64,000 nucleotides of DNA, taken from positions 27,341 through 91,340 of the forward strand of contig JAFGHI010000007.1 of assembly GCA_016930235.1 (NCBI GenBank), given 5' to 3'. The notes under the pieces are model-generated. The model searched no databases. It saw only the letters and a program-made list of their open reading frames with translations, and was not told the DNA's origin. Position 1 is the first letter of the stretch; each line of letters begins with the position of its first letter. This document shows, piece by piece, positions 1-64,000 of the stretch. This stretch comes from Candidatus Omnitrophota bacterium (GTDB lineage: Bacteria > Omnitrophota > Omnitrophia > Omnitrophales > Aquincolibacteriaceae). A program made the translations under genes and the position numbers.

Positions 1-28
1 AATAAGATTAGAGAATGTTAAAAACAGA

Positions 29-229
29 TTGACTTGTCAAAAAGGAGGATTTATGGGAGCCCTTCTCGGATTGGTAGTTCTTGTTTTGGATATCTGGGCT
101 ATTTTGGATTGCCTTAAAAGTTCGCTTGCGACCGGGATGAAAGCCCTTTGGATTGTTTTGATTCTTGTTTTGCCGCTTCTTGGGTTGATCTTGTACTTTT
201 TGATTGGCCGTAAGAAGGCATCGGCGTAA
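29..229 (+). CDS. Small two-TM membrane protein, PLDc_N-like (phospholipase-D/cardiolipin-synthase N-terminal domain family)
   Basis: 66-aa ORF with an ATG start and two hydrophobic helices. The DIWAI...LWI..I..LP..G.ILY...GR pattern is typical of PF13396-like small proteins. A stem-loop follows at ~247-283. Confidence 0.45.
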   Translation: MTCQKGGFMGALLGLVVLVLDIWAILDCLKSSLATGMKALWIVLILVLPLLGLILYFLIGRKKASA

Positions 230-246
230 GAGTCAAGCGTTTTCAG

Positions 247-283
247 GCCCCTCTCTTTTATGCTGGATTTATAAGAGGGGGGC
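247..283 (+). terminator. GC-rich imperfect stem-loop downstream of the PLDc_N-like gene; possible terminator
   Basis: GCCCCTCTCTTTTA...TATAAGAGGGGGGC inverted repeat with no clear U-tract. Confidence 0.3.
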
Positions 284-345
284 CTTTCCGCTTCTGAACG
301 AAGATAGTTCTTTCTTTGAAATTATTTCCGAAAAAGGATGGAGGG

Positions 346-540
346 ATGATGACGCCTGAAACAATTACGGGTTGGTTTGAGCAAATGGGCGGCGGGATTC
401 TAGTGATCGCGGGAGTCTTGGTGGTTGCTTATCTTGGGATTGCCTTCATGCGGTTGACGAAGAAGAGTGAGAAACAGTCCGAGATTAAGCCACAAGCGGA
501 TATGCGAGATCTTCCCGGCGAGGAAGGCCCCGGAGATTAG
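346..540 (+). CDS. Small hypothetical membrane protein
   Basis: The track ORF (316..540) begins at TTG. An in-frame ATGATG at 346/349 sits just after GGAGGG. One predicted TM helix (ILVIAGVLVVAYLGIAF). No family recognised. Confidence 0.3.
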   Translation: MMTPETITGWFEQMGGGILVIAGVLVVAYLGIAFMRLTKKSEKQSEIKPQADMRDLPGEEGPGD

Positions 541-699
541 AAAGCAAAAACAGCATGTGCTGTTTTTGGAGTTCGATCAACCATAACGAGTTTTTAAGGG
601 CCAAGCGAATGCTTGAAACGCGTGATTCTAGGCTTTTTCATTTTTCGATTCTGTGCCATAATAATTTCCGAGAAGAAGGCTCATCAAGGAGAAAACGAG

Positions 700-999
700 A
701 TGAAAGGGCTTGATCTGACAAGAGTTTACGTGGATGCTTATGAACAAACTCCTGCTCAAGACAAGCAAAAGATTTACCGCCTGTACCTTTTTTTATATCT
801 TTTGGGGCTTCCTCTCCTTATTGCTGTAGGCATTTTTTTAGTAATTCTTGCAATCATTATCTATTGGACGATCTCCATCCCCAAATGGCTTCTTGTTTTT
901 ATCGCAGGGTTTAACTTGGCCATTGTGACCGGTGCTGTACTGTTTGAAATTTGTTTGGCTAATGTGATCAACCGAATCAAACAGTATCGTAAAATCTAG
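700..999 (+). CDS. Hypothetical membrane protein (2 TM)
   Basis: The track ORF 613..999 starts at TTG. An in-frame ATG at 700 is preceded by AAGGAG. Two long hydrophobic segments follow. Confidence 0.3.
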   Translation: MKGLDLTRVYVDAYEQTPAQDKQKIYRLYLFLYLLGLPLLIAVGIFLVILAIIIYWTISIPKWLLVFIAGFNLAIVTGAVLFEICLANVINRIKQYRKI

Positions 1000-1104
1000 A
1001 GGCGGCTTCAACGATCGCTTTTAGAATTTTCCCCCAAATCATCGAAAGTGAATTACACTAAAGAAGTGTTTTGAAGCTTTGATGATCGCAAGAGGAGTTT
1101 TTGT

Positions 1105-1623
1105 ATGCTAAGTATTGCTTTAAATGCGCTGCTGATCTTCTTTCTACGGGTGACTGATGTGTCCTTGGGGACTGTCCGCATGGTGATGGTCACCCGAGGA
1201 CATCGTCTGACGGCTGCCGCGATCGGTTTTTTTGAAATTACGATATGGGTTGTTGCTGTCAGTAAGGTGATCAGCCATTTGACCAATTGGTTTTATGTCT
1301 TCGGTTATAGCGGTGGATTTGCTGCCGGGACATTATGCGGAATGTTTTTGGTCGAGAAGCTTGCGATTGGTTATGTGATGATCAAAATCGTTTCCTCCGA
1401 AAAGGGCAAAGAAGTGACGGAGGCGATCCGTCAGGGAGGACATGGGGCAACCATGACCCAAGCTCAAGGGTATGCCGGACACGTATCTCTCATTAATGTT
1501 GTGGTCAGCCGAAAGTATGTTCCGGATGTTATCGAAATTGCGAAGAAAATAGATGAGAATATCTTTCTGATTGTCGAGGATGTTCCGAAGGTTGTCGGCG
1601 GGTATCAGCGGCTTTCGAAATAG
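1105..1623 (+). CDS. UPF0316 family membrane protein (DUF5698/DUF2179)
   Basis: ATG start with an AGAGGAG RBS. The N-terminus LRVTDVSLGTVRMVMVTRGHRLTAAAIGFFEITIWVVA is characteristic of UPF0316/YebE-like proteins. A C-terminal soluble domain is present. Confidence 0.55.
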   Translation: MLSIALNALLIFFLRVTDVSLGTVRMVMVTRGHRLTAAAIGFFEITIWVVAVSKVISHLTNWFYVFGYSGGFAAGTLCGMFLVEKLAIGYVMIKIVSSEKGKEVTEAIRQGGHGATMTQAQGYAGHVSLINVVVSRKYVPDVIEIAKKIDENIFLIVEDVPKVVGGYQRLSK

Positions 1624-1664
1624 GGGAAGATCCCGAAACAATTGTGACATGAGGGAATCACGGG

Positions 1665-1692
1665 TTGCTTGTTTAGGAAATTCTCATATAAT
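1665..1692 (+). promoter_or_regulatory. Sigma70-like promoter candidate (TTGCTT-16nt-TATAAT) upstream of the small basic protein gene
   Basis: TTGCTT at 1665-1670, a 16-nt spacer, TATAAT at 1687-1692. A GAGGAGG RBS at 1714-1720 and ATG at 1730 follow. Confidence 0.4.
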
Positions 1693-1729
1693 GAAATAGT
1701 CACGAATCATATTGAGGAGGAATCTTGTT

Positions 1730-1921
1730 ATGTCAGCACCTGGTAGGCGTAGAAAAAGAACAAAGGAAATTCAGAGAAAGAATAGATTACGCCATAAGAT
1801 TCAAAAGTTAAAAAAGCGTTATCAATCGGCCAATAGCGAAGGGGAGCGAAAAAAAATTCTTCAGAAGCTTTTTAGAATGTCGCCTTTGTATCCGGTTAAG
1901 GAGTTTATAGGCGCAAAATAA
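1730..1921 (+). CDS. Small, highly basic hypothetical protein (63 aa, Arg/Lys-rich)
   Basis: The track ORF starts at TTG 1712. The preferred start is ATG 1730, 9 nt after GAGGAGG. The sequence MSAPGRRRKRTKEIQRKNRLRHKIQKLKKRY... has a strongly basic composition suggesting nucleic-acid or ribosome association. Confidence 0.35.
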   Translation: MSAPGRRRKRTKEIQRKNRLRHKIQKLKKRYQSANSEGERKKILQKLFRMSPLYPVKEFIGAK

Positions 1922-1993
1922 ATGATTTGCTAGTTGGGACAATGAGAGGCCACCGGAATCGGACCGGTGGCTTCTTTGTGAAGGACGCAAGGG

Positions 1994-2677
1994 ATGAACG
2001 ACGAGGAGCAAACGCTCGAAAACGCTTATTTACGCTGGCAGTTTGATCAATTCTCGCCGTTTGTCGGGCAAAGAGTCGCTGAGATTGGTTGTGGGTCCGG
2101 GCATTATCTTCCATTCCTCAAAGATACGAAACGTTACCTCGGTTTGGAGTCTCGCTCCCAAAGAAGAGAAGATCTTCTTAAACTCAAGTGGCCGGAGAAT
2201 GCGAAGCTGGCAAAGAATCCTGATATTTTGACCCATGGAGCGGTACGGGAGTTAAAGAATCACCGGATTCAGACTATTATTTGTGTCAATCATCTAGCCT
2301 CCATGGAAGAAGATTGGCTTGCTATGAAGAATATGATTCGTGCTCTTCCTCCTGAAGGGCACCTTTGCCTTATCGTGCCTGCGATGCCGTGCCTTGATGG
2401 GCCTCTTGACCAAGCAGAAGGTTTTTTGCGCCGCTATAGCCGGCGGTCCCTTTGTCATATAATCCACGAAGACGAACCCATTGAAATTGTACGGTGCCAT
2501 TATTTTGATCTGATGGGTGCCGTGGAGCGTTTCTGCGATGTCAGGGTCTTTCGCCGACGCTCAAAACCGTCTGATTTAAATCATCGAAAGGTCAACAAAA
2601 TTGTGTCGATGATTGAAAGGGTGAGCCGGCCTCCTTTTGGGCTTTCCATCGTTTTGGTCCTCAAGAAGGTGAAATAG
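1994..2677 (+). CDS. Class I SAM-dependent methyltransferase
   Basis: Motif I VAEIGCGSGHY is the glycine-rich SAM-binding loop of class I methyltransferases. 227 aa. Confidence 0.55.
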   Translation: MNDEEQTLENAYLRWQFDQFSPFVGQRVAEIGCGSGHYLPFLKDTKRYLGLESRSQRREDLLKLKWPENAKLAKNPDILTHGAVRELKNHRIQTIICVNHLASMEEDWLAMKNMIRALPPEGHLCLIVPAMPCLDGPLDQAEGFLRRYSRRSLCHIIHEDEPIEIVRCHYFDLMGAVERFCDVRVFRRRSKPSDLNHRKVNKIVSMIERVSRPPFGLSIVLVLKKVK

Positions 2678-2713
2678 TCTTAGAACGGTTTTGTCCGGGA
2701 AGGGAGGAAATCA

Positions 2714-4027
2714 GTGAAGCGGTTTCAAATCATTATGCTTCTCGTTTTGGTATTCACACTTATGATGCTTCCTTTCTTTCGAGGACTTGAGCAATTTCCT
2801 TTGCACGGCGATGAAAATCTGTGGTTGTATTCGGCCAAGTATTTTAAGTTGTTTTTCGTCGATTATGATCTTGAGAATCCTCAATGGTTTGAGGACTGGG
2901 CCTATGATCAACCGCCGGTCGGCAAGTACTTGATAGGAGGGGTCCTCCATCTGGCAGGGTATGCCGATATCCCGAAGGTGCTTGGCGAGACAGAGCAATG
3001 GAATTTTTTGAAAGGGAAAGAGGAAAACATTTCTCGAGGAGCTATGCCTCCAAAAGAAATCCTTCTGCCTGTCCGGAGGTTGATGGCAGGTCTCGGATTT
3101 TCGTCCTGTCTGATTCTTTTCGGTATCGGATATGCGCTGGGAGGAGTCCGTTTGGGAATCCTTGCCGGTCTTTTGCTTGCCTGGAACCCGCTTGTTCAAA
3201 ATACATGCCGGCGTGCAATGCCGGATGCCGCGCTTTTATTTTTTCTGCTGGCCAGTGTGGCTGCTATTTTCCTGTTTTACCGAAGGATGATTGCCGGGAA
3301 ATTCAAAGAAGCCTTTTTGTTTTGTGTTTTACATGGGGTTCTTTCGGCTCTGGCTGCAGGGACAAAATATAGCGGGGGTCTGTCGATGATTGTCTTGGCA
3401 TCTTTCATGGTGTATCTTTGCCTTGTAATAGGACTCCAATCCTTATTTTTTAAAAGGGATGAACGGTTGAATCGCGAGAATGGGAAATTGCTTTTAACGG
3501 TGCTGACCGGATTTTTGCTTTCCGGCTTCTTTGCTTTTGTATGCTTTGTCGGGCTGAATCCTTATCTGTATCATGAGACTTTGGAGAAGTTGCGGTATAT
3601 GATTGGATATCGGCATGACATTATCTGCTTCCAGCAATCGGAAATCGGGCCTGCTCTTTTATCGGTTAGCGAGAGACTGCCTCGAGTTTATTGGAGGATA
3701 TTTTATCCTCCAAACTATGTTGTTATCGGAAATCTCTTTAAATTTCCCGCGGAGCTTTATCTTTTTGTTTTAGGGATTGGCTGTCTTATGTGGAATGAAA
3801 TTAAGATGTTATGGCACCGATGGCTGCCTTCGGAGGGGGCCATTCTACTTCTTTGGGTGATCATTGCTTACGGGGGAATCTCACTTTGGATCCCGCTTGA
3901 TTGGGACCGGTATTATCTTCCGATTATTCCTGGTGTGACTTTGGTGGTGGCCTTTGCGATCGAGGCTTTATTGCGCGGTCTTTCCCGCGCCGCTGAAATG
4001 GTGCTTGAAAGGCGTCAGAATTCGTGA
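2714..4027 (+). CDS. Polytopic membrane glycosyltransferase, GT-C superfamily (GT39/PMT_2/ArnT-like)
   Basis: GTG start after AGGGAGG. There are >10 predicted TM helices. The first extracytoplasmic loop carries an HGDENLW motif of the DE type found in PMT/ArnT GT-C enzymes. Confidence 0.4.
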   Translation: MKRFQIIMLLVLVFTLMMLPFFRGLEQFPLHGDENLWLYSAKYFKLFFVDYDLENPQWFEDWAYDQPPVGKYLIGGVLHLAGYADIPKVLGETEQWNFLKGKEENISRGAMPPKEILLPVRRLMAGLGFSSCLILFGIGYALGGVRLGILAGLLLAWNPLVQNTCRRAMPDAALLFFLLASVAAIFLFYRRMIAGKFKEAFLFCVLHGVLSALAAGTKYSGGLSMIVLASFMVYLCLVIGLQSLFFKRDERLNRENGKLLLTVLTGFLLSGFFAFVCFVGLNPYLYHETLEKLRYMIGYRHDIICFQQSEIGPALLSVSERLPRVYWRIFYPPNYVVIGNLFKFPAELYLFVLGIGCLMWNEIKMLWHRWLPSEGAILLLWVIIAYGGISLWIPLDWDRYYLPIIPGVTLVVAFAIEALLRGLSRAAEMVLERRQNS

Positions 4028-4140
4028 GAGAATCGCCACGTATACGGTAATCCCCCCGAAATAAATCAAGCCAGATCATTCTAACTGACTTTATGTCAAT
4101 AGGTTATGACATTTGATCCTGGAATTATAGGAGGTTTAAG

Positions 4141-4311
4141 ATGCCAGCAATTGTGGATGTTGAGAAATGCAATGGGTGCCAGCAATGTGTCGAGGTTTGT
4201 TCTGTTCAGGCTATTGTCATCGAGAATGACAAAGCAAAGATTACCCCTGAATGCATTGACTGTGCCGCTTGTGTGAGTGTTTGTCCCAACGAAGCCATTT
4301 CGATGGAGTAA
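4141..4311 (+). CDS. 4Fe-4S dicluster ferredoxin (56 aa; absent from the ORF track because it is <60 aa)
   Basis: Translation is MPAIVDVEKCNGCQQCVEVCSVQAIVIENDKAKITPECIDCAACVSVCPNEAISME. It has two CxxCxxCxxxC(P/S) cluster-binding motifs and an AGGAGG RBS at 4129-4134. Confidence 0.7.
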   Translation: MPAIVDVEKCNGCQQCVEVCSVQAIVIENDKAKITPECIDCAACVSVCPNEAISME

Positions 4312-4324
4312 CCTCGTTGAATGA

Positions 4325-4356
4325 GGGGCTTAGAATAAGACGCTATTCTAAGCCCC
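4325..4356 (+). terminator. Perfect 13-bp stem-loop downstream of the ferredoxin gene
   Basis: GGGGCTTAGAATA-N7-TATTCTAAGCCCC. No strong U-tract, so this is a terminator or RNA-stability hairpin. Confidence 0.4.
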
Positions 4357-4507
4357 CGACAATCAAGAGTTATTTCCGGTCCTTCCTTAAAGCAACTGTT
4401 CTCTCAAGTATTGATTTAGATTATTCAAATCCCGCAGATTATAAAAATCATAAATTTAGCCGTTAATTAAGGAATCAAAAAGTTCCTGAAGCGGGGCTGG
4501 TCCATAC

Positions 4508-5947
4508 ATGCTATTCAATACGGTTGAATTCCTAATCTTTTTTGTCATTGTTTATTCTCTTTATCTTCTTCTCTCGTTTCGCTGGCAGAACCGGATGCTT
4601 TTGCTTGCGAGTTATATCTTTTACGGCTGGTGGGACTGGCGTTTCCTGGGTCTTATCCTTATTTCAACGGCGGTGGATTATTATTGCGGGATTAAGATTG
4701 AAGAATCGGCTGAGGAAATCCGGAGAAAAAAATACCTCGCCTTAAGTGTGATCGTCAATCTGGGGCTTCTCGGATTTTTTAAATACTTCAATTTTTTCGC
4801 GGAAAGCTTGCAGGAAGCCGTTTCATTGTTTGGATGGACAATCCATCCCGTCACGCTTCGGATTGTTTTACCGATCGGGATTTCCTTTTATACCTTTCAA
4901 ACGATGAGCTATACGATTGACATTTACCGTCGCGAGATTCAGCCGACGCGCCGGTTTTTCGATTTCGCCCTTTTTGTTGCTTTCTTTCCACAACTTGTAG
5001 CCGGTCCGATCGAAAGGGCCAAGCGGCTTTTGCCTCAAATTCTTGCTCCCCGGACATTGTCACCGGCTAAATTTCAGGAAGGGGCCTATTTGATCTTCTG
5101 GGGACTTTATCAAAAGGTTTTTATTGCGGATAATCTTGCCAGGATGGTTGATCCTGTTTTTGCTTCATCGGGACCCTATCCGGGCCTTCTTGTCCTCTAT
5201 ACGACTTATGCTTTTGCTTTTCAGATCTTCTGCGATTTTGCAGGGTACTCGAATATTGCCCGGGGTCTTGGCAAGATGATGGGATTTGAGATCATGATCA
5301 ATTTTAATCTGCCCTATTTTGCTACAAATCCACGTGAATTCTGGCAGCGGTGGCACATCAGCCTGTCCAGCTGGCTGCGGGATTATCTTTACATTCCGCT
5401 GGGGGGGAATCGTCGCGGGCGATGGCAGACGTACCGGAGTCTTCTTTGTACCATGTTGCTGGGAGGCTTGTGGCATGGCGCGGCGTGGACCTTCGTTTTT
5501 TGGGGAGCTTATCAAGGGCTGCTTTTGATGGGGCATCGTGTCTTAAGACCCTTCTTGGAATTGTTTAAGTTTGCTCGAGGATCTTTGTCGGAGAAGGGTT
5601 GGTTCGTCACCCGTATTTTCGTCTTCTTTCATCTTGTTTGTTTGGGATGGATATTTTTCCGCGCAGAAAATCTGTTACAAGCTTTTGAAATGTTCAGGAG
5701 CCTTTTGGGGATTCGTATGAAAGCCGGGATGGGGGTCTTGACCTACTCTTCTGAGATGCTTCCCACTCTTATTTATTATCTTTGGCTGTTAGTTTTTCTT
5801 CAGATTCTCTGCTACCGCAGGCATGTTCATCTTGCGGTTTGGAGTTTACCTGTTTGGGCGAAATCCCTTATTTTTATAGTTATGTTTTATTCTCTTGTTG
5901 CATTTGGAGCGCCGGGGGGTCATGAGTTTATCTACTTCCAATTTTAA
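4508..5947 (+). CDS. MBOAT family membrane-bound O-acyltransferase (AlgI/DltB/PatA-like)
   Basis: 479 aa and polytopic. It has the canonical MBOAT blocks: WQRWHISLSSWLRDYLYIPLGGNRRG and LLGGLWHGAAWTFVFWG with the conserved His. The N-terminus MLFNTVEFLIFF is typical of AlgI/DltB. Confidence 0.85.
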   Translation: MLFNTVEFLIFFVIVYSLYLLLSFRWQNRMLLLASYIFYGWWDWRFLGLILISTAVDYYCGIKIEESAEEIRRKKYLALSVIVNLGLLGFFKYFNFFAESLQEAVSLFGWTIHPVTLRIVLPIGISFYTFQTMSYTIDIYRREIQPTRRFFDFALFVAFFPQLVAGPIERAKRLLPQILAPRTLSPAKFQEGAYLIFWGLYQKVFIADNLARMVDPVFASSGPYPGLLVLYTTYAFAFQIFCDFAGYSNIARGLGKMMGFEIMINFNLPYFATNPREFWQRWHISLSSWLRDYLYIPLGGNRRGRWQTYRSLLCTMLLGGLWHGAAWTFVFWGAYQGLLLMGHRVLRPFLELFKFARGSLSEKGWFVTRIFVFFHLVCLGWIFFRAENLLQAFEMFRSLLGIRMKAGMGVLTYSSEMLPTLIYYLWLLVFLQILCYRRHVHLAVWSLPVWAKSLIFIVMFYSLVAFGAPGGHEFIYFQF

Positions 5948-6986
5948 ATATATTTCGAAATCTTTCTGGCTGATGATGATGATCTTTTTAGCCATCGAAA
6001 CGACGTCCTATGCCTTTATGCGAATCGTTGAAAAAAGTTGTCAAGGCGCCGACCTTATCCGTTACGATAAGGATTTTTTCTGCCGGAATTTGAAACCTCT
6101 GAGTTTTCCCGAGACTTTTCGCATGCGGCAAAAATATGATCGCCTCGGGAAAAAGTCTTTTCAAGAGATGGGCAAAGATGGCCCCTTTGATGTCATTGTT
6201 TTTGGGGACAGCAGCGGGATCAGCGGGTGGCCGGAAATCCTCAGGGATCAATATGAATTACGTATCGTGAACGTGACTTCGTACCGGCATCAAGATGAAT
6301 ACCCGGATGCTTTTCTCAATGTGATGCGAAATTATTACGAGCTAAATCAGGATCATCCCGCCATCCTTTTATGGACAACGATTACCGAGAGGGGGAAGAA
6401 ATACACTTTGCCTCGGTCATTATGGTCCGTCCTTTATGACAAACCAAAATGGCAGTTTGATTTTTCATTTTTGCCCTCAATTAAATTAATGAATTATCTC
6501 CGTTATAAAATCTATCGCTCGGATTACGTGGAAGTAATCCAATTGGGAAAGCACCGGCAAATGTTTCTAAGTTGGGATATCAAAGGGGTCGCCCAGACAC
6601 CGGCCGGCCAGGATGTCCTTACGGAGCAATTCAAGGAGGCCAAGGCGATAGCCCAAGAAAAGGGTTGCCGCCTGGGTTTTGTTTTCATCCCCACCAAGGT
6701 TCAACTTTATCCATGGCTTTTGAAGGACAAGATCAAAAATTGGGATTATGAGGTTCGAGGGTTACCTTATCTCATGGAAGCCGCTCGAAAAGCGGATATC
6801 CCTGTGTTGGATATCTCAAAGGAATTGCTAGCCACAGCCAAAGAAGTTTATGAGAAGAAAGGGGAGCTTTTGTGGTTCCCCGACGACAGCCATATGAATC
6901 TCGAAGGAGCGTCTTACGTGGCGGAGGCGGTTTATCCTTTCATTCAAGAGATCCGCAGAAAGCCACTGCCCCCTCAAAATGAATAA
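5922..6986 (+). CDS. AlgJ/AlgX/PatB-like SGNH-fold protein (membrane-anchored O-acetyltransferase/esterase partner of MBOAT), paralog 1
   Basis: Sits immediately downstream of the MBOAT gene and overlaps it. The track ORF starts at TTG 5895; ATG 5922 precedes a signal anchor. It has a GDSS block (DVIVFGDSSG) and a C-terminal DDSH block. Confidence 0.5.
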   Translation: MSLSTSNFKYISKSFWLMMMIFLAIETTSYAFMRIVEKSCQGADLIRYDKDFFCRNLKPLSFPETFRMRQKYDRLGKKSFQEMGKDGPFDVIVFGDSSGISGWPEILRDQYELRIVNVTSYRHQDEYPDAFLNVMRNYYELNQDHPAILLWTTITERGKKYTLPRSLWSVLYDKPKWQFDFSFLPSIKLMNYLRYKIYRSDYVEVIQLGKHRQMFLSWDIKGVAQTPAGQDVLTEQFKEAKAIAQEKGCRLGFVFIPTKVQLYPWLLKDKIKNWDYEVRGLPYLMEAARKADIPVLDISKELLATAKEVYEKKGELLWFPDDSHMNLEGASYVAEAVYPFIQEIRRKPLPPQNE

Positions 6987-7213
6987 AAATCATTTCTTAA
7001 CATCTCGCTTTAAGATGATATCGGTTCGGGATACAATCTTTAGGGCGTTGGGCTTATGGAATTCTATGTTTACGGCCTCGAAAGACGGGTTATCCTTAAA
7101 CAAAATTTCGTGTAGGAGCGATGACCCTGGCCGGGGAACGGAAATTGACCGGTATTCATTGACAGACGATTCTTATAAAGGTGACAAAAAGGATCCAACC
7201 TAAGGAGAATCTT

Positions 7214-8029
7214 ATGAAAAAGACATTATTGTTTCTTATCGGGGCTGTCAGTTTATTCAGTTTTATTTCTTGGGCCGCAAAATCGGCGAGTGACGAATTA
7301 CGGGTGGAAGGAATTGTTTATGAAGCGAATTCGCCCCAAGGATCGGTAGCCGTCATCAACGGGCAGTTTCTCCAAGAGGGAAATGTTTTCCAGGGATACC
7401 GTATCGAGAGTATTCAGGAAAGCTGGGTAACGGTCAGTCATGTGGGGACGGGGCAGACTGAAAAACTCGACATTGTGGGAGGAGAACCTTCCCGTGAAGT
7501 CTATAAGAAAGAGGAAAAAAAGGAAGCGGTGCAGCCAAAGCAGAATGCCGGAGTTACTGCGGTGCCTGTGAGGGGGCAGCCTGCGACCGCGGGGCCTATG
7601 GGTGAAATGATGGAACAGTTTCAGGGTGTTTTTGGGAAGGTGTGGGAGATAACGGCGATAACTGAAATGAAGAATATCCAGGCTTCTGCCAATGTTTATG
7701 CGATGGAACAGAACATCAATAGCGGGATCAAGATTTCAGCACTCATCAATCAGGGATTTCTGAGCGGATTCAGTTCTGATGGGGTCAAAGGCCCTTACCA
7801 GTATCGCATCGAGACCAAGAATGGGGTTGCTGTTGGGGCCGCCCCTGTGGATAAAAAATCGGGCCTGCGATCTTTTTATGTCGATTCGGAGGGACGAGTT
7901 CATGTTTCGGATAAAGGGCTTGCCGCCGAAGGGAGCCCGATCTATAAGCCGACGGGGCTTTCGATGCTACCGGTGGCTCCGCCGGGAGGTCCCAATTTTG
8001 AGGATTACGAAAAGTACTTTCAGGAATAA
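7214..8029 (+). CDS. Secreted hypothetical protein with PilP/GspC-like N-terminal beta domain
   Basis: ATG 7214 follows an AAGGAGAA RBS. A signal peptide (LLFLIGAVSLFSFISWAA) is present. The N-terminal segment LRVEGIVYEANSPQGSVAVINGQFLQEGNVFQGYRIESIQESWVTV resembles PilP/GspC HR domains. Confidence 0.35.
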   Translation: MKKTLLFLIGAVSLFSFISWAAKSASDELRVEGIVYEANSPQGSVAVINGQFLQEGNVFQGYRIESIQESWVTVSHVGTGQTEKLDIVGGEPSREVYKKEEKKEAVQPKQNAGVTAVPVRGQPATAGPMGEMMEQFQGVFGKVWEITAITEMKNIQASANVYAMEQNINSGIKISALINQGFLSGFSSDGVKGPYQYRIETKNGVAVGAAPVDKKSGLRSFYVDSEGRVHVSDKGLAAEGSPIYKPTGLSMLPVAPPGGPNFEDYEKYFQE

Positions 8030-8158
8030 ACTGATTTGTTGACGGCGTTTAAAAAGGGTTTTTGTTCTTTTAAGCGGTTGTCTCAGGGCTTATAATCGAA
8101 ACTGATTTTAGGAGTTCGAAGCATTCTGGATTATCTCGTTAATTTGAATTATGACAAG

Positions 8159-9775
8159 ATGAAAAAATACAAGCGGTTTTCCACACTCCTTATTTTATTT
8201 ACCGCCCTTTTTTTGTTCCCTGTTTTATCCCCAAGTGCATCGGAACCCGTAGGTCTTCTCAAAGCGTCTCAAGGGGAAGTGATGATTCTTCGGGAAGGGA
8301 GGATGTTCCCTGCCCGGGCGGGGGATGTGCTTTTTGCGGAAGATATCATCAAGACGGGAGCGGAGGGAAAGGCCAGCATTCATCACAATCTGGGTTTTGA
8401 TTCTGAGATGGGCTCTCAGGCAACCCTTCGCGTGGCGGAAGTTATTCTTGGTATTGCAGGGTTTAGCCTGGCCCGAGGGTGGCTCGAAACGGAGGGAAGC
8501 CTGGAAGACAAAGCAAAACAATATCGAATTGCGACGCCGGTTGCGATTACAGGGGTCCGGGGAACCGGTTTTCTTGTTATCGGTTCGATGGACGGGGCTT
8601 CGCTCGTGTCAGTCAAGAGCGGGACCGTGAGTGTTGGAGTGGGGGAGGAAGTCTTTCTGATGAATTCGGGCGAGCGAACCCGAGGATTTTTAGCGCAAGG
8701 GTATGAAACTCCCGAAAGCGGACAGCTTACAGTTCAGGATGCCGAGGCCTGGCGTTTAGATCAAGAAAAAGATTTAAAGGGCCGCGTGGAGCAAGTTTTG
8801 GATGAACTGATCGATCTTCAAAAAAAAGAGGATGCCGATTGGGAAGCTATCGAGCGGGAGGTAGTGACGGCTTCGCAGAAGATTATGACGGGCCAAGTGA
8901 CTCAAGAGGACCGGTTTTTCTTTCGCAAAGTGTTTGATCTGGAAGACCGGATGAGTGCCAGAAGACTTTTGGCAATCGATTTGCGCGAATGGGCAGGCTT
9001 GACGGATCCGGAAGCGGCCCAAAACGAACGGACTCGACTTCAAAAAGTCTGGCAGGCGAGGGATTGGCAAAGGAAGACGTGGGAAGATGTTTCTCGCGGG
9101 AAAATTCCGTCTTTAACCTCTCAGCCGGATAATCTCAAAAGTTATGACAATCGCGCTCAAAAGGATATGATGCAAAATCAGGACCGCAAACGCAGTGATA
9201 TCCCCATTTTGCCGGATACAAAATCTCTCTTTCCTGAAAATGTCGAGGGGGTTTATTTGGGGATGCCCGTGGGTGAATTCCGCCAAATCCGTCCGATGGC
9301 CCAACTGCCTCCTGTGATGCCGGAAGGGGATATTCCTATTGTTTATACCGAAAAGCAGCTCTCGGGGGGTGATTGGTCACGCCCCGGTTGGTTTACGGGG
9401 ATGTATACCTTTTACCGCGGGAAGATGATCCAGGGGACGTTTCTCGCATTTACGGGTGTCGAGACCTTACGAACCGGACTGGCTCAAAAATTCACAAAAC
9501 TTTACGGCAATCCTGGACGTTCCCGTTTGGAACCGGATTGGGCGCAGCCGGGAGTTTTTAAAGGAAGTACTCTTGAATGGCTGTCCGGTGATGTGGAGGT
9601 GATTTTGATTTCGCGATGGGTCCCCAGCTTACAGGGAAATACCCGGGGGTTGGAATTACGCATACGAATCGCGGGGTTGGAGACTTATTTGGAGAATGCC
9701 GGTCAGTTTGAAGAGAATCAAGAAAAACTTGCCGGGCAACTTGCCATTGATTTTCCCGAATATCGACTTTCTTAA
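8159..9775 (+). CDS. Secreted FecR-domain protein
   Basis: The track ORF starts at TTG 8144; ATG 8159 gives MKKYKRF... plus a signal peptide. A FecR-like segment (QGEVMILREG...AGDVLFAEDIIKTGAEGKASI...ITGVRGTGFLV) follows. The C-terminal ~300 aa are unassigned. Confidence 0.45.
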   Translation: MKKYKRFSTLLILFTALFLFPVLSPSASEPVGLLKASQGEVMILREGRMFPARAGDVLFAEDIIKTGAEGKASIHHNLGFDSEMGSQATLRVAEVILGIAGFSLARGWLETEGSLEDKAKQYRIATPVAITGVRGTGFLVIGSMDGASLVSVKSGTVSVGVGEEVFLMNSGERTRGFLAQGYETPESGQLTVQDAEAWRLDQEKDLKGRVEQVLDELIDLQKKEDADWEAIEREVVTASQKIMTGQVTQEDRFFFRKVFDLEDRMSARRLLAIDLREWAGLTDPEAAQNERTRLQKVWQARDWQRKTWEDVSRGKIPSLTSQPDNLKSYDNRAQKDMMQNQDRKRSDIPILPDTKSLFPENVEGVYLGMPVGEFRQIRPMAQLPPVMPEGDIPIVYTEKQLSGGDWSRPGWFTGMYTFYRGKMIQGTFLAFTGVETLRTGLAQKFTKLYGNPGRSRLEPDWAQPGVFKGSTLEWLSGDVEVILISRWVPSLQGNTRGLELRIRIAGLETYLENAGQFEENQEKLAGQLAIDFPEYRLS

Positions 9776-9790
9776 GTTCTTGAGGAAAAG

Positions 9791-10945
9791 ATGAAAAAGA
9801 AATTGATCAAACCCATGAAAAAAATGTCCTTACGCCAGAAAATATTTTTCTCCGGCCTCAGTTTGATCGTTTTATCTTTAGTTTTGTTTCTGACCGGAGA
9901 GTGGGCGATTCGAGCAAGCGGATGGGGGAGTCCTCGGCACCAGGAACTCTATGAAGACACTTTGCTGAAAGGAAAACCAAACGCACAGTATTGGGAGCTT
10001 GCCGAAGGCCGCAACCGTGTTATTTTGAATAATTGGGGATTTCATGACTGGGATCGAAACCCGCGGAGTGAGAAGTGGCGGACCCTCGTTTTGGGCGATT
10101 CCTTTGTGGCCGGTATGCAGGTGCCTACCTCAGATTTAATGACCACACGGCTTGAAGAGGCTTTCCAAGAGGCCGGGCAGTCTGCGGAAGTGATCAATGC
10201 GGGTGTTCCGGGGGCGAATACGCCCTATGAGTACATGCTTTGGAAGAAATTTTTTGAAGATCGTATTGAGGTCAATCAAATCATTTTGTGCATCTATCTT
10301 GGTAATGACCTGGCCAATAATACGAAGGCACTTCACCAGTTGACAGGGCGTCCTTTACTCAATTACGGTATTTACTTCAATGAAGCGGGTGAAATTGAGA
10401 CTCATCGTCTCATGGTTCATCCGTTTCAGGAGTTTGTGAGAGGGCTGACTCGTTATTCAGCTCTTTTGAATTTTATCTATACACGGCTTTATTTATTGAA
10501 ACAAGCCGGAGAGAAAAGTGCATTGAGTGATTATTTGGAAGGGCGCAAGCAGGATCCTGGATTCAGGGAAGAGCGGGAGGAGGCCTGGGAAGAAAGTAAA
10601 GGCTGGACACTTCGGTTGATTGATCGGTGGGCCGGGGAATTGAAGAGGCAGAAGATTCAGTTTAGGGTTGTGCTCATTTCAGCGCCGCCGAATCAAGACG
10701 AGGGGAAAAATTTACGTGCAGTCCTTAGGTTTGTTTCAGAGCTTGAGGTTTGGGGAGAACGCGCCGGCGTGCCGGTCCTGAATATGAGTTTTCCTGATTA
10801 CCGTCCCGAGGATATTTATACGAAGCGGGGTAAGACCTACGGCCATTTTAACCAGACAGGGCACACCGTGGCTGCCATGAAGATTTATCGGTGGCTCAAA
10901 CAAGATGGAAAGTGGCCGCCTTCCGAAAAAAAAGATCTTGTTTAA
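9791..10945 (+). CDS. Membrane-anchored SGNH/GDSL-like hydrolase or acyltransferase, AlgJ-like paralog 2
   Basis: N-terminal TM anchor. Block I is LVLGDSFVAGMQV. Asn and Gly blocks are present. A C-terminal GHFNQTGH block is also present. Confidence 0.5.
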   Translation: MKKKLIKPMKKMSLRQKIFFSGLSLIVLSLVLFLTGEWAIRASGWGSPRHQELYEDTLLKGKPNAQYWELAEGRNRVILNNWGFHDWDRNPRSEKWRTLVLGDSFVAGMQVPTSDLMTTRLEEAFQEAGQSAEVINAGVPGANTPYEYMLWKKFFEDRIEVNQIILCIYLGNDLANNTKALHQLTGRPLLNYGIYFNEAGEIETHRLMVHPFQEFVRGLTRYSALLNFIYTRLYLLKQAGEKSALSDYLEGRKQDPGFREEREEAWEESKGWTLRLIDRWAGELKRQKIQFRVVLISAPPNQDEGKNLRAVLRFVSELEVWGERAGVPVLNMSFPDYRPEDIYTKRGKTYGHFNQTGHTVAAMKIYRWLKQDGKWPPSEKKDLV

Positions 10946-11018
10946 AAGGCCAATAGTGAGTAGCTGTTAATATGAGTTTTTGACTGAAAGTGAGTCTGCA
11001 GATTAAATTCATAGCGAA

Positions 11019-12833
11019 ATGATAATACCTATCCTGACCTATGCGCTTTACTTCCTCGCGGTATCGATCATGGTCCCCCTTTTTTTAGATCGTGTTTCTT
11101 GGCACCAGCGGTTTGCCCTTGCCGTGAGTATTGGGGGCGTTGTGGCGACAGGGTCGGCCTTCGGGCTTTTCCTCATTTTTGGGCAAGGCTCGATATCCTC
11201 CGCTTTATGGTTTTTCTCGGGGATTTTTATCTTTGCCTTGTTCATCTATTTAGGGGAGAAAGTTAAAAAACCCTTTCATCTCGAGATGGGACAAGCCCAG
11301 AAGTCAAAAAGAATGATGATGGTTTTGGGGATCCTGTGTTGGGTTCTCTTTTGGGGATGGGCCGTTCGGGAAATGGTTTTTGTTAATCAAGAGGGTGTTT
11401 TCACGGGTTTAGTCTCTAATTTCGGAGATCTCAGCGAAAATATTGCGTTTACGTCTTATTTTGCGTGGGGGAATCATGATTTAGCCAATCCTCTTTACTC
11501 CGGGGTCTTGTTGCGCCATCATTTCTTGAGCAATTTCATGGCCTCGCTATTCCTGAGAGCGGGCGGGGATGTCCATCTTGTGTTTCAGATTCAGACCTTC
11601 TTTTTTGGCCTTCTTTCAACCTTCCTTTTCGGTTATTTTGTCAAAAGGATGACGGGAAGCCGTTTTTTGGGATGGCTTGCGCCCCTTCTCTTGTGGTTCG
11701 CCGGAGGGTTGCAGTGGGTTTACTTTCTTTTGGGAAAAGAGATAGATTGTCCGTGGTATAATTTTCTTTTGACCCGCATGTTACCGCAGCGTGCCTTTCT
11801 CCTTGGATTGCCGCTTGCTTGTACCGTCCTCATTTTTTTGTGGGAAGGATTCCTGTATTCCAGGATCAGGGTCTGGGCACTCTTGGGTTTTTTGACGGGA
11901 TTGTTACCGATGGCCAACATTTTTTTGTTTGTCGGGCTTGCATTCGTCGGTTTGTTTCTGGGTCTGTTGAAAGGGGTACGTATTTTTACTGTTTATCTTC
12001 TCATGCTGATTATAGTTGCTGTCCCGCAACTGATGTATCTTGCTGGGTCGTCAACCCATTCTTTTTTGACTTGGACTCAAGGATGGCGCGATATGGGCGA
12101 GAAAGGATTGGGGGCGTGGGTTCTGTTCTGGTTTCAGAATACCGGGTTTGTCTGGCCTTTTGTTCTTCTGGCTCTTTGTTTAAAAGCCCCTCGGCGCGAG
12201 CAGGTCATTTTTTATTTTCCTTTTGCGGGGCTTTTTCTTTTTGGCAATGTCCTTAATTTTACGCCGGATACGAATAATAATTACAACATCCTTTATGTTT
12301 GGATGATGGGCTCGATCCCGGTTATTTTGATGGGGATCAAAAAGGTCCGGGAGCTTCGTCCTTGGGGGGCGTCATGGGTTGCCGGTTTAATGGTCATACT
12401 CTTAATGGGAAGTGGGGCACTGGAATTCTACAAGCTTGTTGAACCGAAGGCATCCAATTATCTTATCGTAAGCAATAAGGATCTCGAATGGAGTCAAAAG
12501 CTTCGGGAAGTCACATCGCCTGATGAAGTCATCCTCATTCGGCCCATCCACAATCATCCTGTTTACTGGTCGGGGCGGAAAGTCCTCATGGGATATCCTG
12601 GTTGGGTTTGGTCCCATGGATGGGGAGCGGTCGAAGAGCGGGAGTCTGCCGCGCGTTCCATTTATCGCGGAAATGAGAAGGCGGAGCAATTCATAAGACG
12701 CTATAAGCTTGATGGAATTCTTGTCAGCCCGCTTGAAGCGAACCATTACGTGATTAATCAACACTTCCTCGATCAGGTTGGCAGGGAAATCTTGAGTGAA
12801 AAGGGTTATGCGTATTACCGCCTTAATGAATAA
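11019..12833 (+). CDS. Large polytopic membrane protein, member A of a three-paralog family in this window (putative GT-C-like glycan-processing protein)
   Basis: 604 aa with ~14 TM helices. Its C-terminal soluble domain (VILIRPIHNHPVYWSGRKVLMGYPGWVWSHGWG...SIYRGNEKAEQFIRRYKLDGILV) is shared with the proteins at 31951..33714 and 35593..37581. Confidence 0.45.
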   Translation: MIIPILTYALYFLAVSIMVPLFLDRVSWHQRFALAVSIGGVVATGSAFGLFLIFGQGSISSALWFFSGIFIFALFIYLGEKVKKPFHLEMGQAQKSKRMMMVLGILCWVLFWGWAVREMVFVNQEGVFTGLVSNFGDLSENIAFTSYFAWGNHDLANPLYSGVLLRHHFLSNFMASLFLRAGGDVHLVFQIQTFFFGLLSTFLFGYFVKRMTGSRFLGWLAPLLLWFAGGLQWVYFLLGKEIDCPWYNFLLTRMLPQRAFLLGLPLACTVLIFLWEGFLYSRIRVWALLGFLTGLLPMANIFLFVGLAFVGLFLGLLKGVRIFTVYLLMLIIVAVPQLMYLAGSSTHSFLTWTQGWRDMGEKGLGAWVLFWFQNTGFVWPFVLLALCLKAPRREQVIFYFPFAGLFLFGNVLNFTPDTNNNYNILYVWMMGSIPVILMGIKKVRELRPWGASWVAGLMVILLMGSGALEFYKLVEPKASNYLIVSNKDLEWSQKLREVTSPDEVILIRPIHNHPVYWSGRKVLMGYPGWVWSHGWGAVEERESAARSIYRGNEKAEQFIRRYKLDGILVSPLEANHYVINQHFLDQVGREILSEKGYAYYRLNE

Positions 12834-12895
12834 TGCCTAGATAGGCCCGGAAAATTGTTCATTTGAAAATGGTCTGTGAAAAAACACCCGCCTTC

Positions 12896-13621
12896 TTAAT
12901 TGATGATCGGATCTTTCCCGCGATTGGGGCGCTGCCAGGCTAAGTAGATGGCAGCTGAGATTCCCGTAGCTCCTAAAAGCATGGCCATCACCACGATTTG
13001 ATATCGGACGGCGATCAGGGGCGAGACCCCTGCCAGGATTTGTCCCGTCATCATGCCGGGCAGTGAGACTAGCCCGACGGCAAAGAAGGAATTGAGTAAG
13101 GGTATCAGGCAGGCCTGATAAGCCTTATTTCTCGCTTGAATATACGGGATGTTCCTTTCTGTTTCAGAATGAAATCGTTCGATGGCCAGGCTGAGGCCGT
13201 TCATGGCGTTTGCAAAGATCATTCCCGCGATGGGGATCAGGTACCGGGGTTCATGCCAGGGGCTGAGACGGATGACTCCGCCAATGACCAGGATAAGAGT
13301 GGAAAGGCATCCGATTGAAAGACTGGCCAATGTTTTCAGGTAAAGATCCGGACTTTTTAAGGTCAAAGGACGGATGGCGATCCAGCTTGCGATCATCAGC
13401 ATAAATGAAAGGATGCCTGTTACAAGCCAGGGTGAATGGCTTTCGAAGATATAGATAAGGACAAATCCAATTAAAATCAGCTGAATAAGCATTCTTGCTG
13501 TGGCATCAAGAAGGGTTTTGTAAGGTAGAGCCCAACGGATGTAAATAATCATGACAATAACGAGCGGGATCATTGCCACCGCAAGAAAAGGGACGGGAAT
13601 ATCATAAATGGAGTTCGTCAT
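12896..13621 (-). CDS. UPF0014/FetB-family ABC-type permease (iron-export FetB-like)
   Basis: 241 aa with 7 TM helices. The sequence has FetB/YbbM family character. No cognate FetA ATPase gene is adjacent. Confidence 0.55.
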   Translation of the reverse strand: MTNSIYDIPVPFLAVAMIPLVIVMIIYIRWALPYKTLLDATARMLIQLILIGFVLIYIFESHSPWLVTGILSFMLMIASWIAIRPLTLKSPDLYLKTLASLSIGCLSTLILVIGGVIRLSPWHEPRYLIPIAGMIFANAMNGLSLAIERFHSETERNIPYIQARNKAYQACLIPLLNSFFAVGLVSLPGMMTGQILAGVSPLIAVRYQIVVMAMLLGATGISAAIYLAWQRPNRGKDPIIN

Positions 13622-13752
13622 TTAAGGGCAAGTCCTTTTCGTCTATAATGCCATAGGGCTAAGAAGGTTAAAAGTCAAAAATGAAAAGTGAAAGGCCAAA
13701 AGCTTGTCTGACAGAACGTCGCGCGGGCGGGTCCTAGGTTAAAAATCAAGAG

Positions 13753-14496
13753 ATGTACCGCATTCAATGTTCGGAAATATGGGGAGGCATCAAGAACCTC
13801 AATACGGAGGTTTCGACTGCCTCGGTTCGTGCAAGTGTCTATGCCCAATCGGCGAAGGGTGAGAAAGGCGGGGATTTTTATTATTTCAGTGTTTGCGGGG
13901 CTGACCGGGTGACTCGTATTGTGATCGGTGATGTTACCGGTCATGGAGAAGAGGTAAGTGCTTTTAGTCAATGGGTTTATGAAATCATGAAGGCGCAAAT
14001 GAGCCAGGTCAAGAGCTGCGGTATCTTAAAGAAACTGAATGAAAGAATCCAGAACGAATGCTTTGCGTCTTTGGCAACGCTTGCTATTGTTTGCTTCTAT
14101 GTTCAAGATAAAAAACTTTATATTTCGTATGCAGGGCATCCTCCTGTTTTGATTGGCCGGAAGAAAGACGCGGATTGGAATCCTCTTCTTTTGGGTGCTA
14201 CGCCTGACGTTGCCAATTTACCGATCGGTGTGACTCGTGATGTTCAGTATGTTGACCGTGAAATTGCGCTTGAGACGGGGGACCGTTTGTTCTTTTATAC
14301 CGATGGCCTTATTGAGGCCCGGAATCAACAGGGAGAAGCTTTTGGGATGGATCGTCTTTTAGCGAGTGTGCGGAAAATAGGGATGGGGGATTCTGCGAAA
14401 GTTAAGGAGCAAGTACTTTGCGATCTGGATGCCTTTGCTTCTTTGTTAAAACTCAGGGATGATTTCACGCTTATTTCCGCAGAAGTTATTGCTTGA
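13753..14496 (+). CDS. PP2C/SpoIIE-family serine phosphatase (stand-alone catalytic domain)
   Basis: GGDFYYF and GDVTGHGEEVSAF motifs (metal-binding Asp-Gly). A C-terminal DGLIEA block is present. 247 aa with no sensor domain. Confidence 0.55.
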   Translation: MYRIQCSEIWGGIKNLNTEVSTASVRASVYAQSAKGEKGGDFYYFSVCGADRVTRIVIGDVTGHGEEVSAFSQWVYEIMKAQMSQVKSCGILKKLNERIQNECFASLATLAIVCFYVQDKKLYISYAGHPPVLIGRKKDADWNPLLLGATPDVANLPIGVTRDVQYVDREIALETGDRLFFYTDGLIEARNQQGEAFGMDRLLASVRKIGMGDSAKVKEQVLCDLDAFASLLKLRDDFTLISAEVIA

Positions 14497-14510
14497 ACAC
14501 TAAGACTTCA

Positions 14511-15965
14511 ATGGCCGGGGGAATAGCCAAAATGGGAAGTCAAAGAATGCACGTGAGGGATTGGGACCGCATCCTACGTGGTTTTAGCCCCTATCTTTTT
14601 TGGGGGACAATTATATTGTGGTTTTTCTACCTTTCCTTCGGAGATTCCATGATCACAGCTCTTTATCATAAGCAAAGCCTGCCGTTTTTAAACGGTATTC
14701 TGAGCGGGCGGAATGTGCATCCGCTCGAACATTATCTTCAGGTCGGGGGTTATACGATGGTGAAGATATCGATTCTAGCGGGATTGCTCATTTTCTTTTG
14801 CTTACTGCCGGTTAACTGGAAACTTTCATGCTTCATTATTTTTCTTTTATTATCATTGTTGGAAATGGGAATAAGGATTCGGGATTGGCGGGAGCGAATC
14901 CAGTATCCCAAGATCGATATCCCCGAAAATATCGGCTGGGAGTATGATTCTCCTTTAGGTTGGAAAATGGAGGAGAATGCAGAATTTACCCTCGTGAGTT
15001 ACGTCAATCATTTTTGGGCGAATATTCGGGTTAATTCGAAAGGACTTCGGGATGAGGAATATGCCTACGAAAAACCGCAGGGAGCTGAACGTATTCTTCT
15101 TCTGGGAGATTCGATGATCGTAGGGATGGAAGTTTCTAAGGAGAATGTCATCGATGCGCAATTAGAAAGAAAACTTGCGCAGCACGGGAATTATCAGGTG
15201 ATCAACGCGGGAGTAAGAGGTTATGCAACGGATCAATCGTATTTATTTTTAAAAGAGGAAGGCATCCGTTATCACCCCGATATTATTGTTTATGCCTTTG
15301 TTGAAAATGATCCTCTGGGAAATGTAACCGTGCATCGCCCCAATAGGAGATTTGGTAAACCTCACTTTATTCTTGATGATGCGGACGAACTTCTTCTCGA
15401 GGGGATGCCGGCCCCGCAAAGATTTAAAAAAGTCAATTTGTGGGAGATGTCGGACCCCCGGATAGAAAATTTATATAATGATGCTTTGATGCGGTATTTG
15501 AATTATCGCAAGAAACCTACTTTAATCGATTCCATCATGGGCGATTTTCTTCGACTCAAAATCTTCGAATGGATTTTAATGAGATTGGGTTATTTTAAGT
15601 ATACCGATTTGGAGATTTATCATAAGGAATTTCCCGAGAATATTCCTGTTTGGGTCACAGATTATGAATGGGAAATTACGGGAGCTATTCTTCAGAAGAT
15701 GAGCGAACTAGCCAATGCGATCGGGGCAAAGTTTTTAGTTTTTGAAGTCCCTTCCGTGTCGGACGAGGAGAGGGACGAAAGTCGCCTTCAAACCATTTGC
15801 AAGAAATGGAAGATACCTTATTTTAATATGAATCAAAAGTTTAAATCTTATCGAAATATATTCAGGCCACTACGGTTTATTTATGACGCGCACTGGACAA
15901 AATGGGGGCACCAGTTTGCGGCCAACGAACTTTATCAGGAACTAAGAAGACGAGGTTGGGTATAA
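14511..15965 (+). CDS. Membrane-anchored SGNH-like protein, AlgJ-like paralog 3
   Basis: The track ORF starts at TTG 14493, overlapping the phosphatase stop; the first in-frame ATG is at 14511. Two or three N-terminal TM helices. Block I is LLLGDSMIVGMEV and a C-terminal DAHWTKWGH block is present. Confidence 0.5.
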   Translation: MAGGIAKMGSQRMHVRDWDRILRGFSPYLFWGTIILWFFYLSFGDSMITALYHKQSLPFLNGILSGRNVHPLEHYLQVGGYTMVKISILAGLLIFFCLLPVNWKLSCFIIFLLLSLLEMGIRIRDWRERIQYPKIDIPENIGWEYDSPLGWKMEENAEFTLVSYVNHFWANIRVNSKGLRDEEYAYEKPQGAERILLLGDSMIVGMEVSKENVIDAQLERKLAQHGNYQVINAGVRGYATDQSYLFLKEEGIRYHPDIIVYAFVENDPLGNVTVHRPNRRFGKPHFILDDADELLLEGMPAPQRFKKVNLWEMSDPRIENLYNDALMRYLNYRKKPTLIDSIMGDFLRLKIFEWILMRLGYFKYTDLEIYHKEFPENIPVWVTDYEWEITGAILQKMSELANAIGAKFLVFEVPSVSDEERDESRLQTICKKWKIPYFNMNQKFKSYRNIFRPLRFIYDAHWTKWGHQFAANELYQELRRRGWV

Positions 15966-15979
15966 AGGGAAGGGAATTT

Positions 15980-17170
15980 ATGTTAAAAAAATTATTTTTC
16001 CGCTTGGCTGCGGTTAGCTTGGGTTTCTTTATGGTTTTCTTGCTGATCGAAGCGGGGCTTCGGTTGTGGGCGCCTTCCTGGCTGGAAACAAGGATGAAAT
16101 CGTTTAATTTCGAAAACGATCTTCGATCTTTTGGAACCGACCTTCACTGGCCTGTCGAAGAGAAGGACGGGTTTTACCTTAAGTTTATTCCGGGAAGCCG
16201 ATTCCGCGTTAATCATTATGAATTTGATCACGAGGTTCATATCAATGCTTGGGGTGGCCGCCGCACGCCTTTTTGCCAAGAAGGAAACGAGTCCTTTGTC
16301 ATTCCCTTTTTGGGGGATTCCTTCACTTTCGGTATTGGCGTTCGTGACGATGAAACCTTCGTTAATCTTTTGAGTGCGGAGATGAAAAAGTGTTTTCTCA
16401 ATCTGGGAATGTCCGGAGCCGCGCTTGATTATCAGATCCAGCTCATTAAAAGACGGCATGACGAACTGGGAAACCCCAGGTTATATGTTTTTAACCTATT
16501 TATGGGTAATGATTTATCCCCAAGTGTCAATGAGAAGCAGGAAAAACCGAGGATCGAAAACTTGGAATTGCTTACTAAAAAAGAACATCGGTCCTGGGAC
16601 AATTTTATTCTCACGGTTAATTATTTCTTTTACCATGTTGATTTTTTGCCGAAGAGCTATGCCTTGCAATATATTCGTGCCAAGTTGATCGCTCTTATCA
16701 ATCAAGCTAGGATGCGGAAAGGTTCAGCTGTTTTTGCAGATTCTATTTATGGTGTCATGGAGCGTTCTCAAGAACCGTCCTTACGGGAGTGGATCCATGG
16801 GAAAATAGCAAGCCTTGCCCGACTGGCAGAGGAAAAGGGGTTTGAGGTCTTCATCCTCATGATTCCGGACGGTCATCAAGTCTCAGACGGTCTTTTTCGT
16901 GAACGTGCTCGTTATTATGGAATACCGGTTGATCAATATGACCGTGAACTGCCCAACCGGGTGTTAGCGGATGAACTCGAGAAAGCAGGGATCCCTTATC
17001 TTGATCTCCTCCCTTGTATGCGTCAGTATGAAAGGGCCGAACTTTTAAAATCTCAAGGAGAGAATCTTTATTATCTTCAGGATAATCACCTGACTCCTCT
17101 TGGGCACCGGGTTGTTGCTGATTGTGCCATCGGCCCCTTAAGAAAATGGTATGAAGAAAAGGGTGTCTAA
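15980..17170 (+). CDS. Membrane-anchored SGNH-like protein, AlgJ-like paralog 4
   Basis: ATG 15980 follows AAAGGGAAGGG. The track N-terminal extension from 15902 lies inside the upstream gene. It has an N-terminal TM anchor. Block I is IPFLGDSFTFGIGV and a C-terminal DNHLTPLGH block is present. Confidence 0.5.
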   Translation: MLKKLFFRLAAVSLGFFMVFLLIEAGLRLWAPSWLETRMKSFNFENDLRSFGTDLHWPVEEKDGFYLKFIPGSRFRVNHYEFDHEVHINAWGGRRTPFCQEGNESFVIPFLGDSFTFGIGVRDDETFVNLLSAEMKKCFLNLGMSGAALDYQIQLIKRRHDELGNPRLYVFNLFMGNDLSPSVNEKQEKPRIENLELLTKKEHRSWDNFILTVNYFFYHVDFLPKSYALQYIRAKLIALINQARMRKGSAVFADSIYGVMERSQEPSLREWIHGKIASLARLAEEKGFEVFILMIPDGHQVSDGLFRERARYYGIPVDQYDRELPNRVLADELEKAGIPYLDLLPCMRQYERAELLKSQGENLYYLQDNHLTPLGHRVVADCAIGPLRKWYEEKGV

Positions 17171-17220
17171 ATGGAGACCCGGGAAAGTTTTGATAAGAAG
17201 TTTGGGAGGAATTAAAATCC

Positions 17221-18276
17221 ATGTCTTCCTTGATTAGCGTCGTCATGTCGGTTTATGACGGTGAGCGATATCTTCGAGAATCGCTTGAGAGTATCTTCAG
17301 CCAGACAATAGCGGATTTTGAATTCATCGTCGTTGACGATGGTTCCGGTGATGCGACATGGGAGATTTTAAACGAGGCACAAAAGAAAGATCGCAGGCTG
17401 ACTTTGGTTCGAAATGGTACCAATATCGGTTTGGCGGAGTCACTTAATAAAGCCCTGGCTTTGGTGAGAGGGAAATATGTTGCCAGGCAGGATGCGGATG
17501 ATGTGTCCCTGCCCCAAAGATTTGAAAGGCAAATCGGTTTTTTGAAGACTCATCCTGATATCGGGGTCTTGGGGACGGCGGTCAAGAAGGTTGATCGGGA
17601 AGATAAGGAGCAGGGTAACTATTACCCCCCCGAAGATCATGAAACGATTTTGGCCCGACTTCTGATCAATAACTGTTTCCGGCATCCGACACTGATGATG
17701 AAGGCATCGTTTTTGCGGCAGGTTCAAGGCTATGATATTCATGCTGCGTGGGCTGAGGATTATGATTTGCTCGTTCGCTTAAGGCGTCTGACGCGATTCG
17801 CGAATTTAAGGGAACCCTTGGTGAGATATCGTACCGGAACGGGTTTTTTTACGGGGCAACATCGACAGCAACAGATGGATACCGCTTTTCGGATTTCTTC
17901 CGAACTGTTGCGCGAATCCATGGAAGGGACCGAGTTCCCCCTGGATATTTACCGCAGGTTTTGGTGGTTGATCCAGCAGTATCATCTTCCGGGGGTCATC
18001 AAGAATACGGATTTCGGCGAACAGGATATCCGTGAGCTCCGAGGTGTGGTCAAAGTGCTGATGCGGACACCGGCCGGTAAAGATGTCTGGGGCGCTTCGT
18101 TATGCGGTCTTTCAGCGGCCTGGGGGCTTCATGGGAAGGGACGAGAAGGGAACGCCCTTTTTTCTTTGGTAATCAGCCGATTGAGGATAAATTTTGGATG
18201 GAAGAGCCTACTCCATTTTTTCCCCTCGCTTTTCTTCAGGTGGATGAAACGAAAATTATTAAGGGATCTGAGATGA
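17221..18276 (+). CDS. Family 2 glycosyltransferase
   Basis: The SVVMSVYDGERYLRESLESIFSQT...FEFIVVDDGSGD block is a GT2 DXD-type N-terminal domain. Its TGA stop overlaps the hemE ATGATG start. Confidence 0.7.
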   Translation: MSSLISVVMSVYDGERYLRESLESIFSQTIADFEFIVVDDGSGDATWEILNEAQKKDRRLTLVRNGTNIGLAESLNKALALVRGKYVARQDADDVSLPQRFERQIGFLKTHPDIGVLGTAVKKVDREDKEQGNYYPPEDHETILARLLINNCFRHPTLMMKASFLRQVQGYDIHAAWAEDYDLLVRLRRLTRFANLREPLVRYRTGTGFFTGQHRQQQMDTAFRISSELLRESMEGTEFPLDIYRRFWWLIQQYHLPGVIKNTDFGEQDIRELRGVVKVLMRTPAGKDVWGASLCGLSAAWGLHGKGREGNALFSLVISRLRINFGWKSLLHFFPSLFFRWMKRKLLRDLR

Positions 18277-19310
18277 TGGCCGAGGAAGAATCTTGCTTCT
18301 TACGGGCTTGCAGGGGAAGACAGGTCCCTTATACGCCCGTTTGGGTCATGCGCCAATCGGGACGTTATCTAGAAGAATATCGAAAGATCCGAAAGCGTGT
18401 TTCATTTTTGGAGCTTTGCAAGACACCTGAACTTGCCACTGAAGTAGCGGTGATGGCACAAGCGAAAATTAAGGCTGATGCGGCCATCGTTTTCTCCGAC
18501 CTTTTACTTATTTTGGAAACATGGGGAATGAAACTTGACTACCCTGAAAAAGGGGGGCCTGTTGTTTCGCCCGGGATTACCTCAACGCGGGATATTGATC
18601 ATTTACCAGAAGATGATCCTGTTTCGTCACTTTCTTTTGTCTTGGATGCGGTTCGGTTAACGCGTTCCGCCTTGCCCCGCGCGATCCCTTTAATCGGTTT
18701 TGCAGGCGCTCCGTTCACGTTAGCGTCTTATCTTCTCGAAGGCGGAAAATCGAAAGGTTTCGAGAAAACAAAAAAATGGATGCATGAAAATCAGGATGCG
18801 TGGGGAAAATTGCTCGAAAAAATTGTTCGTGGGGTAGGTGCCTTTGTCCGCGCGCAAATAAAAGCAGGAGTCGATTGCATTCAAGTTTTTGACAGCTGGG
18901 CAGGATGCCTCCTTCAAGAAGAGTACGAACAATTTGTTTTTCCTTTTTCGAAGAAGCTCTTTGAAAGCATTCCAAAAGGAATACCGGTCATTCACTTTGG
19001 AACGGGGACGGCCCCTTTCCTTGAAATATTTTCAGGGGCGGGCGGGGATGTTGTCGGTATTGATCACGGGTTAAATTTGCATGCTGCCTGGCAGAGGATC
19101 GGGCCTAAAAAAGCCATTCAGGGGAATTTGGATCCTCGGGTACTTTTGGAAGATCCCAAAACGATCCAAAAAGAGGTCGAGAGGATTTTGTTAGAAGCCG
19201 GTGGCCGGCCGGGGCACATTTTTAATTTGGGACATGGTGTTTTACCGGAGACACCGGTGGAGCATGTGATCGCCATGATGGAAGCCGTTCACGAATTGAG
19301 CCGGAGATAA
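18273..19310 (+). CDS. hemE: Uroporphyrinogen decarboxylase
   Basis: Collinear with HemE: PYTPVWVMRQSGRYLEEY, FLELCKTPELATEV, AAIVFSDLL. ATG 18273 is in frame within the longer track ORF. Confidence 0.85.
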   Translation: MMAEEESCFLRACRGRQVPYTPVWVMRQSGRYLEEYRKIRKRVSFLELCKTPELATEVAVMAQAKIKADAAIVFSDLLLILETWGMKLDYPEKGGPVVSPGITSTRDIDHLPEDDPVSSLSFVLDAVRLTRSALPRAIPLIGFAGAPFTLASYLLEGGKSKGFEKTKKWMHENQDAWGKLLEKIVRGVGAFVRAQIKAGVDCIQVFDSWAGCLLQEEYEQFVFPFSKKLFESIPKGIPVIHFGTGTAPFLEIFSGAGGDVVGIDHGLNLHAAWQRIGPKKAIQGNLDPRVLLEDPKTIQKEVERILLEAGGRPGHIFNLGHGVLPETPVEHVIAMMEAVHELSRR

Positions 19311-19314
19311 AGTA

Positions 19315-20814
19315 ATGGAAAAAAGAAGCATCGCAATTATCGGCGGTGGGATATCGGGGTTAGCTACGGCTTATTATCTTGACCGGTTAAGCGAAGAAGA
19401 AAAGCTCCCCCTCGGAATTACGGTTTATGAGAAGAAAAATCAACTGGGCGGCGTTCTTGAGACTTTCTGCGAGGACGATTTTTGTCTGGAAGGAGGCCCG
19501 GATTCGTTTATTTCCGAAAAACCATGGGCTGCTTCCCTTTGCCGGGAGCTCGGGTTGGCCAATGAATTGATGGGGACAAACCCCAATATCCGGCAAAGTT
19601 TTGTTTTATGGAAAGGCCGTCTTCATCCGATTCCGGAGGGGTTCTATCTGATGGCGCCTACTTTAGTCCTTCCCATGATCCGCACGCCGCTTTTGAGCTG
19701 GCAGGGAAAATTTCGGATGGCCATGGAGGCATGGATTCCCCGAAAGAAATTCAGCGGGGATGAGAGCGTTGCTTCTTTTATTCAAAGGCGTTTCGGTCAT
19801 GAAATTCTGGAGCGTTTAGGTCAGCCTTTGATCGGCGGGATTTATTCGGCCGATCCGGAAAATCTCAGTTTAGAGGCAACTTTTCCCCGGTTTCTTGAAA
19901 TGGAAAAAAAGCACGGCAGTGTCACACGGGCCTTGATGAGCATGAAGCAAGACAAGAAAAGCCATTTCGGAAAAGCCAGCGGTGCCCGCTACAGTTTGTT
20001 TATGACTTTGCGGGATGGGATGGTTTCTCTCGTCCAGGCCCTTGAAAAAGCAATGCCGAAAGTCCGCATTTTAAAGAATGCTGAGGTCAGGAAAGTCGAG
20101 TGTTTGCGCTCAGAAACGTGGCGGCTTGAAATCAAGGGGGGATTGTTTGAGGAAGCAGACAGCCTTTGCCTGGCGATGCCGACTCCGGCGGCGGCCAAGG
20201 TCGTTGGATTTTTCGATCCCTCTTTGGCGGATGATTTGAAGGAATTCAAGTATGAATCCGTTGCAACCGTCCATTGCCTGTTTGAAAGGAAGAAAATCCG
20301 TCATCCTCTCAATGGCTTGGGTTATGTGGTGCCTGCTTCTCAAAAGAAAAAGATCATCGGCTGTACCTTCTCAAGTATGAAATTCCCGGGAAAGGCAGAT
20401 AAGAGAGAACGACATGAGTTTGTTCTCCTGCGCGCTTTTGTAGGGGGCGCTTTCGGGCGGGCGAGTTTCGATGCGGAGGATAAAACTTTAAAAGAAATGG
20501 TTGCCAAAGAATTGTGCGAGATATTGGGAATCGAGACTGCACCGCTTTGGACCAGGATTTTCCGGTATCCGGAGTCCATGCCGCAGTATGAAGTCGGACA
20601 TCTTGAGCATGTCCAGAAACTTAAAAGAAGAATAGAAGCTTGTCCGGGTCTTTATTTGACCGGGAATGCTTACCGGGGGATTGGGATCCCCGACTGCATC
20701 CGGCATGCAGAATTGACCGCCGATCGGATATTTGGCGATCTTCTCCCGGGCGGGAAATCGGCGCCGCAGTGTGTTGGTGCGGGTGAGGTGAAAGAGAAAA
20801 GTTTCCGCGGCTAG
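19315..20814 (+). CDS. hemY: Protoporphyrinogen/coproporphyrinogen III oxidase (HemY/CgoX family, FAD-dependent)
   Basis: N-terminal FAD-binding Rossmann motif IAIIGGGISGLATAYYL. The segment LGGVLETF...EGGPDSFI is HemY-like. 499 aa. Confidence 0.7.
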   Translation: MEKRSIAIIGGGISGLATAYYLDRLSEEEKLPLGITVYEKKNQLGGVLETFCEDDFCLEGGPDSFISEKPWAASLCRELGLANELMGTNPNIRQSFVLWKGRLHPIPEGFYLMAPTLVLPMIRTPLLSWQGKFRMAMEAWIPRKKFSGDESVASFIQRRFGHEILERLGQPLIGGIYSADPENLSLEATFPRFLEMEKKHGSVTRALMSMKQDKKSHFGKASGARYSLFMTLRDGMVSLVQALEKAMPKVRILKNAEVRKVECLRSETWRLEIKGGLFEEADSLCLAMPTPAAAKVVGFFDPSLADDLKEFKYESVATVHCLFERKKIRHPLNGLGYVVPASQKKKIIGCTFSSMKFPGKADKRERHEFVLLRAFVGGAFGRASFDAEDKTLKEMVAKELCEILGIETAPLWTRIFRYPESMPQYEVGHLEHVQKLKRRIEACPGLYLTGNAYRGIGIPDCIRHAELTADRIFGDLLPGGKSAPQCVGAGEVKEKSFRG

Positions 20815-20867
20815 ATGTCGAAAAAGATGAGGATGAAAATATCCGCCAAACAATCGAGAAAAAAGAT

Positions 20868-22967
20868 ATGAATGTGAACCCGACATCAACGCCGAACCGA
20901 TGGCTCGAGCTTGCTCAGGTCTTTCTCGGCGCGTGTGTGTTCGGTTTCTTATTCAGCTTGATTGATCTCGGGCTTTTGAGTCAGGCGTCAGACTTTTATC
21001 TTAGGGTGCCGGGCTTGAGTGTCGCAGGCAAGTTCACTTGCTTTATCTTTGATTTCGGAGCCACTTTTTTTCTTGCTTTCCTATTTATTGGATTTTTCCT
21101 CCTGCGCGAAAAATGGTTGTCCTTAGGGGCTATCGTTGTCCTTGCTCAAATCCTTTTTCTTTATGTGACGAGCTGGATTATGTTTTACGGGATGGGAGTC
21201 TTTCTTGACCTGGAAGGGGTGAGGTTCCTTTTTTATAATTACCGCCAAATTGTTCTGCATATCCTGCAGATTAATCCAATTATTTTTTTCATTGCGTTGG
21301 GGGCTGTCTTCCTGACGGCGCTTTTATTTTATGGGATTGTCAAGATCGCCCACGTTCTTTATCGTGCTTTTGTGCCAAAACGGTTAACAGGGATCCTCAG
21401 TTTGTTGATGGTTTGTTGTGTGGTGACGGTTTTTCTGGGTGCTGGCCGTGAACTTGCTTCCTCCCGCGATGAGGATCTTCGCCGGATAATGAGATTTCAG
21501 GTATCCCCCCAACTATCGATTCTATTCAGCTTTTTTGACCGGAGACGGATTCCTGTTGAGGCTGAAAGCCCTTTGGAGTGGGAATGGCATGAACAAGTTT
21601 CTCTGGAAGACTATCAGAAAAGGGAGGACGCCCGCATCAAGAAACACCCTGTGATTATCATTGTGATTGAATCTTTAAGGAGCGATGTTTTGAAGGATGG
21701 TCGCGTGATGCCTTACGTCTATGCGCTGACTCAGGAAAGCGTTTATTTCCCGCATGCTTTTTCAACCAGCTCTCACTCCGATTACGCCGACCCAAGCATC
21801 CTTTCTTCCCATTATCCTTTACGCTCGCTTGAACATCATTATTATCCGCGAAAGATTCCGTACCCCCGGGTGCTTCTTTATGACATCCTTAAAGCGTTCG
21901 GATATAAAACAGCGATCTTCTCCGCTCAAAATGAAAGCTGGGGGAACATGCGCCATTATTTGGAGACCGGTAGCCTTGACGTTTTCTTTGATGCGACTTC
22001 CGCGGTGGAATCCCTTTATGAGCCGACTCAAAACACAGGTTTTTCCGAAATCTTCGGGGGATTTGAGAACGCAGGGAAGGTTGACGACCGGATCGTGATC
22101 CGCGAGGCCAATCACTGGATATCCTCGCTTAAAAAAGAACCTTTCTTCATCTATTTTAATTTTCAGCGTTCCCATTTTCCTTATACCTGGCCCGATTCTT
22201 TCCACCCCACGTTTGAACCTTTTGAGCTGAACACAAAGGTCCAGTTTGGTGATTATCCCGAGGAAATGATCCCGGTCATGAAGAACCGCTATTGGAATGC
22301 CCTTTCCTATATTGACCAGCAGATCGGAGGTTTTTTCGAGTTCCTGAAGAAACGGGGGCTTTATGACGAGGCGGTCCTTATTGTTACAGGCGATACCGGA
22401 CAATCTTTTTATGAACACGAGAAGGACAGCTGCCACGGAGGGCCGCTTTATAATACCGCTGTTTCGATACCGCTTTTGATCAAAACGCCCAACGCTATTG
22501 AAAAAGGCCGCCGGGATGTTTTCGTTCAGCATACGGATGTTGCGCCTTCCGTCAGCCGTCTTCTCAATCTGACGCCTCATCCGTCTTTTCAGGGCGAAAG
22601 TGTTTTTGATCATCAAGACTTGAGCCGGCGGCCCATCTTTATCGTCGCTCAGACCAATCGAGCTGAGCAGGATGCTGTGATTTGGAAAAACTTCAAGTTG
22701 ATCTATGATCACCGAAGCGGTCAGCATGCCCTTTATGACCTCACCCTTGATTTCGAGGAAAAAAATAATCTTTTCCACACGGAACCCGAGCGGGCTGAAA
22801 GACTCAAGAATGTTCTCCTTGAATGGAGAAAAATGCAGCTGTCCTATTATCAAGATGCTTACAAAAGAAAGATCTATTATCCTCCCAAAGTGAAACCTTT
22901 AGAAAATCTTGAGTCCGAGGAGACCCTAAGCCCATATGCGACAATGCCGGCAGATCGTTTTTCTTGA
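20868..22967 (+). CDS. Sulfatase-family membrane protein (LtaS/phosphoethanolamine-transferase-like)
   Basis: An N-terminal 5-TM domain is followed by an alkaline-phosphatase-superfamily domain (HPVIIIVIESLRSDV with a nucleophile-position Ser, plus His/Asp metal ligands). Confidence 0.55.
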   Translation: MNVNPTSTPNRWLELAQVFLGACVFGFLFSLIDLGLLSQASDFYLRVPGLSVAGKFTCFIFDFGATFFLAFLFIGFFLLREKWLSLGAIVVLAQILFLYVTSWIMFYGMGVFLDLEGVRFLFYNYRQIVLHILQINPIIFFIALGAVFLTALLFYGIVKIAHVLYRAFVPKRLTGILSLLMVCCVVTVFLGAGRELASSRDEDLRRIMRFQVSPQLSILFSFFDRRRIPVEAESPLEWEWHEQVSLEDYQKREDARIKKHPVIIIVIESLRSDVLKDGRVMPYVYALTQESVYFPHAFSTSSHSDYADPSILSSHYPLRSLEHHYYPRKIPYPRVLLYDILKAFGYKTAIFSAQNESWGNMRHYLETGSLDVFFDATSAVESLYEPTQNTGFSEIFGGFENAGKVDDRIVIREANHWISSLKKEPFFIYFNFQRSHFPYTWPDSFHPTFEPFELNTKVQFGDYPEEMIPVMKNRYWNALSYIDQQIGGFFEFLKKRGLYDEAVLIVTGDTGQSFYEHEKDSCHGGPLYNTAVSIPLLIKTPNAIEKGRRDVFVQHTDVAPSVSRLLNLTPHPSFQGESVFDHQDLSRRPIFIVAQTNRAEQDAVIWKNFKLIYDHRSGQHALYDLTLDFEEKNNLFHTEPERAERLKNVLLEWRKMQLSYYQDAYKRKIYYPPKVKPLENLESEETLSPYATMPADRFS

Positions 22968-23904
22968 TGCAGCGACTGTGGATTACGGGGATATTTCTTT
23001 CAATTCCCTTGATCAGGTTGGAAACTTCAAAGCCTATCGTCTTACCGGACCCCGGCAAGTGGTCCCTCGATCCGGGCGGGCTGACGTGGTGATTACCAAT
23101 AAATCCGTTTTTAACCGCGAGGTAATCGGGAAACTTAGGCGGACGAAAATGATTTGTGTGGCGGCAACGGGTTATAACAATGTGGATATCCAAGCGGCCA
23201 GAGAAAAGGGGATTGCGGTGACCAATGTCCGGGGTTATTCGACAACTTCAGTGGTCCAAGCCACTTGGACTTTTATCCTGGCTTTGGCCGGGAATCTCCT
23301 CAAGAATCATGAGGCGGCCCATGACGGACGGTGGAGCCGTTCGCCTCATTTTACTTTCGGGAAATATCCTTTACATGAATTGACGGGGAAACAGTTGGGG
23401 GTTTTGGGTTACGGTGAAATCGGGAGACGTGTGGCCAGGATTGCCTCCTCTTTCGGTATGAAGGTGTTGGTCGCTCGAATTCCTGGGCGCTCGTATCAGC
23501 GAAATGTGCATCCCAAGAGGATTTCTTTTCTCGAGGTTATTCGCCGGTCTGATTTCCTGACGATTCACGCCCCTTTGACTCCTTTAACTGAAAACTTGAT
23601 TGATGGAAGGATTCTTCGTAAGATGAAGCCGGGATCGTTCCTTATCAATATGGCAAGAGGCGGCATTGTGAATGAAAACGCCCTGAAGGATTCCCTTGAA
23701 AGGGGGCATCTCTCGGGTGCAGCTTGTGATGTCTTAACGGAGGAACCGCCTAGGACATCGCATCCTTTGATCGGTGCGAAGAATTGTTTGTTGACCCCGC
23801 ATTGTGCGTGGGGAAGCTTGGAATCAAGGCAGCGGTTGATTGAAGAAATCGCTCAAAACATCAAGGCCTTTTATAAAAAAAGGAAACGCAATCGTATTGT
23901 TTAA
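22936..23904 (+). CDS. D-isomer-specific 2-hydroxyacid dehydrogenase (glycerate/hydroxypyruvate reductase-like)
   Basis: NAD-binding GVLGYGEIGRRVA is present. A catalytic His sits in TPHCAWGS. It overlaps the upstream gene by 32 nt. Confidence 0.7.
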   Translation: MRQCRQIVFLDAATVDYGDISFNSLDQVGNFKAYRLTGPRQVVPRSGRADVVITNKSVFNREVIGKLRRTKMICVAATGYNNVDIQAAREKGIAVTNVRGYSTTSVVQATWTFILALAGNLLKNHEAAHDGRWSRSPHFTFGKYPLHELTGKQLGVLGYGEIGRRVARIASSFGMKVLVARIPGRSYQRNVHPKRISFLEVIRRSDFLTIHAPLTPLTENLIDGRILRKMKPGSFLINMARGGIVNENALKDSLERGHLSGAACDVLTEEPPRTSHPLIGAKNCLLTPHCAWGSLESRQRLIEEIAQNIKAFYKKRKRNRIV

Positions 23905-23944
23905 CGGTTAAAACGACGTCGAGGACGAAAGAGGTGAAGGGATT

Positions 23945-25057
23945 ATGGATCCGAACAGTTATTTAAGTCAATGTCTAGGCAAGGTTCTTGAGATGAAAGG
24001 GCAGGACCTTTTTTTGAAGGTGGGGACGGTTCCGCGTACCCGTGTGGCCCGGACGGTTGTGCCGATGCCTTTTGAGCCGGTGAAAGAAGGAGAGACAAAG
24101 AACATTATCGAGTCTCTTCTCAATGAGGCCCAAAAAAAGTCCCTCGAGAAACATAAAAGCGTTGATTTTGCCTTTTCCCTGACCGGCCGCGAGCAGCGTT
24201 TTCGCGCCAATGTCTTCCTCCAGCAGGGGCTCTATTCGATTGTGATTCGAACTTTATGGAAAGGGATTCCGACCTTTGAGGAGCTTCATATCCCGCCCGT
24301 CATGAAAAAGATAGCCCTGGAAAGGTCGGGAATTATCCTTCTCGGGGGGGTGGTCTCTTCGGGGAAAACCACGACCATCACCGCCATGCTTGACATGATG
24401 AACCGGTCGGTGGAGCGGCATATCATCACGGTGGAAGATCCCGTGGAATACCTGCACTACGACAACAAATGTGTGATCAATCAGCGTGAAATCGGACAGG
24501 ACGCCAATGATTTTCAGTCTGCCTTAAAATATGTCGTCCGCCAATCCCCGGATGTCATCGTGATCGGGGAGATGCGGGATGCCGAGACGTTCAATTTTGC
24601 CGTGAGTGCCGCGGAGGTCGGCCGGCTGGTCATTTCCACTGTCCACGGCCGTTCGGTGACCCAGATCTTTGAACGCGTTCTGGGATTTTTTAAGCCCGAA
24701 CAGCGGGACACGGTTCTGAGCTCACTTTATCCCAACATTACCTGTTTTGCGGTCCAGCAGCTCCTTATTCAACCGGACGGAAAATCCCTTGTGCCGGCCT
24801 TTGAGATCATGATCGGCAACTACACCATCCAGCAGTTGGTCAAAGATAAGAAATTCGACAAAATCCCGCAGGCCCTTCGTAACGCCAATAAAGAAGGCAT
24901 GCAGACGATGGATCAATCCCTTTTCCAGCTCTGGAAAGACGGATTGATTACCCAGGAAACCGCCTTGTCCGCAAGCGAGCGGCCGCAGGAACTTGAGAAT
25001 ATCATGAAGGGGATCCGTATTGATGGTGAAACCGGCCGGATCTTGGGCGGTGATTAA
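23945..25057 (+). CDS. pilT: Type IV pilus retraction ATPase PilT/PilU family
   Basis: Walker A GGVVSSGKTTTI. ITVEDPVEYLH. Walker B/Asp box VIVIGEMRDAETF. His box TVHGRS. Collinear with PilT. Confidence 0.8.
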   Translation: MDPNSYLSQCLGKVLEMKGQDLFLKVGTVPRTRVARTVVPMPFEPVKEGETKNIIESLLNEAQKKSLEKHKSVDFAFSLTGREQRFRANVFLQQGLYSIVIRTLWKGIPTFEELHIPPVMKKIALERSGIILLGGVVSSGKTTTITAMLDMMNRSVERHIITVEDPVEYLHYDNKCVINQREIGQDANDFQSALKYVVRQSPDVIVIGEMRDAETFNFAVSAAEVGRLVISTVHGRSVTQIFERVLGFFKPEQRDTVLSSLYPNITCFAVQQLLIQPDGKSLVPAFEIMIGNYTIQQLVKDKKFDKIPQALRNANKEGMQTMDQSLFQLWKDGLITQETALSASERPQELENIMKGIRIDGETGRILGGD

Positions 25058-25080
25058 ACACGGGAACCCGTTCCAAGCCG

Positions 25081-25695
25081 ATGCGTAAACTAAAAGTTCG
25101 CTGGGTCATCACCAACAGCCTTCCCGCCGCATTTTTTCTTTTGCTGGCATTTTCCCGGTTCCAACATTTTTGGCAAGCACATCATGTTTTTCGTATAACT
25201 CACCTTCTCTTGGGGCTTCAACTCGTCACTGTCAGTTTTTTCTTCGTCATCCGCCGCGAAGCCCAAAACGTTTCCTGGAGACCCCTTGATGTTCTATTTG
25301 CGCTGCTGGGAACTTTTGCCCCATCTTTGTTTGCGTTGGAAGTGAGAGGTTCGCTTTGGTGGGGAGGGGTTTTATGCCAGGCTATTGGGGTCGGCCTTGT
25401 GATTTGGGGCGTTTTTTCCTTGAGAAGATCGCTGGGTATTTTGCCTGCAAATCGTGGAATTCAAACCCGGGGATTGTACCGCTTTATTCGCCATCCGATG
25501 TATACCGCTTATCAGATTGCTAATGTTGGGTACTTGATAAATTGTCCTGAATTTTACAACATTCTTGTTTTATTCGTATGTTTCTTATCGCAGGTCATGA
25601 GGATTTTTGCGGAGGAAAGGGTTTTAAGCCGGGATCCCGGCTACGCGGAATATCAACAACGTGTCCGCTGGAAAATGATCCCATTCATCTTTTAA
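25081..25695 (+). CDS. Isoprenylcysteine carboxyl methyltransferase / phospholipid methyltransferase family membrane protein
   Basis: The C-terminal motif RGLYRFIRHPMYTAYQIANVGY...E is the ICMT/PEMT signature. 4-5 TM helices. Confidence 0.5.
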   Translation: MRKLKVRWVITNSLPAAFFLLLAFSRFQHFWQAHHVFRITHLLLGLQLVTVSFFFVIRREAQNVSWRPLDVLFALLGTFAPSLFALEVRGSLWWGGVLCQAIGVGLVIWGVFSLRRSLGILPANRGIQTRGLYRFIRHPMYTAYQIANVGYLINCPEFYNILVLFVCFLSQVMRIFAEERVLSRDPGYAEYQQRVRWKMIPFIF

Positions 25696-26571
25696 ATGGG
25701 GGGAATCACGATGGAATTTTTACTCGTTAGTCTGCTGGTGGCCATGACGGTTCTGCTTGTCTGGATGATGGCGGTTGAGCCGCATCGTTATCAAGTGACA
25801 CGCCAACGTGTTTCGGTCACAAAATGCCGCCAGCATACCTTACGCATTCTCCATCTTTCGGACACCCATTTTGCCCGTAACGATTACTGGATGTCCCGGT
25901 TCTTTGACCGGTTGAGCCAAGAGCCTTATGACTTCGTCTTTCTTACCGGCGATATCTTTGACTGCAGGGCCGGGATTTCTTTTGCGTGCAAGAATTTAAA
26001 TAAGCTGAAATCACGGTACGGGATCTACGCAGTTTTCGGGAATCATGATTATTATAATTTTTTCCTTCAGGACGTTTTATTTCATAATTTTCCGGGGCAG
26101 GGCATGCCTTTCGAAGCCCAGCCGGTGGAACTTTTTACGAAAGCTTTGGAGGAAACAGGTATCCGGGTGCTTTCGAACGAATCGGTGGAATGTTGTCATG
26201 ACGGCCTGCCCATCGTGATCTATGGGTTGGATGATCCTACGACCGAACGCGCCAATCTGCGGCAAACGCTCCAAGGGTTTCGCCCGGTGAAGCTTAATAT
26301 CCTTTTAAGCCATACCGTCGATGTTCTCCTGGATGTGGGGGAAGCGGAGATCGATCTTTCGTTTTCGGGACATTCGCACGGGGGGCAGGTTTGTCTGCCT
26401 TTCCTCGGGCCCGTCGTGCTTCATACCGGTCTTGGACTTCCTTATGTTTCCGGGATCAAAAGATACAAGGGAACGGTATGTTCCATTTCGAGGGGATTAA
26501 GCGCAAGCCGTTTTTTTCCTTTTAGACTTCTATGCCGGCCGGAAGCAGTTATTTTAGAATTGCACAGTTAG
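25696..26571 (+). CDS. Membrane-anchored metallophosphoesterase (calcineurin-like)
   Basis: LHLSDTHF, GDIFD, GNHD and GHSH motifs are present. The alternative start ATG 25711 gives an N-terminal TM helix. Confidence 0.65.
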   Translation: MGGITMEFLLVSLLVAMTVLLVWMMAVEPHRYQVTRQRVSVTKCRQHTLRILHLSDTHFARNDYWMSRFFDRLSQEPYDFVFLTGDIFDCRAGISFACKNLNKLKSRYGIYAVFGNHDYYNFFLQDVLFHNFPGQGMPFEAQPVELFTKALEETGIRVLSNESVECCHDGLPIVIYGLDDPTTERANLRQTLQGFRPVKLNILLSHTVDVLLDVGEAEIDLSFSGHSHGGQVCLPFLGPVVLHTGLGLPYVSGIKRYKGTVCSISRGLSASRFFPFRLLCRPEAVILELHS

Positions 26572-26594
26572 ATAAAGAAATGCTCCAGCCGAAA

Positions 26595-28103
26595 CTATTC
26601 AACGAGAGCGAATGGCGATTCTTCATTCAGGACATTAAAAGACTGTTGCAGCTGAGAGGCATTGGCTGAGCAGAAATATTTACCCCCTGTGATTTCGGCG
26701 ATCCGTGCCATGAGTTCATAGGCTTCGGGTTCAGTAACGTCCCCCGTGTCACAGCCTTCATTAAAATAGATGGTGTGAATTGTGATGTTCTGATTAGCCG
26801 CCTCTTGGGCCATGCGCAGAGCATAATCCGGAGCTAAATTTAATAGCTGCAATTCTCCCGCCGTACATTCATTGTAACTGCCTGGTGGTGCAGTGCGGTC
26901 ACACCAGGCGCAATCATTGACGGTTGGAGGGTCGTTTTCTTTACAAGTTGCCATCCCGTCGGAAAGAAGGATGATCTGGTTAACATGGGCATCCTGTTGG
27001 GATGCTCCCCCCAGAGCAAGCATGTTTATAGAGACTTTAATAGCATGTCCGATATTGGTAAATCCCCAATCTCCCCAGTAGTAATAATCATCAGGTATAT
27101 AATCGTTAGGGTCGTCTTGTCCCAAAGGATCTCCCGGATAGGGCATATCGGGATTCCAAGCCGGATATCCTGTGATTAAGTTGCCCTCTGCATCTTTATA
27201 GTTATTCCAGTTATTCAAAATACTATCAATTTCCGTAATGACATCATTCTTATTTTCATTGGCAGTTACAGTATTGTTGCCGGCGGGTATCCTTTGAGAT
27301 GCGATGGATCCATAAACCACGAGACCGATGCCGTAAAACCGATTAAAAAGGTGATTATTCGGATCTACAATAAAATCATGTGTTGTCTCAAGAACATCCC
27401 ATGCGGGTTGGGGCGGCCCACCCAGACATTCGGCAGCGTCGTACTCGGATTTCGGAGCAAAAATAAAGATACGTTCTGATGGATCGAAAATAGTAGCTCC
27501 CGGGCAGTTTGGAGGTTGCCCCGGATAAGTTTCATTGTCCATCGAATTGGATAAATCTAAAGCGAAAACGATGCGTCGGACAGAGGCCATAGCAATGGCC
27601 GTTCTTTGGAATGTGGCATCACTCGTGAGCCCCAAGACCCTGGCCAGCCGCCAGCTGAAGGGCTCGTTCCTCTGAGCGCCTGACCCTTGCCGGATAGTGA
27701 CTTCGACAGCGTTAACGTTTCCGGGGTCATTCTGGATATTTTTTTCTTGAAAAAAGCCCGGGGTACCATCGTCTAGGTTCGGGGGCGTCCAGAGACCAAA
27801 GCGGACATCCTGTGCGGGGTTCATCTCCACTTCCCCCGAAAAGCGGATGGTATTAAGTTTCATCATATTCTCGATAATCCTGTTGATCTCCTGTTTCTTT
27901 TGTCCCACGGCGTAGTTGTTATTAAATAAAACTTCCGTCATCCGCCTTGCGCCTGAAAGGGCTGCCATGTCCGCGGCGTTTTGAAGCTCAGTGGTAATCA
28001 GATAAGCAAGTCCCAGATCGATGGCAAGTCCGGCCGCTCCGATCAGGACAGGGAGCATGAGCGCGAAAAGGACAATAATGGCGCCTTTTTCTTTCTTCTT
28101 CAT
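26595..28103 (-). CDS. TadG-like Flp-pilus pseudopilin with von Willebrand factor A domain
   Basis: Start chosen at MKKKEKGAIIVLFALMLPVLIGAAGLAIDLG, a TadE/TadG N-terminal prepilin-like helix. A vWA MIDAS motif (VFALDLSNSMD) follows. The track ORF extends to 28154. Confidence 0.6.
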   Translation of the reverse strand: MKKKEKGAIIVLFALMLPVLIGAAGLAIDLGLAYLITTELQNAADMAALSGARRMTEVLFNNNYAVGQKKQEINRIIENMMKLNTIRFSGEVEMNPAQDVRFGLWTPPNLDDGTPGFFQEKNIQNDPGNVNAVEVTIRQGSGAQRNEPFSWRLARVLGLTSDATFQRTAIAMASVRRIVFALDLSNSMDNETYPGQPPNCPGATIFDPSERIFIFAPKSEYDAAECLGGPPQPAWDVLETTHDFIVDPNNHLFNRFYGIGLVVYGSIASQRIPAGNNTVTANENKNDVITEIDSILNNWNNYKDAEGNLITGYPAWNPDMPYPGDPLGQDDPNDYIPDDYYYWGDWGFTNIGHAIKVSINMLALGGASQQDAHVNQIILLSDGMATCKENDPPTVNDCAWCDRTAPPGSYNECTAGELQLLNLAPDYALRMAQEAANQNITIHTIYFNEGCDTGDVTEPEAYELMARIAEITGGKYFCSANASQLQQSFNVLNEESPFALVE

Positions 28104-28150
28104 CCGACCTTGAATGGTTGCATATCCTTTTTTTATCATAACATTGTACC

Positions 28151-29056
28151 TCAAGGCTCTCTTTTTGCGCCGCCTGCTTTGGCGGTATTCCTTGGCACGA
28201 AAGGATTAAGCGTTGCCGTTGCCGTTGCTGTTGCCGATGCCGTTGCCGTTGCTGTTGCTGTCGCTGTTGCTGCTGCTGTAGGCGTTGGTGTCGGGGTTGG
28301 ACTTCCCTCAGTCGTTGGTGTCTCATGCGGTGTTGGTGTTGGCAAATCCGGCAGAGATGGCATTATGCTGGGCCAGAATGACGGCAGCCATAATGTGGCC
28401 GTCGGTGTATAGTGGGGTGTTGCTGTCGGTGTCCACGTTGACGTTGGTGATCCACCCGGTGTGGGTGATCCACCCGGTGTGGGTGTTTCAGTCGATGTAG
28501 TGGTAGCCGTTGGCGATGCCGTCGGCGATGCCGGAGGCACGCTCGCGGCTGCTGACGGCCCCACAGTGGGTATCTTGGGTGGCGCGTCCGGGATATTCGA
28601 TAATTTTGGCGGTCCCAACGTCACGTAATAAGAAGAAGCACTTGCTTCTAGATCAAGATTGCCAGATAGCCCGGGCAAGAATCCCGCTACCGGGGATTGA
28701 AAGGTCGTATGAACCGTAACGGTAATCGGGTCTTTTCTCAAATCGGTTGGGATCTCCACATCCGCCAAAGGAGTAAAGGTGAGCGGAAACGTGTAAGGTG
28801 CGGAGGTCCCCGCATATTTGACGCTTGCGGCCTGACGAATAGACGTATCCGTCGGCTCCGGAGCTATAGCGGCTTCACGAACCGTTTCCCGGGCAATGCG
28901 GTATGCCGACACCCATTGATAGAATGCCCGTCCGAATTCGATGATCCCAAAAATAAGCATGAGAAAAAGGGCAAGAAGAAGTGCCGTTTCTACGATTGTC
29001 TGGCCTCGATTTCTACTGAGCCATCGTTCCGTTTTTTTTGAAAATATTTTTTCCAT
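28151..29056 (-). CDS. TadE-like pseudopilin with long C-terminal Pro/Thr/Ala-rich low-complexity tract
   Basis: The TadE signature RGQTIVETALLLALFLMLIFGIIEFGRAF follows the start chosen at MEKIFSKK (29056). The C-terminal ~150 aa are PT-rich (PTPGGSPTPGGSPT, PTPTPTAAATATATATATASATATATAT). Confidence 0.6.
   Translation of the reverse strand: MEKIFSKKTERWLSRNRGQTIVETALLLALFLMLIFGIIEFGRAFYQWVSAYRIARETVREAAIAPEPTDTSIRQAASVKYAGTSAPYTFPLTFTPLADVEIPTDLRKDPITVTVHTTFQSPVAGFLPGLSGNLDLEASASSYYVTLGPPKLSNIPDAPPKIPTVGPSAAASVPPASPTASPTATTTSTETPTPGGSPTPGGSPTSTWTPTATPHYTPTATLWLPSFWPSIMPSLPDLPTPTPHETPTTEGSPTPTPTPTAAATATATATATASATATATATLNPFVPRNTAKAGGAKREP
28190..28520. repeat. Low-complexity/short tandem repeat DNA encoding the Pro/Thr/Ala-rich tract of the pseudopilin
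   Basis: GTTGCCGTTGCYGTTGCC-type 6-nt periodic repeats lie at 28200-28300. A 20-nt direct repeat GTGATCCACCCGGTGTGGGT occurs twice at ~28448-28490. These produce spurious ORFs in other frames. Confidence 0.7.
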
Positions 29057-29075
29057 TTTTACCCTCTTTTTTTCT

Positions 29076-29615
29076 TTAGGTTCGTCCGCACGTCCATACT
29101 CCGCTTTCATTCCATTGGCAGCGCTGACTGTAAGCATAGGTTGTTACCGATACATATAATGTCGGGTCAATCCCCAGTAAGTTTTCCAATAACCCGCCGA
29201 GAAAATATTCGGGCTTGTGACGGATTCTTGTCATGAAAATAATAGCACCTTGAATATTCGGCGGATCGTCATTCAAGTTAATATGAAAATCATTCATATC
29301 GAGAAAATAGTGCGATAGGATGAAAGGTAGCGGAGATTCCGCCCAGTGCGGGATCCCTGAATCGGCAAGGACACGTCGGGCCCGATTTGCTCCCATTTGG
29401 GGCATCTCCGCAGTCGGGAGTGTTGATTCTGCGCCAATTCGCGTTCCTTCTCTTGCGGCTGCAACCATACGGTGATAAGTATAAATCATATTGCTAATGT
29501 CAATTGCGCCAAGGACCAATAATAACAGGATAGGCAGAATAAGCGCAAACTCAACGAGTGCTTGTCCGCGACTGTCCATTTTCGGCTTTAATTTCATTCT
29601 AGCGTCCTTCATCAT
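29076..29615 (-). CDS. TadE-like pseudopilin (first gene of the minus-strand pseudopilin operon)
   Basis: It contains RGQALVEFALILPILLLLVLGAIDISNMIYTYHRM. In-frame alternative starts lie at 29597 and 29579. It lies divergent from the GT39/PA14 gene across a 336-bp AT-rich region. Confidence 0.6.
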   Translation of the reverse strand: MMKDARMKLKPKMDSRGQALVEFALILPILLLLVLGAIDISNMIYTYHRMVAAAREGTRIGAESTLPTAEMPQMGANRARRVLADSGIPHWAESPLPFILSHYFLDMNDFHINLNDDPPNIQGAIIFMTRIRHKPEYFLGGLLENLLGIDPTLYVSVTTYAYSQRCQWNESGVWTCGRT

Positions 29616-29951
29616 TGGCGATTAAAACGACATATTTTCCTACTATTAGAAAGATACCATAAATATCTATCGAAAAGAAGACTTTGTATCATCATTTTCG
29701 TTGCATAATCTAATAAGATAGAGCATGATTGATCAAAACTATCAAAGATTTCATTGAAAAAGGGCGATCTTTTGTGGTATTTTCAAAAAGTCATGTACGT
29801 AATAATAGAAGATGGCCATTATTTTAAGTCCGCCGCCTCTGAGTATAAAAGCCTTGGCAATCGCAGGTTTTTTGAATATGTGCCGATAGAATTCAGCAGT
29901 GAATGATTGGGAACAAGGAACATCGCAGTCCTATCGTTTTTATAAAATAGC

Positions 29952-31943
29952 TTGGAGACTATGAACCTTTCCATGTCTTTTCGCAAGATTAATGAAACTC
30001 TCCAAAGAGCCTTTTCCCGCATCAATTGGCCGATGGTGATTATTCTATCACTCGGGGCCCTGTTGCGCCTTCTTTTTTTGGACTTGAAGCCGCCCCATTC
30101 GGATGAGGGGGTGGACGGGTCTTTTGCCAATCAAATTGCCTCCGCCGGCTTCTTTGAATATGACCCCAAGAATTTTCACGGGCCTTTGCATTATTACCTG
30201 CTTTTTTTCTTCCGTCTTTTCCTGGGGGAATCTCTCGGGTCTTTAAGAATGTCTTCAGCCCTCTTTGGGGTCGCCTCGATTTTTATTGTTCTGCGTTTGG
30301 CTCCCTTTATTGGAAGGCGTGCGGCCTACCTGGGCGGTCTTCTTTTTGCCGTTTCACCGGGCCTTGTCTTTTTCTCAAGGAGCGGTATTCACGAATCGGG
30401 ATTTTTATTTTTCTCTCTCCTGGCTTTTTACGGGTATTTCCGGTTGCGTCAATTAAAAGATAAACCGGCCTTATGGGGGGTGGGCTTGGGAGCTGCCGGA
30501 ATGATTCTAATGAAAGAAGTGTACATCATCCATCTCTTCTGTTTTTTCTGTGCTTTTCTCGCAATGTTTTTTTGGGGGAAAATATCGCCTACAAAGCAAA
30601 ACGTTCGGGCCGGTTTAAAATTCAACGGACGGGATATCCTTGTCGTGAGTCTCACTTCTTTTTTTCTGATCGTACTTTTTTACTCCGCTTTTTTCCTTCA
30701 CTGGAAAGGAATTATCGGCATTTTTCAGAGTTTCTTCGAATGGACAAAGACCGGAGTTGAGGGAAAAGGCCATGGGAAGCCGTTTGTTTATTTTTTCCGG
30801 CTTTTTTGGGAATACGAATGGCTGAGTCTGATCGGGCTCGTGCTCGTTTTCCGTGTCTTCTGGCCGGTCCCAAGACCCGTTCGTTTCCTGGGTTTTTATG
30901 GCCTATTTATTTTTTTAGCCTATAGCCTGATCCCTTACAAGACCCCTTGGTGTATCATGCAAATGATTTGGCCCCCGCTTGTCATTTTAGCCTATGTTGT
31001 TTCCGAGATCTCTCACCATTACCGAAAGATTGGCTGGTTTGCAGTGCTGTCAGTGTTCTTGATCGGCTCCCTGGAAACGGCGAAAGCGGTCCAGCTGAAC
31101 TTTGTTGATCCGTCAAACCCGAAAGAACCCTACAACTATGTTCAGACGATGCGGCCGATTATGGATGTGCATGCCCGGATACGGGACATGATTCAAAAGG
31201 ATCCAAGAATCAAATACGTCCCGGTTGTTGTCATGATGGAAAACAGCTGGCCTGTCCCTTGGCTTTTCTCCTTTTTTACGAATGCTGGTTACTATGGATC
31301 AGCGATGAAAGGGAGGCGTGATGCCGCCATCCTCTTTTGTGACTCTGCGGAACGCGGGCCTTTGGAAGTGGTACTTAAGGAAAAGTATTTTTACGAACAA
31401 ATATTATTTCGGGAATTTTACGGCGGCGAGCTTCGCATCTATTACCAATATGATTTATTCAAGGATTTCCTGGAAGATGAACTGCCGGTTTTTGAGCCCC
31501 TTGAAATCCCGCTGCCCGGGCCGGGAGAAGGATATATCCAGAGGATTTATGATAATGCCGAGTGGCAGGGGAAGCCGGTATTTGAGCGGAATGTCTTACG
31601 CATCCAGCAATCCTGGGATAACCGGGACCGTCCCTGGCCTGCGCCTTTCGGGATGATTTTTGAAAGCGAAATTTATGTCCCCGAAGAAGGGGAGTATGAG
31701 TTTTTCCTGGCGAGTGATGACGGGAGCGATCTGGAAATAGCGAAGGAGAAAGTCGTTGATAATTTGGGTGCGCATCCTGAGCGGATTGTCTCCGGGGAAA
31801 AGTTTCTGAAGAAGGGATGGCATCCGCTTAAGATCCGTTACAATGATATCGGCGGTGGCGGTATGATCCGCTATTGGTGGAAACCGCCCGGAAAAAAGGA
31901 AGAAGATCTCCCGGTCGAGTATACCCGGGTTCGAGAGGTCTAA
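29952..31943 (+). CDS. GT-C membrane glycosyltransferase (GT39/PMT_2-like) fused to a C-terminal PA14 domain
   Basis: N-terminal polytopic domain with an extracytoplasmic HSDEGVDG (DE) motif. The C-terminus (FESEIYVPEEGEYEFFLASDDGSDLEIAKEKVVDN...GWHPLKIRYNDIGGGGMIRYWWKPPG) matches the PA14 beta-sandwich pattern. Confidence 0.55.
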   Translation: METMNLSMSFRKINETLQRAFSRINWPMVIILSLGALLRLLFLDLKPPHSDEGVDGSFANQIASAGFFEYDPKNFHGPLHYYLLFFFRLFLGESLGSLRMSSALFGVASIFIVLRLAPFIGRRAAYLGGLLFAVSPGLVFFSRSGIHESGFLFFSLLAFYGYFRLRQLKDKPALWGVGLGAAGMILMKEVYIIHLFCFFCAFLAMFFWGKISPTKQNVRAGLKFNGRDILVVSLTSFFLIVLFYSAFFLHWKGIIGIFQSFFEWTKTGVEGKGHGKPFVYFFRLFWEYEWLSLIGLVLVFRVFWPVPRPVRFLGFYGLFIFLAYSLIPYKTPWCIMQMIWPPLVILAYVVSEISHHYRKIGWFAVLSVFLIGSLETAKAVQLNFVDPSNPKEPYNYVQTMRPIMDVHARIRDMIQKDPRIKYVPVVVMMENSWPVPWLFSFFTNAGYYGSAMKGRRDAAILFCDSAERGPLEVVLKEKYFYEQILFREFYGGELRIYYQYDLFKDFLEDELPVFEPLEIPLPGPGEGYIQRIYDNAEWQGKPVFERNVLRIQQSWDNRDRPWPAPFGMIFESEIYVPEEGEYEFFLASDDGSDLEIAKEKVVDNLGAHPERIVSGEKFLKKGWHPLKIRYNDIGGGGMIRYWWKPPGKKEEDLPVEYTRVREV

Positions 31944-31950
31944 AAATCTT

Positions 31951-33714
31951 ATGGGCATTGTTGTTTTCTTTTTAGTGTTTACGGCGGTTTCAACGACTCT
32001 GGCTGTCCTCCTTGCTTCGGTCATGGGTTATCTGGCTGTTTGGATTGTTTGGGTTTCTTTCTTGGCCGGAATGGCGGTCGGATTTTACGGTTATTCGTCA
32101 TCAAAATCGTTATCTTTATCGCTTCGGCCGGTTTCCTTTTTCGATGGGTTCATGCTTGTTGCCTTTACCGTTTTTTGCCTGCGCCATTTCCTCTGGGTTT
32201 ACTATTACCGTGACGGAGGGATGCGGATTTTAGATCAATATAATTTTAGTGATATGCCTTTGCATCTGACCAATGTTGCTTATTTTGTCCGGGGGACCGA
32301 ATTTTGGCCGGACAATCCTATCTTTGCAAGCCTTAAGATGCATTATCCTTTCGGTGTCGATTTCTTTACGGCCATGTGGGTCAAGATCGGGGTGCCGGTC
32401 GACAGGGCGATGCAGCTTGTCGGTTTGGGCGGAGGCCTTCTTGTCGGGATTGCACTTTTTATTTGGGGCCGGGCATTTGCGTTGGCCGCCTTCCTTTTTT
32501 CAGGCGCTCTTCATGGGTTTCAGATCTTTTTGAATATACCTCTGACTGATTATGTGACCGAGCTGCCGTGGAAAAATTTGGCCCTGACGCTCTTGATTCC
32601 TCAGAGGGGTTTCCTTTTCGGGTTCTCGGCGGGACTTTTATTGTTATGGAGCTGGCGGCGGCGTTTTTTGACTCAAGACAAACCACTTCCAGGATTTGTC
32701 GAAATCTGTCTCTGGGGGCTGATGCCCCTATTTCATTTTCATACTTTTCTTTTTCTGACCTACATATATTTGATTTGGTTTTTAGTTTCCGGAAAATGGA
32801 CCCGTGAAAACTTGGGGATTGCCTTGGGGGTATCCATCCCGGCCTTGATCGAATCTTTTGTCTTAACGGACGGCTTTCGTTTAGCGTCCCTCGTGTGGTG
32901 GAAGCCCGGGTGGTTGATCGAAGGCCGGCCCCTTTATTTTTTTATCGCTAATTTTGGTTTGTGGATGCCTCTTCTTTTTCTGGCCCTTGTTTTTGCGTAC
33001 AGAAAAAGACGGTCCCCAAAACCTGAAAGTGACGGAAAATTACCCGCCTCTTGTTTCTGGCATCATCTCTGGCCGGCCCTTTTGTTATGGGCTGCGCTCT
33101 TTTTTGTCATGTTGATGCCGTGGGATTGGGATAATATGAAGCTGATGGTCTGGTGTTATTTACTGATCTTGCCGGCGGTCGACAGTTTAGTGATTCAAAA
33201 AATTCCGAAAGGCTGGCGCTTTCTCGTTTTCTTTTTCCTTTTCTTTTCCGGTTTTGCGGTCGTGGTGAGTTCCGTCGGCCGGGAACAGAAAGGTTCTGAA
33301 GTTATTCGTCTGGAGGAACTGGACGAAGTTTGCACCATCGCACGGAAAATGAATCCTGGAGATACAGTGTTGATTTACCCAACCTTTAATCATCCGATCT
33401 TGCTTTGCGGGTATAAAGTGGTTGCAGGTTACGGCGGTCATACTTGGAGTCATGGGCTTCCCTCCGCAGAGATCGAAAATAAGATCCGCCGGATTTACCT
33501 TGGAGAAAAGGATTGGAAGGGAATTCTTCGGGAATTTGGACCACGCTATCTTTTCTGGGGACCCTATGAGCGCTGGGCCTATTCTGAGTCTACGCGCCCC
33601 TGGGAGGATGAGGCGACGGCGACGCTCATCGCCCGAGGCAAGTGGGGGACAATTTATGATTTGTCGAAGGCGTATACATTGCAGGATGACCAGGAAAATC
33701 TTACACCCCGTTAA
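31951..33714 (+). CDS. Large polytopic membrane protein, paralog family member B
   Basis: 587 aa with ~14 TM helices. Its C-terminal domain (VLIYPTFNHPILLCGYKVVAGYGGHTWSHGLPSAE...RRIYLGEKDWKGILREFGPRYLF) is homologous to the C-termini of the 11019 and 35593 proteins. Confidence 0.4.
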   Translation: MGIVVFFLVFTAVSTTLAVLLASVMGYLAVWIVWVSFLAGMAVGFYGYSSSKSLSLSLRPVSFFDGFMLVAFTVFCLRHFLWVYYYRDGGMRILDQYNFSDMPLHLTNVAYFVRGTEFWPDNPIFASLKMHYPFGVDFFTAMWVKIGVPVDRAMQLVGLGGGLLVGIALFIWGRAFALAAFLFSGALHGFQIFLNIPLTDYVTELPWKNLALTLLIPQRGFLFGFSAGLLLLWSWRRRFLTQDKPLPGFVEICLWGLMPLFHFHTFLFLTYIYLIWFLVSGKWTRENLGIALGVSIPALIESFVLTDGFRLASLVWWKPGWLIEGRPLYFFIANFGLWMPLLFLALVFAYRKRRSPKPESDGKLPASCFWHHLWPALLLWAALFFVMLMPWDWDNMKLMVWCYLLILPAVDSLVIQKIPKGWRFLVFFFLFFSGFAVVVSSVGREQKGSEVIRLEELDEVCTIARKMNPGDTVLIYPTFNHPILLCGYKVVAGYGGHTWSHGLPSAEIENKIRRIYLGEKDWKGILREFGPRYLFWGPYERWAYSESTRPWEDEATATLIARGKWGTIYDLSKAYTLQDDQENLTPR

Positions 33715-33717
33715 TTC

Positions 33718-34836
33718 TTAAAAAGCCCACTGGCCTGTCACGAATCTCAATAGGAAAAATCCATAGAGCATCCCCGACAGCATCACAAGAAGAGTGTGGA
33801 GCATGCGGTTGCGGACGAGGACCGCCAACGCGATGAAGATCGGGAAGATTGACAGACTGTAACGCGGGATACTGAGCCAATAAGAAGTGGATGTGATGAC
33901 GAGCCATGAAGTTATTGCGAAGAATCCGTAGGAGATCCGCAGCCGAAGAAGTGCCCATAAACATAAAAGAAGTGAACCAAGGGCAAAGATCAATTCTGTG
34001 ATTGAGACGGTCACGAGTTCGCTGGGAGACCGCCATTGAAGCGATTCGATGGCGTGAACCAATCCTTTCCAAGGGAAATAGATAGTTTTTCCCCATTGCG
34101 CTTTCGAGATTTCAAGGAAGGCAAAAGGGGATTGAAAGTAGTAATAATTGATCCAGAGATAACTTAGCACTCCCAAAGGAATGAGGAAGAGAAGAAATAT
34201 TTTTTTATCGATTTTTTTCCACTGCCAGTTTCTTTGGGTAAAATATTCGATCAGGATGGCAATCGCAAGACAGAACCCCGTGATCCTTGTCGCCGTGGCG
34301 AGGACTCCGAAGAGTACGCAAACTGCCCATTCATTCCTCCGGGCGTGGTAGAAACACCCCAGGGTAAACAGGATAAAGAGGCTTTCGGTATAACCGGCGT
34401 GAAGAAAATAAGCGCTCGGAAAGACCGAGAGATAAAGAACGGTCCTTAAGGATATTTCTTCCGGATAATCCATCCTTGCGAGGCGGTAAAAATAGATGAC
34501 AACTCCAACGTACGCGGCATTCGAAATAAGAAGCGAGGAGAAAAGATGATGATGGGTGAAGAAGGCCGCGAAATTGATCAGGATAGGATAAAGCGGAAAA
34601 AAGACAATCGGGATTTTACTGCCTTCGGTCGAATAACCCTCGCGGGCGATCTTTAAATAATGAACTGTGTCCCAACGGTTCCAGATCTCCAGCCACGATG
34701 ACGGGAAATGGTTTTTTGTCGCGATGTAGGCGGCGGCAGCAAAAAGGAAAGTGCCTAGGGTCATGATGACGGCCAGCAGGGCAAGCTGCACCGAAGGTTT
34801 TTCCCACGAGATGATGGTTTTCTTAGAGTTTTTCAT
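33718..34836 (-). CDS. PIG-V-like (GT76-type) polyprenol-phosphate-mannose-dependent mannosyltransferase, membrane protein
   Basis: WNRWDTVHYLKIAREGYSTEG...IVFFPLYPILI matches the conserved WDxxHYLxIAxxGY...FFPLYP signature of the PIG-V/Gpi18 family. ~9 TM helices. It overlaps the upstream GT2 by 4 nt. Confidence 0.5.
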   Translation of the reverse strand: MKNSKKTIISWEKPSVQLALLAVIMTLGTFLFAAAAYIATKNHFPSSWLEIWNRWDTVHYLKIAREGYSTEGSKIPIVFFPLYPILINFAAFFTHHHLFSSLLISNAAYVGVVIYFYRLARMDYPEEISLRTVLYLSVFPSAYFLHAGYTESLFILFTLGCFYHARRNEWAVCVLFGVLATATRITGFCLAIAILIEYFTQRNWQWKKIDKKIFLLFLIPLGVLSYLWINYYYFQSPFAFLEISKAQWGKTIYFPWKGLVHAIESLQWRSPSELVTVSITELIFALGSLLLCLWALLRLRISYGFFAITSWLVITSTSYWLSIPRYSLSIFPIFIALAVLVRNRMLHTLLVMLSGMLYGFFLLRFVTGQWAF

Positions 34837-35555
34837 TCGTAATAACCTAATACGTCATAAAGGCGAATCCTAAAAAGATCCAGGAACATCCCCAATGCAT
34901 GCTTCATGACCTGGACCGTCGACTCGCGTTCGTTATCGCGCCATTTTACCGGAGCTTCGCGAACTCGCAAACCCCATTTTTGGGCGAGAAATAAAATCTC
35001 GGTATCGAAGCTGAACCCTTGAAGTTTTTGTTTTTCGAAAATCTTGGCAGCGGCCTCCTTGCGGAAAAACTTAAAGCCGCATTGGGTGTCCCGGTAAGGG
35101 AGGTTGAGGATCAAACGGCCGAGGAGATTGAAGATCCTGCCGGCCAATCTCCGAAGGAAACCCTGCCGCATCCTGCTTTTGGAGCCGGGAAGCCATTTGG
35201 AGGCGATGACAAGATCAAAACCATTTTGGAGGTCTTGGATAAATGTTTGGATATGCTGAATAGAAACCGGCATGTCGGCATCCGTAAAAAGGAGATATTC
35301 ACCCCGGGCTTTCAGCATGCCCTTTCGGACGGAATAACCTTTTCCGTAATTGTCATCGTTTTGTAAAACCTGGAGTGAAGGATCTCTTTGAGCAAACGCG
35401 AAGGCCTTTTCATACGTGTCATCAGGGCTGGCGTCGTCGATGACCAGGATTTCATAAGTGAGGGTCTCTTTTCGGCAGTAATGGCTGATTCGCTTTAAAG
35501 TTTTTAAGATACGCCTTCCGGCCAGATAAGCGGGGATAACAATGGATAAGTTCAT
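34833..35555 (-). CDS. Polyprenol-phosphate sugar synthase-type GT2 (Dpm1/GtrB/ArnC-like)
   Basis: MNLSIVIPAYLAGRRILKTLKRI...YEILVIDDASPDDT and later DADMP/QCGFK blocks are typical of dolichyl/undecaprenyl-phosphate mannose/glucose synthases. Start chosen at the MNLS ATG (35555) to avoid overlap with the upstream gene. Confidence 0.65.
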   Translation of the reverse strand: MNLSIVIPAYLAGRRILKTLKRISHYCRKETLTYEILVIDDASPDDTYEKAFAFAQRDPSLQVLQNDDNYGKGYSVRKGMLKARGEYLLFTDADMPVSIQHIQTFIQDLQNGFDLVIASKWLPGSKSRMRQGFLRRLAGRIFNLLGRLILNLPYRDTQCGFKFFRKEAAAKIFEKQKLQGFSFDTEILFLAQKWGLRVREAPVKWRDNERESTVQVMKHALGMFLDLFRIRLYDVLGYYE

Positions 35556-35592
35556 CGGTTTCCCGCGAAGAGAATTCGTTGAATCTGTCATT

Positions 35593-37581
35593 CTAATCCT
35601 TGATTCCCTGGCAGATATCTTCTCGCGAAAAATATCTTGCCTGATAAGGGCTTTTATTTTCTTCAAAAACCGGTTTCAATTCATTTTGAAAGAGTCCATC
35701 GTGGGTTTCGACTTGGTGTTCCTTCATATCAGAGTGCTCAAGCTGGATATAATCGATTCCGTTTTGCCTTAAATAACTGCAGAGTTCTCCGCGATTTTCT
35801 GAGGCGTAAATTTTCTGGGTTAGGGCAACCCGTTTATCCACGGGATGTTCCAGGCTATCATTAAAATAGGGCCACCCTTGGAAGGTTGTGCGGCCCGCAA
35901 GAGAGACTGGATTGTAAATCCGATAATTGGTCAAGAAGACAGCATCTGTGGAAGTATTCTTCCGGATCCATCGGCTTGAAGGATCCTGCGCAATATCCGC
36001 AAAGTTGTAGAGAAAACTGTTTTTAACGGGGGTGGCATCGACAATGCCCGATGCGGTAAGCAAAATGAACAGCAGGCCTGCCCAGACGGGCCCGCCCCAT
36101 CGATTACGGAAGATCCGGCTCAAGAGGAAGGCAATATAACAGTTTCCGATGATAAGGGCCAGATTGAGAAATTTGTGATTGGTCCCGATGTCGCCGCTGA
36201 AACGAAAGAGATGGGCGATCAAAAAGAGCGCAAGAGGAATGAGAAGGATCCTGCGTCTTCGGGAATCGACGAAAAGGAAAGACAGGGGGATGAGGAGAAA
36301 GCTTAGGCCCCAATTATAGAACCAGAACCGGAAAAACGACAAAATGCCGTTTAAGAATTGGTTGATGAGGGCTGAACTTGAAAAACGGATTCCTGTACCG
36401 AAAGTCGGGACAAGAAATCCAAAATACCACCCGCTGTGCTGGACCTGATCCTGGTTGGCCAGTTGGAGCCACAAAAATTGCGGGGCCCCGATCAGAATCG
36501 CAGCCAAAAGGATCCATCCGCATTGTTTCTTGATCGGGAAGGTGAGGAAAAGGATCCCCAGAATCATGAGAAGGCAAACGTAAGAGGGGGTATGCCAGAA
36601 GGGAAGGATCCCGGCAAGGAATCCCAAAAAAACGGATTGTTTGACGGATAACGTTTCACTCCCGTCTTTTTTGAGAAGGGTTGAGATAATCGGAATCAGA
36701 ACCAAAAGGATGACCGCGTAACCCAGAAGGAGTTGCCGTTGGTTGAGGTAAATATTCCAGTGCCAGTAAGCACAGACAAGGTTCCCGTCATACGGTCCGA
36801 AGCTGACATAATTTTCGAGGTTCCACCAGGATTTAAGGATAGAAAAAAAGGACTCCCCCTTCTGTTGATTGAGGAATAAAACAAAGGAGAGGGAACTGTT
36901 AAAAAGAAAGAGTAAAACAGAGACCCAGCCAACGAATGATTGCCCATCAAAGAGAGTTTTACCGAAGAAGTAAAGGAGGATTAGAAACGCGCACCAGAAA
37001 AGGGTGCTCGGGAGCGCTACGGCAAAACCGATAGGCAGCCCAAGCTTCTCGAAGGTGCCGGCCATAAAATCAAAAAGAAAGTGATAGCGAAGAAAATCAT
37101 GAGCAAAAATGGGGTTGAGGAAATCGAGGTTATTCCCAATGCTAAACGAACGGATTAAGGGGATATGAAAGGCGAAATCGCTTACCACGAGACTGGATAT
37201 CCTGAGTGTTTGAAAGGGGCCGGTTGACCAGAAGACATGAGAAAAGATGATCCAGGAGGAGGCAAGTAAAATTCCCAGTAGGATAGACTCCCCGGTGGAC
37301 AAGCGGAATTGGAATCTCAGATGCTTCCTGAAGAGAATAAGGAGAGATGTCTCGATGATAAGCACCGTCAGAAATGACGGGAGGACCGTCTTGGCCCCTA
37401 AGGGTTTTAATAAGAGTGTGATGATAAAGACACCCCAAAAGGAGACGAGAACTCCTAGCAGAAAAGAAGAGGTTAAAGCAAGCAGCCCCGAAAACCTTGG
37501 CAGGAATTTCGCGGTCAAAAGATAACCCAGCCCCACGCTGAGCATTCCGAATAACGCGGTTGTGAGAAAGGCCTGCATCAT
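35593..37581 (-). CDS. Large polytopic membrane protein, paralog family member C
   Basis: 662 aa with >14 TM helices. Its C-terminal domain (VFLTNYRIYNPVSLAGRTTFQGWPY...KIYASENRGELCSYLRQNGIDYI) is related to paralogs A and B. Confidence 0.4.
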   Translation of the reverse strand: MMQAFLTTALFGMLSVGLGYLLTAKFLPRFSGLLALTSSFLLGVLVSFWGVFIITLLLKPLGAKTVLPSFLTVLIIETSLLILFRKHLRFQFRLSTGESILLGILLASSWIIFSHVFWSTGPFQTLRISSLVVSDFAFHIPLIRSFSIGNNLDFLNPIFAHDFLRYHFLFDFMAGTFEKLGLPIGFAVALPSTLFWCAFLILLYFFGKTLFDGQSFVGWVSVLLFLFNSSLSFVLFLNQQKGESFFSILKSWWNLENYVSFGPYDGNLVCAYWHWNIYLNQRQLLLGYAVILLVLIPIISTLLKKDGSETLSVKQSVFLGFLAGILPFWHTPSYVCLLMILGILFLTFPIKKQCGWILLAAILIGAPQFLWLQLANQDQVQHSGWYFGFLVPTFGTGIRFSSSALINQFLNGILSFFRFWFYNWGLSFLLIPLSFLFVDSRRRRILLIPLALFLIAHLFRFSGDIGTNHKFLNLALIIGNCYIAFLLSRIFRNRWGGPVWAGLLFILLTASGIVDATPVKNSFLYNFADIAQDPSSRWIRKNTSTDAVFLTNYRIYNPVSLAGRTTFQGWPYFNDSLEHPVDKRVALTQKIYASENRGELCSYLRQNGIDYIQLEHSDMKEHQVETHDGLFQNELKPVFEENKSPYQARYFSREDICQGIKD

Positions 37582-37666
37582 GAATTCAAGAAATCTCCCA
37601 ATGGTAAGGGTATTGTATGATCAATGGCGCGAAAATCCAATGAAGATGTCTTGGGCAGTCAAAAGA

Positions 37667-38722
37667 TTAGTTGGCGTATTTTTCCTGATAGATCTTAATG
37701 AGGGCGAAGAAAAGCGACAAGACGACCGGTGCCAGGAAAATCCCGGTAAATCCGTAAAGCTTCATGCCGCCCAAGATCCCGAAGAATAGAAGAAAATAGG
37801 GAAGCTTTGTCTTTTCACCGATCAGGGCGGGTTTGACGATGTTATCAATCAAGCTGATGACTAGGACCCCGAAGACAGTCAAAATGATTCCCTTGACGTA
37901 GGATTGAATTACAAGGAGATAGATGGCTAAGGGGACCCAGATTCCGGCTGCGCCGATGACCGGGATTAAGGTGGTAATAAAGGTAGCAGCCGCAAAGAAA
38001 ATGGGGGCCGGGATACCGCATAACCAGAAGAGAACCCCTGCTGTGGCTGCCTGGATCAGGCTTGTCGTCAACTGTCCTCGGATCACGGCTGAAAAGGTTT
38101 CGTTGATCTGGTGGAAGATGGATTTCTTGGTCGCTTTCTCAAGCGGGGCAATATCATAAATGAACTGATAGATTTTGGCGCCGTCTTTAAGGAAGACGAA
38201 GACCAGAAAGGTGATGATCAGGATATTCAGGATAACGAAAAAGATATTCTTGGTAATGGTCCCGACCTGGCTGACGGCAAAGTTGGCAATCGCTTTGGAG
38301 GAATTGAGAAACCAGGCGGTCATGTTTTCTTTAAGGGGTTCCCACTGGAAGAGGTTGGCCTCAATCCTCTGGATAAGAGAAAGCGACCGGACATAATCAA
38401 TCGTCTTCTCCAGCCGGCCGGAACGGATGTAATCCGAAACCGCCTGGTAAAGGTCAATGGCCTGGGCCGTGATGTTGGCGACTAAAAAAGCCAACGGCGG
38501 GACGACACAAAGGAAAACCAAAGCGGTAACGATTAAGGCTGCTGTCGAATCGTGATTTCGGAGTGATTTACGGATCCTTTCGTAGACTGGATAGAAGGCG
38601 AAGGAAAGGATGGCTGCCCAAAAGAGGGGTTCAAAGAAGGGGGCAAAGATCCTGAAAATTTCCCAGACCACGAAAATCAATAAACCGATAAAAAATATGG
38701 ATATAAGCTGATCTCTTGTCAT
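37667..38722 (-). CDS. AI-2E family transporter (UPF0118/PerM-like)
   Basis: The 8-TM topology and sequence pattern (FAPFFEPLFWAAILSFAFYPVYERI...) are typical of the AI-2E/YhhT family. Confidence 0.65.
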   Translation of the reverse strand: MTRDQLISIFFIGLLIFVVWEIFRIFAPFFEPLFWAAILSFAFYPVYERIRKSLRNHDSTAALIVTALVFLCVVPPLAFLVANITAQAIDLYQAVSDYIRSGRLEKTIDYVRSLSLIQRIEANLFQWEPLKENMTAWFLNSSKAIANFAVSQVGTITKNIFFVILNILIITFLVFVFLKDGAKIYQFIYDIAPLEKATKKSIFHQINETFSAVIRGQLTTSLIQAATAGVLFWLCGIPAPIFFAAATFITTLIPVIGAAGIWVPLAIYLLVIQSYVKGIILTVFGVLVISLIDNIVKPALIGEKTKLPYFLLFFGILGGMKLYGFTGIFLAPVVLSLFFALIKIYQEKYAN

Positions 38723-39101
38723 GATTTCCTAACCCCGCTTGCTAGAATCGTCTGCGGCTTATTCAGGTCATTCTGAGAAGTCCTGTAAGGACGGCGAAGA
38801 TTCTAAAGAAAACCTTCGCTATGCTCAGGATGACGCCAAGTTGCACACAAAATGAAGTGCTAGCAGTATAGCTTCTCTTGTCTAGATATCAAATTAAAGA
38901 CCTGAAGAGAAGTCTTCTTACTATCAATACAACCTTTAAAAACCCTCTTCGCCGTCCCAGGAATTATCAAGGTTTAAAGGCATTTCTTCATCTAAAGAAT
39001 ACTAGCACTTTACCGATAATTGTATCAATCAGTCACGAAGATCGCAATAAGTGTTTCATTTGCGGGTAGTTAGGGACATTGTGAATCTTTCGAGGGCAAA
39101 T

Positions 39102-39130
39102 TTGACAAACAACTAACTTCAGGTTATCTT
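39102..39130 (+). promoter_or_regulatory. Candidate promoter upstream of flp (TTGACA with a weak -10)
   Basis: TTGACA at 39102-39107. A TATCTT lies 17 nt downstream. Two direct repeats AGTAAGTCGGAAnTAAG at 39134-39150 and 39170-39186 follow, before the AAGGAGGG RBS. Confidence 0.3.
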
Positions 39131-39234
39131 TTTAGTAAGTCGGAAGTAACCGAGTTTTTTGAAAACGAAAGTAAGTCGGAATAAGTATTCATGGAATCAA
39201 AGATACGTGAATTCCGAATGAAGGAGGGAAAACC

Positions 39235-39402
39235 ATGGCGAAACTATTAGCGGCGCTCCAGGTATGGAAAAGCCAAAAGGGTCAGGGGATGGTGGAATAT
39301 GCGTTGATCCTTTCTCTTATAGCAGTCGTAGTGATATTGATTTTGACTACTATGGGGAAACAGGTCACCGCGATCTTTACGACGATTTCCGCTGCGTTAT
39401 AA
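39235..39402 (+). CDS. flp: Flp/Fap family type IVb pilin (55 aa; missed by the ORF track)
   Basis: Translation is MAKLLAALQVWKSQKGQGMVEYALILSLIAVVVILILTTMGKQVTAIFTTISAAL. It has the canonical Flp G/xxxxEY processing motif and a hydrophobic helix. An AAGGAGGG RBS lies 6 nt upstream. It sits at the head of the cpaB-tadC operon. Track ORF 39264..39554 is the wrong frame. Confidence 0.8.
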   Translation: MAKLLAALQVWKSQKGQGMVEYALILSLIAVVVILILTTMGKQVTAIFTTISAAL

Positions 39403-39456
39403 CGGCAGCTTCAAAAACCCTGATGAAACCTTTCAGGGCGAGTAGATTTACACAAA

Positions 39457-39502
39457 GAGATGGGAAGATTGCAGTTTGTGGAATCTTCCCATCTCTTTTT
39501 TT
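39457..39502 (+). terminator. Rho-independent terminator after flp
   Basis: GAGATGGGAAGATT-loop-AATCTTCCCATCTC (a 14-bp perfect stem) is followed by TTTTTTT. Confidence 0.8.
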
Positions 39503-39770
39503 AATATTCATTCTTGACCTAACGAATAATCCTTACCGGCTCCTATTTCCATGAGAGACTTTTTTCAAATCCGCTTCTTGCTAGGGCATTCCAATTCGGG
39601 TCATCAGGGTAGGATTATCCAGGACCTGGTGATTTTTGAGGCTGGAGATGCCCCCAACACCTTTAAAAGGTTCACTGTAACTTATTTGATGAAAGGGGCT
39701 TCAGATATTTAGGTCTTGGACGATACTTTATTAAGGCAAAAATACTTGAATCAATCATGATGAGATAACT

Positions 39771-40574
39771 ATGGCGCGAATCAAAAACTCATTTGTTCTT
39801 ATGCTGGCCATCGTAACGGGGGTGGCCGCGTTTATCATCAGCATCAATTTTATCAAGCCTCAAAAAGAAGCGGTCGTGACCGATACGGGTACGATGGTTG
39901 TGACGGCAGCCAATGATATCCGGATCGGGACAAAGATTTTGAAAAAGGATATTGATCTACTCCCGGCCCCATCGGGAGTCAATGCGAAAATTCTTTTTAC
40001 GGAAATGAATCAGGTGATAGGCAAACTGAGCCGCTCGAATATTTCGAAAGGGACCGCCATCCGCACGCTGGATCTTTATGAAGAAGGAGAAAGTCTAGCC
40101 AGCCTTATTCCGCCGGGATATCGCGCCATGAGTATTCCCGTGACGATGTCCGGAAGCTTGAGTAAGCTGGTTTATGCCGGTAACCGTGTGGATGTGCTTC
40201 TCACTTACCGGCGCGGGATGGGGGACTTCCAAACCATCACACTGGTTAAGAATGCGAAAGTTATTGATGTGACCCAATCCGGGCAAAGCAGCGGAGGGGA
40301 AGTCCAGATGTCGATCACGCTGGCGGTAACACCCGAAGGGGCGAAGACCCTGGCGTTTGCGATGGAAAAGGGGACTTTAAAAGTTGCCGTTTATTCAATG
40401 GAAGATGTCGAAAGGGAAGAGCAGGAAAGGTTTTTTACCTTGAAGGAACTCTTCTTTCAGGAAGAGGAAAAAACCTATCGGGAACTGATCCCTACGCAGG
40501 ATGGTGTTGAGACGATCCGCGGGCTGAGAAAAGAAAAGCAAAAGTTCGATAGCGAAAGAATGGGTACGTCATAA
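39771..40574 (+). CDS. cpaB: Flp pilus assembly protein CpaB/RcpC
   Basis: N-terminal TM anchor, then SAF/RcpC-like domains. It lies between flp and the secretin gene. Confidence 0.7.
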   Translation: MARIKNSFVLMLAIVTGVAAFIISINFIKPQKEAVVTDTGTMVVTAANDIRIGTKILKKDIDLLPAPSGVNAKILFTEMNQVIGKLSRSNISKGTAIRTLDLYEEGESLASLIPPGYRAMSIPVTMSGSLSKLVYAGNRVDVLLTYRRGMGDFQTITLVKNAKVIDVTQSGQSSGGEVQMSITLAVTPEGAKTLAFAMEKGTLKVAVYSMEDVEREEQERFFTLKELFFQEEEKTYRELIPTQDGVETIRGLRKEKQKFDSERMGTS

Positions 40575-40590
40575 GAAGGAGGCGGTGGTT

Positions 40591-42453
40591 ATGTCGGATT
40601 CAAGAATCCTAAGCTTGAGAAGAACGTTCTTGAATCGTTTTTTTGTTTTCAGCCTAGCGGTTGTTTTTGGGATGGGGATGATGCCGGGAGTCGTGGTTGA
40701 TAATGGCCTTTCCTCCGCTTATGCAGCGGGGGCCTCTTCGGGTTCATCGACGCTCCGTGCGCCTCAATCCGTTACGGTCATAGAATCCAGGCAGGATGCA
40801 GCAGGTCCATCGGGGTTATCGCAACATAACATTCTTCCCGAGACATGGGTTGAGGAAATTAAAATGGATGAAGGCCAGCTTGTTGTTGTTGTCGGGCGGT
40901 CCCATCTTTTACGGTTCAAAAAAAGTATCGGACGGGTCTCGGTTTCCGAGCCTGAAATCCTGGATTTCCTGATGCTTTCGCCGACGGAACTATTATTGAA
41001 CGCAAGGGCCCAAGGGGCCGTGAATTTGATTGTCTGGGATACCGAGAACCGCGTCTCCAACATTGATGTTAATGTGATTAATGACCCGACCTTGCTCAAG
41101 AGGCTTCTCCAGAAGATAGACCCCAAGGGGGATTTTGAGGTCTATCCTTCGCGCGATGTCTTTGTCGTGGAGGGGGAAACATCCAGCGTCTTAAAATCCA
41201 AAGAGATTGAAGATGCCGCCAATGCCTTTGCCGAGGGGAGTATCAGTCTAGTCCGCGTGAAAGAGACCAAGCAAATCCTTCTACAAATCCGATTCATTCA
41301 GGTAGACCAGTCCCAAGATTTTGATTTCGGACTTGATTTCGAACACGCCGATCTCTTCCATGATTATATTGTAACTCAGCGTTTTCTCCCGGGCGGAACG
41401 CATGCTCAAACGGGCGGTGATTCCAATTTTACCTTTACCAATCCTCGAACGACTTCGCAGCGTGATCAGTTTGATGTGAATGATGATGATGTGTATTCAT
41501 TTCATTTGTTTGATAACAATACCCTTATGAATGGCTTCATTAAAGCGATTGAGGAAAAGGGGATTGGGAAGACCATTGCGCGTCCTAATCTGGTCGTCAA
41601 AGACGGTGAAGAGGCCAGTTTTCTTGTCGGGGGTGAGGCCGCCGTTGTCGTTTCAACAAATAATGATATCAGTGTCGAGTTTAAGGAATATGGGACACGG
41701 CTGACCTTTAAAGCCGAGGTCCTCTATGATGACCGGATCCGCCTGGTGGTCGAGCCGGAAGTGAGCGCGCTTGATTTTACAAATGGTGTGACGGTCAACG
41801 ATATCGTCATTCCGTCTTTTACGAGCACCAAGGTCAAAACGATGGTTGAACTGGGAGAAAACCAGACCTTTATGATCGGCGGGCTTCTCCGTCAGGAGAT
41901 GCAGGAAACAGAGACCGGTGTTCCCTTTTTACGGCGAATTCCATTTTTTGGAAGGCTTTTTGAGAGTACGGACAAAACTTTTTCGGATACAGAACTCCTT
42001 GTCTTAGTGACGCCGAGATTTATCAACCCTGAGGCGAAGTCTGTGGAAACAAGTGATGATGAGTATGATATGCTTTCGCTGGCGACAAAATTACAGGCTC
42101 ATCCGGTCAAGGATGAACAGGCGGAGGCGATTGAAAGATATATCCAGGAGAACAAGCGTTATCTTGAAAAACCAATCAAGATAGAGACCGAAGTCAAGTC
42201 CAAGAAGGAACTTAAGAAAGCGAAGAAAGATCAAATAACGAAAGAGAAAAAGGAAAAAGAAGAAGTCGTCACGAAGTCGAGCAGCTTGAAGGAATTAGAG
42301 GCGGCTTTGAACTCGATATCGAGGCCGGTTGATGTTAAGAAAGAACCGAAAACGATCGCTAGGAAGCCTGCTCAGGCCGAAACCGCTAAAAAGGACCAAG
42401 CCAGCGAGCAGAGAAACAAAGGGTATTTATATCGTTCGAGAATGGAACCATAA
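40591..42453 (+). CDS. cpaC: Flp pilus secretin CpaC/RcpA with Lys/Glu-rich C-terminal extension
   Basis: The secretin domain (IGGLLRQEMQETETGVPFLRRIPFFGRLFES...LLVLVTPRFI) is preceded by BON/N-domains. The C-terminal ~120 aa are low-complexity KKEKKEKEE-rich. ATG 40591 lies 8 nt after AAGGAGG; the track starts at GTG 40585. Confidence 0.75.
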   Translation: MSDSRILSLRRTFLNRFFVFSLAVVFGMGMMPGVVVDNGLSSAYAAGASSGSSTLRAPQSVTVIESRQDAAGPSGLSQHNILPETWVEEIKMDEGQLVVVVGRSHLLRFKKSIGRVSVSEPEILDFLMLSPTELLLNARAQGAVNLIVWDTENRVSNIDVNVINDPTLLKRLLQKIDPKGDFEVYPSRDVFVVEGETSSVLKSKEIEDAANAFAEGSISLVRVKETKQILLQIRFIQVDQSQDFDFGLDFEHADLFHDYIVTQRFLPGGTHAQTGGDSNFTFTNPRTTSQRDQFDVNDDDVYSFHLFDNNTLMNGFIKAIEEKGIGKTIARPNLVVKDGEEASFLVGGEAAVVVSTNNDISVEFKEYGTRLTFKAEVLYDDRIRLVVEPEVSALDFTNGVTVNDIVIPSFTSTKVKTMVELGENQTFMIGGLLRQEMQETETGVPFLRRIPFFGRLFESTDKTFSDTELLVLVTPRFINPEAKSVETSDDEYDMLSLATKLQAHPVKDEQAEAIERYIQENKRYLEKPIKIETEVKSKKELKKAKKDQITKEKKEKEEVVTKSSSLKELEAALNSISRPVDVKKEPKTIARKPAQAETAKKDQASEQRNKGYLYRSRMEP

Positions 42454-42475
42454 TTATTACAAGGGCTAAAATCCT

Positions 42476-43771
42476 ATGAGTCATGAAAACCGGATAGTTT
42501 TTATCTCCAGCGAAGATACGACAATCGAGAGTTTTAAAAAGATAATCGCGGGGAAATTGTCTCAGTATCGCGGCAGAAAAATTGGTGTCCACACCTTTAG
42601 ATTTATCCCCAGCCTCGATGAAGTGGTGACCAACTATGCGCCCTCGCTTATTGTCGTCAATATCGAACCGGATCAGATGGAAGCGAAAATGGAATTCATC
42701 AGTCAGTTGGGCCGCTTGGCCAATCGCATCCCCGTGGTTGTTTCTGCGCCGGCTTTTGATACCGAACTGATGATGACCTGTGTCAAACGCGGGGTGAAGG
42801 ATTTCCTCAATACCCCCTTTAAAGAAGATGAGATCAAAGAAATGTTCCTGAGGATTCTGGAGGATGCCGGTGCTGTTTCAGCGAAAGGGGTCGGGCTGGC
42901 GGAGACGTTCACTTTTTTCAGCTATAAAGGCGGTATTGGCAATACTTTCTTGGCTTGTAATACAGCGGTCGCGTTGAGCCGTATCACTGGCAAGCGGGTC
43001 CTTCTGTGGGACCTGGTTCTTCAGAATGGGGACGTCCCCTTTTTCTTTGATGTTGAGCCGAATGTGAATTTGTCGGATCTGATGGAAAATCTTCCCGATA
43101 TCGATGAATCCTACTTGAGGGGGACCCTTCCGATCCATTCAAGCGGCGTGGCGATTTTATCGGGTCCCAAAAGGCCGGAAGAAGCCGAGGGGATCCGTTA
43201 TGACCAGATTCAAGGGCTCCGGCAGGTTTTGAATCAGTATTACGATTATATTGTCATTGACGGCGGACATGTCCTGACCGATCAGATTATCGGCGCCCTG
43301 GATATTTCCAAGCACATCCTGCTGACAACCGATTTGCATCTGCCGGTCTTGAAAAATACTCTGCGCTGTGTTGAAGTGTTTGAGCGTCTGGGATATGTGG
43401 AAGGAAAGTTCAAGATTATCCTTAACCGGTATAATTCCAAATATGAAACGTTCGATCTCGATCGCGCCCGGGAGATTCTCCGCTATCCCATCGCGTTTGC
43501 TTTTACCAATGATTATGTGACGGTCTCCCGGTCCTTGAATACCGGGATCCCCATCGCCGAATTGGAAGAAAACAGCCAGCTCGCAAAACAATTTGAATCC
43601 CTGGCAAATCTTCTGATCACTGATTTTAAAGCCGATGTTGAAAAATCATTCTCCATTTTGGACCGCTTTAAGAGCCTTTTCCCGTCCAGCAAGAAGGCTA
43701 AAAAACGAGAGGATGAGAAAGTAGCCCTTTCCAAGGCGGCGGAAAGAGTCAAACACGATGGCGCTGAGTGA
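42476..43771 (+). CDS. cpaE: Flp pilus assembly ATPase-like protein CpaE/TadZ
   Basis: An N-terminal receiver-like domain is followed by a MinD/ParA-type domain with the deviant Walker [19 protein letters not shown]. Confidence 0.65.
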
Positions 43772-45080
43772 TCGTTTAAGAAAGCGGCGGGGGGAAGACG
43801 GATTACCCGAAGAGAAGTTCTCGCCTCATGAGGCCAAACGCCAGGAATACCTCCAGGAAGTCAAGATCAAGATGCACCGGAGTTTGATCGACAGGCTTGA
43901 CCTTGATGCCTTGATGAGTTTGGATCCCAAGGAAGCCCGCAAGCAGGTCAGCAGCCTTGTCCGTGTCCTTTTTGATGAGGAAAAGGTTGCCGTCACTTCC
44001 CGGGAACGCGACGATGTCATCCAGGAGGTCGTGGATGAAACCTTCGGGCTGGGGCCGCTGGAACCTCTTTTAGCGGACGGGACCATTGATGAAATCCTGG
44101 TCAATAACGCTCACCAAGTGTACGTTGAGAGGTTCGGAAAATTGTCGGTCACCAATACCCGTTTTAAGGATGATGACCATTTAAGGCATGTGATTAACCG
44201 GATTGTTGCACGGATCGGGCGGCGGATAGATGAATCAAGTCCGATGGTGGACGCCCGCTTGGCTGACGGATCACGTGTGAACGCCATCATCCCGCCTCTT
44301 GCGATTGACGGCCCGGTTGTCTCGATTCGCCGGTTCCGGAGAATTCCCTTTAGGCCTGAAGACCTTGTAGCAAGAAAATCGACAACGCTTGAGATTGTCA
44401 AGCTGCTTGATATGGCGGTGAAGTCAAAATTAAATATCCTGATCTCCGGCGGGACAGGATCCGGTAAGACAACGCTCCTCAACATCCTATCGTCTTTCAT
44501 TCCCTCGGATGAACGCATTATTACGATCGAAGATGCCGCGGAATTGCAGCTTCAGCAAGGGCATGTCGTTCGGTTGGAGACCCGTCCTCCCAATATTGAA
44601 GGGAAGGGTGAAATCACTCAACGGGATTTGGTCAGGAATTCGCTTCGTATGAGACCCGATCGCATTATCGTTGGGGAAGTTCGTGGCCAAGAGGCCCTGG
44701 ACATGCTCCAAGCGATGAATACAGGCCATGAAGGATCCATTACCACCATCCATTCCAATAGCGCGCGTGATGCTATCAGCCGTCTTGAGACCATGGTGTT
44801 GATGGCCAATTCCAATTTGACAAGTCATGCCATTACCCGTCAAATCGGCGCAGCCTTTCACCTAATTATTCAAATTGCCCGTTACCCGGACGGCGTCCGT
44901 CGAATGGAATCTTTATCTGAAGTGACCGGGATGGAAGGGAATGTCATCAGCTTACAGGATGTCTTTTCGTTTGAGCAGAAAGGACTTGATTCGGACGGCA
45001 AAGTGATCGGCGAGTTTAAATTTCATAATATCCGTCCGAAGTTCCTGGATTCCGCGATCAAAAAAATTCGCATGAGTTGA
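43758..45080 (+). CDS. cpaF: Flp pilus assembly ATPase CpaF/TadA (VirB11-family secretion ATPase)
   Basis: Walker [27 protein letters not shown]. Asp/His boxes [12 protein letters not shown] and TTIHSNSA. Confidence 0.85.
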
Positions 45081-45119
45081 TTTTGAGAAACGCCAAATTG
45101 GACAAAGGTAAAAAATTCC

Positions 45120-46079
45120 ATGCAGATTGTCATAGGGATCTTAGTTGCGGCCGCGGCCGCGTGTTTTGTTTACCTTCTACTCGATCTTTTAGGGGGCGGG
45201 GGTTTCCAAGAGAGTCAAACCATTGAAAAACGCCTGAATAGGCTTCTTCTGCCGACATCACCCTCCATTACACGAAATATCCAGTTCAGCGCTATCTTTA
45301 CCATTGATAAAGTGATCCGAAGGCAGAGATTTGCCAGGAAGTTGTATGATCTTTTAATCTTGACGGGTTGGTCGATGCCTTTAAGTGTTTTTGTGCTGGT
45401 TGATCTCTTGTGGGCCTTTCTGGTTTATTTCTTTGTCCAGCTGGTGACGCATAATCCCTTGGTGGCATTGATTTCGGCTTTAGCGGCCGGTTTTCTGCCC
45501 TATTGGGGCTTGGTGGTGAACAGGGGGCGTTATATCGAAAAGTTTTCTGTTCTTTTCCCGGATGCCCTCTTAATGATGAAAAATTCGCTGAAAGCCGGGC
45601 AGGGTATCCAAGCAGCCCTGCAAATGGTCGCGCAGGAAGGACCTAGGCCGATTTCGGATGAATTTGCCCGGGTGATTCGCGAGATCGAATTGGGAAGTCA
45701 TCTGACGGAAGCCCTGACTTCTCTTTCAGATAGAATCCCGACGCGTGATGTCCGTATGTTTGTTTTGGGGATCTTTATTCAGCAGGAAATCGGAGGGAAT
45801 CTCGCGGAACTGTTTCAAAATCTGGAAAAGACAATACGGGACCGCATTTCCTTATCCCGGGAATTAAGGGGGCTAACGGCCCAAGGAAAGGTTTCAGGAT
45901 TGGTTCTTATTTTATTGCCGATTGCGGTCGGAGCAATGCTTTGGTTGATAAACCCTGAATATTTCAAACCTCTTTTTGAAACGGAGATGGGAAAGAAGAT
46001 GTTTTACGGAACAGTTGGGATGCAAATTCTTGGGAGTCTTATCATTAGGAAGATGACGACGGTTTCGATCAGTACGTAA
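45120..46079 (+). CDS. tadB: Flp pilus assembly inner-membrane protein TadB (T2SS F-domain)
   Basis: T2SSF-type domain topology. It sits directly after cpaF. Confidence 0.7.
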   Translation: MQIVIGILVAAAAACFVYLLLDLLGGGGFQESQTIEKRLNRLLLPTSPSITRNIQFSAIFTIDKVIRRQRFARKLYDLLILTGWSMPLSVFVLVDLLWAFLVYFFVQLVTHNPLVALISALAAGFLPYWGLVVNRGRYIEKFSVLFPDALLMMKNSLKAGQGIQAALQMVAQEGPRPISDEFARVIREIELGSHLTEALTSLSDRIPTRDVRMFVLGIFIQQEIGGNLAELFQNLEKTIRDRISLSRELRGLTAQGKVSGLVLILLPIAVGAMLWLINPEYFKPLFETEMGKKMFYGTVGMQILGSLIIRKMTTVSIST

Positions 46080-46118
46080 TCAGATTCTAAAAACTATTTT
46101 TTGAGGAGTGTCGATAGA

Positions 46119-46955
46119 ATGTTTGCGGCGGCTTTATTGTTTTCCCTTTCTATGGGGCTTTTAGTCTGGTATTTTGCGACCTCTCAGGTGGAAAACAAAA
46201 TTATTAAACGGCGGACTGAAAAATTTTCGACCGGGGAGACGCCGGAAGAAATCAGGAATGCCGAACTCCTTAAGGATGAGTTTGCGTATCGCAAAGGCCA
46301 TTTCCGCCGGTATTTCGAATTTTCGGTCCATCCTTCGTTTAAGCAACTCGTGATGTTTTCTATCATCTGGGTGGGCTTGGCGGTGTTTGTCTTTGTCAAA
46401 CTTGAGATTGCGGTGTTAGCTAAAATCGTTTTACTTCTATTTGCAGGGATGATCTTGATGCGCGTGTTATCGAAGGCTGCCGTCAAGGCAAGAAGTGAGG
46501 AGCTCAAAAAGGAACTGCCGGGGGCCTTAGAGCTTGTGGTGATTTGTATGGAGTCCGGATTGAGTATCAATGCGGCCTTCCTGAGGGTTTCCAATGAACT
46601 GCACAATTCCCCTTTGGGGTTGGAATTACGTCAGACATTTAATGAGATTGAAGCGGGGGCGACTTTAGAGGATGCTTTGCGGGATTTTGCAAAGAGGACG
46701 GGAATGGCGGAGGTGAATGCTATTGCTGTTTCGATTGTTCAGGCCCAGAAGATGGGGACTCCGATCAGCGGAACGTTGAGGGTCCAGGTTGATTCCTTAA
46801 GGGAGAAGATGAAGATGCAATTGAAGGAACAAATTATGAAAATTCCGATTAAGATCCTTTTCCCCCTCATTTTCTTCATTTTTCCAGTTCTTTTTATCTT
46901 AATTCTTGGCCCCGCCGTTATTTCTGTCTTTGAACGTTTTGTCGGAAAAGTGTGA
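46119..46955 (+). CDS. tadC: Flp pilus assembly inner-membrane protein TadC (T2SS F-domain)
   Basis: Second T2SSF-domain protein. ATG 46119 lies 9 nt after GAGGAG; the track starts at TTG 46101. Confidence 0.65.
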   Translation: MFAAALLFSLSMGLLVWYFATSQVENKIIKRRTEKFSTGETPEEIRNAELLKDEFAYRKGHFRRYFEFSVHPSFKQLVMFSIIWVGLAVFVFVKLEIAVLAKIVLLLFAGMILMRVLSKAAVKARSEELKKELPGALELVVICMESGLSINAAFLRVSNELHNSPLGLELRQTFNEIEAGATLEDALRDFAKRTGMAEVNAIAVSIVQAQKMGTPISGTLRVQVDSLREKMKMQLKEQIMKIPIKILFPLIFFIFPVLFILILGPAVISVFERFVGKV

Positions 46956-46986
46956 GGCAGTCAATCGTTAGGGGTTACCGTCGCAG

Positions 46987-47337
46987 ATGACCAAAAGATT
47001 CGTTCTCTATAATACATCGAACAATCAAGAGGTGGCGGAAGTCGAAAGCGCTTCGACTTTTTCAAGGAGGCTTTTCGGACTGCTATTTGAAAAATCAAAG
47101 GAGAGCGCTCCCGCCCTTTGGCTTGTGCCCTGTAAGGCCGTCCATACTTGCGGCATGCGGTGGCCGATCGATCTTATCTTTTTGAGCAAGACATTTCAGG
47201 TTGTCGAGATCTGTAAAGGTGTGAAACCTTTTTCATGGCCGGTTGTCTGCTGGAGGGCTCATTCAGTCGTTGAGATATCGAGGGATCATTGGGACAAGGA
47301 TGCTGTCCGGGTAGGGGATCAGCTCGTTTTCCGATGA
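46987..47337 (+). CDS. DUF192 (UPF0127/COG1430) domain protein
   Basis: FSRRLFGLLF...LWLVPCKAVHTCGMRWPIDLIFL...VV matches the DUF192 pattern. It lies immediately downstream of tadC. Confidence 0.45.
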   Translation: MTKRFVLYNTSNNQEVAEVESASTFSRRLFGLLFEKSKESAPALWLVPCKAVHTCGMRWPIDLIFLSKTFQVVEICKGVKPFSWPVVCWRAHSVVEISRDHWDKDAVRVGDQLVFR

Positions 47338-47478
47338 TGAAGTTCCGGGAAGGAAGTTGCTTGAAATTCTCGCAGAAAAGCTATAGCATGATGCGTGAAT
47401 TGCCGATAGAAAAGGGGGTTTGACGGTCTTAAGGAATTCAAGCCCGAACCGGATGGTTTCGCTAGAGAAAGGGTGACT

Positions 47479-47856
47479 ATGTCGCAGGGGAAAATATTAC
47501 TGGTGGATGATGACCAGGACTTTTCACAGTTGCTGGAGTTCGATCTCAAAAAGCAAGGGTACGAGGTCGTAACGGCCTGCAATGGTGAAGAAGGCCTGGA
47601 GAAGGTCAGTCAAGCCAAACCAGAACTTATCGTTTTGGATATCAAGATGCCGAAGATGGATGGTTATACCTTTGTCCGAAGGCTGAAGAAGGACCCGGAA
47701 ACAAAGGATATCCCGTTGATTGTCCTCACTTCCTATGAGCCGATGAAGGATATGTTCCAGATGGAAGGTGTGAATGACTACTTCGTCAAATCGGTGAATA
47801 TGGACGGGTTGATTAAAACGATTGAGAAGAATCTTAAAGGCAAACGAGCGTCATAA
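47479..47856 (+). CDS. Single-domain response regulator (CheY-like receiver, no output domain)
   Basis: KILLVDDDQDF. The phospho-acceptor Asp is in LDIKMPKMDGY. Conserved T and K positions are present. Confidence 0.75.
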   Translation: MSQGKILLVDDDQDFSQLLEFDLKKQGYEVVTACNGEEGLEKVSQAKPELIVLDIKMPKMDGYTFVRRLKKDPETKDIPLIVLTSYEPMKDMFQMEGVNDYFVKSVNMDGLIKTIEKNLKGKRAS

Positions 47857-47899
47857 TTTTTCAAAGCATTCCTAAGGTTCCGAGATTACCCGAATTTCC

Positions 47900-50458
47900 A
47901 TGAAACACGACGAAACACCTTATTCCGCGCTGATTAAGGCCCTGTCCTTTACACTCAAGCAGTTCCGTCTCTATTCAGAGAATCATCCGATCGCCAAGCA
48001 GGCCCTTGAGAGTTTCCAGAAGGAAATCAACGAGTTTCTCAAAAAGAAAGACAAGGTTGTGTTTGGGGCTATGCGCAAACGTCTTGTTGTGGATGGGACC
48101 CTTGTGGGGGAACGGGATATTGCGGCTAATGACTTAGCTAAGGATCTTGACCGCGTCGGGATCGAAGGTTTGATTTTCGAAAAAGGTTTGGACCCTAAAG
48201 AAATCATCGAGTTCATGAAGCTGATGGCGATGCGTGCGAAATCATTGCAGGACAAAGGGGGGTTCCAGAAGTTTTTTGAGAGCAAACAATTTAGCCACAT
48301 TAAGTTATCTCACGGTAAATTCCAGCTGATTGAAGACGGGCAAGTGGTCTTGGACGAATCCCAAGTCGGCGAAGGCACAGGTGGAGAAAGTGGTCCTGGA
48401 GAAGGCGGAGGTCCTGGAGAAGGCGGAGGTTCTGGAGAAGGCACAGGTCCTGGAGAAGGCACAGGTCCTGGAGAAGGCGAAGGTCCTGGAGAAGGCGGAG
48501 GTCTTGGAGAAGGCGAAGGTCCTGGAGAAGGCGGAGGTCTTGGAGAAGGCGAAGGTCCTGGAGAAGGCGGAGGTTCTGGAGAAGGCGGTCAGGGAACCGG
48601 AATTGCCGACGCAGGTCCTGTAACGAGTATTGCGGATATTATTTACCGTCTCCGTGAAGAAAAGGGTGGCGAAACACAGCCTGTCGAAGCGCATTCGGTT
48701 CCGATGGACTATAAAAAGATCGTTGTTCAATTGGAGAAACATCCCCAGGAAGTGGCCCAAGCCGCTTTGGAAAAGGTCGAGGATCCGGTCTTGCTCGAGT
48801 CGATGATTCGCAGGATCATTAATTTTCTTGTCGATGGACTGCTGGCTTATTTAGTGGAGCAGGGTAAGGACATCACAAAGGCCCTTGAACGGCTTGCCAA
48901 GGAGCTTGAAAAGGCCCTTGCCCGTATCGGCGGGGGGAAAGAATTAGAAGACCTCAAACAGCGGATTCCTAAGATCTTTGAGGAGTCGACTGATGAGCTC
49001 CGCATTCGAATGATGGTCAGGACCTACCAATCGAACCCTGACGATAAAAATCGTAATGCCTTAAAGAAGATGGGGCGTAAGCTTTTTAAGGAAGATAAAT
49101 TACGGGATCGGTTGGGGCCCTCGGTTCGTGAGGAACTTGTCCAGGCAGGGATGCCTTCGGAGGATTTCGAGGGTGTTTTTGCGGATATTGAGAAGCGGGC
49201 GGCGAAGAAAAAAAGCCGGGTCATGATTGACGCAGCTGAGCTTGCCGATCTGAAGAAAAAAGCGGCCGCCTTTGAAGCCGGCGGCGGGGACGTTGCGGAA
49301 GGGGACCTTCAATTGCAGGTTAAAAAGCTGCAGCGGGAAAAGAAGATGATCCTGGATCAAAAAGAGCGCGTTGATAATGTGATCCGCAACTTGGCGGAGG
49401 GTGTTCTCGTCGTCGATAAGAACGGCAAGGTTGTGATCATGAATCCTGCGGCGGAAAGGATGCTGGGGGTCAAAGGGGTGGATAAGATCGGTAAACCGGT
49501 GACGGAGGGCCTTAGCGATGAGCATATGGTCGCAATGACGGGGGGCGAGGACCTTCATGACTCCGAAGAACATGTCTCGAAGAAGGTTGAAGTTTTCAGT
49601 CTGAACGACGAGACCCAGAAGGTGTTGAAGGCCAGCACGGCCGTGATCGAGAACGAAGACGGTAAAACCGTCGGTATGGTCTCGGTCCTAAGCGACGTGA
49701 CCCGGCAAAAAGAACTGGAAGAGATGAAAAGTAAGTTTGTCTCCAATGTCTCCCATGAATTGCGGACACCCCTTGTCGCGATTCAAAAATCCCTGTCGGT
49801 GATCTTGAAAAACGAAGTCGGAGATGTCAGCGATGATCAAAAACGGTTTTTGGAAATTGCCGATAGGAATATTGACCGTCTGGGGCGGTTGATTAATGAT
49901 CTCCTGGATGTGTCGAAGCTGGAGGCCGGGAGATTTTCTCTTAATCCCAAAAAGGTTTATGTGCGTGAGCTCGTGATGCATGTGCTCTCAACGATGGAAA
50001 TATGGGCGAAGAATAAAGGGATTGAGCTTAAGAAGGATATTCAGGACGAACACCTTGAAATTGAAGTGGATACCGACCGTTTGACGCAGGTGCTGACCAA
50101 TCTTGTCGGGAATGCGATGAAGTTTACTCCTGAAAAGGGTTCGGTGACCGTAGAGATTAAGAAGGATATTCAGGACCCGGAAGTGTCTCAAGAGCCTTGT
50201 GTGGAAATCGGTGTTCGTGATACCGGGATCGGTATCGCCAAGGAAGATCAAGCCAAGATCTTCGATAAGTTTACCCAGGTGAGTCTTGCCCAGCCTGCCG
50301 GAACGCCCAGTACGGGATTAGGACTGACCATTGCCAAAGAAATTATTGAACTTCACAGCGGGAAAATATGGGTTGAGAGCCAACCCGATCAAGGCAGCCG
50401 TTTTGTTTTTCGCCTTCCCATCCAGTTTAAGCTGCGGGATAAAGAACAAACCTCGTAG
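47900..50458 (+). CDS. Cytoplasmic sensor histidine kinase with PAS domain and an internal (GEGxGP)n repeat linker
   Basis: HisKA H-box SHELRTPL. HATPase_c N/G1/G2 boxes (NLVGNAMKFT, DTGIGI, GTGLGLTI). A PAS-like segment precedes the H-box. No TM helices. Confidence 0.8.
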   Translation: MKHDETPYSALIKALSFTLKQFRLYSENHPIAKQALESFQKEINEFLKKKDKVVFGAMRKRLVVDGTLVGERDIAANDLAKDLDRVGIEGLIFEKGLDPKEIIEFMKLMAMRAKSLQDKGGFQKFFESKQFSHIKLSHGKFQLIEDGQVVLDESQVGEGTGGESGPGEGGGPGEGGGSGEGTGPGEGTGPGEGEGPGEGGGLGEGEGPGEGGGLGEGEGPGEGGGSGEGGQGTGIADAGPVTSIADIIYRLREEKGGETQPVEAHSVPMDYKKIVVQLEKHPQEVAQAALEKVEDPVLLESMIRRIINFLVDGLLAYLVEQGKDITKALERLAKELEKALARIGGGKELEDLKQRIPKIFEESTDELRIRMMVRTYQSNPDDKNRNALKKMGRKLFKEDKLRDRLGPSVREELVQAGMPSEDFEGVFADIEKRAAKKKSRVMIDAAELADLKKKAAAFEAGGGDVAEGDLQLQVKKLQREKKMILDQKERVDNVIRNLAEGVLVVDKNGKVVIMNPAAERMLGVKGVDKIGKPVTEGLSDEHMVAMTGGEDLHDSEEHVSKKVEVFSLNDETQKVLKASTAVIENEDGKTVGMVSVLSDVTRQKELEEMKSKFVSNVSHELRTPLVAIQKSLSVILKNEVGDVSDDQKRFLEIADRNIDRLGRLINDLLDVSKLEAGRFSLNPKKVYVRELVMHVLSTMEIWAKNKGIELKKDIQDEHLEIEVDTDRLTQVLTNLVGNAMKFTPEKGSVTVEIKKDIQDPEVSQEPCVEIGVRDTGIGIAKEDQAKIFDKFTQVSLAQPAGTPSTGLGLTIAKEIIELHSGKIWVESQPDQGSRFVFRLPIQFKLRDKEQTS
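48368..48597 (+). repeat. Tandem 18-nt repeat (GGTCCTGGAGAAGGCGGA-like, ~12.5 copies) encoding (GEGxGP)n inside the histidine kinase gene
   Basis: Direct reading shows the period-18 units varying at 2-3 positions (GGA/ACA/GAA, CCT/CTT/TCT). Confidence 0.85.
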
Positions 50459-50683
50459 GGTCCTTTTTGTAAAGTTTGCTTTTCAAGGGCGTTGTTAACT
50501 ATCCCAAAGTATCGTTTCAACGCTCATAAAATCCGAAATCCGAAACTCGTAGCAAATTCAAATATTTAAATGTCTACAAAAAGGCGAAAAATGCTTTATC
50601 GCTTGTTTTAACGAACATTCGGCTCATTGGAGCATTCGAGTTTTGGAATTGCTTCGAATTCCGGGGTTCCGATTTATGAATAT

Positions 50684-51625
50684 CTAAGAACAGCAGGGAT
50701 TCTTTTTGTCCTGCGTAAGAAGATATTGGCGGACGTAATCGAGGATGCCTTCGCGGGTGGAATATCGGTTTGAAAATCCAATCGTCTTTTTGGTGTGTGT
50801 CATGTCTGCTTGCGTGAAGTTCTGATAGAAATCATAAGGATTATCAAAATAATCCGGTTCGAGATGGGTTCCGAGGGCTTCGTTTAAAGCCTCAATCACT
50901 TCGTTAAAAGAGGTCGGGGTCCCTGTTCCGATGTTCAGAACGGTGTTTTCTTTTGATTCACGCGCCTGGATAGTTGCCTGGACGACGTCTTTGACGTAAA
51001 TAAAGTCTCGTTTTTGTTCCCCGAATTTGAAGACCCGCGGGCGCTTGCCTTGTTTCATCTGACAATAGAGTTGATAAATCATGCTGGCTGCGGGGCCTTT
51101 ATAAAATTCGCCCGGTCCAAAAACATTAAAATACCGAAGTCCGACAACTTTGATTTCATCCTTATATTGGCGGGCCAAGTTATCCATGATCCATTTGGAA
51201 AAACCGTAGATGTTATTGGGCTGGCCGGCATCGGATTCCTTCATGGGTGTGTCCTGAGTCCCGTAGACGGCTGCCGAGGAGGCGTAAATGACGTCGGCTT
51301 TCTTATCACAGGCAAGTTGGAGGATATTGCGGAAACCTTCCACGTTGTCATACATCATCTTTCGCTCGTCCAAGACCGTGGTATCGGTGATCGAAGCGAG
51401 ATGAAAAATAACATCGAGGGGCTTTGCTTCGAATGTCTTAAGCCAGTCTTGATCGGCGACATTACTGGCAAGGACGTCGCCCTTGAAGCCCAGCAGATTC
51501 TTGAAACTGGAGCCTCGGAAATCATCCATAACTGTAATGTTGGTATTGGGATAGCGCTTCTCTAGTTCGAATGCGAGATTCGATCCGATAAAGCCAGAAC
51601 CGCCTGTGACAAGGATGTTTTTCAT
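50684..51625 (-). CDS. hldD: ADP-L-glycero-D-manno-heptose-6-epimerase
   Basis: ILVTGGSGFIGSN, YASSAAVYG, GLRYFNVFGP, KRDFIYVKD, NIGTG and FTQAD are collinear with HldD/RfaD. Start chosen at MKNILVTGG (51625). Confidence 0.75.
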   Translation of the reverse strand: MKNILVTGGSGFIGSNLAFELEKRYPNTNITVMDDFRGSSFKNLLGFKGDVLASNVADQDWLKTFEAKPLDVIFHLASITDTTVLDERKMMYDNVEGFRNILQLACDKKADVIYASSAAVYGTQDTPMKESDAGQPNNIYGFSKWIMDNLARQYKDEIKVVGLRYFNVFGPGEFYKGPAASMIYQLYCQMKQGKRPRVFKFGEQKRDFIYVKDVVQATIQARESKENTVLNIGTGTPTSFNEVIEALNEALGTHLEPDYFDNPYDFYQNFTQADMTHTKKTIGFSNRYSTREGILDYVRQYLLTQDKKNPCCS

Positions 51626-51755
51626 AGGGGCATATGGTATCGGAATTTCTGAAAAAGGCAACTTAAAAAGTTGATAAGACAGAATTTGGGTACCCAAATC
51701 CGGCGGCTCTTAAGGGTTTTGATGAAGAAGAAAGCGGGATAGATTTTCTCCGGCT

Positions 51756-52073
51756 TTGCCGATAAAAAGATTAATGAAAAAGAAAGCCGTTATCCTTCTC
51801 TTCCTATTCGTTTTTCTCCTGGGGGCACCCATGACGAAGTCTGTTTATGCCGATAATGGGCTGATCGTGAGAGGCGTTGCGCGCACCCTTCTTTCAGTCG
51901 TGGAGATTCCAAAGGCAATAATCTCCCACTCGCAACGGGTTATTTTCCCGGTGGGGATTGTAACGGGTGCTCTGGAAGGTACTTTCCGTACGGTCATGGG
52001 GACCTTGGCGGGGACTTTGGACATTGCGCAGGGGGCTGCCCCTTACGCGAAATATATGCTGTTTTTTATCTAG
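51756..52073 (+). CDS. Small secreted protein, possibly an exosortase-system-associated TIGR04073-like family member
   Basis: Signal peptide. LIVRGVARTLLSVVEIPKAI resembles the RG..N...G..EIPK motif of that family. This is a weak call. Confidence 0.3.
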   Translation: MPIKRLMKKKAVILLFLFVFLLGAPMTKSVYADNGLIVRGVARTLLSVVEIPKAIISHSQRVIFPVGIVTGALEGTFRTVMGTLAGTLDIAQGAAPYAKYMLFFI

Positions 52074-52518
52074 CCGGGCCGACCTTCTTTAGATTTTTCC
52101 GATCACTTTTTAAAGCTTGAGCAAGTGTCTTGTAAGTCTTTCCGGTTTCGGGGTCTTTCTCTTCGGGGGCTATTTCTTCAAGCGGGATCATGATGAAGGC
52201 CTGTTGCTGATATCCGGTTTGCGGGAGCAAATCGATGTCAATCGGGCGGGGGGCATATTTATCCTGCGGGTTATGTTCCCGTCCGAGTTCTTTTTCAATT
52301 TCCTTGAGTCCTTGGCGGATTTCGTTTTGGGGCAAATCGGATTGAATCAGGATGGCGAGATTCCAGAAGACAGGTTGATCCGGCGGGCCGATGGGGTTGG
52401 CCTCATAGATCGAGGATTGTTTAAGGATATCAAATTTTCGGCCCAAAAGTTTGAGGGCTTGGGGGATGTTATTCCCGGGCGAAATATTGGAGCCGAGGCT
52501 CAAATAGAATCGGGTCAT
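52066..52518 (-). CDS. folK: 2-amino-4-hydroxy-6-hydroxymethyldihydropteridine pyrophosphokinase (HPPK)
   Basis: MTRFYLSLGSNI...PQALKLL...IYEANPIGPPDQP.FWN...RPIDIDLL is the HPPK pattern. Its start overlaps the folB stop (ATGA). Confidence 0.7.
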   Translation of the reverse strand: MTRFYLSLGSNISPGNNIPQALKLLGRKFDILKQSSIYEANPIGPPDQPVFWNLAILIQSDLPQNEIRQGLKEIEKELGREHNPQDKYAPRPIDIDLLPQTGYQQQAFIMIPLEEIAPEEKDPETGKTYKTLAQALKSDRKNLKKVGPAR

Positions 52519-52871
52519 TTCAAGTGCCGGGTTATTTGAACTCCGACCGTTTTTGAATTTCGCAGGGCCCCGGGTTTTGAAACGCGCAAGGTGATCTCCG
52601 GGAGTTTGAACTTCTTCAAGATCGAGGCGGCCAATTTTTCGGCCAATGTCTCGATCAGGAAGAACTCGCTTTTGGAAGTGAAATCCAGGATATGTTTCGC
52701 AATGCTTTTGTAATCGGTGGCATCTTGAATCCGGTCGCGTTTGGCCGCCTTTCTGATATTCGCCGGGAACTCGAGGTCCAGGACAATTTTCTGCAGAATT
52801 TTCCGTTCCCATTGAAAAATACCGATGCGGCATTGCGTTGTCAGTTCACGGATGAAGATCTTATCGTTCAT
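52515..52871 (-). CDS. folB: Dihydroneopterin aldolase
   Basis: IFIRELTTQCRIGIFQWERKILQKIVLDLEF is the FolB N-terminal pattern. 118 aa, upstream of folK. Confidence 0.65.
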   Translation of the reverse strand: MNDKIFIRELTTQCRIGIFQWERKILQKIVLDLEFPANIRKAAKRDRIQDATDYKSIAKHILDFTSKSEFFLIETLAEKLAASILKKFKLPEITLRVSKPGALRNSKTVGVQITRHLK

Positions 52872-53003
52872 GGCATAAGTCTATCATTTTTCAGGATTTA
52901 TTGTCTATTGGGACATCTCGGGTGGAAACACTTGTTTTCTTTTCGGGGTTCTTTTCGTAGAATGTCCGTTCCTGCATAATCCTAAAATCGAAAAGGCCCA
53001 TTA

Positions 53004-54113
53004 ATGTCAGAAGAGACACTTCTAAAAACAGAAAGAATGGCTCGCAGGATTGAGCCTTTGTGCCCCGCTTATGGGATTTGCGGGGGCTGTGCTTATCAAG
53101 AGATCCCATATCCTGAAGAGCTTGGGGCCAAGGAAAACCGTGTCCATAAGCTTTTTCGGGACGGGTTGGGTGTTGGGGCGGAAGTTCTTAAGCCGATACA
53201 GGCTTCCCCCAAGCCTTATTATTACCGGAATCGAGTTGATCTGACTTTGAGGCGTCTGAAATCCGGTGAAATCATTATGGGTTTTCAACATGAGAATTCT
53301 CATCAGGTCGTCAGAGTGGATTCCTGCGATCTTGCTATGCCGGTGATTTCAGATGCCTTCCCCGGGATCCAAGAAGAGGCTTCCAGGAAACTTCCCGGTG
53401 ATTACCGGACGGCCAATCTTGTCATTAAAAGCGGGGATGACGGACGTGTCCTTTGGGGCGGGATCGGGAGACATTCCTGCCGGCTGGAAGAAAAAGATTA
53501 CCTGTGGGCGGAGATCAAAGGCAAGAGGTTCTTTTACTCGCTCGATACGTTTTTTCAGGCGAATTTGACGATCCTTCCCAAATTAATGGAGGTCCTTGAA
53601 GAATACCTGCCCGGCGGCGACAATGCCCTTCTATATGATCTTTATGCGGGGGTTGGATTTTTTGGTCTTTATTTCGCGTCCCGGTTTCGTCGTGTCTTTT
53701 TGATCGAAGAAAGTGATACGTCTTGTGATTTGATGAAGTTCAATCTCAGATATCACGGGTTGCCTCATGTTGAGGCGATCAGGGGAAAGGTTGAGCATCT
53801 CTTCCCTGGTTTGCTTTCGCAATCCCAGGGTCGGCATGTGGCGATGATTGATCCCCCCAGAAGGGGACTAAGTGATGAGACCCGAGCGATGCTGGCCAAG
53901 GAAAAGCGGCTGGAGGCACTCGTTTACTTGTCCTGTAATCCGGAAACATTGGTTCGGGACCTTAAAGATTTTCTTGAAGAGGGGTGGAGCCTGAAAGTTG
54001 TCATTCCCTTTGATTTTTTCCCCAGGACAAAACATATTGAAACCTTGACCCTTTTGCACCAGGAGCCCACCGCTGGCGCCCACCGCGTAGGTGGCCTTTT
54101 CAATCATTCCTAA
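53004..54113 (+). CDS. RumA/RlmD-like 23S rRNA (uracil-5)-methyltransferase with Fe-S cysteines; 3' end fused to a REP element
   Basis: CPAYGICGGCAYQ cluster. SAM motif DLYAGVGFFGL. C-terminal FPRTKHIETLTLLHQ. The last 16 codons (EPTAGAHRVGGLFNHS) are encoded by the REP inverted repeat. Confidence 0.6.
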   Translation: MSEETLLKTERMARRIEPLCPAYGICGGCAYQEIPYPEELGAKENRVHKLFRDGLGVGAEVLKPIQASPKPYYYRNRVDLTLRRLKSGEIIMGFQHENSHQVVRVDSCDLAMPVISDAFPGIQEEASRKLPGDYRTANLVIKSGDDGRVLWGGIGRHSCRLEEKDYLWAEIKGKRFFYSLDTFFQANLTILPKLMEVLEEYLPGGDNALLYDLYAGVGFFGLYFASRFRRVFLIEESDTSCDLMKFNLRYHGLPHVEAIRGKVEHLFPGLLSQSQGRHVAMIDPPRRGLSDETRAMLAKEKRLEALVYLSCNPETLVRDLKDFLEEGWSLKVVIPFDFFPRTKHIETLTLLHQEPTAGAHRVGGLFNHS

Positions 54114-54152
54114 CGTTCGGTTTGGTCGAAAAGGCCACCTACGCGGTGGGCG
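54065..54152. repeat. REP doublet with a 25-bp perfect inverted repeat (CGCCCACCGCGTAGGTGGCCTTTTC / GAAAAGGCCACCTACGCGGTGGGCG) and a 26-nt loop
   Basis: Both arms read directly from the sequence. The left arm is preceded by GCCCACCGCTGGCGCCCACCGCG, which recurs at 61926-61949 and inverted at 63128-63150. Confidence 0.8.
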
Positions 54153-54167
54153 AAGCGGTTCGAAGTG

Positions 54168-54782
54168 ATGAGAAATGATATTTCGGCGTTATTTAACGCT
54201 TATGAGTGGTTCATCCAAAGCGAAGGACCGTTATCCTTTGAGCAGTTATTTGGGAACAATCATCCTGTGGAGGTCGAGATCGGCTGCGGCAAGGGGAGGT
54301 TCTTAAGTGCTTACGCCGGCGAAGCGTGCGAGATCAATTTCCTGGGTATCGACCGCGTAGGGAAATGGATGAAAAGGGCCCAGGCCAGGATTGAAAAGGG
54401 GAAAGTTGAAAACCTGAAATTCCTGCGTGCGGATGCGCGTGTTTTCTTGGAGAAGGTTCCGCACGGGAGCGTCAGTGTTTTCCATATTTATTTTCCGGAC
54501 CCCTGGCCCAAGAAGCGGCATCATAAAAGGCGCTTGGTGACGAAGGAATTTCTGGCAGTACTTCATGACCGATTGGTCAGTGAGGGAAAGATTAGGATCG
54601 CCACCGATAACAAGCCCTATTATGAAAGTATGCGGGAGGCGGTTGCTTGGACTCCATCTTGCTGGAGCCAGATCCGGGAAGATGAAAACAAGAGGCCGTT
54701 CTGTGAAGCCTTCAAAACGAGTTATGAACTTAAATATGAGGGTGAAGGAAAACCGCTTTATTACCTGGAGCTTCAAAAATGA
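54168..54782 (+). CDS. trmB: tRNA (guanine46-N7)-methyltransferase
   Basis: VEIGCGKGRFL SAM motif. FPDPWPKKRHHKRR is the TrmB signature. Confidence 0.8.
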   Translation: MRNDISALFNAYEWFIQSEGPLSFEQLFGNNHPVEVEIGCGKGRFLSAYAGEACEINFLGIDRVGKWMKRAQARIEKGKVENLKFLRADARVFLEKVPHGSVSVFHIYFPDPWPKKRHHKRRLVTKEFLAVLHDRLVSEGKIRIATDNKPYYESMREAVAWTPSCWSQIREDENKRPFCEAFKTSYELKYEGEGKPLYYLELQK

Positions 54783-55528
54783 GGATTGCGAAAGCGTTAG
54801 CGCTGGCGGGCATTGATTCAAGAAGAAAATGCGAGAGGCATATTACGAACGGGGCCGTGGTCGTCAATGGCGAAGTGGTCAGGGATCTGGGCCGCCAGGT
54901 GAATCCCGAAGAGGATTCGATTGCCTTTCGCGGGAGGATTCTGTATTTTGAAAAACCTGTTTATTATGTCCTTTTTAAACCCGCCGGATATACTACCACC
55001 GCTCATGATATTCATGCGGATAAGACGGTTTATGAATTGCTTCCAAGGCGGTTGATCAAAGGGTCCCGGCAACCGAAACCGTCGAGGACCCGCGTTTTTC
55101 CCGTGGGACGACTCGATAAATATTCCACGGGACTTCTCCTTTTCACCAATGATGGTGAGACGGCCAATCGCCTGATGCATCCCCGCTACGGGATTTCAAA
55201 ATGGTATCAAGTCAAGTTAGACCGCCCTTTCGATCCCCGCGACGGGAAAAGGCTTCTCCAGGGAGTTTCCTTGAAAGAAGGTTTGGCGAAGATTGAGAAA
55301 TTCCATCCCTTATCGAAACGCGTGATGCGTGTCCTTCTTCGAGAGGGGAAGAACAGGGAAATACGGCGTATATTCGGAAGACTCAATTACGAAGTGCTTG
55401 ACCTTTGCCGGATGAGCTTTGGCCCTTTAACGCTCGGAGGCCTTTCTCTGGGGCAGGGGCGTTTCCTTAACTCGAATGAAATCAAAGAGTTAAGGAAAGT
55501 GAGCGTTCCCAAGACACCCGCCGGATAA
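54779..55528 (+). CDS. RsuA/RluB-family pseudouridine synthase (S4 domain + catalytic domain)
   Basis: N-terminal S4-like MRIAKALALAGIDSRRKCERHITNGAVVVNGEVV. The catalytic Asp is in VGRLDKYSTGLLLFTNDGE. Confidence 0.7.
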   Translation: MRIAKALALAGIDSRRKCERHITNGAVVVNGEVVRDLGRQVNPEEDSIAFRGRILYFEKPVYYVLFKPAGYTTTAHDIHADKTVYELLPRRLIKGSRQPKPSRTRVFPVGRLDKYSTGLLLFTNDGETANRLMHPRYGISKWYQVKLDRPFDPRDGKRLLQGVSLKEGLAKIEKFHPLSKRVMRVLLREGKNREIRRIFGRLNYEVLDLCRMSFGPLTLGGLSLGQGRFLNSNEIKELRKVSVPKTPAG

Positions 55529-55571
55529 ATTCAAATTTTAGCCCTTGCTTTATTAATTCCACCACTGTATT

Positions 55572-55603
55572 ATTCATAATATGAATAGTTAAGCAAATTA
55601 ACT
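55572..55603 (+). promoter_or_regulatory. Two adjacent palindromes upstream of the marR-like gene (candidate MarR operator)
   Basis: ATTCATAaTATGAAT (7-1-7) at 55572-55586 and AGTTAAgcaaaTTAACT (6-5-6) at 55587-55603. They lie 20-50 nt upstream of ATG 55622. Confidence 0.5.
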
Positions 55604-55621
55604 ATTAGGTTTCTTAACTTA

Positions 55622-56092
55622 ATGGGGGTCCCCATGAAGGAAAAAGAAAAGCTCATCCAGTCTTTCCGGGAAATGCATTTGGTGATGTCCCGTCTCTTCA
55701 ACCAATTGCTCGGAGAAGTTGATCTGACCTTTCCTCAATACGTTCTGCTCGGTCATTTGTCAACCGCCGGAAGTATGACGATGACAGAGGCAAGTGAAAA
55801 ACTTTATATCTCAAAACCCGCTGTGACGAGTCTGGTCGATAAGCTGGCGGAAGAAAAATACCTGGCGAGGAAACCGCACCCGGAAGACAGGCGTGCCTAC
55901 CACCTCACAATCCTGCAAAAGGGTCAAGAGACAGTTAAAAAGTTTCAGGAGACTTTTATCCATAATCTTATGCTCAAAACATTGGAAGCGTTCAAAACGG
56001 AAGAACGGGAAAGCCTTCAGCGGTTCATGGATTCCGTTTTGCAGAATGCCGATGAAATCTTGGCAAACCCGATTAGAAATAGGAGGCGATGA
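55622..56092 (+). CDS. MarR-family transcriptional regulator
   Basis: The winged-helix region LTFPQYVLLGHLSTAGSMTMTEASEKLYISKPAVTSLVDKLAEEKYLARKPHPEDRRAYHLTILQKG is typical MarR. Its stop overlaps the tolC-like start (ATGA). Confidence 0.7.
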   Translation: MGVPMKEKEKLIQSFREMHLVMSRLFNQLLGEVDLTFPQYVLLGHLSTAGSMTMTEASEKLYISKPAVTSLVDKLAEEKYLARKPHPEDRRAYHLTILQKGQETVKKFQETFIHNLMLKTLEAFKTEERESLQRFMDSVLQNADEILANPIRNRRR

Positions 56093-57630
56093 TGAAACGA
56101 TTAGCCCTCGGATTCATCTTTTTTATCTTGTTAACTATTCATTCGTCCGGGAATATTTTGGAAGCGAAAAGGGAGGTTCCGCTTCCCCAAGACCTCACCG
56201 TCCCGGCCGATCTTTTGAAACGCGGGGAGATGCTCTCCATCGATGAAGCGACGCGCTTGGCCGTTGCTGATAATCTGGATATCCAAATGGTCCGTCTCGA
56301 AAGAGAAGGCACCCAAAAAGATACCCAGATTGCCGACGGTGTTTACGACACGCAAATGGAGCTTGCCGGGACCTATTCTCAGGACAAGGCTGAGCGGGCA
56401 AGCCTTGTGTCGGGCTCCCGGGAACTTGAGGGGATTGTCCAGGTGGGTTTCCAGAAGAAGATTCCCTTGGGGACCGACGTGGGCGTTTCCGTGGGGACGA
56501 TTCGAAGATCCAGTTCAAGCAGTTTTACGACGCTTGACCGGAATTATTCCAGTTTTATGGAAGTGTCCGTGACCCAGCCGCTTTTAAGGAATTTCTTTGG
56601 GTACATTGACCGTAAACAAATCGAACAGGTGAAGATCAATGTGAAAAAGTTCGATTATGAAACCCTTGATCGCATTGAGAGTTCCGTCATCGGGATTAGG
56701 AATCAATATTGGGATTTGGTGTTTGCGTACGAAGATTTGAAAGCGAAACTCGATGCGCTGGGCAAAGCACAGGATTTTTTCCGGATCACCAAAGAAAAAC
56801 TTGATATCGGAACGGCTGAAGAGCCCGATGTCTATGCCGCGGAGGCGAATGTCCGTAACCGTGTGGTCCAGGCTTTGGAAGCGGAAACCCAATTGAACAC
56901 GCATTCTTATTCGTTAAAGGTTCTCCTGGGGGGGATCCAAGTGGATCTTATCCTTCCCTCTGACCGGCCGGAATTTAAAGTGATTGAAGTCCAGTATGAA
57001 GCGGCTTTGAGTGAAGCGATGGAGCAAAGGCGCGATCTTAAACAAATGGAGCTTTCCATTGAAGACCAGGTCATCGAAAGAAAGATCAAGTGGAATGAAA
57101 GGCTTCCCGAGCTTGAATTTGCCGGGACCTGGGCGTCCACGAGTCTTGACCGTGAAATGGCCTCCAGCCAGGGTGAGGTTTTCAGCGGCAATCACCCTCA
57201 GTATTTCGGAGGCGTGACGATGACATCCAACCTTGAACTTCGCGCCGAACGGGGAAGTTACAGCCAGGCGGAGTATGAACTCGCACGGCTTCGCCGTGAG
57301 CTTGAAAAATTGAAGCTCGTGATCGGTCAGGAACTCGACAAGAGCTACCGGACATTAAAATTGGCAGAAGAGCGGGTTAGGCAGACACGCGAGATCGAGA
57401 ATCTTCAGAGGAAGAAACTGACCGAAGAAGAAAAGGACTTTAATGTCGGACGCTCGGATTCCAAAACGATTATTGATTTTCAAGATGATGTGATTAAGGC
57501 CGAAACCGAAGCGATCCTGGCTTTAGTGGATTACGTCAAGGCTGTGGATGGTTTTTACCGGTCCAAACACACCCTGCTGGAGTGGGTCGGCGTGACCGAT
57601 CGGCAAGCGGTGGAAGGGGAAAAGAAGTAA
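56089..57630 (+). CDS. TolC-family outer-membrane efflux protein
   Basis: Signal peptide plus the two-repeat OEP architecture. 513 aa. TAATG overlap with the RND gene. Confidence 0.65.
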   Translation: MMKRLALGFIFFILLTIHSSGNILEAKREVPLPQDLTVPADLLKRGEMLSIDEATRLAVADNLDIQMVRLEREGTQKDTQIADGVYDTQMELAGTYSQDKAERASLVSGSRELEGIVQVGFQKKIPLGTDVGVSVGTIRRSSSSSFTTLDRNYSSFMEVSVTQPLLRNFFGYIDRKQIEQVKINVKKFDYETLDRIESSVIGIRNQYWDLVFAYEDLKAKLDALGKAQDFFRITKEKLDIGTAEEPDVYAAEANVRNRVVQALEAETQLNTHSYSLKVLLGGIQVDLILPSDRPEFKVIEVQYEAALSEAMEQRRDLKQMELSIEDQVIERKIKWNERLPELEFAGTWASTSLDREMASSQGEVFSGNHPQYFGGVTMTSNLELRAERGSYSQAEYELARLRRELEKLKLVIGQELDKSYRTLKLAEERVRQTREIENLQRKKLTEEEKDFNVGRSDSKTIIDFQDDVIKAETEAILALVDYVKAVDGFYRSKHTLLEWVGVTDRQAVEGEKK

Positions 57631-60600
57631 TGAGAAAACTGATTCAATATTGCGTCAACCATTCACTCTTTGTGAATCTGCTTTCGGTCTTTCTTTTTGT
57701 TGCCGGAATTATCTGTTTGATTGCTCTCAGACGCGAGGCCTTTCCCAATATCAGCTGGGATATCGTGGTGGTACAAACCGTCTATTTCGGTGCGCCTCCG
57801 GAAGAAATCGAAAAGTTGATCACCATTGAGCTTGAAGAAGAACTCAAAGAGGTGAACGGGATTGACGAGATGATCTCGGTTTCTTCGGAGAACCGTTCCG
57901 TGATTACTTTGAAGTTGGATCCTGACGAGAAGAACAAACCCAAGATTGTGAATGATATCCAGCGGGCGGTGGACCGGGTCAAAGACCTCCCCGAAGATGC
58001 CGAGGACCCCGTCGTCGAAGAAGTCGAAAGCAAGGACATGCCGGTGATTAATGTCTCGCTTTCCGGGAAAATGTCGGAACACGAACTTCAGAAGATCGCC
58101 AGAAAACTCGAGCTTGAGTTGTTGGACCTTCCGGATGTGGCGCGCATTGACCGCACCGGCTGGCGGGACCGGGAAATATGGGTCGAAGTCGATCCGAAAA
58201 AAGTTGAAGATTATTACCTGTCCTTGTCGGACATTATCCTCTCTTTAAGCAATAAGAATCTCAATATCCCCGGAGGAACTCTGGACACGCCGAAGGGCGA
58301 ATATTTGATCCGCACGATCGGTGAATTTGGTACTGCCGCAGAGATCGAAAAAGTGATTATCCGTGCTAATGACCAGGGCAATTGGATTCAAGTGCAAGAT
58401 GTCGCGCAGGTTCAAGATACCTTTGAAGACGATGATTTGATTGAAAAGACCCATGGGGAGCTTGCGATTACCCTCACGGTGGTTAAAAAAGAAAAAGGGG
58501 ATATCATCCGTCTTGTGGAGGATATCAAGACGAAAGTCGAGGACTTCAAAAAAGATGCGCCGGAAGGACTTCGTGTCAGTTACTTTGATGATTTTTCGTA
58601 TTACGTTAAACGCCGTTTAAATGTGCTCACCAATAATGGATTTATTGGTGTGACCTTGGTCGTGGTTGCCTTATTTATCTTCCTGACGCGGACCGTCGCG
58701 ATCATGACGGCGATCGGCATCCCCATCGCGATTTTGACGGCCTTTTTTGTGATGTATATTTCCGGTTTTACCATCAACCTGATCACGATGTTTGCGCTCA
58801 TTATGGTCTTGGGAATGGTGGTGGATGATGCCATCATTATTTCCGAAAATGTTTACCGGCACATGGAAAAAGGCAAGGCGCCGCGGGAGGCTGCGGTGAT
58901 CGGGACAAGTGAAGTTGCCGTCCCGGTGATTTCGACAGTCCTTACGACCATCGTTGCTTTTGTCCCGCTTTTTTTCATGAGCGGTATTATGGGGAAATTT
59001 ATTTGGGCGATGCCGATGGTGGTCATTATTGCCTTAAGCGCTTCGCTCTTTGAGGCGCTCTTCATCCTTCCCAGCCACTTGGCGGATTTCGGACGGGTCT
59101 CGACCTCTGAGCACAAGAAGAAAGTCGAGGTCTGGATGCAGCAATTTCAGGAGTTTTACCTTTCAGGCCTGAGGTGGGTGATCAAACAACGTTATCTCTT
59201 TATCGGGAGTGCGTTCAGTTTGTTTTTTCTGGTCGTCATTTTTAATCTTTTAGGGTTGCATTTTGTCCTTTTCCCCCAGGGGTTGATCGAGGAGTTTTTT
59301 ATCCGCTTGAAGGCCCCGATCGAAACCTCGATTCAGGAAATGGAAAAGAAAATGAACCAGGTCGATCAACTGGTGGCCAAGCTTCCTGACAATGAATTGG
59401 ATAATTTCGTCACGCGGGTCGGGATGCAGATGACCGACCATAGCGGACTTGATAATGTCCGGGGGTCGCATCTGGGTCAAATTCACATCTTTTTGACACC
59501 TGAAACGACGCACGGAAGGCGTAAGGCCGATGAGATTATTGCTTGGCTGCGAAAAGAGATGAAAGGGATGGAGAATTTATTCGAAGAGATTACCTTTGAG
59601 AAGGTTCGGGCCGGGCCGCCGGTAGGAAAGCCCGTTGAAATCCGGATCCGAGGGGATGAGTTTTCCGTTCTCGAAGAGGTCGCTGAGAAGGTGAAGGCAC
59701 GATTACATAAAATTGAGGGGGTCGAGGACATTGAAGATGACTATAGTGTCGGGAAGCCTGAGATCCGGATCAATGTCGATGAGGAAGCGGCGACCAAGGC
59801 TTATCTCAGTATTCGGGATATTTCGACAGCGGTCCGGAATGCGATGGATGGCGGGATTGCAACCAAGATCCGCAAAACGGATGAAGAAATCGATGTGATT
59901 GTCCGCTACCCTGCGTCGGAGACCAATGGCGAAGAGGTCTTGGAATCGATACGGATCCCCAACCGGTACGGGAATCTGGTGGCCCTCAACAAGGTTGCGA
60001 ACTTGGAAAAAAAGCAGGGGATCAATACGATCAAACATTTTGACCGTAAGCGCCTGGTGAATGTGACCGCGAGCGTGAATGAGGAGAAGGTGACCCCGGT
60101 TGAGATTGAAAAGATCATGACCCGTTACATCAAGGAAGATATCATGCCCCATTATTCAGGCGTGAACGTTAGTTTCGGGGGTGAGCAGGAGGAAACCCGA
60201 AAATCCCAGGCGGATTTTATTCGCGCGATCATCTTGGCGGTCTTCCTTATCTTCATCATTTTGGCGGCCAATTTTAATTCCGTCATTCAGCCGATTGTGG
60301 TGATGATGGCGATCCCTTTTGGGATTACCGGAGTTTTTCTGGCCTTTTTTCTTCACGGGATGGCGCTCAGTTTTATGGCGCGCCTTGGAATGATCGGGTT
60401 AAGCGGAGTGGTGGTGAATGATGCGATTGTTCTGGTGAGTTTTATCAATCAATTGCGACGCGAAGGGATGAGTTCGATTGATGCCGTTTTTGAGGCGGGT
60501 CGCTTAAGGCTGCGGCCGGTCCTTTTAACGACGGTTACAACGATAGCAGGATTGCTTCCCGTGGCTTACGGGATCGGCGGCAATGATCCCTTTATCCGTC

Positions 60601-60800
60601 CGATGGCGCTGGCGGTAGGCTGGGGACTTTTCTTTGGGACGGTTCTCACGCTTCTTGTGATCCCTTGTATTTATGTTGTGATGGCCGATGATTTTTCGGG
60701 GTGGTGCCGGCATTGCGGGGAATATGTGGCGAAGACGCTCTGGCCGCGGTTGAAGCATTTCATCTCGGCCGGTTTTTTGTCGATAATGAAAAAATCATGA
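57630..60800 (+). CDS. RND-superfamily efflux permease (AcrB/CzcA family)
   Basis: 1057 aa. 12 TM helices with two large periplasmic loops. The segment LITMFALIMVLGMVVDDAIIISENVYRH is a conserved RND TM4 block. Confidence 0.8.
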   Translation: MRKLIQYCVNHSLFVNLLSVFLFVAGIICLIALRREAFPNISWDIVVVQTVYFGAPPEEIEKLITIELEEELKEVNGIDEMISVSSENRSVITLKLDPDEKNKPKIVNDIQRAVDRVKDLPEDAEDPVVEEVESKDMPVINVSLSGKMSEHELQKIARKLELELLDLPDVARIDRTGWRDREIWVEVDPKKVEDYYLSLSDIILSLSNKNLNIPGGTLDTPKGEYLIRTIGEFGTAAEIEKVIIRANDQGNWIQVQDVAQVQDTFEDDDLIEKTHGELAITLTVVKKEKGDIIRLVEDIKTKVEDFKKDAPEGLRVSYFDDFSYYVKRRLNVLTNNGFIGVTLVVVALFIFLTRTVAIMTAIGIPIAILTAFFVMYISGFTINLITMFALIMVLGMVVDDAIIISENVYRHMEKGKAPREAAVIGTSEVAVPVISTVLTTIVAFVPLFFMSGIMGKFIWAMPMVVIIALSASLFEALFILPSHLADFGRVSTSEHKKKVEVWMQQFQEFYLSGLRWVIKQRYLFIGSAFSLFFLVVIFNLLGLHFVLFPQGLIEEFFIRLKAPIETSIQEMEKKMNQVDQLVAKLPDNELDNFVTRVGMQMTDHSGLDNVRGSHLGQIHIFLTPETTHGRRKADEIIAWLRKEMKGMENLFEEITFEKVRAGPPVGKPVEIRIRGDEFSVLEEVAEKVKARLHKIEGVEDIEDDYSVGKPEIRINVDEEAATKAYLSIRDISTAVRNAMDGGIATKIRKTDEEIDVIVRYPASETNGEEVLESIRIPNRYGNLVALNKVANLEKKQGINTIKHFDRKRLVNVTASVNEEKVTPVEIEKIMTRYIKEDIMPHYSGVNVSFGGEQEETRKSQADFIRAIILAVFLIFIILAANFNSVIQPIVVMMAIPFGITGVFLAFFLHGMALSFMARLGMIGLSGVVVNDAIVLVSFINQLRREGMSSIDAVFEAGRLRLRPVLLTTVTTIAGLLPVAYGIGGNDPFIRPMALAVGWGLFFGTVLTLLVIPCIYVVMADDFSGWCRHCGEYVAKTLWPRLKHFISAGFLSIMKKS

Positions 60801-61906
60801 GAAAAATTTTCATCGGGACGATTATTCTTGCTTCAACGCTTGTGAGCGTTCCTTCAGGATGGGCTGCGGCCAAGAAACCGGAGATTCCGAAGGCCCCCAA
60901 TTTTTATTGGGGTGGCATTTGGCTCAATACGCCCGCTTTGACACGCCGGTTTTTTGAAGGGAAGGTCACGCTGGTTTATTTTTGGGATTATGCGTCGATC
61001 AATGCCATCCGGGATATCGGGACACTCCAAAAATGGCTTGAGGCTTACCGTTCTTTTGGTTTTGAAATCTTATGGGTGCATGCGCCCTCTTATGAATTCG
61101 GCAAGCAAAGGGAAAACGTGGAGGAGGTTCTCAAGCGGTTTGGCATTACGGGGCCCGTACTTTTGGACAATGATTTTAAGTTATGGGATGCCTATAAGGT
61201 CCGTTCCTGGCCGACCAAGGTGCTTGTGAATCCGCAGACGGCCATCATTCATACACAGGTCGGAGAAGGGAATTATATGGATATTGAGACAAGGATCCGC
61301 GAAGAATTGCGGGATAAGCAAGTGAGTGTGATGCTGCCGACGCCTGTTTTTGCGCGGGAGCCCATCCGGTACAGTTTGGATGAGTGCGGTGCGATTATGA
61401 CGGAGACCCCGATCGGGTATGACCGGTTTAAATGGTGGGGCGGGCAGATTGCCAATAAAAGGTGGGTCGATCCCGACGGGACCTTGCTTTTCAAGGACCG
61501 GGGAGATCGGGTGGAGCGCGGGTTTTTCGCCGAAGGGCTTTGGACCAATGGTGCTGAAGGGTTCATCCACGCGCGCGAAACGGAGCATCTGACGGATTAT
61601 TTGGGGCTCCTTTACCAATCCTTTGAAGTCTATACGGTGGTTCATCATACCCGGGCCGGTGAGACCGCGCGTATCTATGTCACCCGCGACGGCGAACCTG
61701 TCCCCGAGGAGATGCGGGGGAGTGACCTGAAGGAAGATGCCCGCGGCAGCACCTATTTTCTAATGCAGGAACCTCGTCTTTACTACTTAATCACCCAAGA
61801 GGATGAAGAGTGGCATGAGATCAAATTGTGGACCCGTTCGGAAGGTGTTTCGGTGAATGCTTTCTCATTTTCAAACCGCTGCTTGAGCGACTTCGCCCAC
61901 CTTTGA
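60797..61906 (+). CDS. Secreted thioredoxin-fold (TlpA/redoxin-like) protein lacking the CxxC active site, with C-terminal unknown domain
   Basis: Signal peptide. VTLVYFWDYASINAIRDI aligns with the redoxin active-site region, but the cysteines are replaced. ATGA overlap with the RND stop. Confidence 0.4.
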   Translation: MRKIFIGTIILASTLVSVPSGWAAAKKPEIPKAPNFYWGGIWLNTPALTRRFFEGKVTLVYFWDYASINAIRDIGTLQKWLEAYRSFGFEILWVHAPSYEFGKQRENVEEVLKRFGITGPVLLDNDFKLWDAYKVRSWPTKVLVNPQTAIIHTQVGEGNYMDIETRIREELRDKQVSVMLPTPVFAREPIRYSLDECGAIMTETPIGYDRFKWWGGQIANKRWVDPDGTLLFKDRGDRVERGFFAEGLWTNGAEGFIHARETEHLTDYLGLLYQSFEVYTVVHHTRAGETARIYVTRDGEPVPEEMRGSDLKEDARGSTYFLMQEPRLYYLITQEDEEWHEIKLWTRSEGVSVNAFSFSNRCLSDFAHL

Positions 61907-62648
61907 GCCCGTCGGCCTCCGGCCTCGCCCACCGCTGGCGCCCACCGCGGCGGTGTCCTTTTTTTTCAGCAAAGATGACCTTTTTTATCTTGGCAAGTTC
62001 CCGCTGGGCCGAAATTCGGTTTTCGACAAAGGATTGGTATCGTTTGGGCTCGATCTTAAGGACATCCTTGAATTCACAAATTGCGTCTTCAACCGGGATG
62101 TTTTCGTGATAAAGATATTCCAGATAAGATGAAGCGGGCCAATCCCCGGGATGATTAACAAGACGTGCGGTCACAGGGTTAAGATGCAGATAGCGCGTGA
62201 GGTGGAGTAGCTGTTCGTCCTTTGTCACATGGACCCATTTGTAACGGCTTTGCCAGAGAGGTCCTTTGCGATTGTGAACGAGATTAAAATATCGGGTATA
62301 GCTGTTAAGGATATCGTTCATAAATTTCGCGATAGCTCGGTTGGAATGTGGGCTCAAAATCAAATGAAGATGAGTCGGCATGAGACAATAGGCGATTATT
62401 TGAATATTCTTTTTATGGTCAGCAAAGTGATGCGAGAAGACTTTGTGGAAGCCGAACGTTTGGACCTCTTTAAGTTCGAGGTATTTTGAGAAGCGATAAG
62501 CGTGATGATTGTATTGGAAAAACCGTATGAGCTGAAGCATCCTTAGATAATCGCTGTTGTGTTGGAAGATTTCAAATCCCGCGATGGATTTAGTATACAC
62601 ATGGTAATTTTCTCCCGCGGTCAGGGGATGGATAGGTTCTTGAATCAT
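61821..62648 (-). mobile_element. REP-associated tyrosine transposase (RAYT; IS200/IS605 TnpA-like Y1 HuH transposase)
   Basis: HuH motif IIAYCLMPTHLHLIL. Catalytic Tyr region GPLWQSRYKWVHV. It is flanked by inverted REP copies. The track ORF tail (GHRRGGRQRWARPEADG...) reads through the REP, so the true stop may be earlier. Confidence 0.65.
61905..61968. repeat. REP element copy (GCCCACCGCTGGCGCCCACCGCGGCGGTGTCCTTTTTTTT) at the 3' side of the RAYT gene
   Basis: Shares a 23-nt identical core with the copy at 54066-54088. It is preceded by a GGCCTCCGGCC palindrome. Confidence 0.75.
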
Positions 62649-62950
62649 AGCTTTTGAAGTTCCTTTCCGGCGCTTCGATCGATTTTATATTTTGCGACTC
62701 TGAGCGCATCCGGGAAGTAAACCCAGCATTCTTGAATGCCGGGATCTTTGCAGACCACCACGAGTTTTTTCTCTAACGAGAAACTTTGATGATCCTGCAA
62801 ATGCTCGGCCCGGATATCCCGGTGGCGGAGTTTCCGTATCAGGAAATGCCTTTCTCTTTCTAAAAGCTGGCAAGCGATTTCGAGAAAATCGTTGACGATG
62901 TCCTCCCAAACGTGATGGGTTGGGGCCTGGCTTTGGATACTTGTTGTCAT
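62645..62950 (-). CDS. Hypothetical 101-aa protein encoded immediately upstream of, and overlapping by 4 nt, the RAYT gene
   Basis: ORF only; no family recognised. A palindromic site lies ~100 bp upstream. Confidence 0.3.
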   Translation of the reverse strand: MTTSIQSQAPTHHVWEDIVNDFLEIACQLLERERHFLIRKLRHRDIRAEHLQDHQSFSLEKKLVVVCKDPGIQECWVYFPDALRVAKYKIDRSAGKELQKL

Positions 62951-63048
62951 TTTCTTTCTCCTTTTGAAGAAGTGTCAGAAGCTTACCGGGTAAAATAAAA
63001 AAAGGGAAGGACAGAACAGAAAAAAGTTTCGGGGTATCTACTAATAAT

Positions 63049-63077
63049 GGATATGAATCTACTAATAGTAGATATCC
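63049..63077. promoter_or_regulatory. Palindrome GGATATgaATCTACTAaTAGTAGATATCC with an adjacent direct half-site repeat
   Basis: Perfect 8-1-8 core ATCTACTAaTAGTAGAT at 63057-63073 with flanking GGATAT/ATATCC. An extra ATCTACTAATAAT lies at 63036-63048. Confidence 0.45.
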
Positions 63078-63116
63078 TGAGCGGAAATAAGAAGTTTACA
63101 AATGTAAGGAAAGTAA

Positions 63117-63172
63117 GAAAAGGCCACCGCCGCGGTGGGCGCTAGCGGTGGTCGGGCCTGCCGGAGGCAGGC
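63117..63172. repeat. REP element copy in inverted orientation relative to 61926-61966, followed by a GCCTGCCggagGCAGGC hairpin
   Basis: GAAAAGGCCACCGCCGCGGTGGGCGCTAGCGGTGGTCG is ~95% identical to the reverse complement of the 61926-61966 copy. Confidence 0.75.
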
Positions 63173-63214
63173 GGCGCGGTGCGGAAGCGGTTTCGTGAGC
63201 GGGAGGGGTCGTGA

Positions 63215-63220
63215 TATAAT
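63215..63220 (+). promoter_or_regulatory. TATAAT -10 hexamer 8 nt upstream of the queF ATG
   Basis: gtgaTATAATcctccgcATG. This implies a leaderless or very short-leader transcript, or an incidental match. Confidence 0.25.
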
Positions 63221-63227
63221 CCTCCGC

Positions 63228-63629
63228 ATGCCGAGCCGACCGTCGAAAAAATTAGAAGTGTTCGCCAATCCGTGTCCCGGGCGGGATTATGAGATCCGCA
63301 TGGAGTGTCCGGAGTTTACGTGTGTCTGTCCCCAAACAGGCCAGCCCGACTTCGCTACGATGCGGCTGTTTTATATTCCCGACCAGTGGTGTGTGGAACT
63401 CAAAAGCCTGAAGCTTTATTTTTGGAGTTACCGCGACGAAGGGCATTTTCACGAGAAGGTGACGAATCAGATCCTGGAGGACCTGGTCAAGGTGACCCAG
63501 CCCCGCTATCTCAGGCTTACGGCCGATTTTAATGTCCGGGGAGGGATTCACACGGTGATCCAAGTGGACCACACAAAGAAGGGCTACAAAATTCCGGAAT
63601 TGATCAAAGAGAAAATCCTTCAAGAATGA
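63228..63629 (+). CDS. queF: NADPH-dependent 7-cyano-7-deazaguanine reductase (preQ0 reductase), unimodular type
   Basis: The catalytic Cys is in [15 protein letters not shown]. The QueF signature is [20 protein letters not shown]. The track N-terminal extension from 63135 is translated REP DNA. Confidence 0.8.
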
Positions 63630-64000
63630 ACTTTCCCCGAGACCGCCAAAAAACATTTTTAAGATCGCTTTTATCCGGCCATCGTCTTTATTTCCTGACA
63701 TTCCTTTTTTTATTCTTATCGGGCCCTGTCTTATCCGCCCGGGAAGACACCTATCGCTATATCATTCGTAACGCCTACGTCTTTGACGGAAAATCACCCG
63801 AAGGGTTCCTCGGGGATGTCGCCATCAGCGAAGACAAGATTGCGGCGGTCGGCAATCTCAAAGACGCCAAGGCCCTTGAGGAGATCGAAGGCAAAGACTT
63901 GGTTTTGGCCCCCGGGTTTATTGATGTCCACACGCATTCGGACTTTAACCCTCTTGTTTACCCGGAACTTCCGAACAAACTCATGCAGGGCGTCACGACC
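63626..64000 (+). CDS. Secreted amidohydrolase-family protein (D-aminoacylase/N-acyl-D-amino-acid deacylase-like), 5' partial at window end
   Basis: Signal peptide. YVFDG...[14 protein letters not shown]...[14 protein letters not shown] is the metal-binding HxH of the amidohydrolase fold. It is truncated by the window edge. Confidence 0.5.

Follow-up and report, generated by a model that had tools for sequence, protein, structure and literature searches.

A REPIN in the last codons of an rlmD-like methyltransferase gene of an uncultured Omnitrophota bacterium

REP-derived elements at gene ends

The closest described counterparts of the element analysed here are REPIN–RAYT systems known from Proteobacteria, Pseudomonas fluorescens SBW25 among them, in which two REP sequences in inverted orientation form a hairpin of ~70–110 nt, the same REP flanks a single HUH/Tyr transposase gene, and the REPINs are non-autonomous and carry no terminal duplication (Bertels & Rainey 2011, PMC3116915; Bertels et al. 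2017, PMC5581495). The same traits are found at a locus of Candidatus Omnitrophica, in the metagenome-assembled genome (MAG) of an uncultured Omnitrophota bacterium, within a stretch of 64 kb that is referred to below as the window. However, this locus differs from the SBW25-type systems in its Omnitrophota host, in an apparently low copy number (one REPIN in 64 kb), and in a transposase of ~220 aa that is distantly related to the RAYTs studied so far and scores below the NCBIfam cut-off. Moreover, the element lies inside a coding sequence, a situation that represents a known minority among REPs, 14 of 1,067 REP 16-mers overlapping genes in SBW25 (PMC3116915).

The REP/BIME elements of Escherichia coli and their transposase TnpA_REP provide a second point of comparison. 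As in the element described here, the E. coli REP is a small imperfect palindrome, and TnpA_REP (4ER8) is the best PDB match of the transposase encoded in the window, with the HUH motif and the Tyr conserved, although sequence identity is low (E = 9.5e-5). A GTAG tetranucleotide is present in the arms of the REPIN, a feature shared with the GTAG-tagged REPs that Di Nocera et al. described in 2013 (PMC3733652). However, it is placed here where the loop of the small hairpin meets the 3' stem, and not 5' of the hairpin, and the two copies that flank the RAYT gene read GGCG in its place.

Two further kinds of elements act at the ends of genes. REPs located near stop codons reportedly lower translation through ribosome stalling and tmRNA, as Liang, Rudd and Deutscher are said to have described in Mol Cell in 2015 for E. 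coli REPs lying within ~15 nt downstream of the stop. The present locus also has a stable REP hairpin at the very end of an ORF, where it would be expected to interfere with terminating ribosomes; however, the stop codon here lies within the loop of the hairpin, and translation extends over the left arm. Correia, ERIC and RUP/BOX-type elements are miniature inverted-repeat elements inserted in frame at gene ends or between the genes of operons, and they have terminal inverted repeats, target-site duplications, and a dependence on DDE transposases. They resemble the present case in that a small, palindromic, non-autonomous element alters a C-terminus and adds an RNA hairpin to an operon, but the element described here has neither a duplication (CAGGAG/.../TCGAAG) nor a DDE partner.

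Anatomy of the element and of its REP family

The element, whose parts are collected in Table 1, consists of two REP units of ~35 nt in inverted orientation that are separated by a spacer and form one long hairpin. Its strictly symmetric core covers 91 nt (54069–54159). The sequence-only reading had described a REP (REPIN) doublet whose 25-nt arms are fully identical, and the two perfect arms are indeed complementary at 25/25; an outer stem of 6 bp, in which ACCGCT (54069–54074) pairs with AGCGGT (54154–54159), extends them across a 2-nt/1-nt internal loop, and the right unit carries a 1-nt indel in its outer part with respect to the left one. The RNA of the surrounding 136 nt (54040–54175) folds at −76.3 kcal/mol, against −42.4 ± 3.7 for shuffled sequences (z = −9.1), and the element alone (54069–54159) at −72.6 kcal/mol. 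Each REP unit also contains a short imperfect palindrome of its own, which in the REPIN arms is the small hairpin CCACC-GCGTA-GGTGG. The single-unit folds of the REPIN arms are weak (z = −0.6 to −1.1), and the one clear single-unit fold is that of copy B as single-stranded DNA (−19.5 kcal/mol, z = −4.0), the copies that flank the RAYT gene having a longer stem, CCACCGC...GCGGTGG.

Table 1. Coordinates of the features discussed, given as positions in the 64-kb window
Feature	Position	Strand	Basis
rlmD-like ORF, RNA uracil-C5 methyltransferase (TrmA/RlmC/RlmD family), 369 aa	53004..54113	+	ORF list; Pfam PF05958
AGGAG, probable native Shine-Dalgarno of trmB	54061..54065	+	sequence, reconstruction
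REPIN (REP doublet), 94 nt, boundaries ± ~3 nt	54066..54159	.	inverted repeat; site empty in five relatives' loci; frame restored on removal
Left REP unit, contains perfect arm 54077–54101	54066..54101	+	33/36 and 32/35 identity to the other two copies
REPIN loop/spacer, 26 nt, with present stop TAA 54111–54113	54102..54127	+	sequence, ORF list, fold
Right REP unit, inverted, contains perfect arm 54128–54152	54128..54159	-	inverted repeat
Displaced native 3' end of rlmD-like gene, TCG AAG TGA (S K stop), out of frame	54160..54168	+	reconstruction; relative L026
trmB, tRNA (guanine46-N7) methyltransferase	54165..54782	+	Pfam PF02390 6.8e-40; TIGR00091
Pseudouridine synthase gene (RsuA/RluB/RluF type)	54779..55528	+	ORF list, profile search; same gene order in relatives
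RAYT-like HUH/Tyr transposase ORF, 275 aa as read	61821..62648	-	Pfam PF01797 39.6 bits vs cut-off 23
REP copy A, 3' of RAYT gene	61927..61962	+	33/36 identical to left REP unit
REP copy B, 5' of RAYT gene, inverted vs copy A	63117..63151	-	32/35 identical to left REP unit

The repeat is not confined to the hairpin. The 24-mer arm occurs three times in the window at ≤3 mismatches (0.00 expected from 100 shuffles), and the core CCACCGCGNNGGTGG is found at four loci against 0.07 expected. The 64 kb of the window hold four REP units, two in the doublet and two at the RAYT gene. The recurrence of the repeat around a RAYT gene some 8 kb away, which had been noticed from the letters, was thus corroborated, copies A and B lying 7.7–9.0 kb from the REPIN on either side of a Y1-transposase ORF. 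Copy A is followed by a run of eight T (61959–61966), and a second hairpin, GCCTGCC-TCC-GGCAGGC, stands beside copy B. Outside the window, the REP pattern CCCACCGCGNNGGTGKCCTTT gave only single matches, 25 among the representative genomes of GTDB and 23 among the metagenomes of JGI, two collections to which the source MAG does not belong; these matches come from unrelated taxa at chance level and extend no further than 21–31 nt of the 36-nt unit.

The transposase has the HUH motif (MPTHLHLIL, aligned to LPEHMHCIW of 4ER8) and the catalytic tyrosine (RYLHLNPV, aligned to DY115IYINPV) of the Y1 fold. Its score of 66.5 bits against the NCBIfam model REP_Tyr_transpos (NF047646) falls below the cut-off of 80, and from its sequence it is taken to be a divergent relative of the REP-associated tyrosine transposases. 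Homologs measure ~220 aa, and the last ~48 codons of the 275-aa ORF are read through the flanking REP. This ~220-aa family has 1,855 matches, of which the named ones are all Omnitrophota, and the homologs of other Omnitrophota have flanking REPs of their own with the same small-hairpin architecture and share a CGTAGG motif. At the place where both arms of the REPIN have CGCGTAGGTGG, the REPs that flank the RAYT gene have CGCGGCGGTGG; action of the transposase on the REPIN variant is putative. By analogy with TnpA_REP of E. coli, the nearby RAYT may have mobilised the element on single-stranded DNA.

The very high stability of the fold could also suit a hairpin that evolved locally as a terminator, an attenuator or an RNA-stability element and was never mobile. 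Hairpins of the REP type are a known barrier to 3' exonucleases, RNase R and PNPase act on mRNAs that contain REPs (PMC12320835), and a terminator-like signal was flagged at the small hairpin of the left REP taken singly, where CCTTTTC follows, at a site inside the big stem. Nevertheless, a local origin is very improbable: the 35-nt unit is also present at two other sites around a transposase gene, the full stem is followed by GAAGCGGTTCGAAGTGATG, with no U-tract, the genes overlap in all relatives and leave no space for a regulator, and an Rfam scan of the whole window matched no family. An intrinsic (Rho-independent) terminator was likewise rejected, the GC-rich hairpin lacking a U-tract directly after the full stem. 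No promoter-like site was found downstream of the stem.

A second assembly, in the form of Logan contigs of run SRR13394437, reproduces both junctions base for base in separate contigs. One of them (L059) spans 50457–54094, and another (L055) has its first base at 54131 and matches with 100% identity over 4946 nt, while a third (L052) ends at 63146, inside REP copy B. The contigs of this assembly therefore break inside three REP units (54094, 54131 and 63146), which is what a multi-copy repeat would give and suggests that further copies exist. Exact element boundaries were not taken from these k-mer break positions, which are too assembler-dependent and serve as a hint at most. The 36 nt at 54095–54130, which hold the TAA stop, are in neither L059 nor L055 and come from the MAG contig alone. 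This gap, together with the MAG source, could raise the suspicion of a fold-back or chimeric join at the palindrome. Such an artefact is, however, barely credible, since both unique-to-repeat junctions are exact in the second assembly, the element is flanked by the expected syntenic neighbours, each correctly oriented, and a fold-back would invert flanking sequence, of which there is no sign. When exact products were looked up, the 369-aa methyltransferase and the 205-aa TrmB gave no match, whereas neighbouring genes did; the probable reason is the break of the second assembly within the REPIN.

The empty site and the C-terminus of the methyltransferase

In five relatives' loci, which encode four distinct proteins, the stop codon of the rlmD-like gene overlaps the start codon of trmB by 4 nt (ATGA) and no DNA intervenes; the synteny is shared, with folK-folB followed by the rlmD-like gene, trmB and the pseudouridine-synthase gene. 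The site is thus occupied here and empty in relatives that are 50–55% identical. These are distant relatives, on which the inference of an insertion depends, and the databases contain no close relative having the empty site. In silico deletion of the 94 nt of the element joins the left flank, ...CACCAGGAG, to the sequence beyond the right junction (left, CAGGAG/CCCACC...; right, ...AGCGGT/TCGAAGTGATG) and yields CAC CAG GAG TCG AAG TGA, that is, HQESK*, with the TGA overlapping the GTG start of trmB; deletion of the 91-nt symmetric core restores the frame likewise to the TGA at 54166. The C-terminus reconstructed in this way reads ...KHIETLTLLHQESK, and one relative (L026) has CAC CAA GAG TCA TGA, which encodes HQES (...LCHQES*) and shows the ATGA overlap. 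By itself, restoration of the frame has a prior of 1 in 3; the agreement at HQES comes from a single relative that is 51% identical.

Taken with the REP family and its RAYT, these observations indicate that a REPIN very probably entered the rlmD-like gene within its last codons, at the former overlap between its stop and the start of trmB. The reconstruction puts the insertion point two codons ahead of the native stop. It had been proposed that the repeat replaced the native 3' end of the gene. Instead, TCG AAG TGA persists directly 3' of the element, merely out of frame, with its TGA still overlapping the GTG of trmB (GTGA), and the event is therefore an insertion and not a replacement. On inspection of the flanks CAGGAG/.../TCGAAG, which lack a target-site duplication, and of the genes examined, which include no integrase or DDE transposase, an integron attC site and a DDE-type MITE were both rejected. 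The insertion had been taken for recent, and it may be so; however, the closest homologs of the rlmD-like protein, at only ~55% identity, are too distant to date it, and perfect arms would equally result from selection on a hairpin or from its homogenisation.

The rlmD-like ORF now ends in ...IETLTLLHQ-EPTAGAHRVGGLFNHS*, and its product is 100% identical to P0001, a 'class I SAM-dependent RNA methyltransferase [Candidatus Omnitrophica bacterium]'. The PF05958 match (2e-21) stops at residue 353 (Q), which corresponds to profile position 356/357. Against TIGR00479 (rumA) the protein reaches 180.9 bits, the cut-off being 183.55, with only the C-terminal part of the profile matched (369 aa against a 432-position model), and membership of the TrmA/RlmC/RlmD family appears to be the safe label on these profile matches. 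In the AlphaFold2 model (mean pLDDT 93) the last strand covers residues 346–353 and pLDDT is <50 at 360–369. Judged from the sequence, residues 1–354 are native, with E354 probably so, and residues 355–369, a 15-residue addition for which disorder is predicted, are encoded by the inserted element. As currently read, the methyltransferase ends in -HQEPTAGAHRVGGLFNHS, while the reconstructed native form ends in -HQESK, and the native -SK would have been swapped for the 15-residue tail PTAGAHRVGGLFNHS.

The extension had been read as 16 codons that belong entirely to the left arm. This attribution holds for the 12 codons from P355 to F366, which coincide with the left REP unit, but E354 is probably native and the last three codons (N-H-S) and the TAA stop are supplied by the loop. 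The length of the tail does seem to be peculiar to this lineage, as had been expected. Among 116 non-fused homologs, the tail that follows the conserved H[ILV]E..L motif measures 4 aa at the median and 8 aa at the 90th percentile, and only two reach the 18 aa observed here. That codons 355–369 are read from the left REP and from part of the loop departs from the extragenic location usual for REPINs, which counts against the typicality of the element and not against its identity. Two ORFs on the minus strand (53868–54107 and 53924–54103) also span the element; they were rejected as genes, being by-products of the stop-free GC-rich palindrome.

Consequences for the operon and significance

At the element, the operon runs from the rlmD-like gene to trmB and the pseudouridine-synthase gene, with the hairpin internal to it. 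The start of trmB is GTG 54165 or ATG 54168, and its product scores 143.7 bits against TIGR00091 (cut-off 112.65), in a match where the profile begins at aa 22. Since there is a 4-nt overlap between the trmB stop and the start of the pseudouridine-synthase gene, the operon continues past trmB. The hairpin had been regarded as mRNA-terminal, a view that is contradicted by this continuation, by a trmB start only 6 nt past the outer stem, and by the missing U-tract.

Under the insertion model, the REPIN would have landed where the rlmD-like stop originally overlapped the trmB start codon. The rlmD-like frame now crosses the left REP, which is GC-rich and free of stops, and ends in the loop at the TAA, and the native stop with its 4-nt overlap survives 94 nt downstream. 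Because this stop and overlap are out of frame, termination–reinitiation coupling of trmB to the rlmD-like gene would be broken. Moreover, AGGAG, which from the sequence is the probable native Shine-Dalgarno (SD) of trmB, would have been parted from the start codon by the REPIN, its distance to the GTG growing from 5 nt without the insertion to ~99 nt in the present linear sequence. The operon mRNA would also gain an internal hairpin of ~31 bp (−73 kcal/mol), which ribosomes would have to melt to finish the rlmD-like protein. The element may in this way affect RNA stability or the translation of trmB, and the most likely outcome would be that trmB expression is mildly lowered or uncoupled, to an extent that the cell tolerates.

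A further function could be added to this insertion without contradicting it, namely that the hairpin has been co-opted: the folded REPIN would loop out and, at the base of its stem, bring the trmB start and the upstream AGGAG within working distance of each other again, as a structure-bridged ribosome-binding site, so that initiation on trmB would depend on whether the stem is closed, with no ribosome finishing the rlmD-like ORF, or open. In favour of this idea, AGGAG lies 3 nt 5' of the outer stem and the GTG 6 nt 3' of it. No GGAGG-like motif or other SD-like motif is present in the 22 nt that now precede trmB, though many genes in the window have one upstream; the arms are perfect over 25 bp despite the indel between the outer parts, and the trmB ORF is intact and full-length with a strong family match. 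However, a rigid stem of 91 nt between SD and start far exceeds the known precedent, the short hairpin of phage T4 gene 38. In addition, an SD-like motif is missing ahead of the overlapping ATG at four of the five relatives' loci, which makes ancestral termination–reinitiation more likely and means that AGGAG may simply be the codons for Gln-Glu. Perfect arms would also be expected in any young or homogenised REPIN. Co-option is thus unlikely. An equally doubtful proposal is that of a self-extruding REPIN, whose hairpin would reunite the split AGGAG...GTG while ribosomes melting the left arm gate trmB. If true, self-extrusion would have turned a termination–reinitiation couple into a structure-dependent and possibly anti-correlated pair, and a weaker corollary would be that precise RAYT-mediated excision restores the ancestral overlap, making the state reversible.

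In the preferred reading, an insertion with no added function, this REPIN, though well resolved, is an ordinary case of an element of known kind, and it leaves the understanding of REP/REPIN elements unchanged. Its value would be that of a clean natural case in which a REPIN landed in a coding region instead of between genes, rewrote a C-terminus with repeat-encoded residues, left the original stop as a downstream fossil, and broke a coupled gene pair. It also calls for caution in annotation, in that ORF ends that enter GC-rich palindromes may represent repeat read-through, as occurs here in the methyltransferase and in the transposase itself. Finally, it indicates that REP/RAYT-type systems with GTAG-containing hairpins are present in Omnitrophota, an uncultured phylum outside the Proteobacteria, the group where such systems have been studied.

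A hairpin with relatives around a transposase gene

The inverted repeat at 54040-54160 is not a product of chance, since its 24-nt arm has three matches in the window where none is expected and a 15-nt core is present at four loci, where 0.07 would be expected. Its arms (54077-54101 and 54128-54152) pair without a mismatch over 25 bp, as the sequence-only reading had described, and are separated by a 26-nt loop with a few weak pairs within it in the minimum-free-energy fold, while RNA folding adds an outer stem of 6 bp between ACCGCT (54069-54074) and AGCGGT (54154-54159). The 136 nt of 54040-54175 fold at -76.3 kcal/mol, whereas shuffled sequences give -42.4 +/- 3.7 (z = -9.1), and the element alone (54069-54159) at -72.6 kcal/mol.

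Features of the window, with compared hairpins and assembly contigs
Feature	Position	Strand	Detail
rlmD-like ORF	53004-54113		369 aa, ends ...IETLTLLHQEPTAGAHRVGGLFNHS; TAA (54111-54113) within the loop
REP doublet (REPIN)	54066-54159		left unit 54066-54101, loop 54102-54127, right unit 54128-54159
trmB	54165-54782		TIGR00091, 143.7 bits; cut-off 112.65
Pseudouridine-synthase gene	54779-55528		4-nt overlap with trmB stop
Transposase ORF	61821-62648	-	
REP copy A	61927-61962	+	short-word BLAST
REP copy B	63117-63151	-	short-word BLAST
REP-like hairpin, L056			CCCCACTTCGTAGGTGGGG
REP-like hairpin, L057			40-nt palindrome including GACC-TCGTA-GGTC
Logan contig L059	50457-54094		ends within left arm
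Logan contig L055	54131-59076		starts within right arm
Logan contig L052	59059-63146		ends within REP copy B

In a short-word BLAST search of the window, the element gave exactly two more copies, of a 35-36-nt unit CCACCGCTRGCGCCCACCGCGNNGGTGKCCTTTT, which are inverted relative to each other on both sides of the transposase ORF; the recurrence of the REP core around a REP-associated tyrosine transposase (RAYT)-like gene is thereby upheld. This ORF matches Pfam Y1_Tnp (39.6 bits; cut-off 23), and its score for the NCBIfam model 'REP-associated tyrosine transposase', 66.5 bits and under the cut-off of 80, indicates a divergent transposase. Among solved structures it is nearest to TnpA_REP of E. 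coli (4ER8, E = 9.5e-5), and the alignment matches both the HUH motif and the catalytic tyrosine (Tyr115). The family is large (1,855 matches, ~220 aa). Two members fetched from other Omnitrophota assemblies (loci L056 and L057) have their own flanking REP-like hairpins, with the architecture of the window REPs and the CGTAGG motif in common. Because further copies of the unit flank a TnpA_REP-like transposase whose homologs have REP-like hairpins of their own, the element at 54066-54159 can be assigned to the REP doublets (REPINs) of REP/RAYT-type systems, such as those of Pseudomonas and E. coli (PMC3116915, PMC5581495). The two arms of the REPIN have the sequence CGCGTAGGTGG, which places a GTAG at 54087-54090 and 54139-54142, as in GTAG-tagged REPs (PMC3733652), whereas both RAYT-flanking copies read CGCGGCGGTGG, with GGCG at 61948-61951 and 63128-63131; this GC-to-TA change costs the single-REP hairpin two base pairs.

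The transposase ORF, of 275 aa against ~220 aa in the listed homologs (~40 inspected C-termini end ...AKIKKLILD), is itself lengthened by a REP: its final ~48 codons read through REP copy A (61821-61975, - strand), 86 nt of this extension are shared with the thioredoxin-like gene that runs towards it (60701-61906), the ORF/REP junction holds an A8/T8 run (61959-61966), and none of the three frames meets a stop within the REP. REP copy A with the T8 run (61927-61966, + strand) resembles an intrinsic terminator of the + strand gene whose end is at 61906 and, if this likeness holds, may double as one. A 101-aa ORF (62645-62950, - strand), also called in Logan contig L052, overlaps the transposase start by 4 nt; it has no Pfam or NCBIfam match, and neither L056 nor L057 has a counterpart beside its RAYT homolog. 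L056 also contains, at 3309-4691, a bAvd and reverse-transcriptase pair, a diversity-generating-retroelement-like module unrelated to the REPIN.

Displacement of the methyltransferase gene end

The rlmD-like ORF can be assigned by its sequence to the TrmA/RlmC/RlmD family of RNA uracil-C5 methyltransferases: the Pfam PF05958 match ends at residue 353, which is profile position 356 of 357, and the TIGR00479 (rumA) score of 180.9 bits is slightly under the cut-off of 183.55. The protein is 100% identical to one from a 'Candidatus Omnitrophica bacterium' MAG, and the next-best homologs, all Omnitrophota where named, are 50-55% identical. Homolog comparison supports the proposed lineage-specific extension, as the tails of 116 non-fused homologs past the conserved H[ILV]E..L motif have a median length of 4 residues (90th percentile 8), against 18 in the window protein and 5 in the reconstructed one. 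Sixteen extra codons had been ascribed entirely to the left REP; it does encode 12 (P355 to F366), but E354 is probably native and the loop provides three codons and the stop. In an AlphaFold2 model (69 homologs; mean pLDDT 93), the last beta-strand spans residues 346-353 and confidence falls to 76 (351-360) and 45 (361-369), from which the new tail is predicted to lie outside the fold and to be disordered.

Five loci of relatives, encoding four distinct proteins since two loci encode the same one (L026, GCA_030698625.1; L027, GCA_016196555.1; L028; L053; L054, GCA_964373045.1), have a common gene order, with folK-folB on the other strand followed by rlmD-like, trmB, and pseudouridine-synthase genes. 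In all five, nothing separates the rlmD-like gene from trmB, the stop of the first and the ATG of the second sharing 4 nt (ATGA). Directly 3' of the right arm, the window reads TCG AAG TGA TGA, the first TGA of which (54166-54168) overlaps the trmB GTG. Removal of 54066-54159, 94 nt as delimited by comparison with the remaining REP copies, links ...CAC CAG GAG with TCG AAG TGA, giving ...LLHQESK* and regaining the overlap, and removal of only the strictly symmetric 91-nt core (54069-54159) leaves frame and stop unchanged; L026 reads CAC CAA GAG TCA TGA (...LCHQES*). Thus, from the relatives' overlap, the reconstructed HQESK* end, and the tail lengths, the native 3' end was displaced and not, as had been proposed, replaced: its last two codons and stop remain, shifted 94 nt downstream into another frame.

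Outright rlmD-trmB fusions occur in three Omnitrophota homologs (P0054, P0077, and P0120; 509-550 aa), which fits with fragility of the 4-nt overlap junction. Another Omnitrophota homolog, P0032, gives a second example of an rlmD-like gene whose 3' end has taken in a hairpin: here too palindromes (CCAGGAAGGCACC/GGTGCCTTCCTGG and GGCGCC/GGCGCC) encode the C-terminal tail, of 25 aa (L058, 2216-2285), and trmB does not follow the gene.

Three contigs of an independent Logan assembly of SRR13394437 are 100% identical to the window and reproduce both unique-to-repeat REPIN junctions; the 36 intervening nt (54095-54130), with the TAA stop, come from the MAG contig only. Contigs end in three REP units (54094, 54131, and 63146), as expected from a multi-copy repeat, a hint that suggests further identical copies of at least 30 nt in the genome or sample. 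REP-pattern scans of GTDB representatives and JGI contigs, sets that do not include the source MAG, gave only chance-level matches. GC skew is positive in all 2-kb bins of the window (1-64000) and most long ORFs lie on the + strand, as would fit a window within one replichore arm.

A REPIN of known type inside an operon

A REPIN with a RAYT-like transposase is a known kind of element, here in Omnitrophota, for which no description of REPIN/RAYT was found in the papers searched, where three use both terms and none of these in its title or abstract. The element has the structure and context of a REPIN but is not extragenic, as it lies within coding sequence, where two translationally coupled genes meet, which speaks against its typicality and not its identity. 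REPs of P. fluorescens SBW25 rarely overlap genes (only 14 of 1,067 REP 16-mers; PMC3116915), in contrast to this REPIN.

The hairpin had also been taken as mRNA-terminal, a view contradicted by the lack of a U-tract after the full stem and of a promoter-like site between the stem and trmB, and by the tight packing of the downstream genes. Three effects on the operon are likely. The overlap would have given way to a 51-nt gap (54114-54164) that takes in the right half of a highly stable stem, and termination-reinitiation coupling would be lost; AGGAG (54061-54065), 5 nt from the GTG in the reconstructed state, would have been parted from the trmB start; and ribosomes would have to melt ~31 bp before reaching the stop codon in the loop. 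GGAGG-like motifs lie upstream of many window genes, and none in the 22 nt now before trmB. However, AGGAG may represent only Gln-Glu codons and not a Shine-Dalgarno (SD) sequence, because four of the five relatives' loci have no SD-like motif before trmB. That the folded stem reunites AGGAG with the start codon and is now part of trmB control seems improbable.

REP hairpins impede 3' exonucleases, and, at 25 bp, a perfect duplex reaches a length that RNase III can act on. REPs adjoining stop codons can reportedly reduce translation, as Liang, Rudd, and Deutscher are said to have found in 2015. RNase R and PNPase handle REP-containing mRNAs (PMC12320835). As a best estimate, the insertion would be tolerated, mildly deleterious or neutral, and would uncouple and probably lower trmB translation.

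Follow-up and report, generated by a model that had tools for sequence, protein, structure and literature searches.

A likely REP/RAYT system in the Omnitrophota, with its transposase inserted between conserved host genes

Most work on REP/RAYT systems has concerned Proteobacteria and Cyanobacteria. Among described systems, the closest to the locus analysed here is TnpA-REP (RAYT) of E. coli with its REP and BIME sequences, a REPtron (PDB 4ER8; subclass 2.2 of Quentin et al. 2018; Group 2 of Bertels et al. 2017). TnpA-Y1 proteins of class 2 carry the signature Y---NP, usually at a HuH-to-Y distance of 58-67 aa, and class 1 (TnpA-IS200) is marked by Y---Q (PMC6006769). Within class 2, the proteins of subclass 2.1 (TnpA-Y1/TIRYT, median 238 aa) end in a C-terminal HTH (DnaA_C-like) and are reported without REPs, having terminal inverted repeats instead (PMC6006769).

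Here we describe a RAYT gene and its repeats in a stretch of 64 kb (64,000 nucleotides, hereafter the window) of an Omnitrophota genome. Taken together, the evidence makes it likely that the locus is an ordinary REP/RAYT system and that its RAYT is a class 2 (TnpA-REP-like) single-tyrosine HuH endonuclease. The features on which the analysis is built are as follows.

54064..54159: REPIN of two inverted REPs, 54064-54101 (plus strand) and 54128-54159 (minus strand)
60797..61906, plus strand: gene of the Thioredoxin_10 family (Pfam), left boundary of the insertion
61821..62648, minus strand: RAYT ORF, 275 aa, encoding a REP-associated Y1 HuH transposase
61968..62648, minus strand: conserved RAYT coding region, residues 1-227 (Pfam, NCBIfam and PDB matches, homologue alignment)
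61821..61967, minus strand: 48-codon 3' extension of the RAYT ORF, non-conserved, absent from all homologues
61909-61924: small extra hairpin beside REP-L
61926..61968, plus strand: REP-L, abutting the conserved RAYT end, apex CACC-GCGGC-GGTG followed by T8
62645..62950, minus strand: small gene, 101 aa, a resident host gene of a conserved family
63113..63154, minus strand: REP-R, the inverted copy, between queF and the small ORF, with 466 nt separating it from the RAYT start downstream
63156-63174: extra hairpin beside REP-R

The transposase and its 3' extension

The original prediction, which claimed a HuH motif (HLHLIL) and a catalytic tyrosine, is borne out by direct reading of both: the HuH motif is T92-H93-L-H95-L-I-L (62364-62372) and the tyrosine is Y153 in R-Y153-LHLNP (62190-62192), at a HuH-to-Y spacing of 60 aa. 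The profile search proposed at that time also succeeds, with 39.6 bits against Pfam Y1_Tnp (PF01797; gathering cutoff 23, E 6.5e-10, residues 78-155). REP_Tyr_transpos is the best NCBIfam model (E 2.3e-18), transpos_IS200 reaching E 0.027, and the score on the IS200 model NF033573 is 14.7 bits, under its cutoff of 55. On the equivalog for REP-associated tyrosine transposases, NF047646, the protein scores 66.5 bits, under the cutoff of 80; nine homologues from its own clade score 58-72 bits, all under that cutoff, and align only to profile positions ~30-146. All 44 invariant columns of an alignment with 19 homologues are matched. A tblastn search of the 64-kb window yields no second copy of the RAYT.

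With E. coli TnpA-REP the locus shares the Y1 HuH core, one catalytic tyrosine in Y---NP, REP hairpins within 1 kb on both sides, a dispersed REP family that includes a REPIN, and a single gene copy, here within the window. It differs from E. coli TnpA-REP in that the proteins of its clade measure about 221 aa compared to 165 aa, HuH being set ~35 residues further from the N-terminal YH strand and the C-terminal tail measuring ~65 aa, and in that HuH is preceded by T instead of D/N. The apex of the REPs, CACC-N5-GGTG, is likewise different, the flanking copies are without a clear 5' GTAG foot, and the sequence match is weak: TnpArep (4er8), the nearest solved structure, is found at E 9.5e-5, and the NCBIfam equivalog score is under cutoff. 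Subclass 2.1 resembles the RAYT in length, in the Y-motif Y[IV]HLNP, in a W[EQ] motif and in an SS in the proximal tail (residues 173-174 here), yet the window protein has REP hairpins and no HTH domain by Pfam. By analogy with E. coli TnpA-REP, the RAYT would be expected to bind, cleave and rejoin the REP hairpins cognate to it (apex CACC-N5-GGTG) in single-stranded DNA; REP singlets and inverted doublets (REPINs) may be spread through the genome by such activity.

The RAYT ORF had been suspected of reading through the downstream REP, and so it does. The 19 aligned homologues stop at query residue ~226-228, and the window ORF is 48 codons longer because the stop codon of the homologues is missing here. 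The extension runs first through REP-L and then, in antisense, through the final 28 codons of the thioredoxin-like gene. The added stretch has a G+C content of 59%, versus 43% for the core, and shows no pattern by codon position; the 48-aa tail is fortuitous. How the stop was lost was sought in two simple events, and both were rejected. A single substitution (TAA, as at the REP-R equivalent, to GAA) fails, as that TAA aligns out of frame, and a length change in the A8 run gives back no nearby stop, because the G+C-rich REP, as read from the sequence, is open in all three frames at the RAYT 3' end. Subclass 2.4 RAYTs also have a REP translated in the ORF with the frame kept (PMC6006769), as seen here at the 3' ends of both the RAYT and a tRNA methyltransferase-like gene. 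In subclass 2.4, however, the insertions lie inside tnpA between HuH and Y, whereas here the REPs abut or replace stops and add C-terminal tails. The window RAYT departs from the consensus at 5 of 59 conserved columns (median 1 and maximum 5 in the other homologues) and has lost its stop; it may therefore be a decaying copy.

The REP family and the relatives of the transposase

That the RAYT is flanked by inverted copies of one REP family is correct, at 90% rather than the ~95% identity first given: the inverted repeat pairs 61926-61965 with 63115-63154 (40 nt, 90% complementary) and grows to about 61909-61968 / 63113-63174 with one 3-nt gap. The inverted alignment scores 67 versus 23 for the direct one. 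A canonical REP-RAYT-REP arrangement had also been proposed; there are REPs on both sides, but not in the tight arrangement that is typical of this protein clade, since only the 3' REP abuts the RAYT and the 5' REP lies 466 nt off, past a host gene.

The repeats are not unique to the locus. Two more copies (nhmmer E 1.7e-12 and 9.8e-9) lie at 54064-54159, in the gap separating two methyltransferase genes and 7.7 kb from the RAYT, so that this is a dispersed REP family within the 64 kb examined. By nhmmer the window holds exactly four copies, two at the RAYT and two in the REPIN; a 30-mer allowed up to 3 mismatches is observed 3 times, with 0.00 expected by chance. When folded, the REPIN gives a single long hairpin (-43 kcal/mol; z about -9), in which GTAG...CTAC brackets an 11-bp stem; the copies flanking the RAYT have GGCG at this position and show no evident canonical 5' GT[AG]G foot. 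At the 3' end of the tRNA methyltransferase-like gene a REP adds 16 aa to the protein, leaving the frame unbroken. An independent 4-kb Logan assembly contig, recovered by looking up the RAYT in public assemblies, ends within REP-R. We also scanned 185,579 species-representative genomes, a set that apparently does not include the source MAG and thus gives no genome-wide REP count, for the REP core CACCGCTNGCGCCCACCGCG. The scan returned 73 loci with one match each, almost all in unrelated G+C-rich genomes and judged to be chance; the sole Omnitrophota match (L027) sits within a coding ORF.

The RAYT belongs to a clade of more than 1,800 homologues of ~221 aa (208-238 aa) that stop at query residue ~227, the named members of which are Candidatus Omnitrophota. 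Of 74 sequences, 73 have the motif THuH and 65 have Y[ILV]HLNP. In homologue loci sampled from metagenomes the gene is tightly flanked by a repeat in 62 of 75 cases, and in about 50 of these 62 the hairpins are in direct orientation. The hairpins are found about 18 nt before the ATG (median; within about 50 nt in most loci) and about 5 nt after the stop, making a hairpin-gene-hairpin unit of ~0.75-0.8 kb. A CACY-N4-6-RGTG hairpin occurs upstream in 38 and downstream in 39 of 67 loci, where 0.011 per 90 nt would be expected, and GTAG/CTAC is often in the hairpin loop. About half of the loci have a -10-like element before the ATG. Only about 9 loci have extra hairpin copies within +/-4 kb. Three paralogues on one related contig of 532 kb share 55-60% identity, and their hairpins differ, in agreement with descriptions of class 2 genes. 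The window RAYT has neither the 5' hairpin of most homologue loci nor the -10-like element.

Could the window locus instead be a small autonomous insertion sequence of the IS200 kind (hairpin, tnpA, hairpin) in a state of decay, whose solo ends or miniature derivatives look like REPs, and not a domesticated REP/RAYT partnership? That the gene has moved is clear from its insertion into conserved synteny (see below). Most homologue genes are placed, as in class 1 IS200, between two similar subterminal direct hairpins in a unit of comparable size, with few additional hairpins nearby, and a window copy that is short of a 5' hairpin, a promoter-like element and a stop would fit decay. Against this stand the motif Y---NP instead of the class 1 Y---Q and the score on the IS200 model, 14.7 bits against a cutoff of 55. 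Near-identical gene copies, furthermore, are not seen in the 64 kb, and paralogues sharing one contig are only 55-60% identical with different hairpins, whereas IS200 copies are reported to be ~99% identical (PMC6006769 Table 1). Finally, the window repeats are inverted, the 5' one lying beyond a host gene, and the doublet at 54 kb is inverted and gene-free. We consider this explanation improbable and retain an ordinary REP/RAYT system.

The repeats could also be ordinary intrinsic terminators, alike by chance or convergence and with no functional link to the transposase. All copies, those at the RAYT and those at 54 kb, are G+C-rich hairpins followed by a T-run and are placed at gene ends; two were called terminator-like, and REP-L resembles a plus-strand terminator downstream of the thioredoxin-like gene. 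However, an invariant ~27-nt core that extends to non-stem positions is common to the four copies, with a chance expectation of 0, and the CACY-N5-RGTG apex recurs beside homologous genes in unrelated metagenomes at about 50-fold over background. In Rfam only sub-threshold chance matches were obtained (isrD, E 0.47; mir-873, E 0.89). Terminator function is compatible with REP identity, and from their form the REPs may act as terminators; that they are nothing else is very improbable.

The insertion site and the small gene

The order queF / small ORF / Trx_10 / RND is kept in nine related Omnitrophota loci, none of which has a Y1_Tnp gene. The small ORF and the Trx gene are -23 to +122 nt apart in these relatives and 738 nt apart here. 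Given nine relatives with the same order and without the transposase, the RAYT and its adjacent REP are an insertion. Comparison of these loci indicates that the RAYT with its 3' REP is a lineage-specific insertion of ~740 nt at a point where two resident genes converge, between their stop codons; REP-R is in the next intergenic region, outside of it. The last 86 nt of the thioredoxin-like gene are overlapped antisense by the tail of the RAYT ORF, and the C-terminus FSFSNRCLSDFxHx is intact and conserved up to the native stop at 61906 (six orthologues aligned). The possibility that the DNA bounded by the inverted REPs had been flipped was considered and rejected, as the gene orientations agree with those of the relatives.

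A ribosome-binding site, GGAGA, precedes the ATG of the small gene by 7 nt. The gene has a G+C distribution by codon position typical of coding sequence, and AF2 with alignment models its protein at pLDDT 85. In a word-indexed protein search it appeared to be an orphan, restricted to its own genome; exhaustive HMMER overturned this, placing it in a conserved family of ~95-aa proteins with 94 representatives at E<1e-3. The 4-nt overlap with the RAYT start reported earlier is confirmed (ATGA, shared with the RAYT ATG). The two-gene unit that the original prediction had read into it does not hold. A survey of whether the small ORF accompanies the RAYT, as had been suggested, found the family in 0 of 80 RAYT-homologue loci (family profile) and a RAYT in 0 of the nine small-ORF loci; the small gene is not part of the RAYT element. 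Hence there is hardly any likelihood that the two form a dedicated mobile unit bounded by inverted REPs, in spite of their ATGA overlap, their common strand and their position between the repeats, as the small ORF occupies the same syntenic place in nine loci without the RAYT, its family is missing from all 80 RAYT loci, and in most homologue loci the hairpin is so near the ATG (about 50 nt at most) that a gene of this kind could not fit between the repeats.

Because the RAYT overlaps the stop of the small gene (ATGA), co-transcription and translational coupling of the two are most likely, and the small gene would probably supply both promoter and coupling to a RAYT that is without the 5' elements of its relatives.

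Implications

The partnership of REP and RAYT is seen here in the Omnitrophota, an uncultivated and understudied phylum. The locus provides a clean case in which a RAYT is dated as an insertion by conserved synteny and in which its expression apparently depends on a host gene. Two points bear on annotation: REPs in this genome can replace stops, lengthening predicted proteins (by 48 aa in the RAYT and 16 aa in the tRNA methyltransferase-like protein), and a 4-nt overlap should not be taken as evidence for a two-gene unit. For biochemistry, the CACC-N5-GGTG hairpin found across the family offers a concrete substrate.

A further and more tentative proposal, which we regard as possible without favouring it, is that the ~221-aa clade represents an undescribed TnpA-Y1 subclass, between IS200-type elements and domesticated REPtrons. 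Its proteins would be set apart by T-H-u-H in place of D/N-H-u-H, an insertion of ~35 aa before HuH and an SS tail without HTH, and its hairpins by the conserved CACY-N5-RGTG apex and a mostly direct flanking orientation. Genomes would hold several divergent paralogues, each with its own hairpin, and the -10-like element near the ATG in about half of the loci suggests leaderless transcripts. If such a subclass exists, the window locus would record how one of its members was taken up by a host operon, losing the 5' end of its own and becoming coupled in expression to a resident gene.

The RAYT protein and its REP copies

The RAYT ORF, 61821..62648(-), encodes a protein of 275 aa that matches the Pfam profile Y1_Tnp with 39.6 bits against a gathering score of 23. 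Among NCBIfam models REP_Tyr_transpos fits best (E 2.3e-18), at 66.5 bits still short of the cutoff of 80; the IS200 model scores far lower, 14.7 bits. Of the solved structures, E. coli TnpArep comes closest (4er8, E 9.5e-5). The HuH and catalytic tyrosine motifs named in the original prediction are read as T-H93-L-H95-LIL and R-Y153-LHLNP, both intact and spaced by 60 residues; Y---NP with such an HuH-to-Y spacing is the signature of class 2, the TnpA-REP-like proteins, in the scheme of Quentin et al. (PMC6006769).

The gene is flanked by an inverted repeat of 40 nt (61926-61965 and 63115-63154), for which no match is expected by chance. With one gap the repeat grows to about 60 nt, adding a small second hairpin at each outer side. 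The claimed inverted arrangement of the flanking copies thus stands, whereas their complementarity is 90% rather than the proposed identity of about 95%. A search of the 64-kb window with a profile of the copies gives four in all:

61926..61968 (+), REP-L, abutting the conserved 3' end of the RAYT gene
63113..63154 (-), REP-R, between queF and the small 101-aa ORF
54064-54101 (+) and 54128-54159 (-), an inverted doublet (REPIN) flanked by two methyltransferase genes

All four carry the apex CACC-GCGGC-GGTG or CACC-GCGTA-GGTG, and for the 54-kb doublet the fold is a single long hairpin (-43 kcal/mol, z about -9). When the sample was assembled independently (Logan), a contig ended inside REP-R, as would be expected at a repeat. 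Two copies lie away from the RAYT locus, so the repeats are not unique to it, which would have refuted the original prediction; given the REPIN at 54 kb the window repeats are a dispersed REP family.

Relatives of the RAYT gene and rival readings

More than 1,800 RAYT homologues were found, typically about 221 aa long, the named ones belonging to Candidatus Omnitrophota/Omnitrophica. They share the signature T-H-u-H, PLWE and Y[ILV]HLNP, and all nine members scanned fall just under the cutoff of the NCBIfam RAYT model, aligning only to the C-terminal two-thirds of the profile; tentatively, the clade could be a new TnpA-Y1 subclass. A tight flanking repeat accompanies the gene in 62 of the 75 homologue loci for which both flanks were available; the median distances are about 18 nt on the ATG side and about 5 nt on the stop side. 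In most pairs direct orientation outscores inverted, about ten being clearly inverted. The hairpins vary by locus around a common apex CACY-N4-6-RGTG, present upstream in 38/67 loci and downstream in 39/67 (expected 0.011 per 90 nt), with TACGA/TCGTA, GCGTA/TACGC and CCTGG/CCAGG as frequent loops, and about nine loci hold additional copies within +/-4 kb. On one 532-kb contig three RAYT paralogues share 55-60% identity and no two have the same hairpin, in keeping with what is reported as a rule for class 2, where every tnpA-REP gene is paired with a REP family of its own.

A TAnnnT -10-like element lies at most 25 nt before the ATG in 35 of 73 homologues, often preceded by TG and ending about 6-9 nt from the start codon; such proximity suggests leaderless transcripts. 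In 27 of 73 loci the homologue comes directly after an unrelated ORF on the same strand, of at least 60 aa and up to 1,321 aa, with no more than 60 nt between the end of that ORF and the RAYT start, a hint that the clade may prefer insertion at gene 3' ends. Before the ATG of the window copy there is neither a hairpin nor a -10-like element; the second REP of this copy is inverted and stands 466 nt upstream, past the host gene. It is off-consensus at five of 59 strongly conserved columns (median 1, maximum 5 in the others).

The serious rival to a REP/RAYT locus is a relic of an IS200-like element, which would account for a gene that has moved and for the IS-like architecture among relatives; against it, the motif class points to REP/RAYT, near-identical copies are lacking in the 64-kb window and on the 532-kb contig, hairpins are specific to each paralogue and a REPIN occurs without a gene, and we hold such a relic to be improbable. 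That the repeats are chance terminators is effectively excluded.

A resident small gene and a read-through tail

As claimed, the 101-aa ORF, 62645..62950(-), overlaps the RAYT start, sharing ATGA, and it has a good ribosome-binding site. A word-indexed protein search returned nothing but itself, but exhaustive HMMER recovered 94 cluster representatives, 35 of them below 1e-10, nearly all of 80-136 aa (two weak matches lie inside much longer proteins), with a conserved WEDLVxDFLE...ECW pattern and no Pfam match. AF2 with the alignment gives a confident model of two helices and four strands (pLDDT 85) that has no significant fold neighbour in the PDB. The protein is a member of an uncharacterised family of proteins of about 95 aa, from Omnitrophota wherever the source names an organism.

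For seven homologues, nine genomic places were examined, and each has the gene order of the window: queF, directly after it the small gene, then, convergent with the small gene, a Thioredoxin_10 gene and next an RND transporter. None of the nine contains a Y1_Tnp gene. The convergent stops lie -23 to +122 nt apart there against 738 nt in the window, where RAYT and REP-L occupy the space. Conversely, a search with the family profile detects no small-ORF relative in the 80 metagenome loci with RAYT homologues. This makes the small ORF a resident gene and RAYT an insertion alongside; a two-gene unit, proposed from the overlap, is refuted, and the sequence observations of the original prediction hold while its reading of the small ORF does not.

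Other features were seen nearby. At L157, one small-ORF homologue locus, queF and the small ORF are separated by two inserted genes, one with a Fic domain and one of 75 aa (2095-2711; possibly toxin and antitoxin); the intergenic region thus takes insertions in other lineages too. Longer small-ORF/thioredoxin-like spacers at L160 (1925-1980) and L163 (2365-2405) hold a strong G+C-rich palindrome of different sequence, possibly serving as a local terminator or representing another REP type. Upstream of the window's small ORF, 63029-63080 is an A+T-rich operator-like element, a perfect palindrome ATCTACTAnTAGTAGAT with a second partial copy 21 nt off, within a region (62951-63114) of 33.5% G+C; the element was not found in any of the related loci retrieved.

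The RAYT ORF does read through the downstream REP. Homologue genes encode 208-238 aa (79/80 metagenome loci, those with a delimitable complete ORF), and aligned homologues have the C-terminus ...ELAKIKxLIxD, matching query residue ~226-228. In the window ORF another 48 codons follow, which translate first REP-L and then the antisense of the thioredoxin-like gene's final 28 codons; the C-terminus of that gene is conserved among orthologues to its native stop at 61906. This tail has no coding-type composition, the G+C-rich REP-L is open in all three frames, and we consider the extension fortuitous. The 3' hairpin of many homologues begins at or just ahead of the stop codon (negative distances), so that stop loss easily gives read-through. 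In the tRNA (uracil-5)-methyltransferase-like ORF at 53004-54113, the Pfam domain stops at residue 353 of 369 (nt ~54062) and the REP at 54064-54101 supplies the final 16 codons; here too, therefore, a REP abuts or replaces the native stop, lengthening the host protein. Mechanical calls of the RND transporter (57582-60800) and thioredoxin-like gene (60701-61906) overlap by 100 nt only because the latter was extended to an upstream GTG; by orthologue alignment its true start is ATG 60797.

Proposed mode of action

By analogy with TnpA-REP, the RAYT protein would recognise its own REP hairpins on single-stranded DNA, with H93/H95 binding a metal ion and Y153 cleaving and rejoining the hairpins, an activity that may have produced the dispersed REP and REPIN copies. 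The gene has lost its own 5' region and probably depends on the promoter of the small gene for transcription, the ATGA overlap probably coupling its translation to that of the small gene. REP-L, a hairpin with T8 on the + strand that matches the terminator consensus only, probably also terminates the thioredoxin-like gene transcript. The locus is an ordinary REP/RAYT locus, in an understudied phylum.
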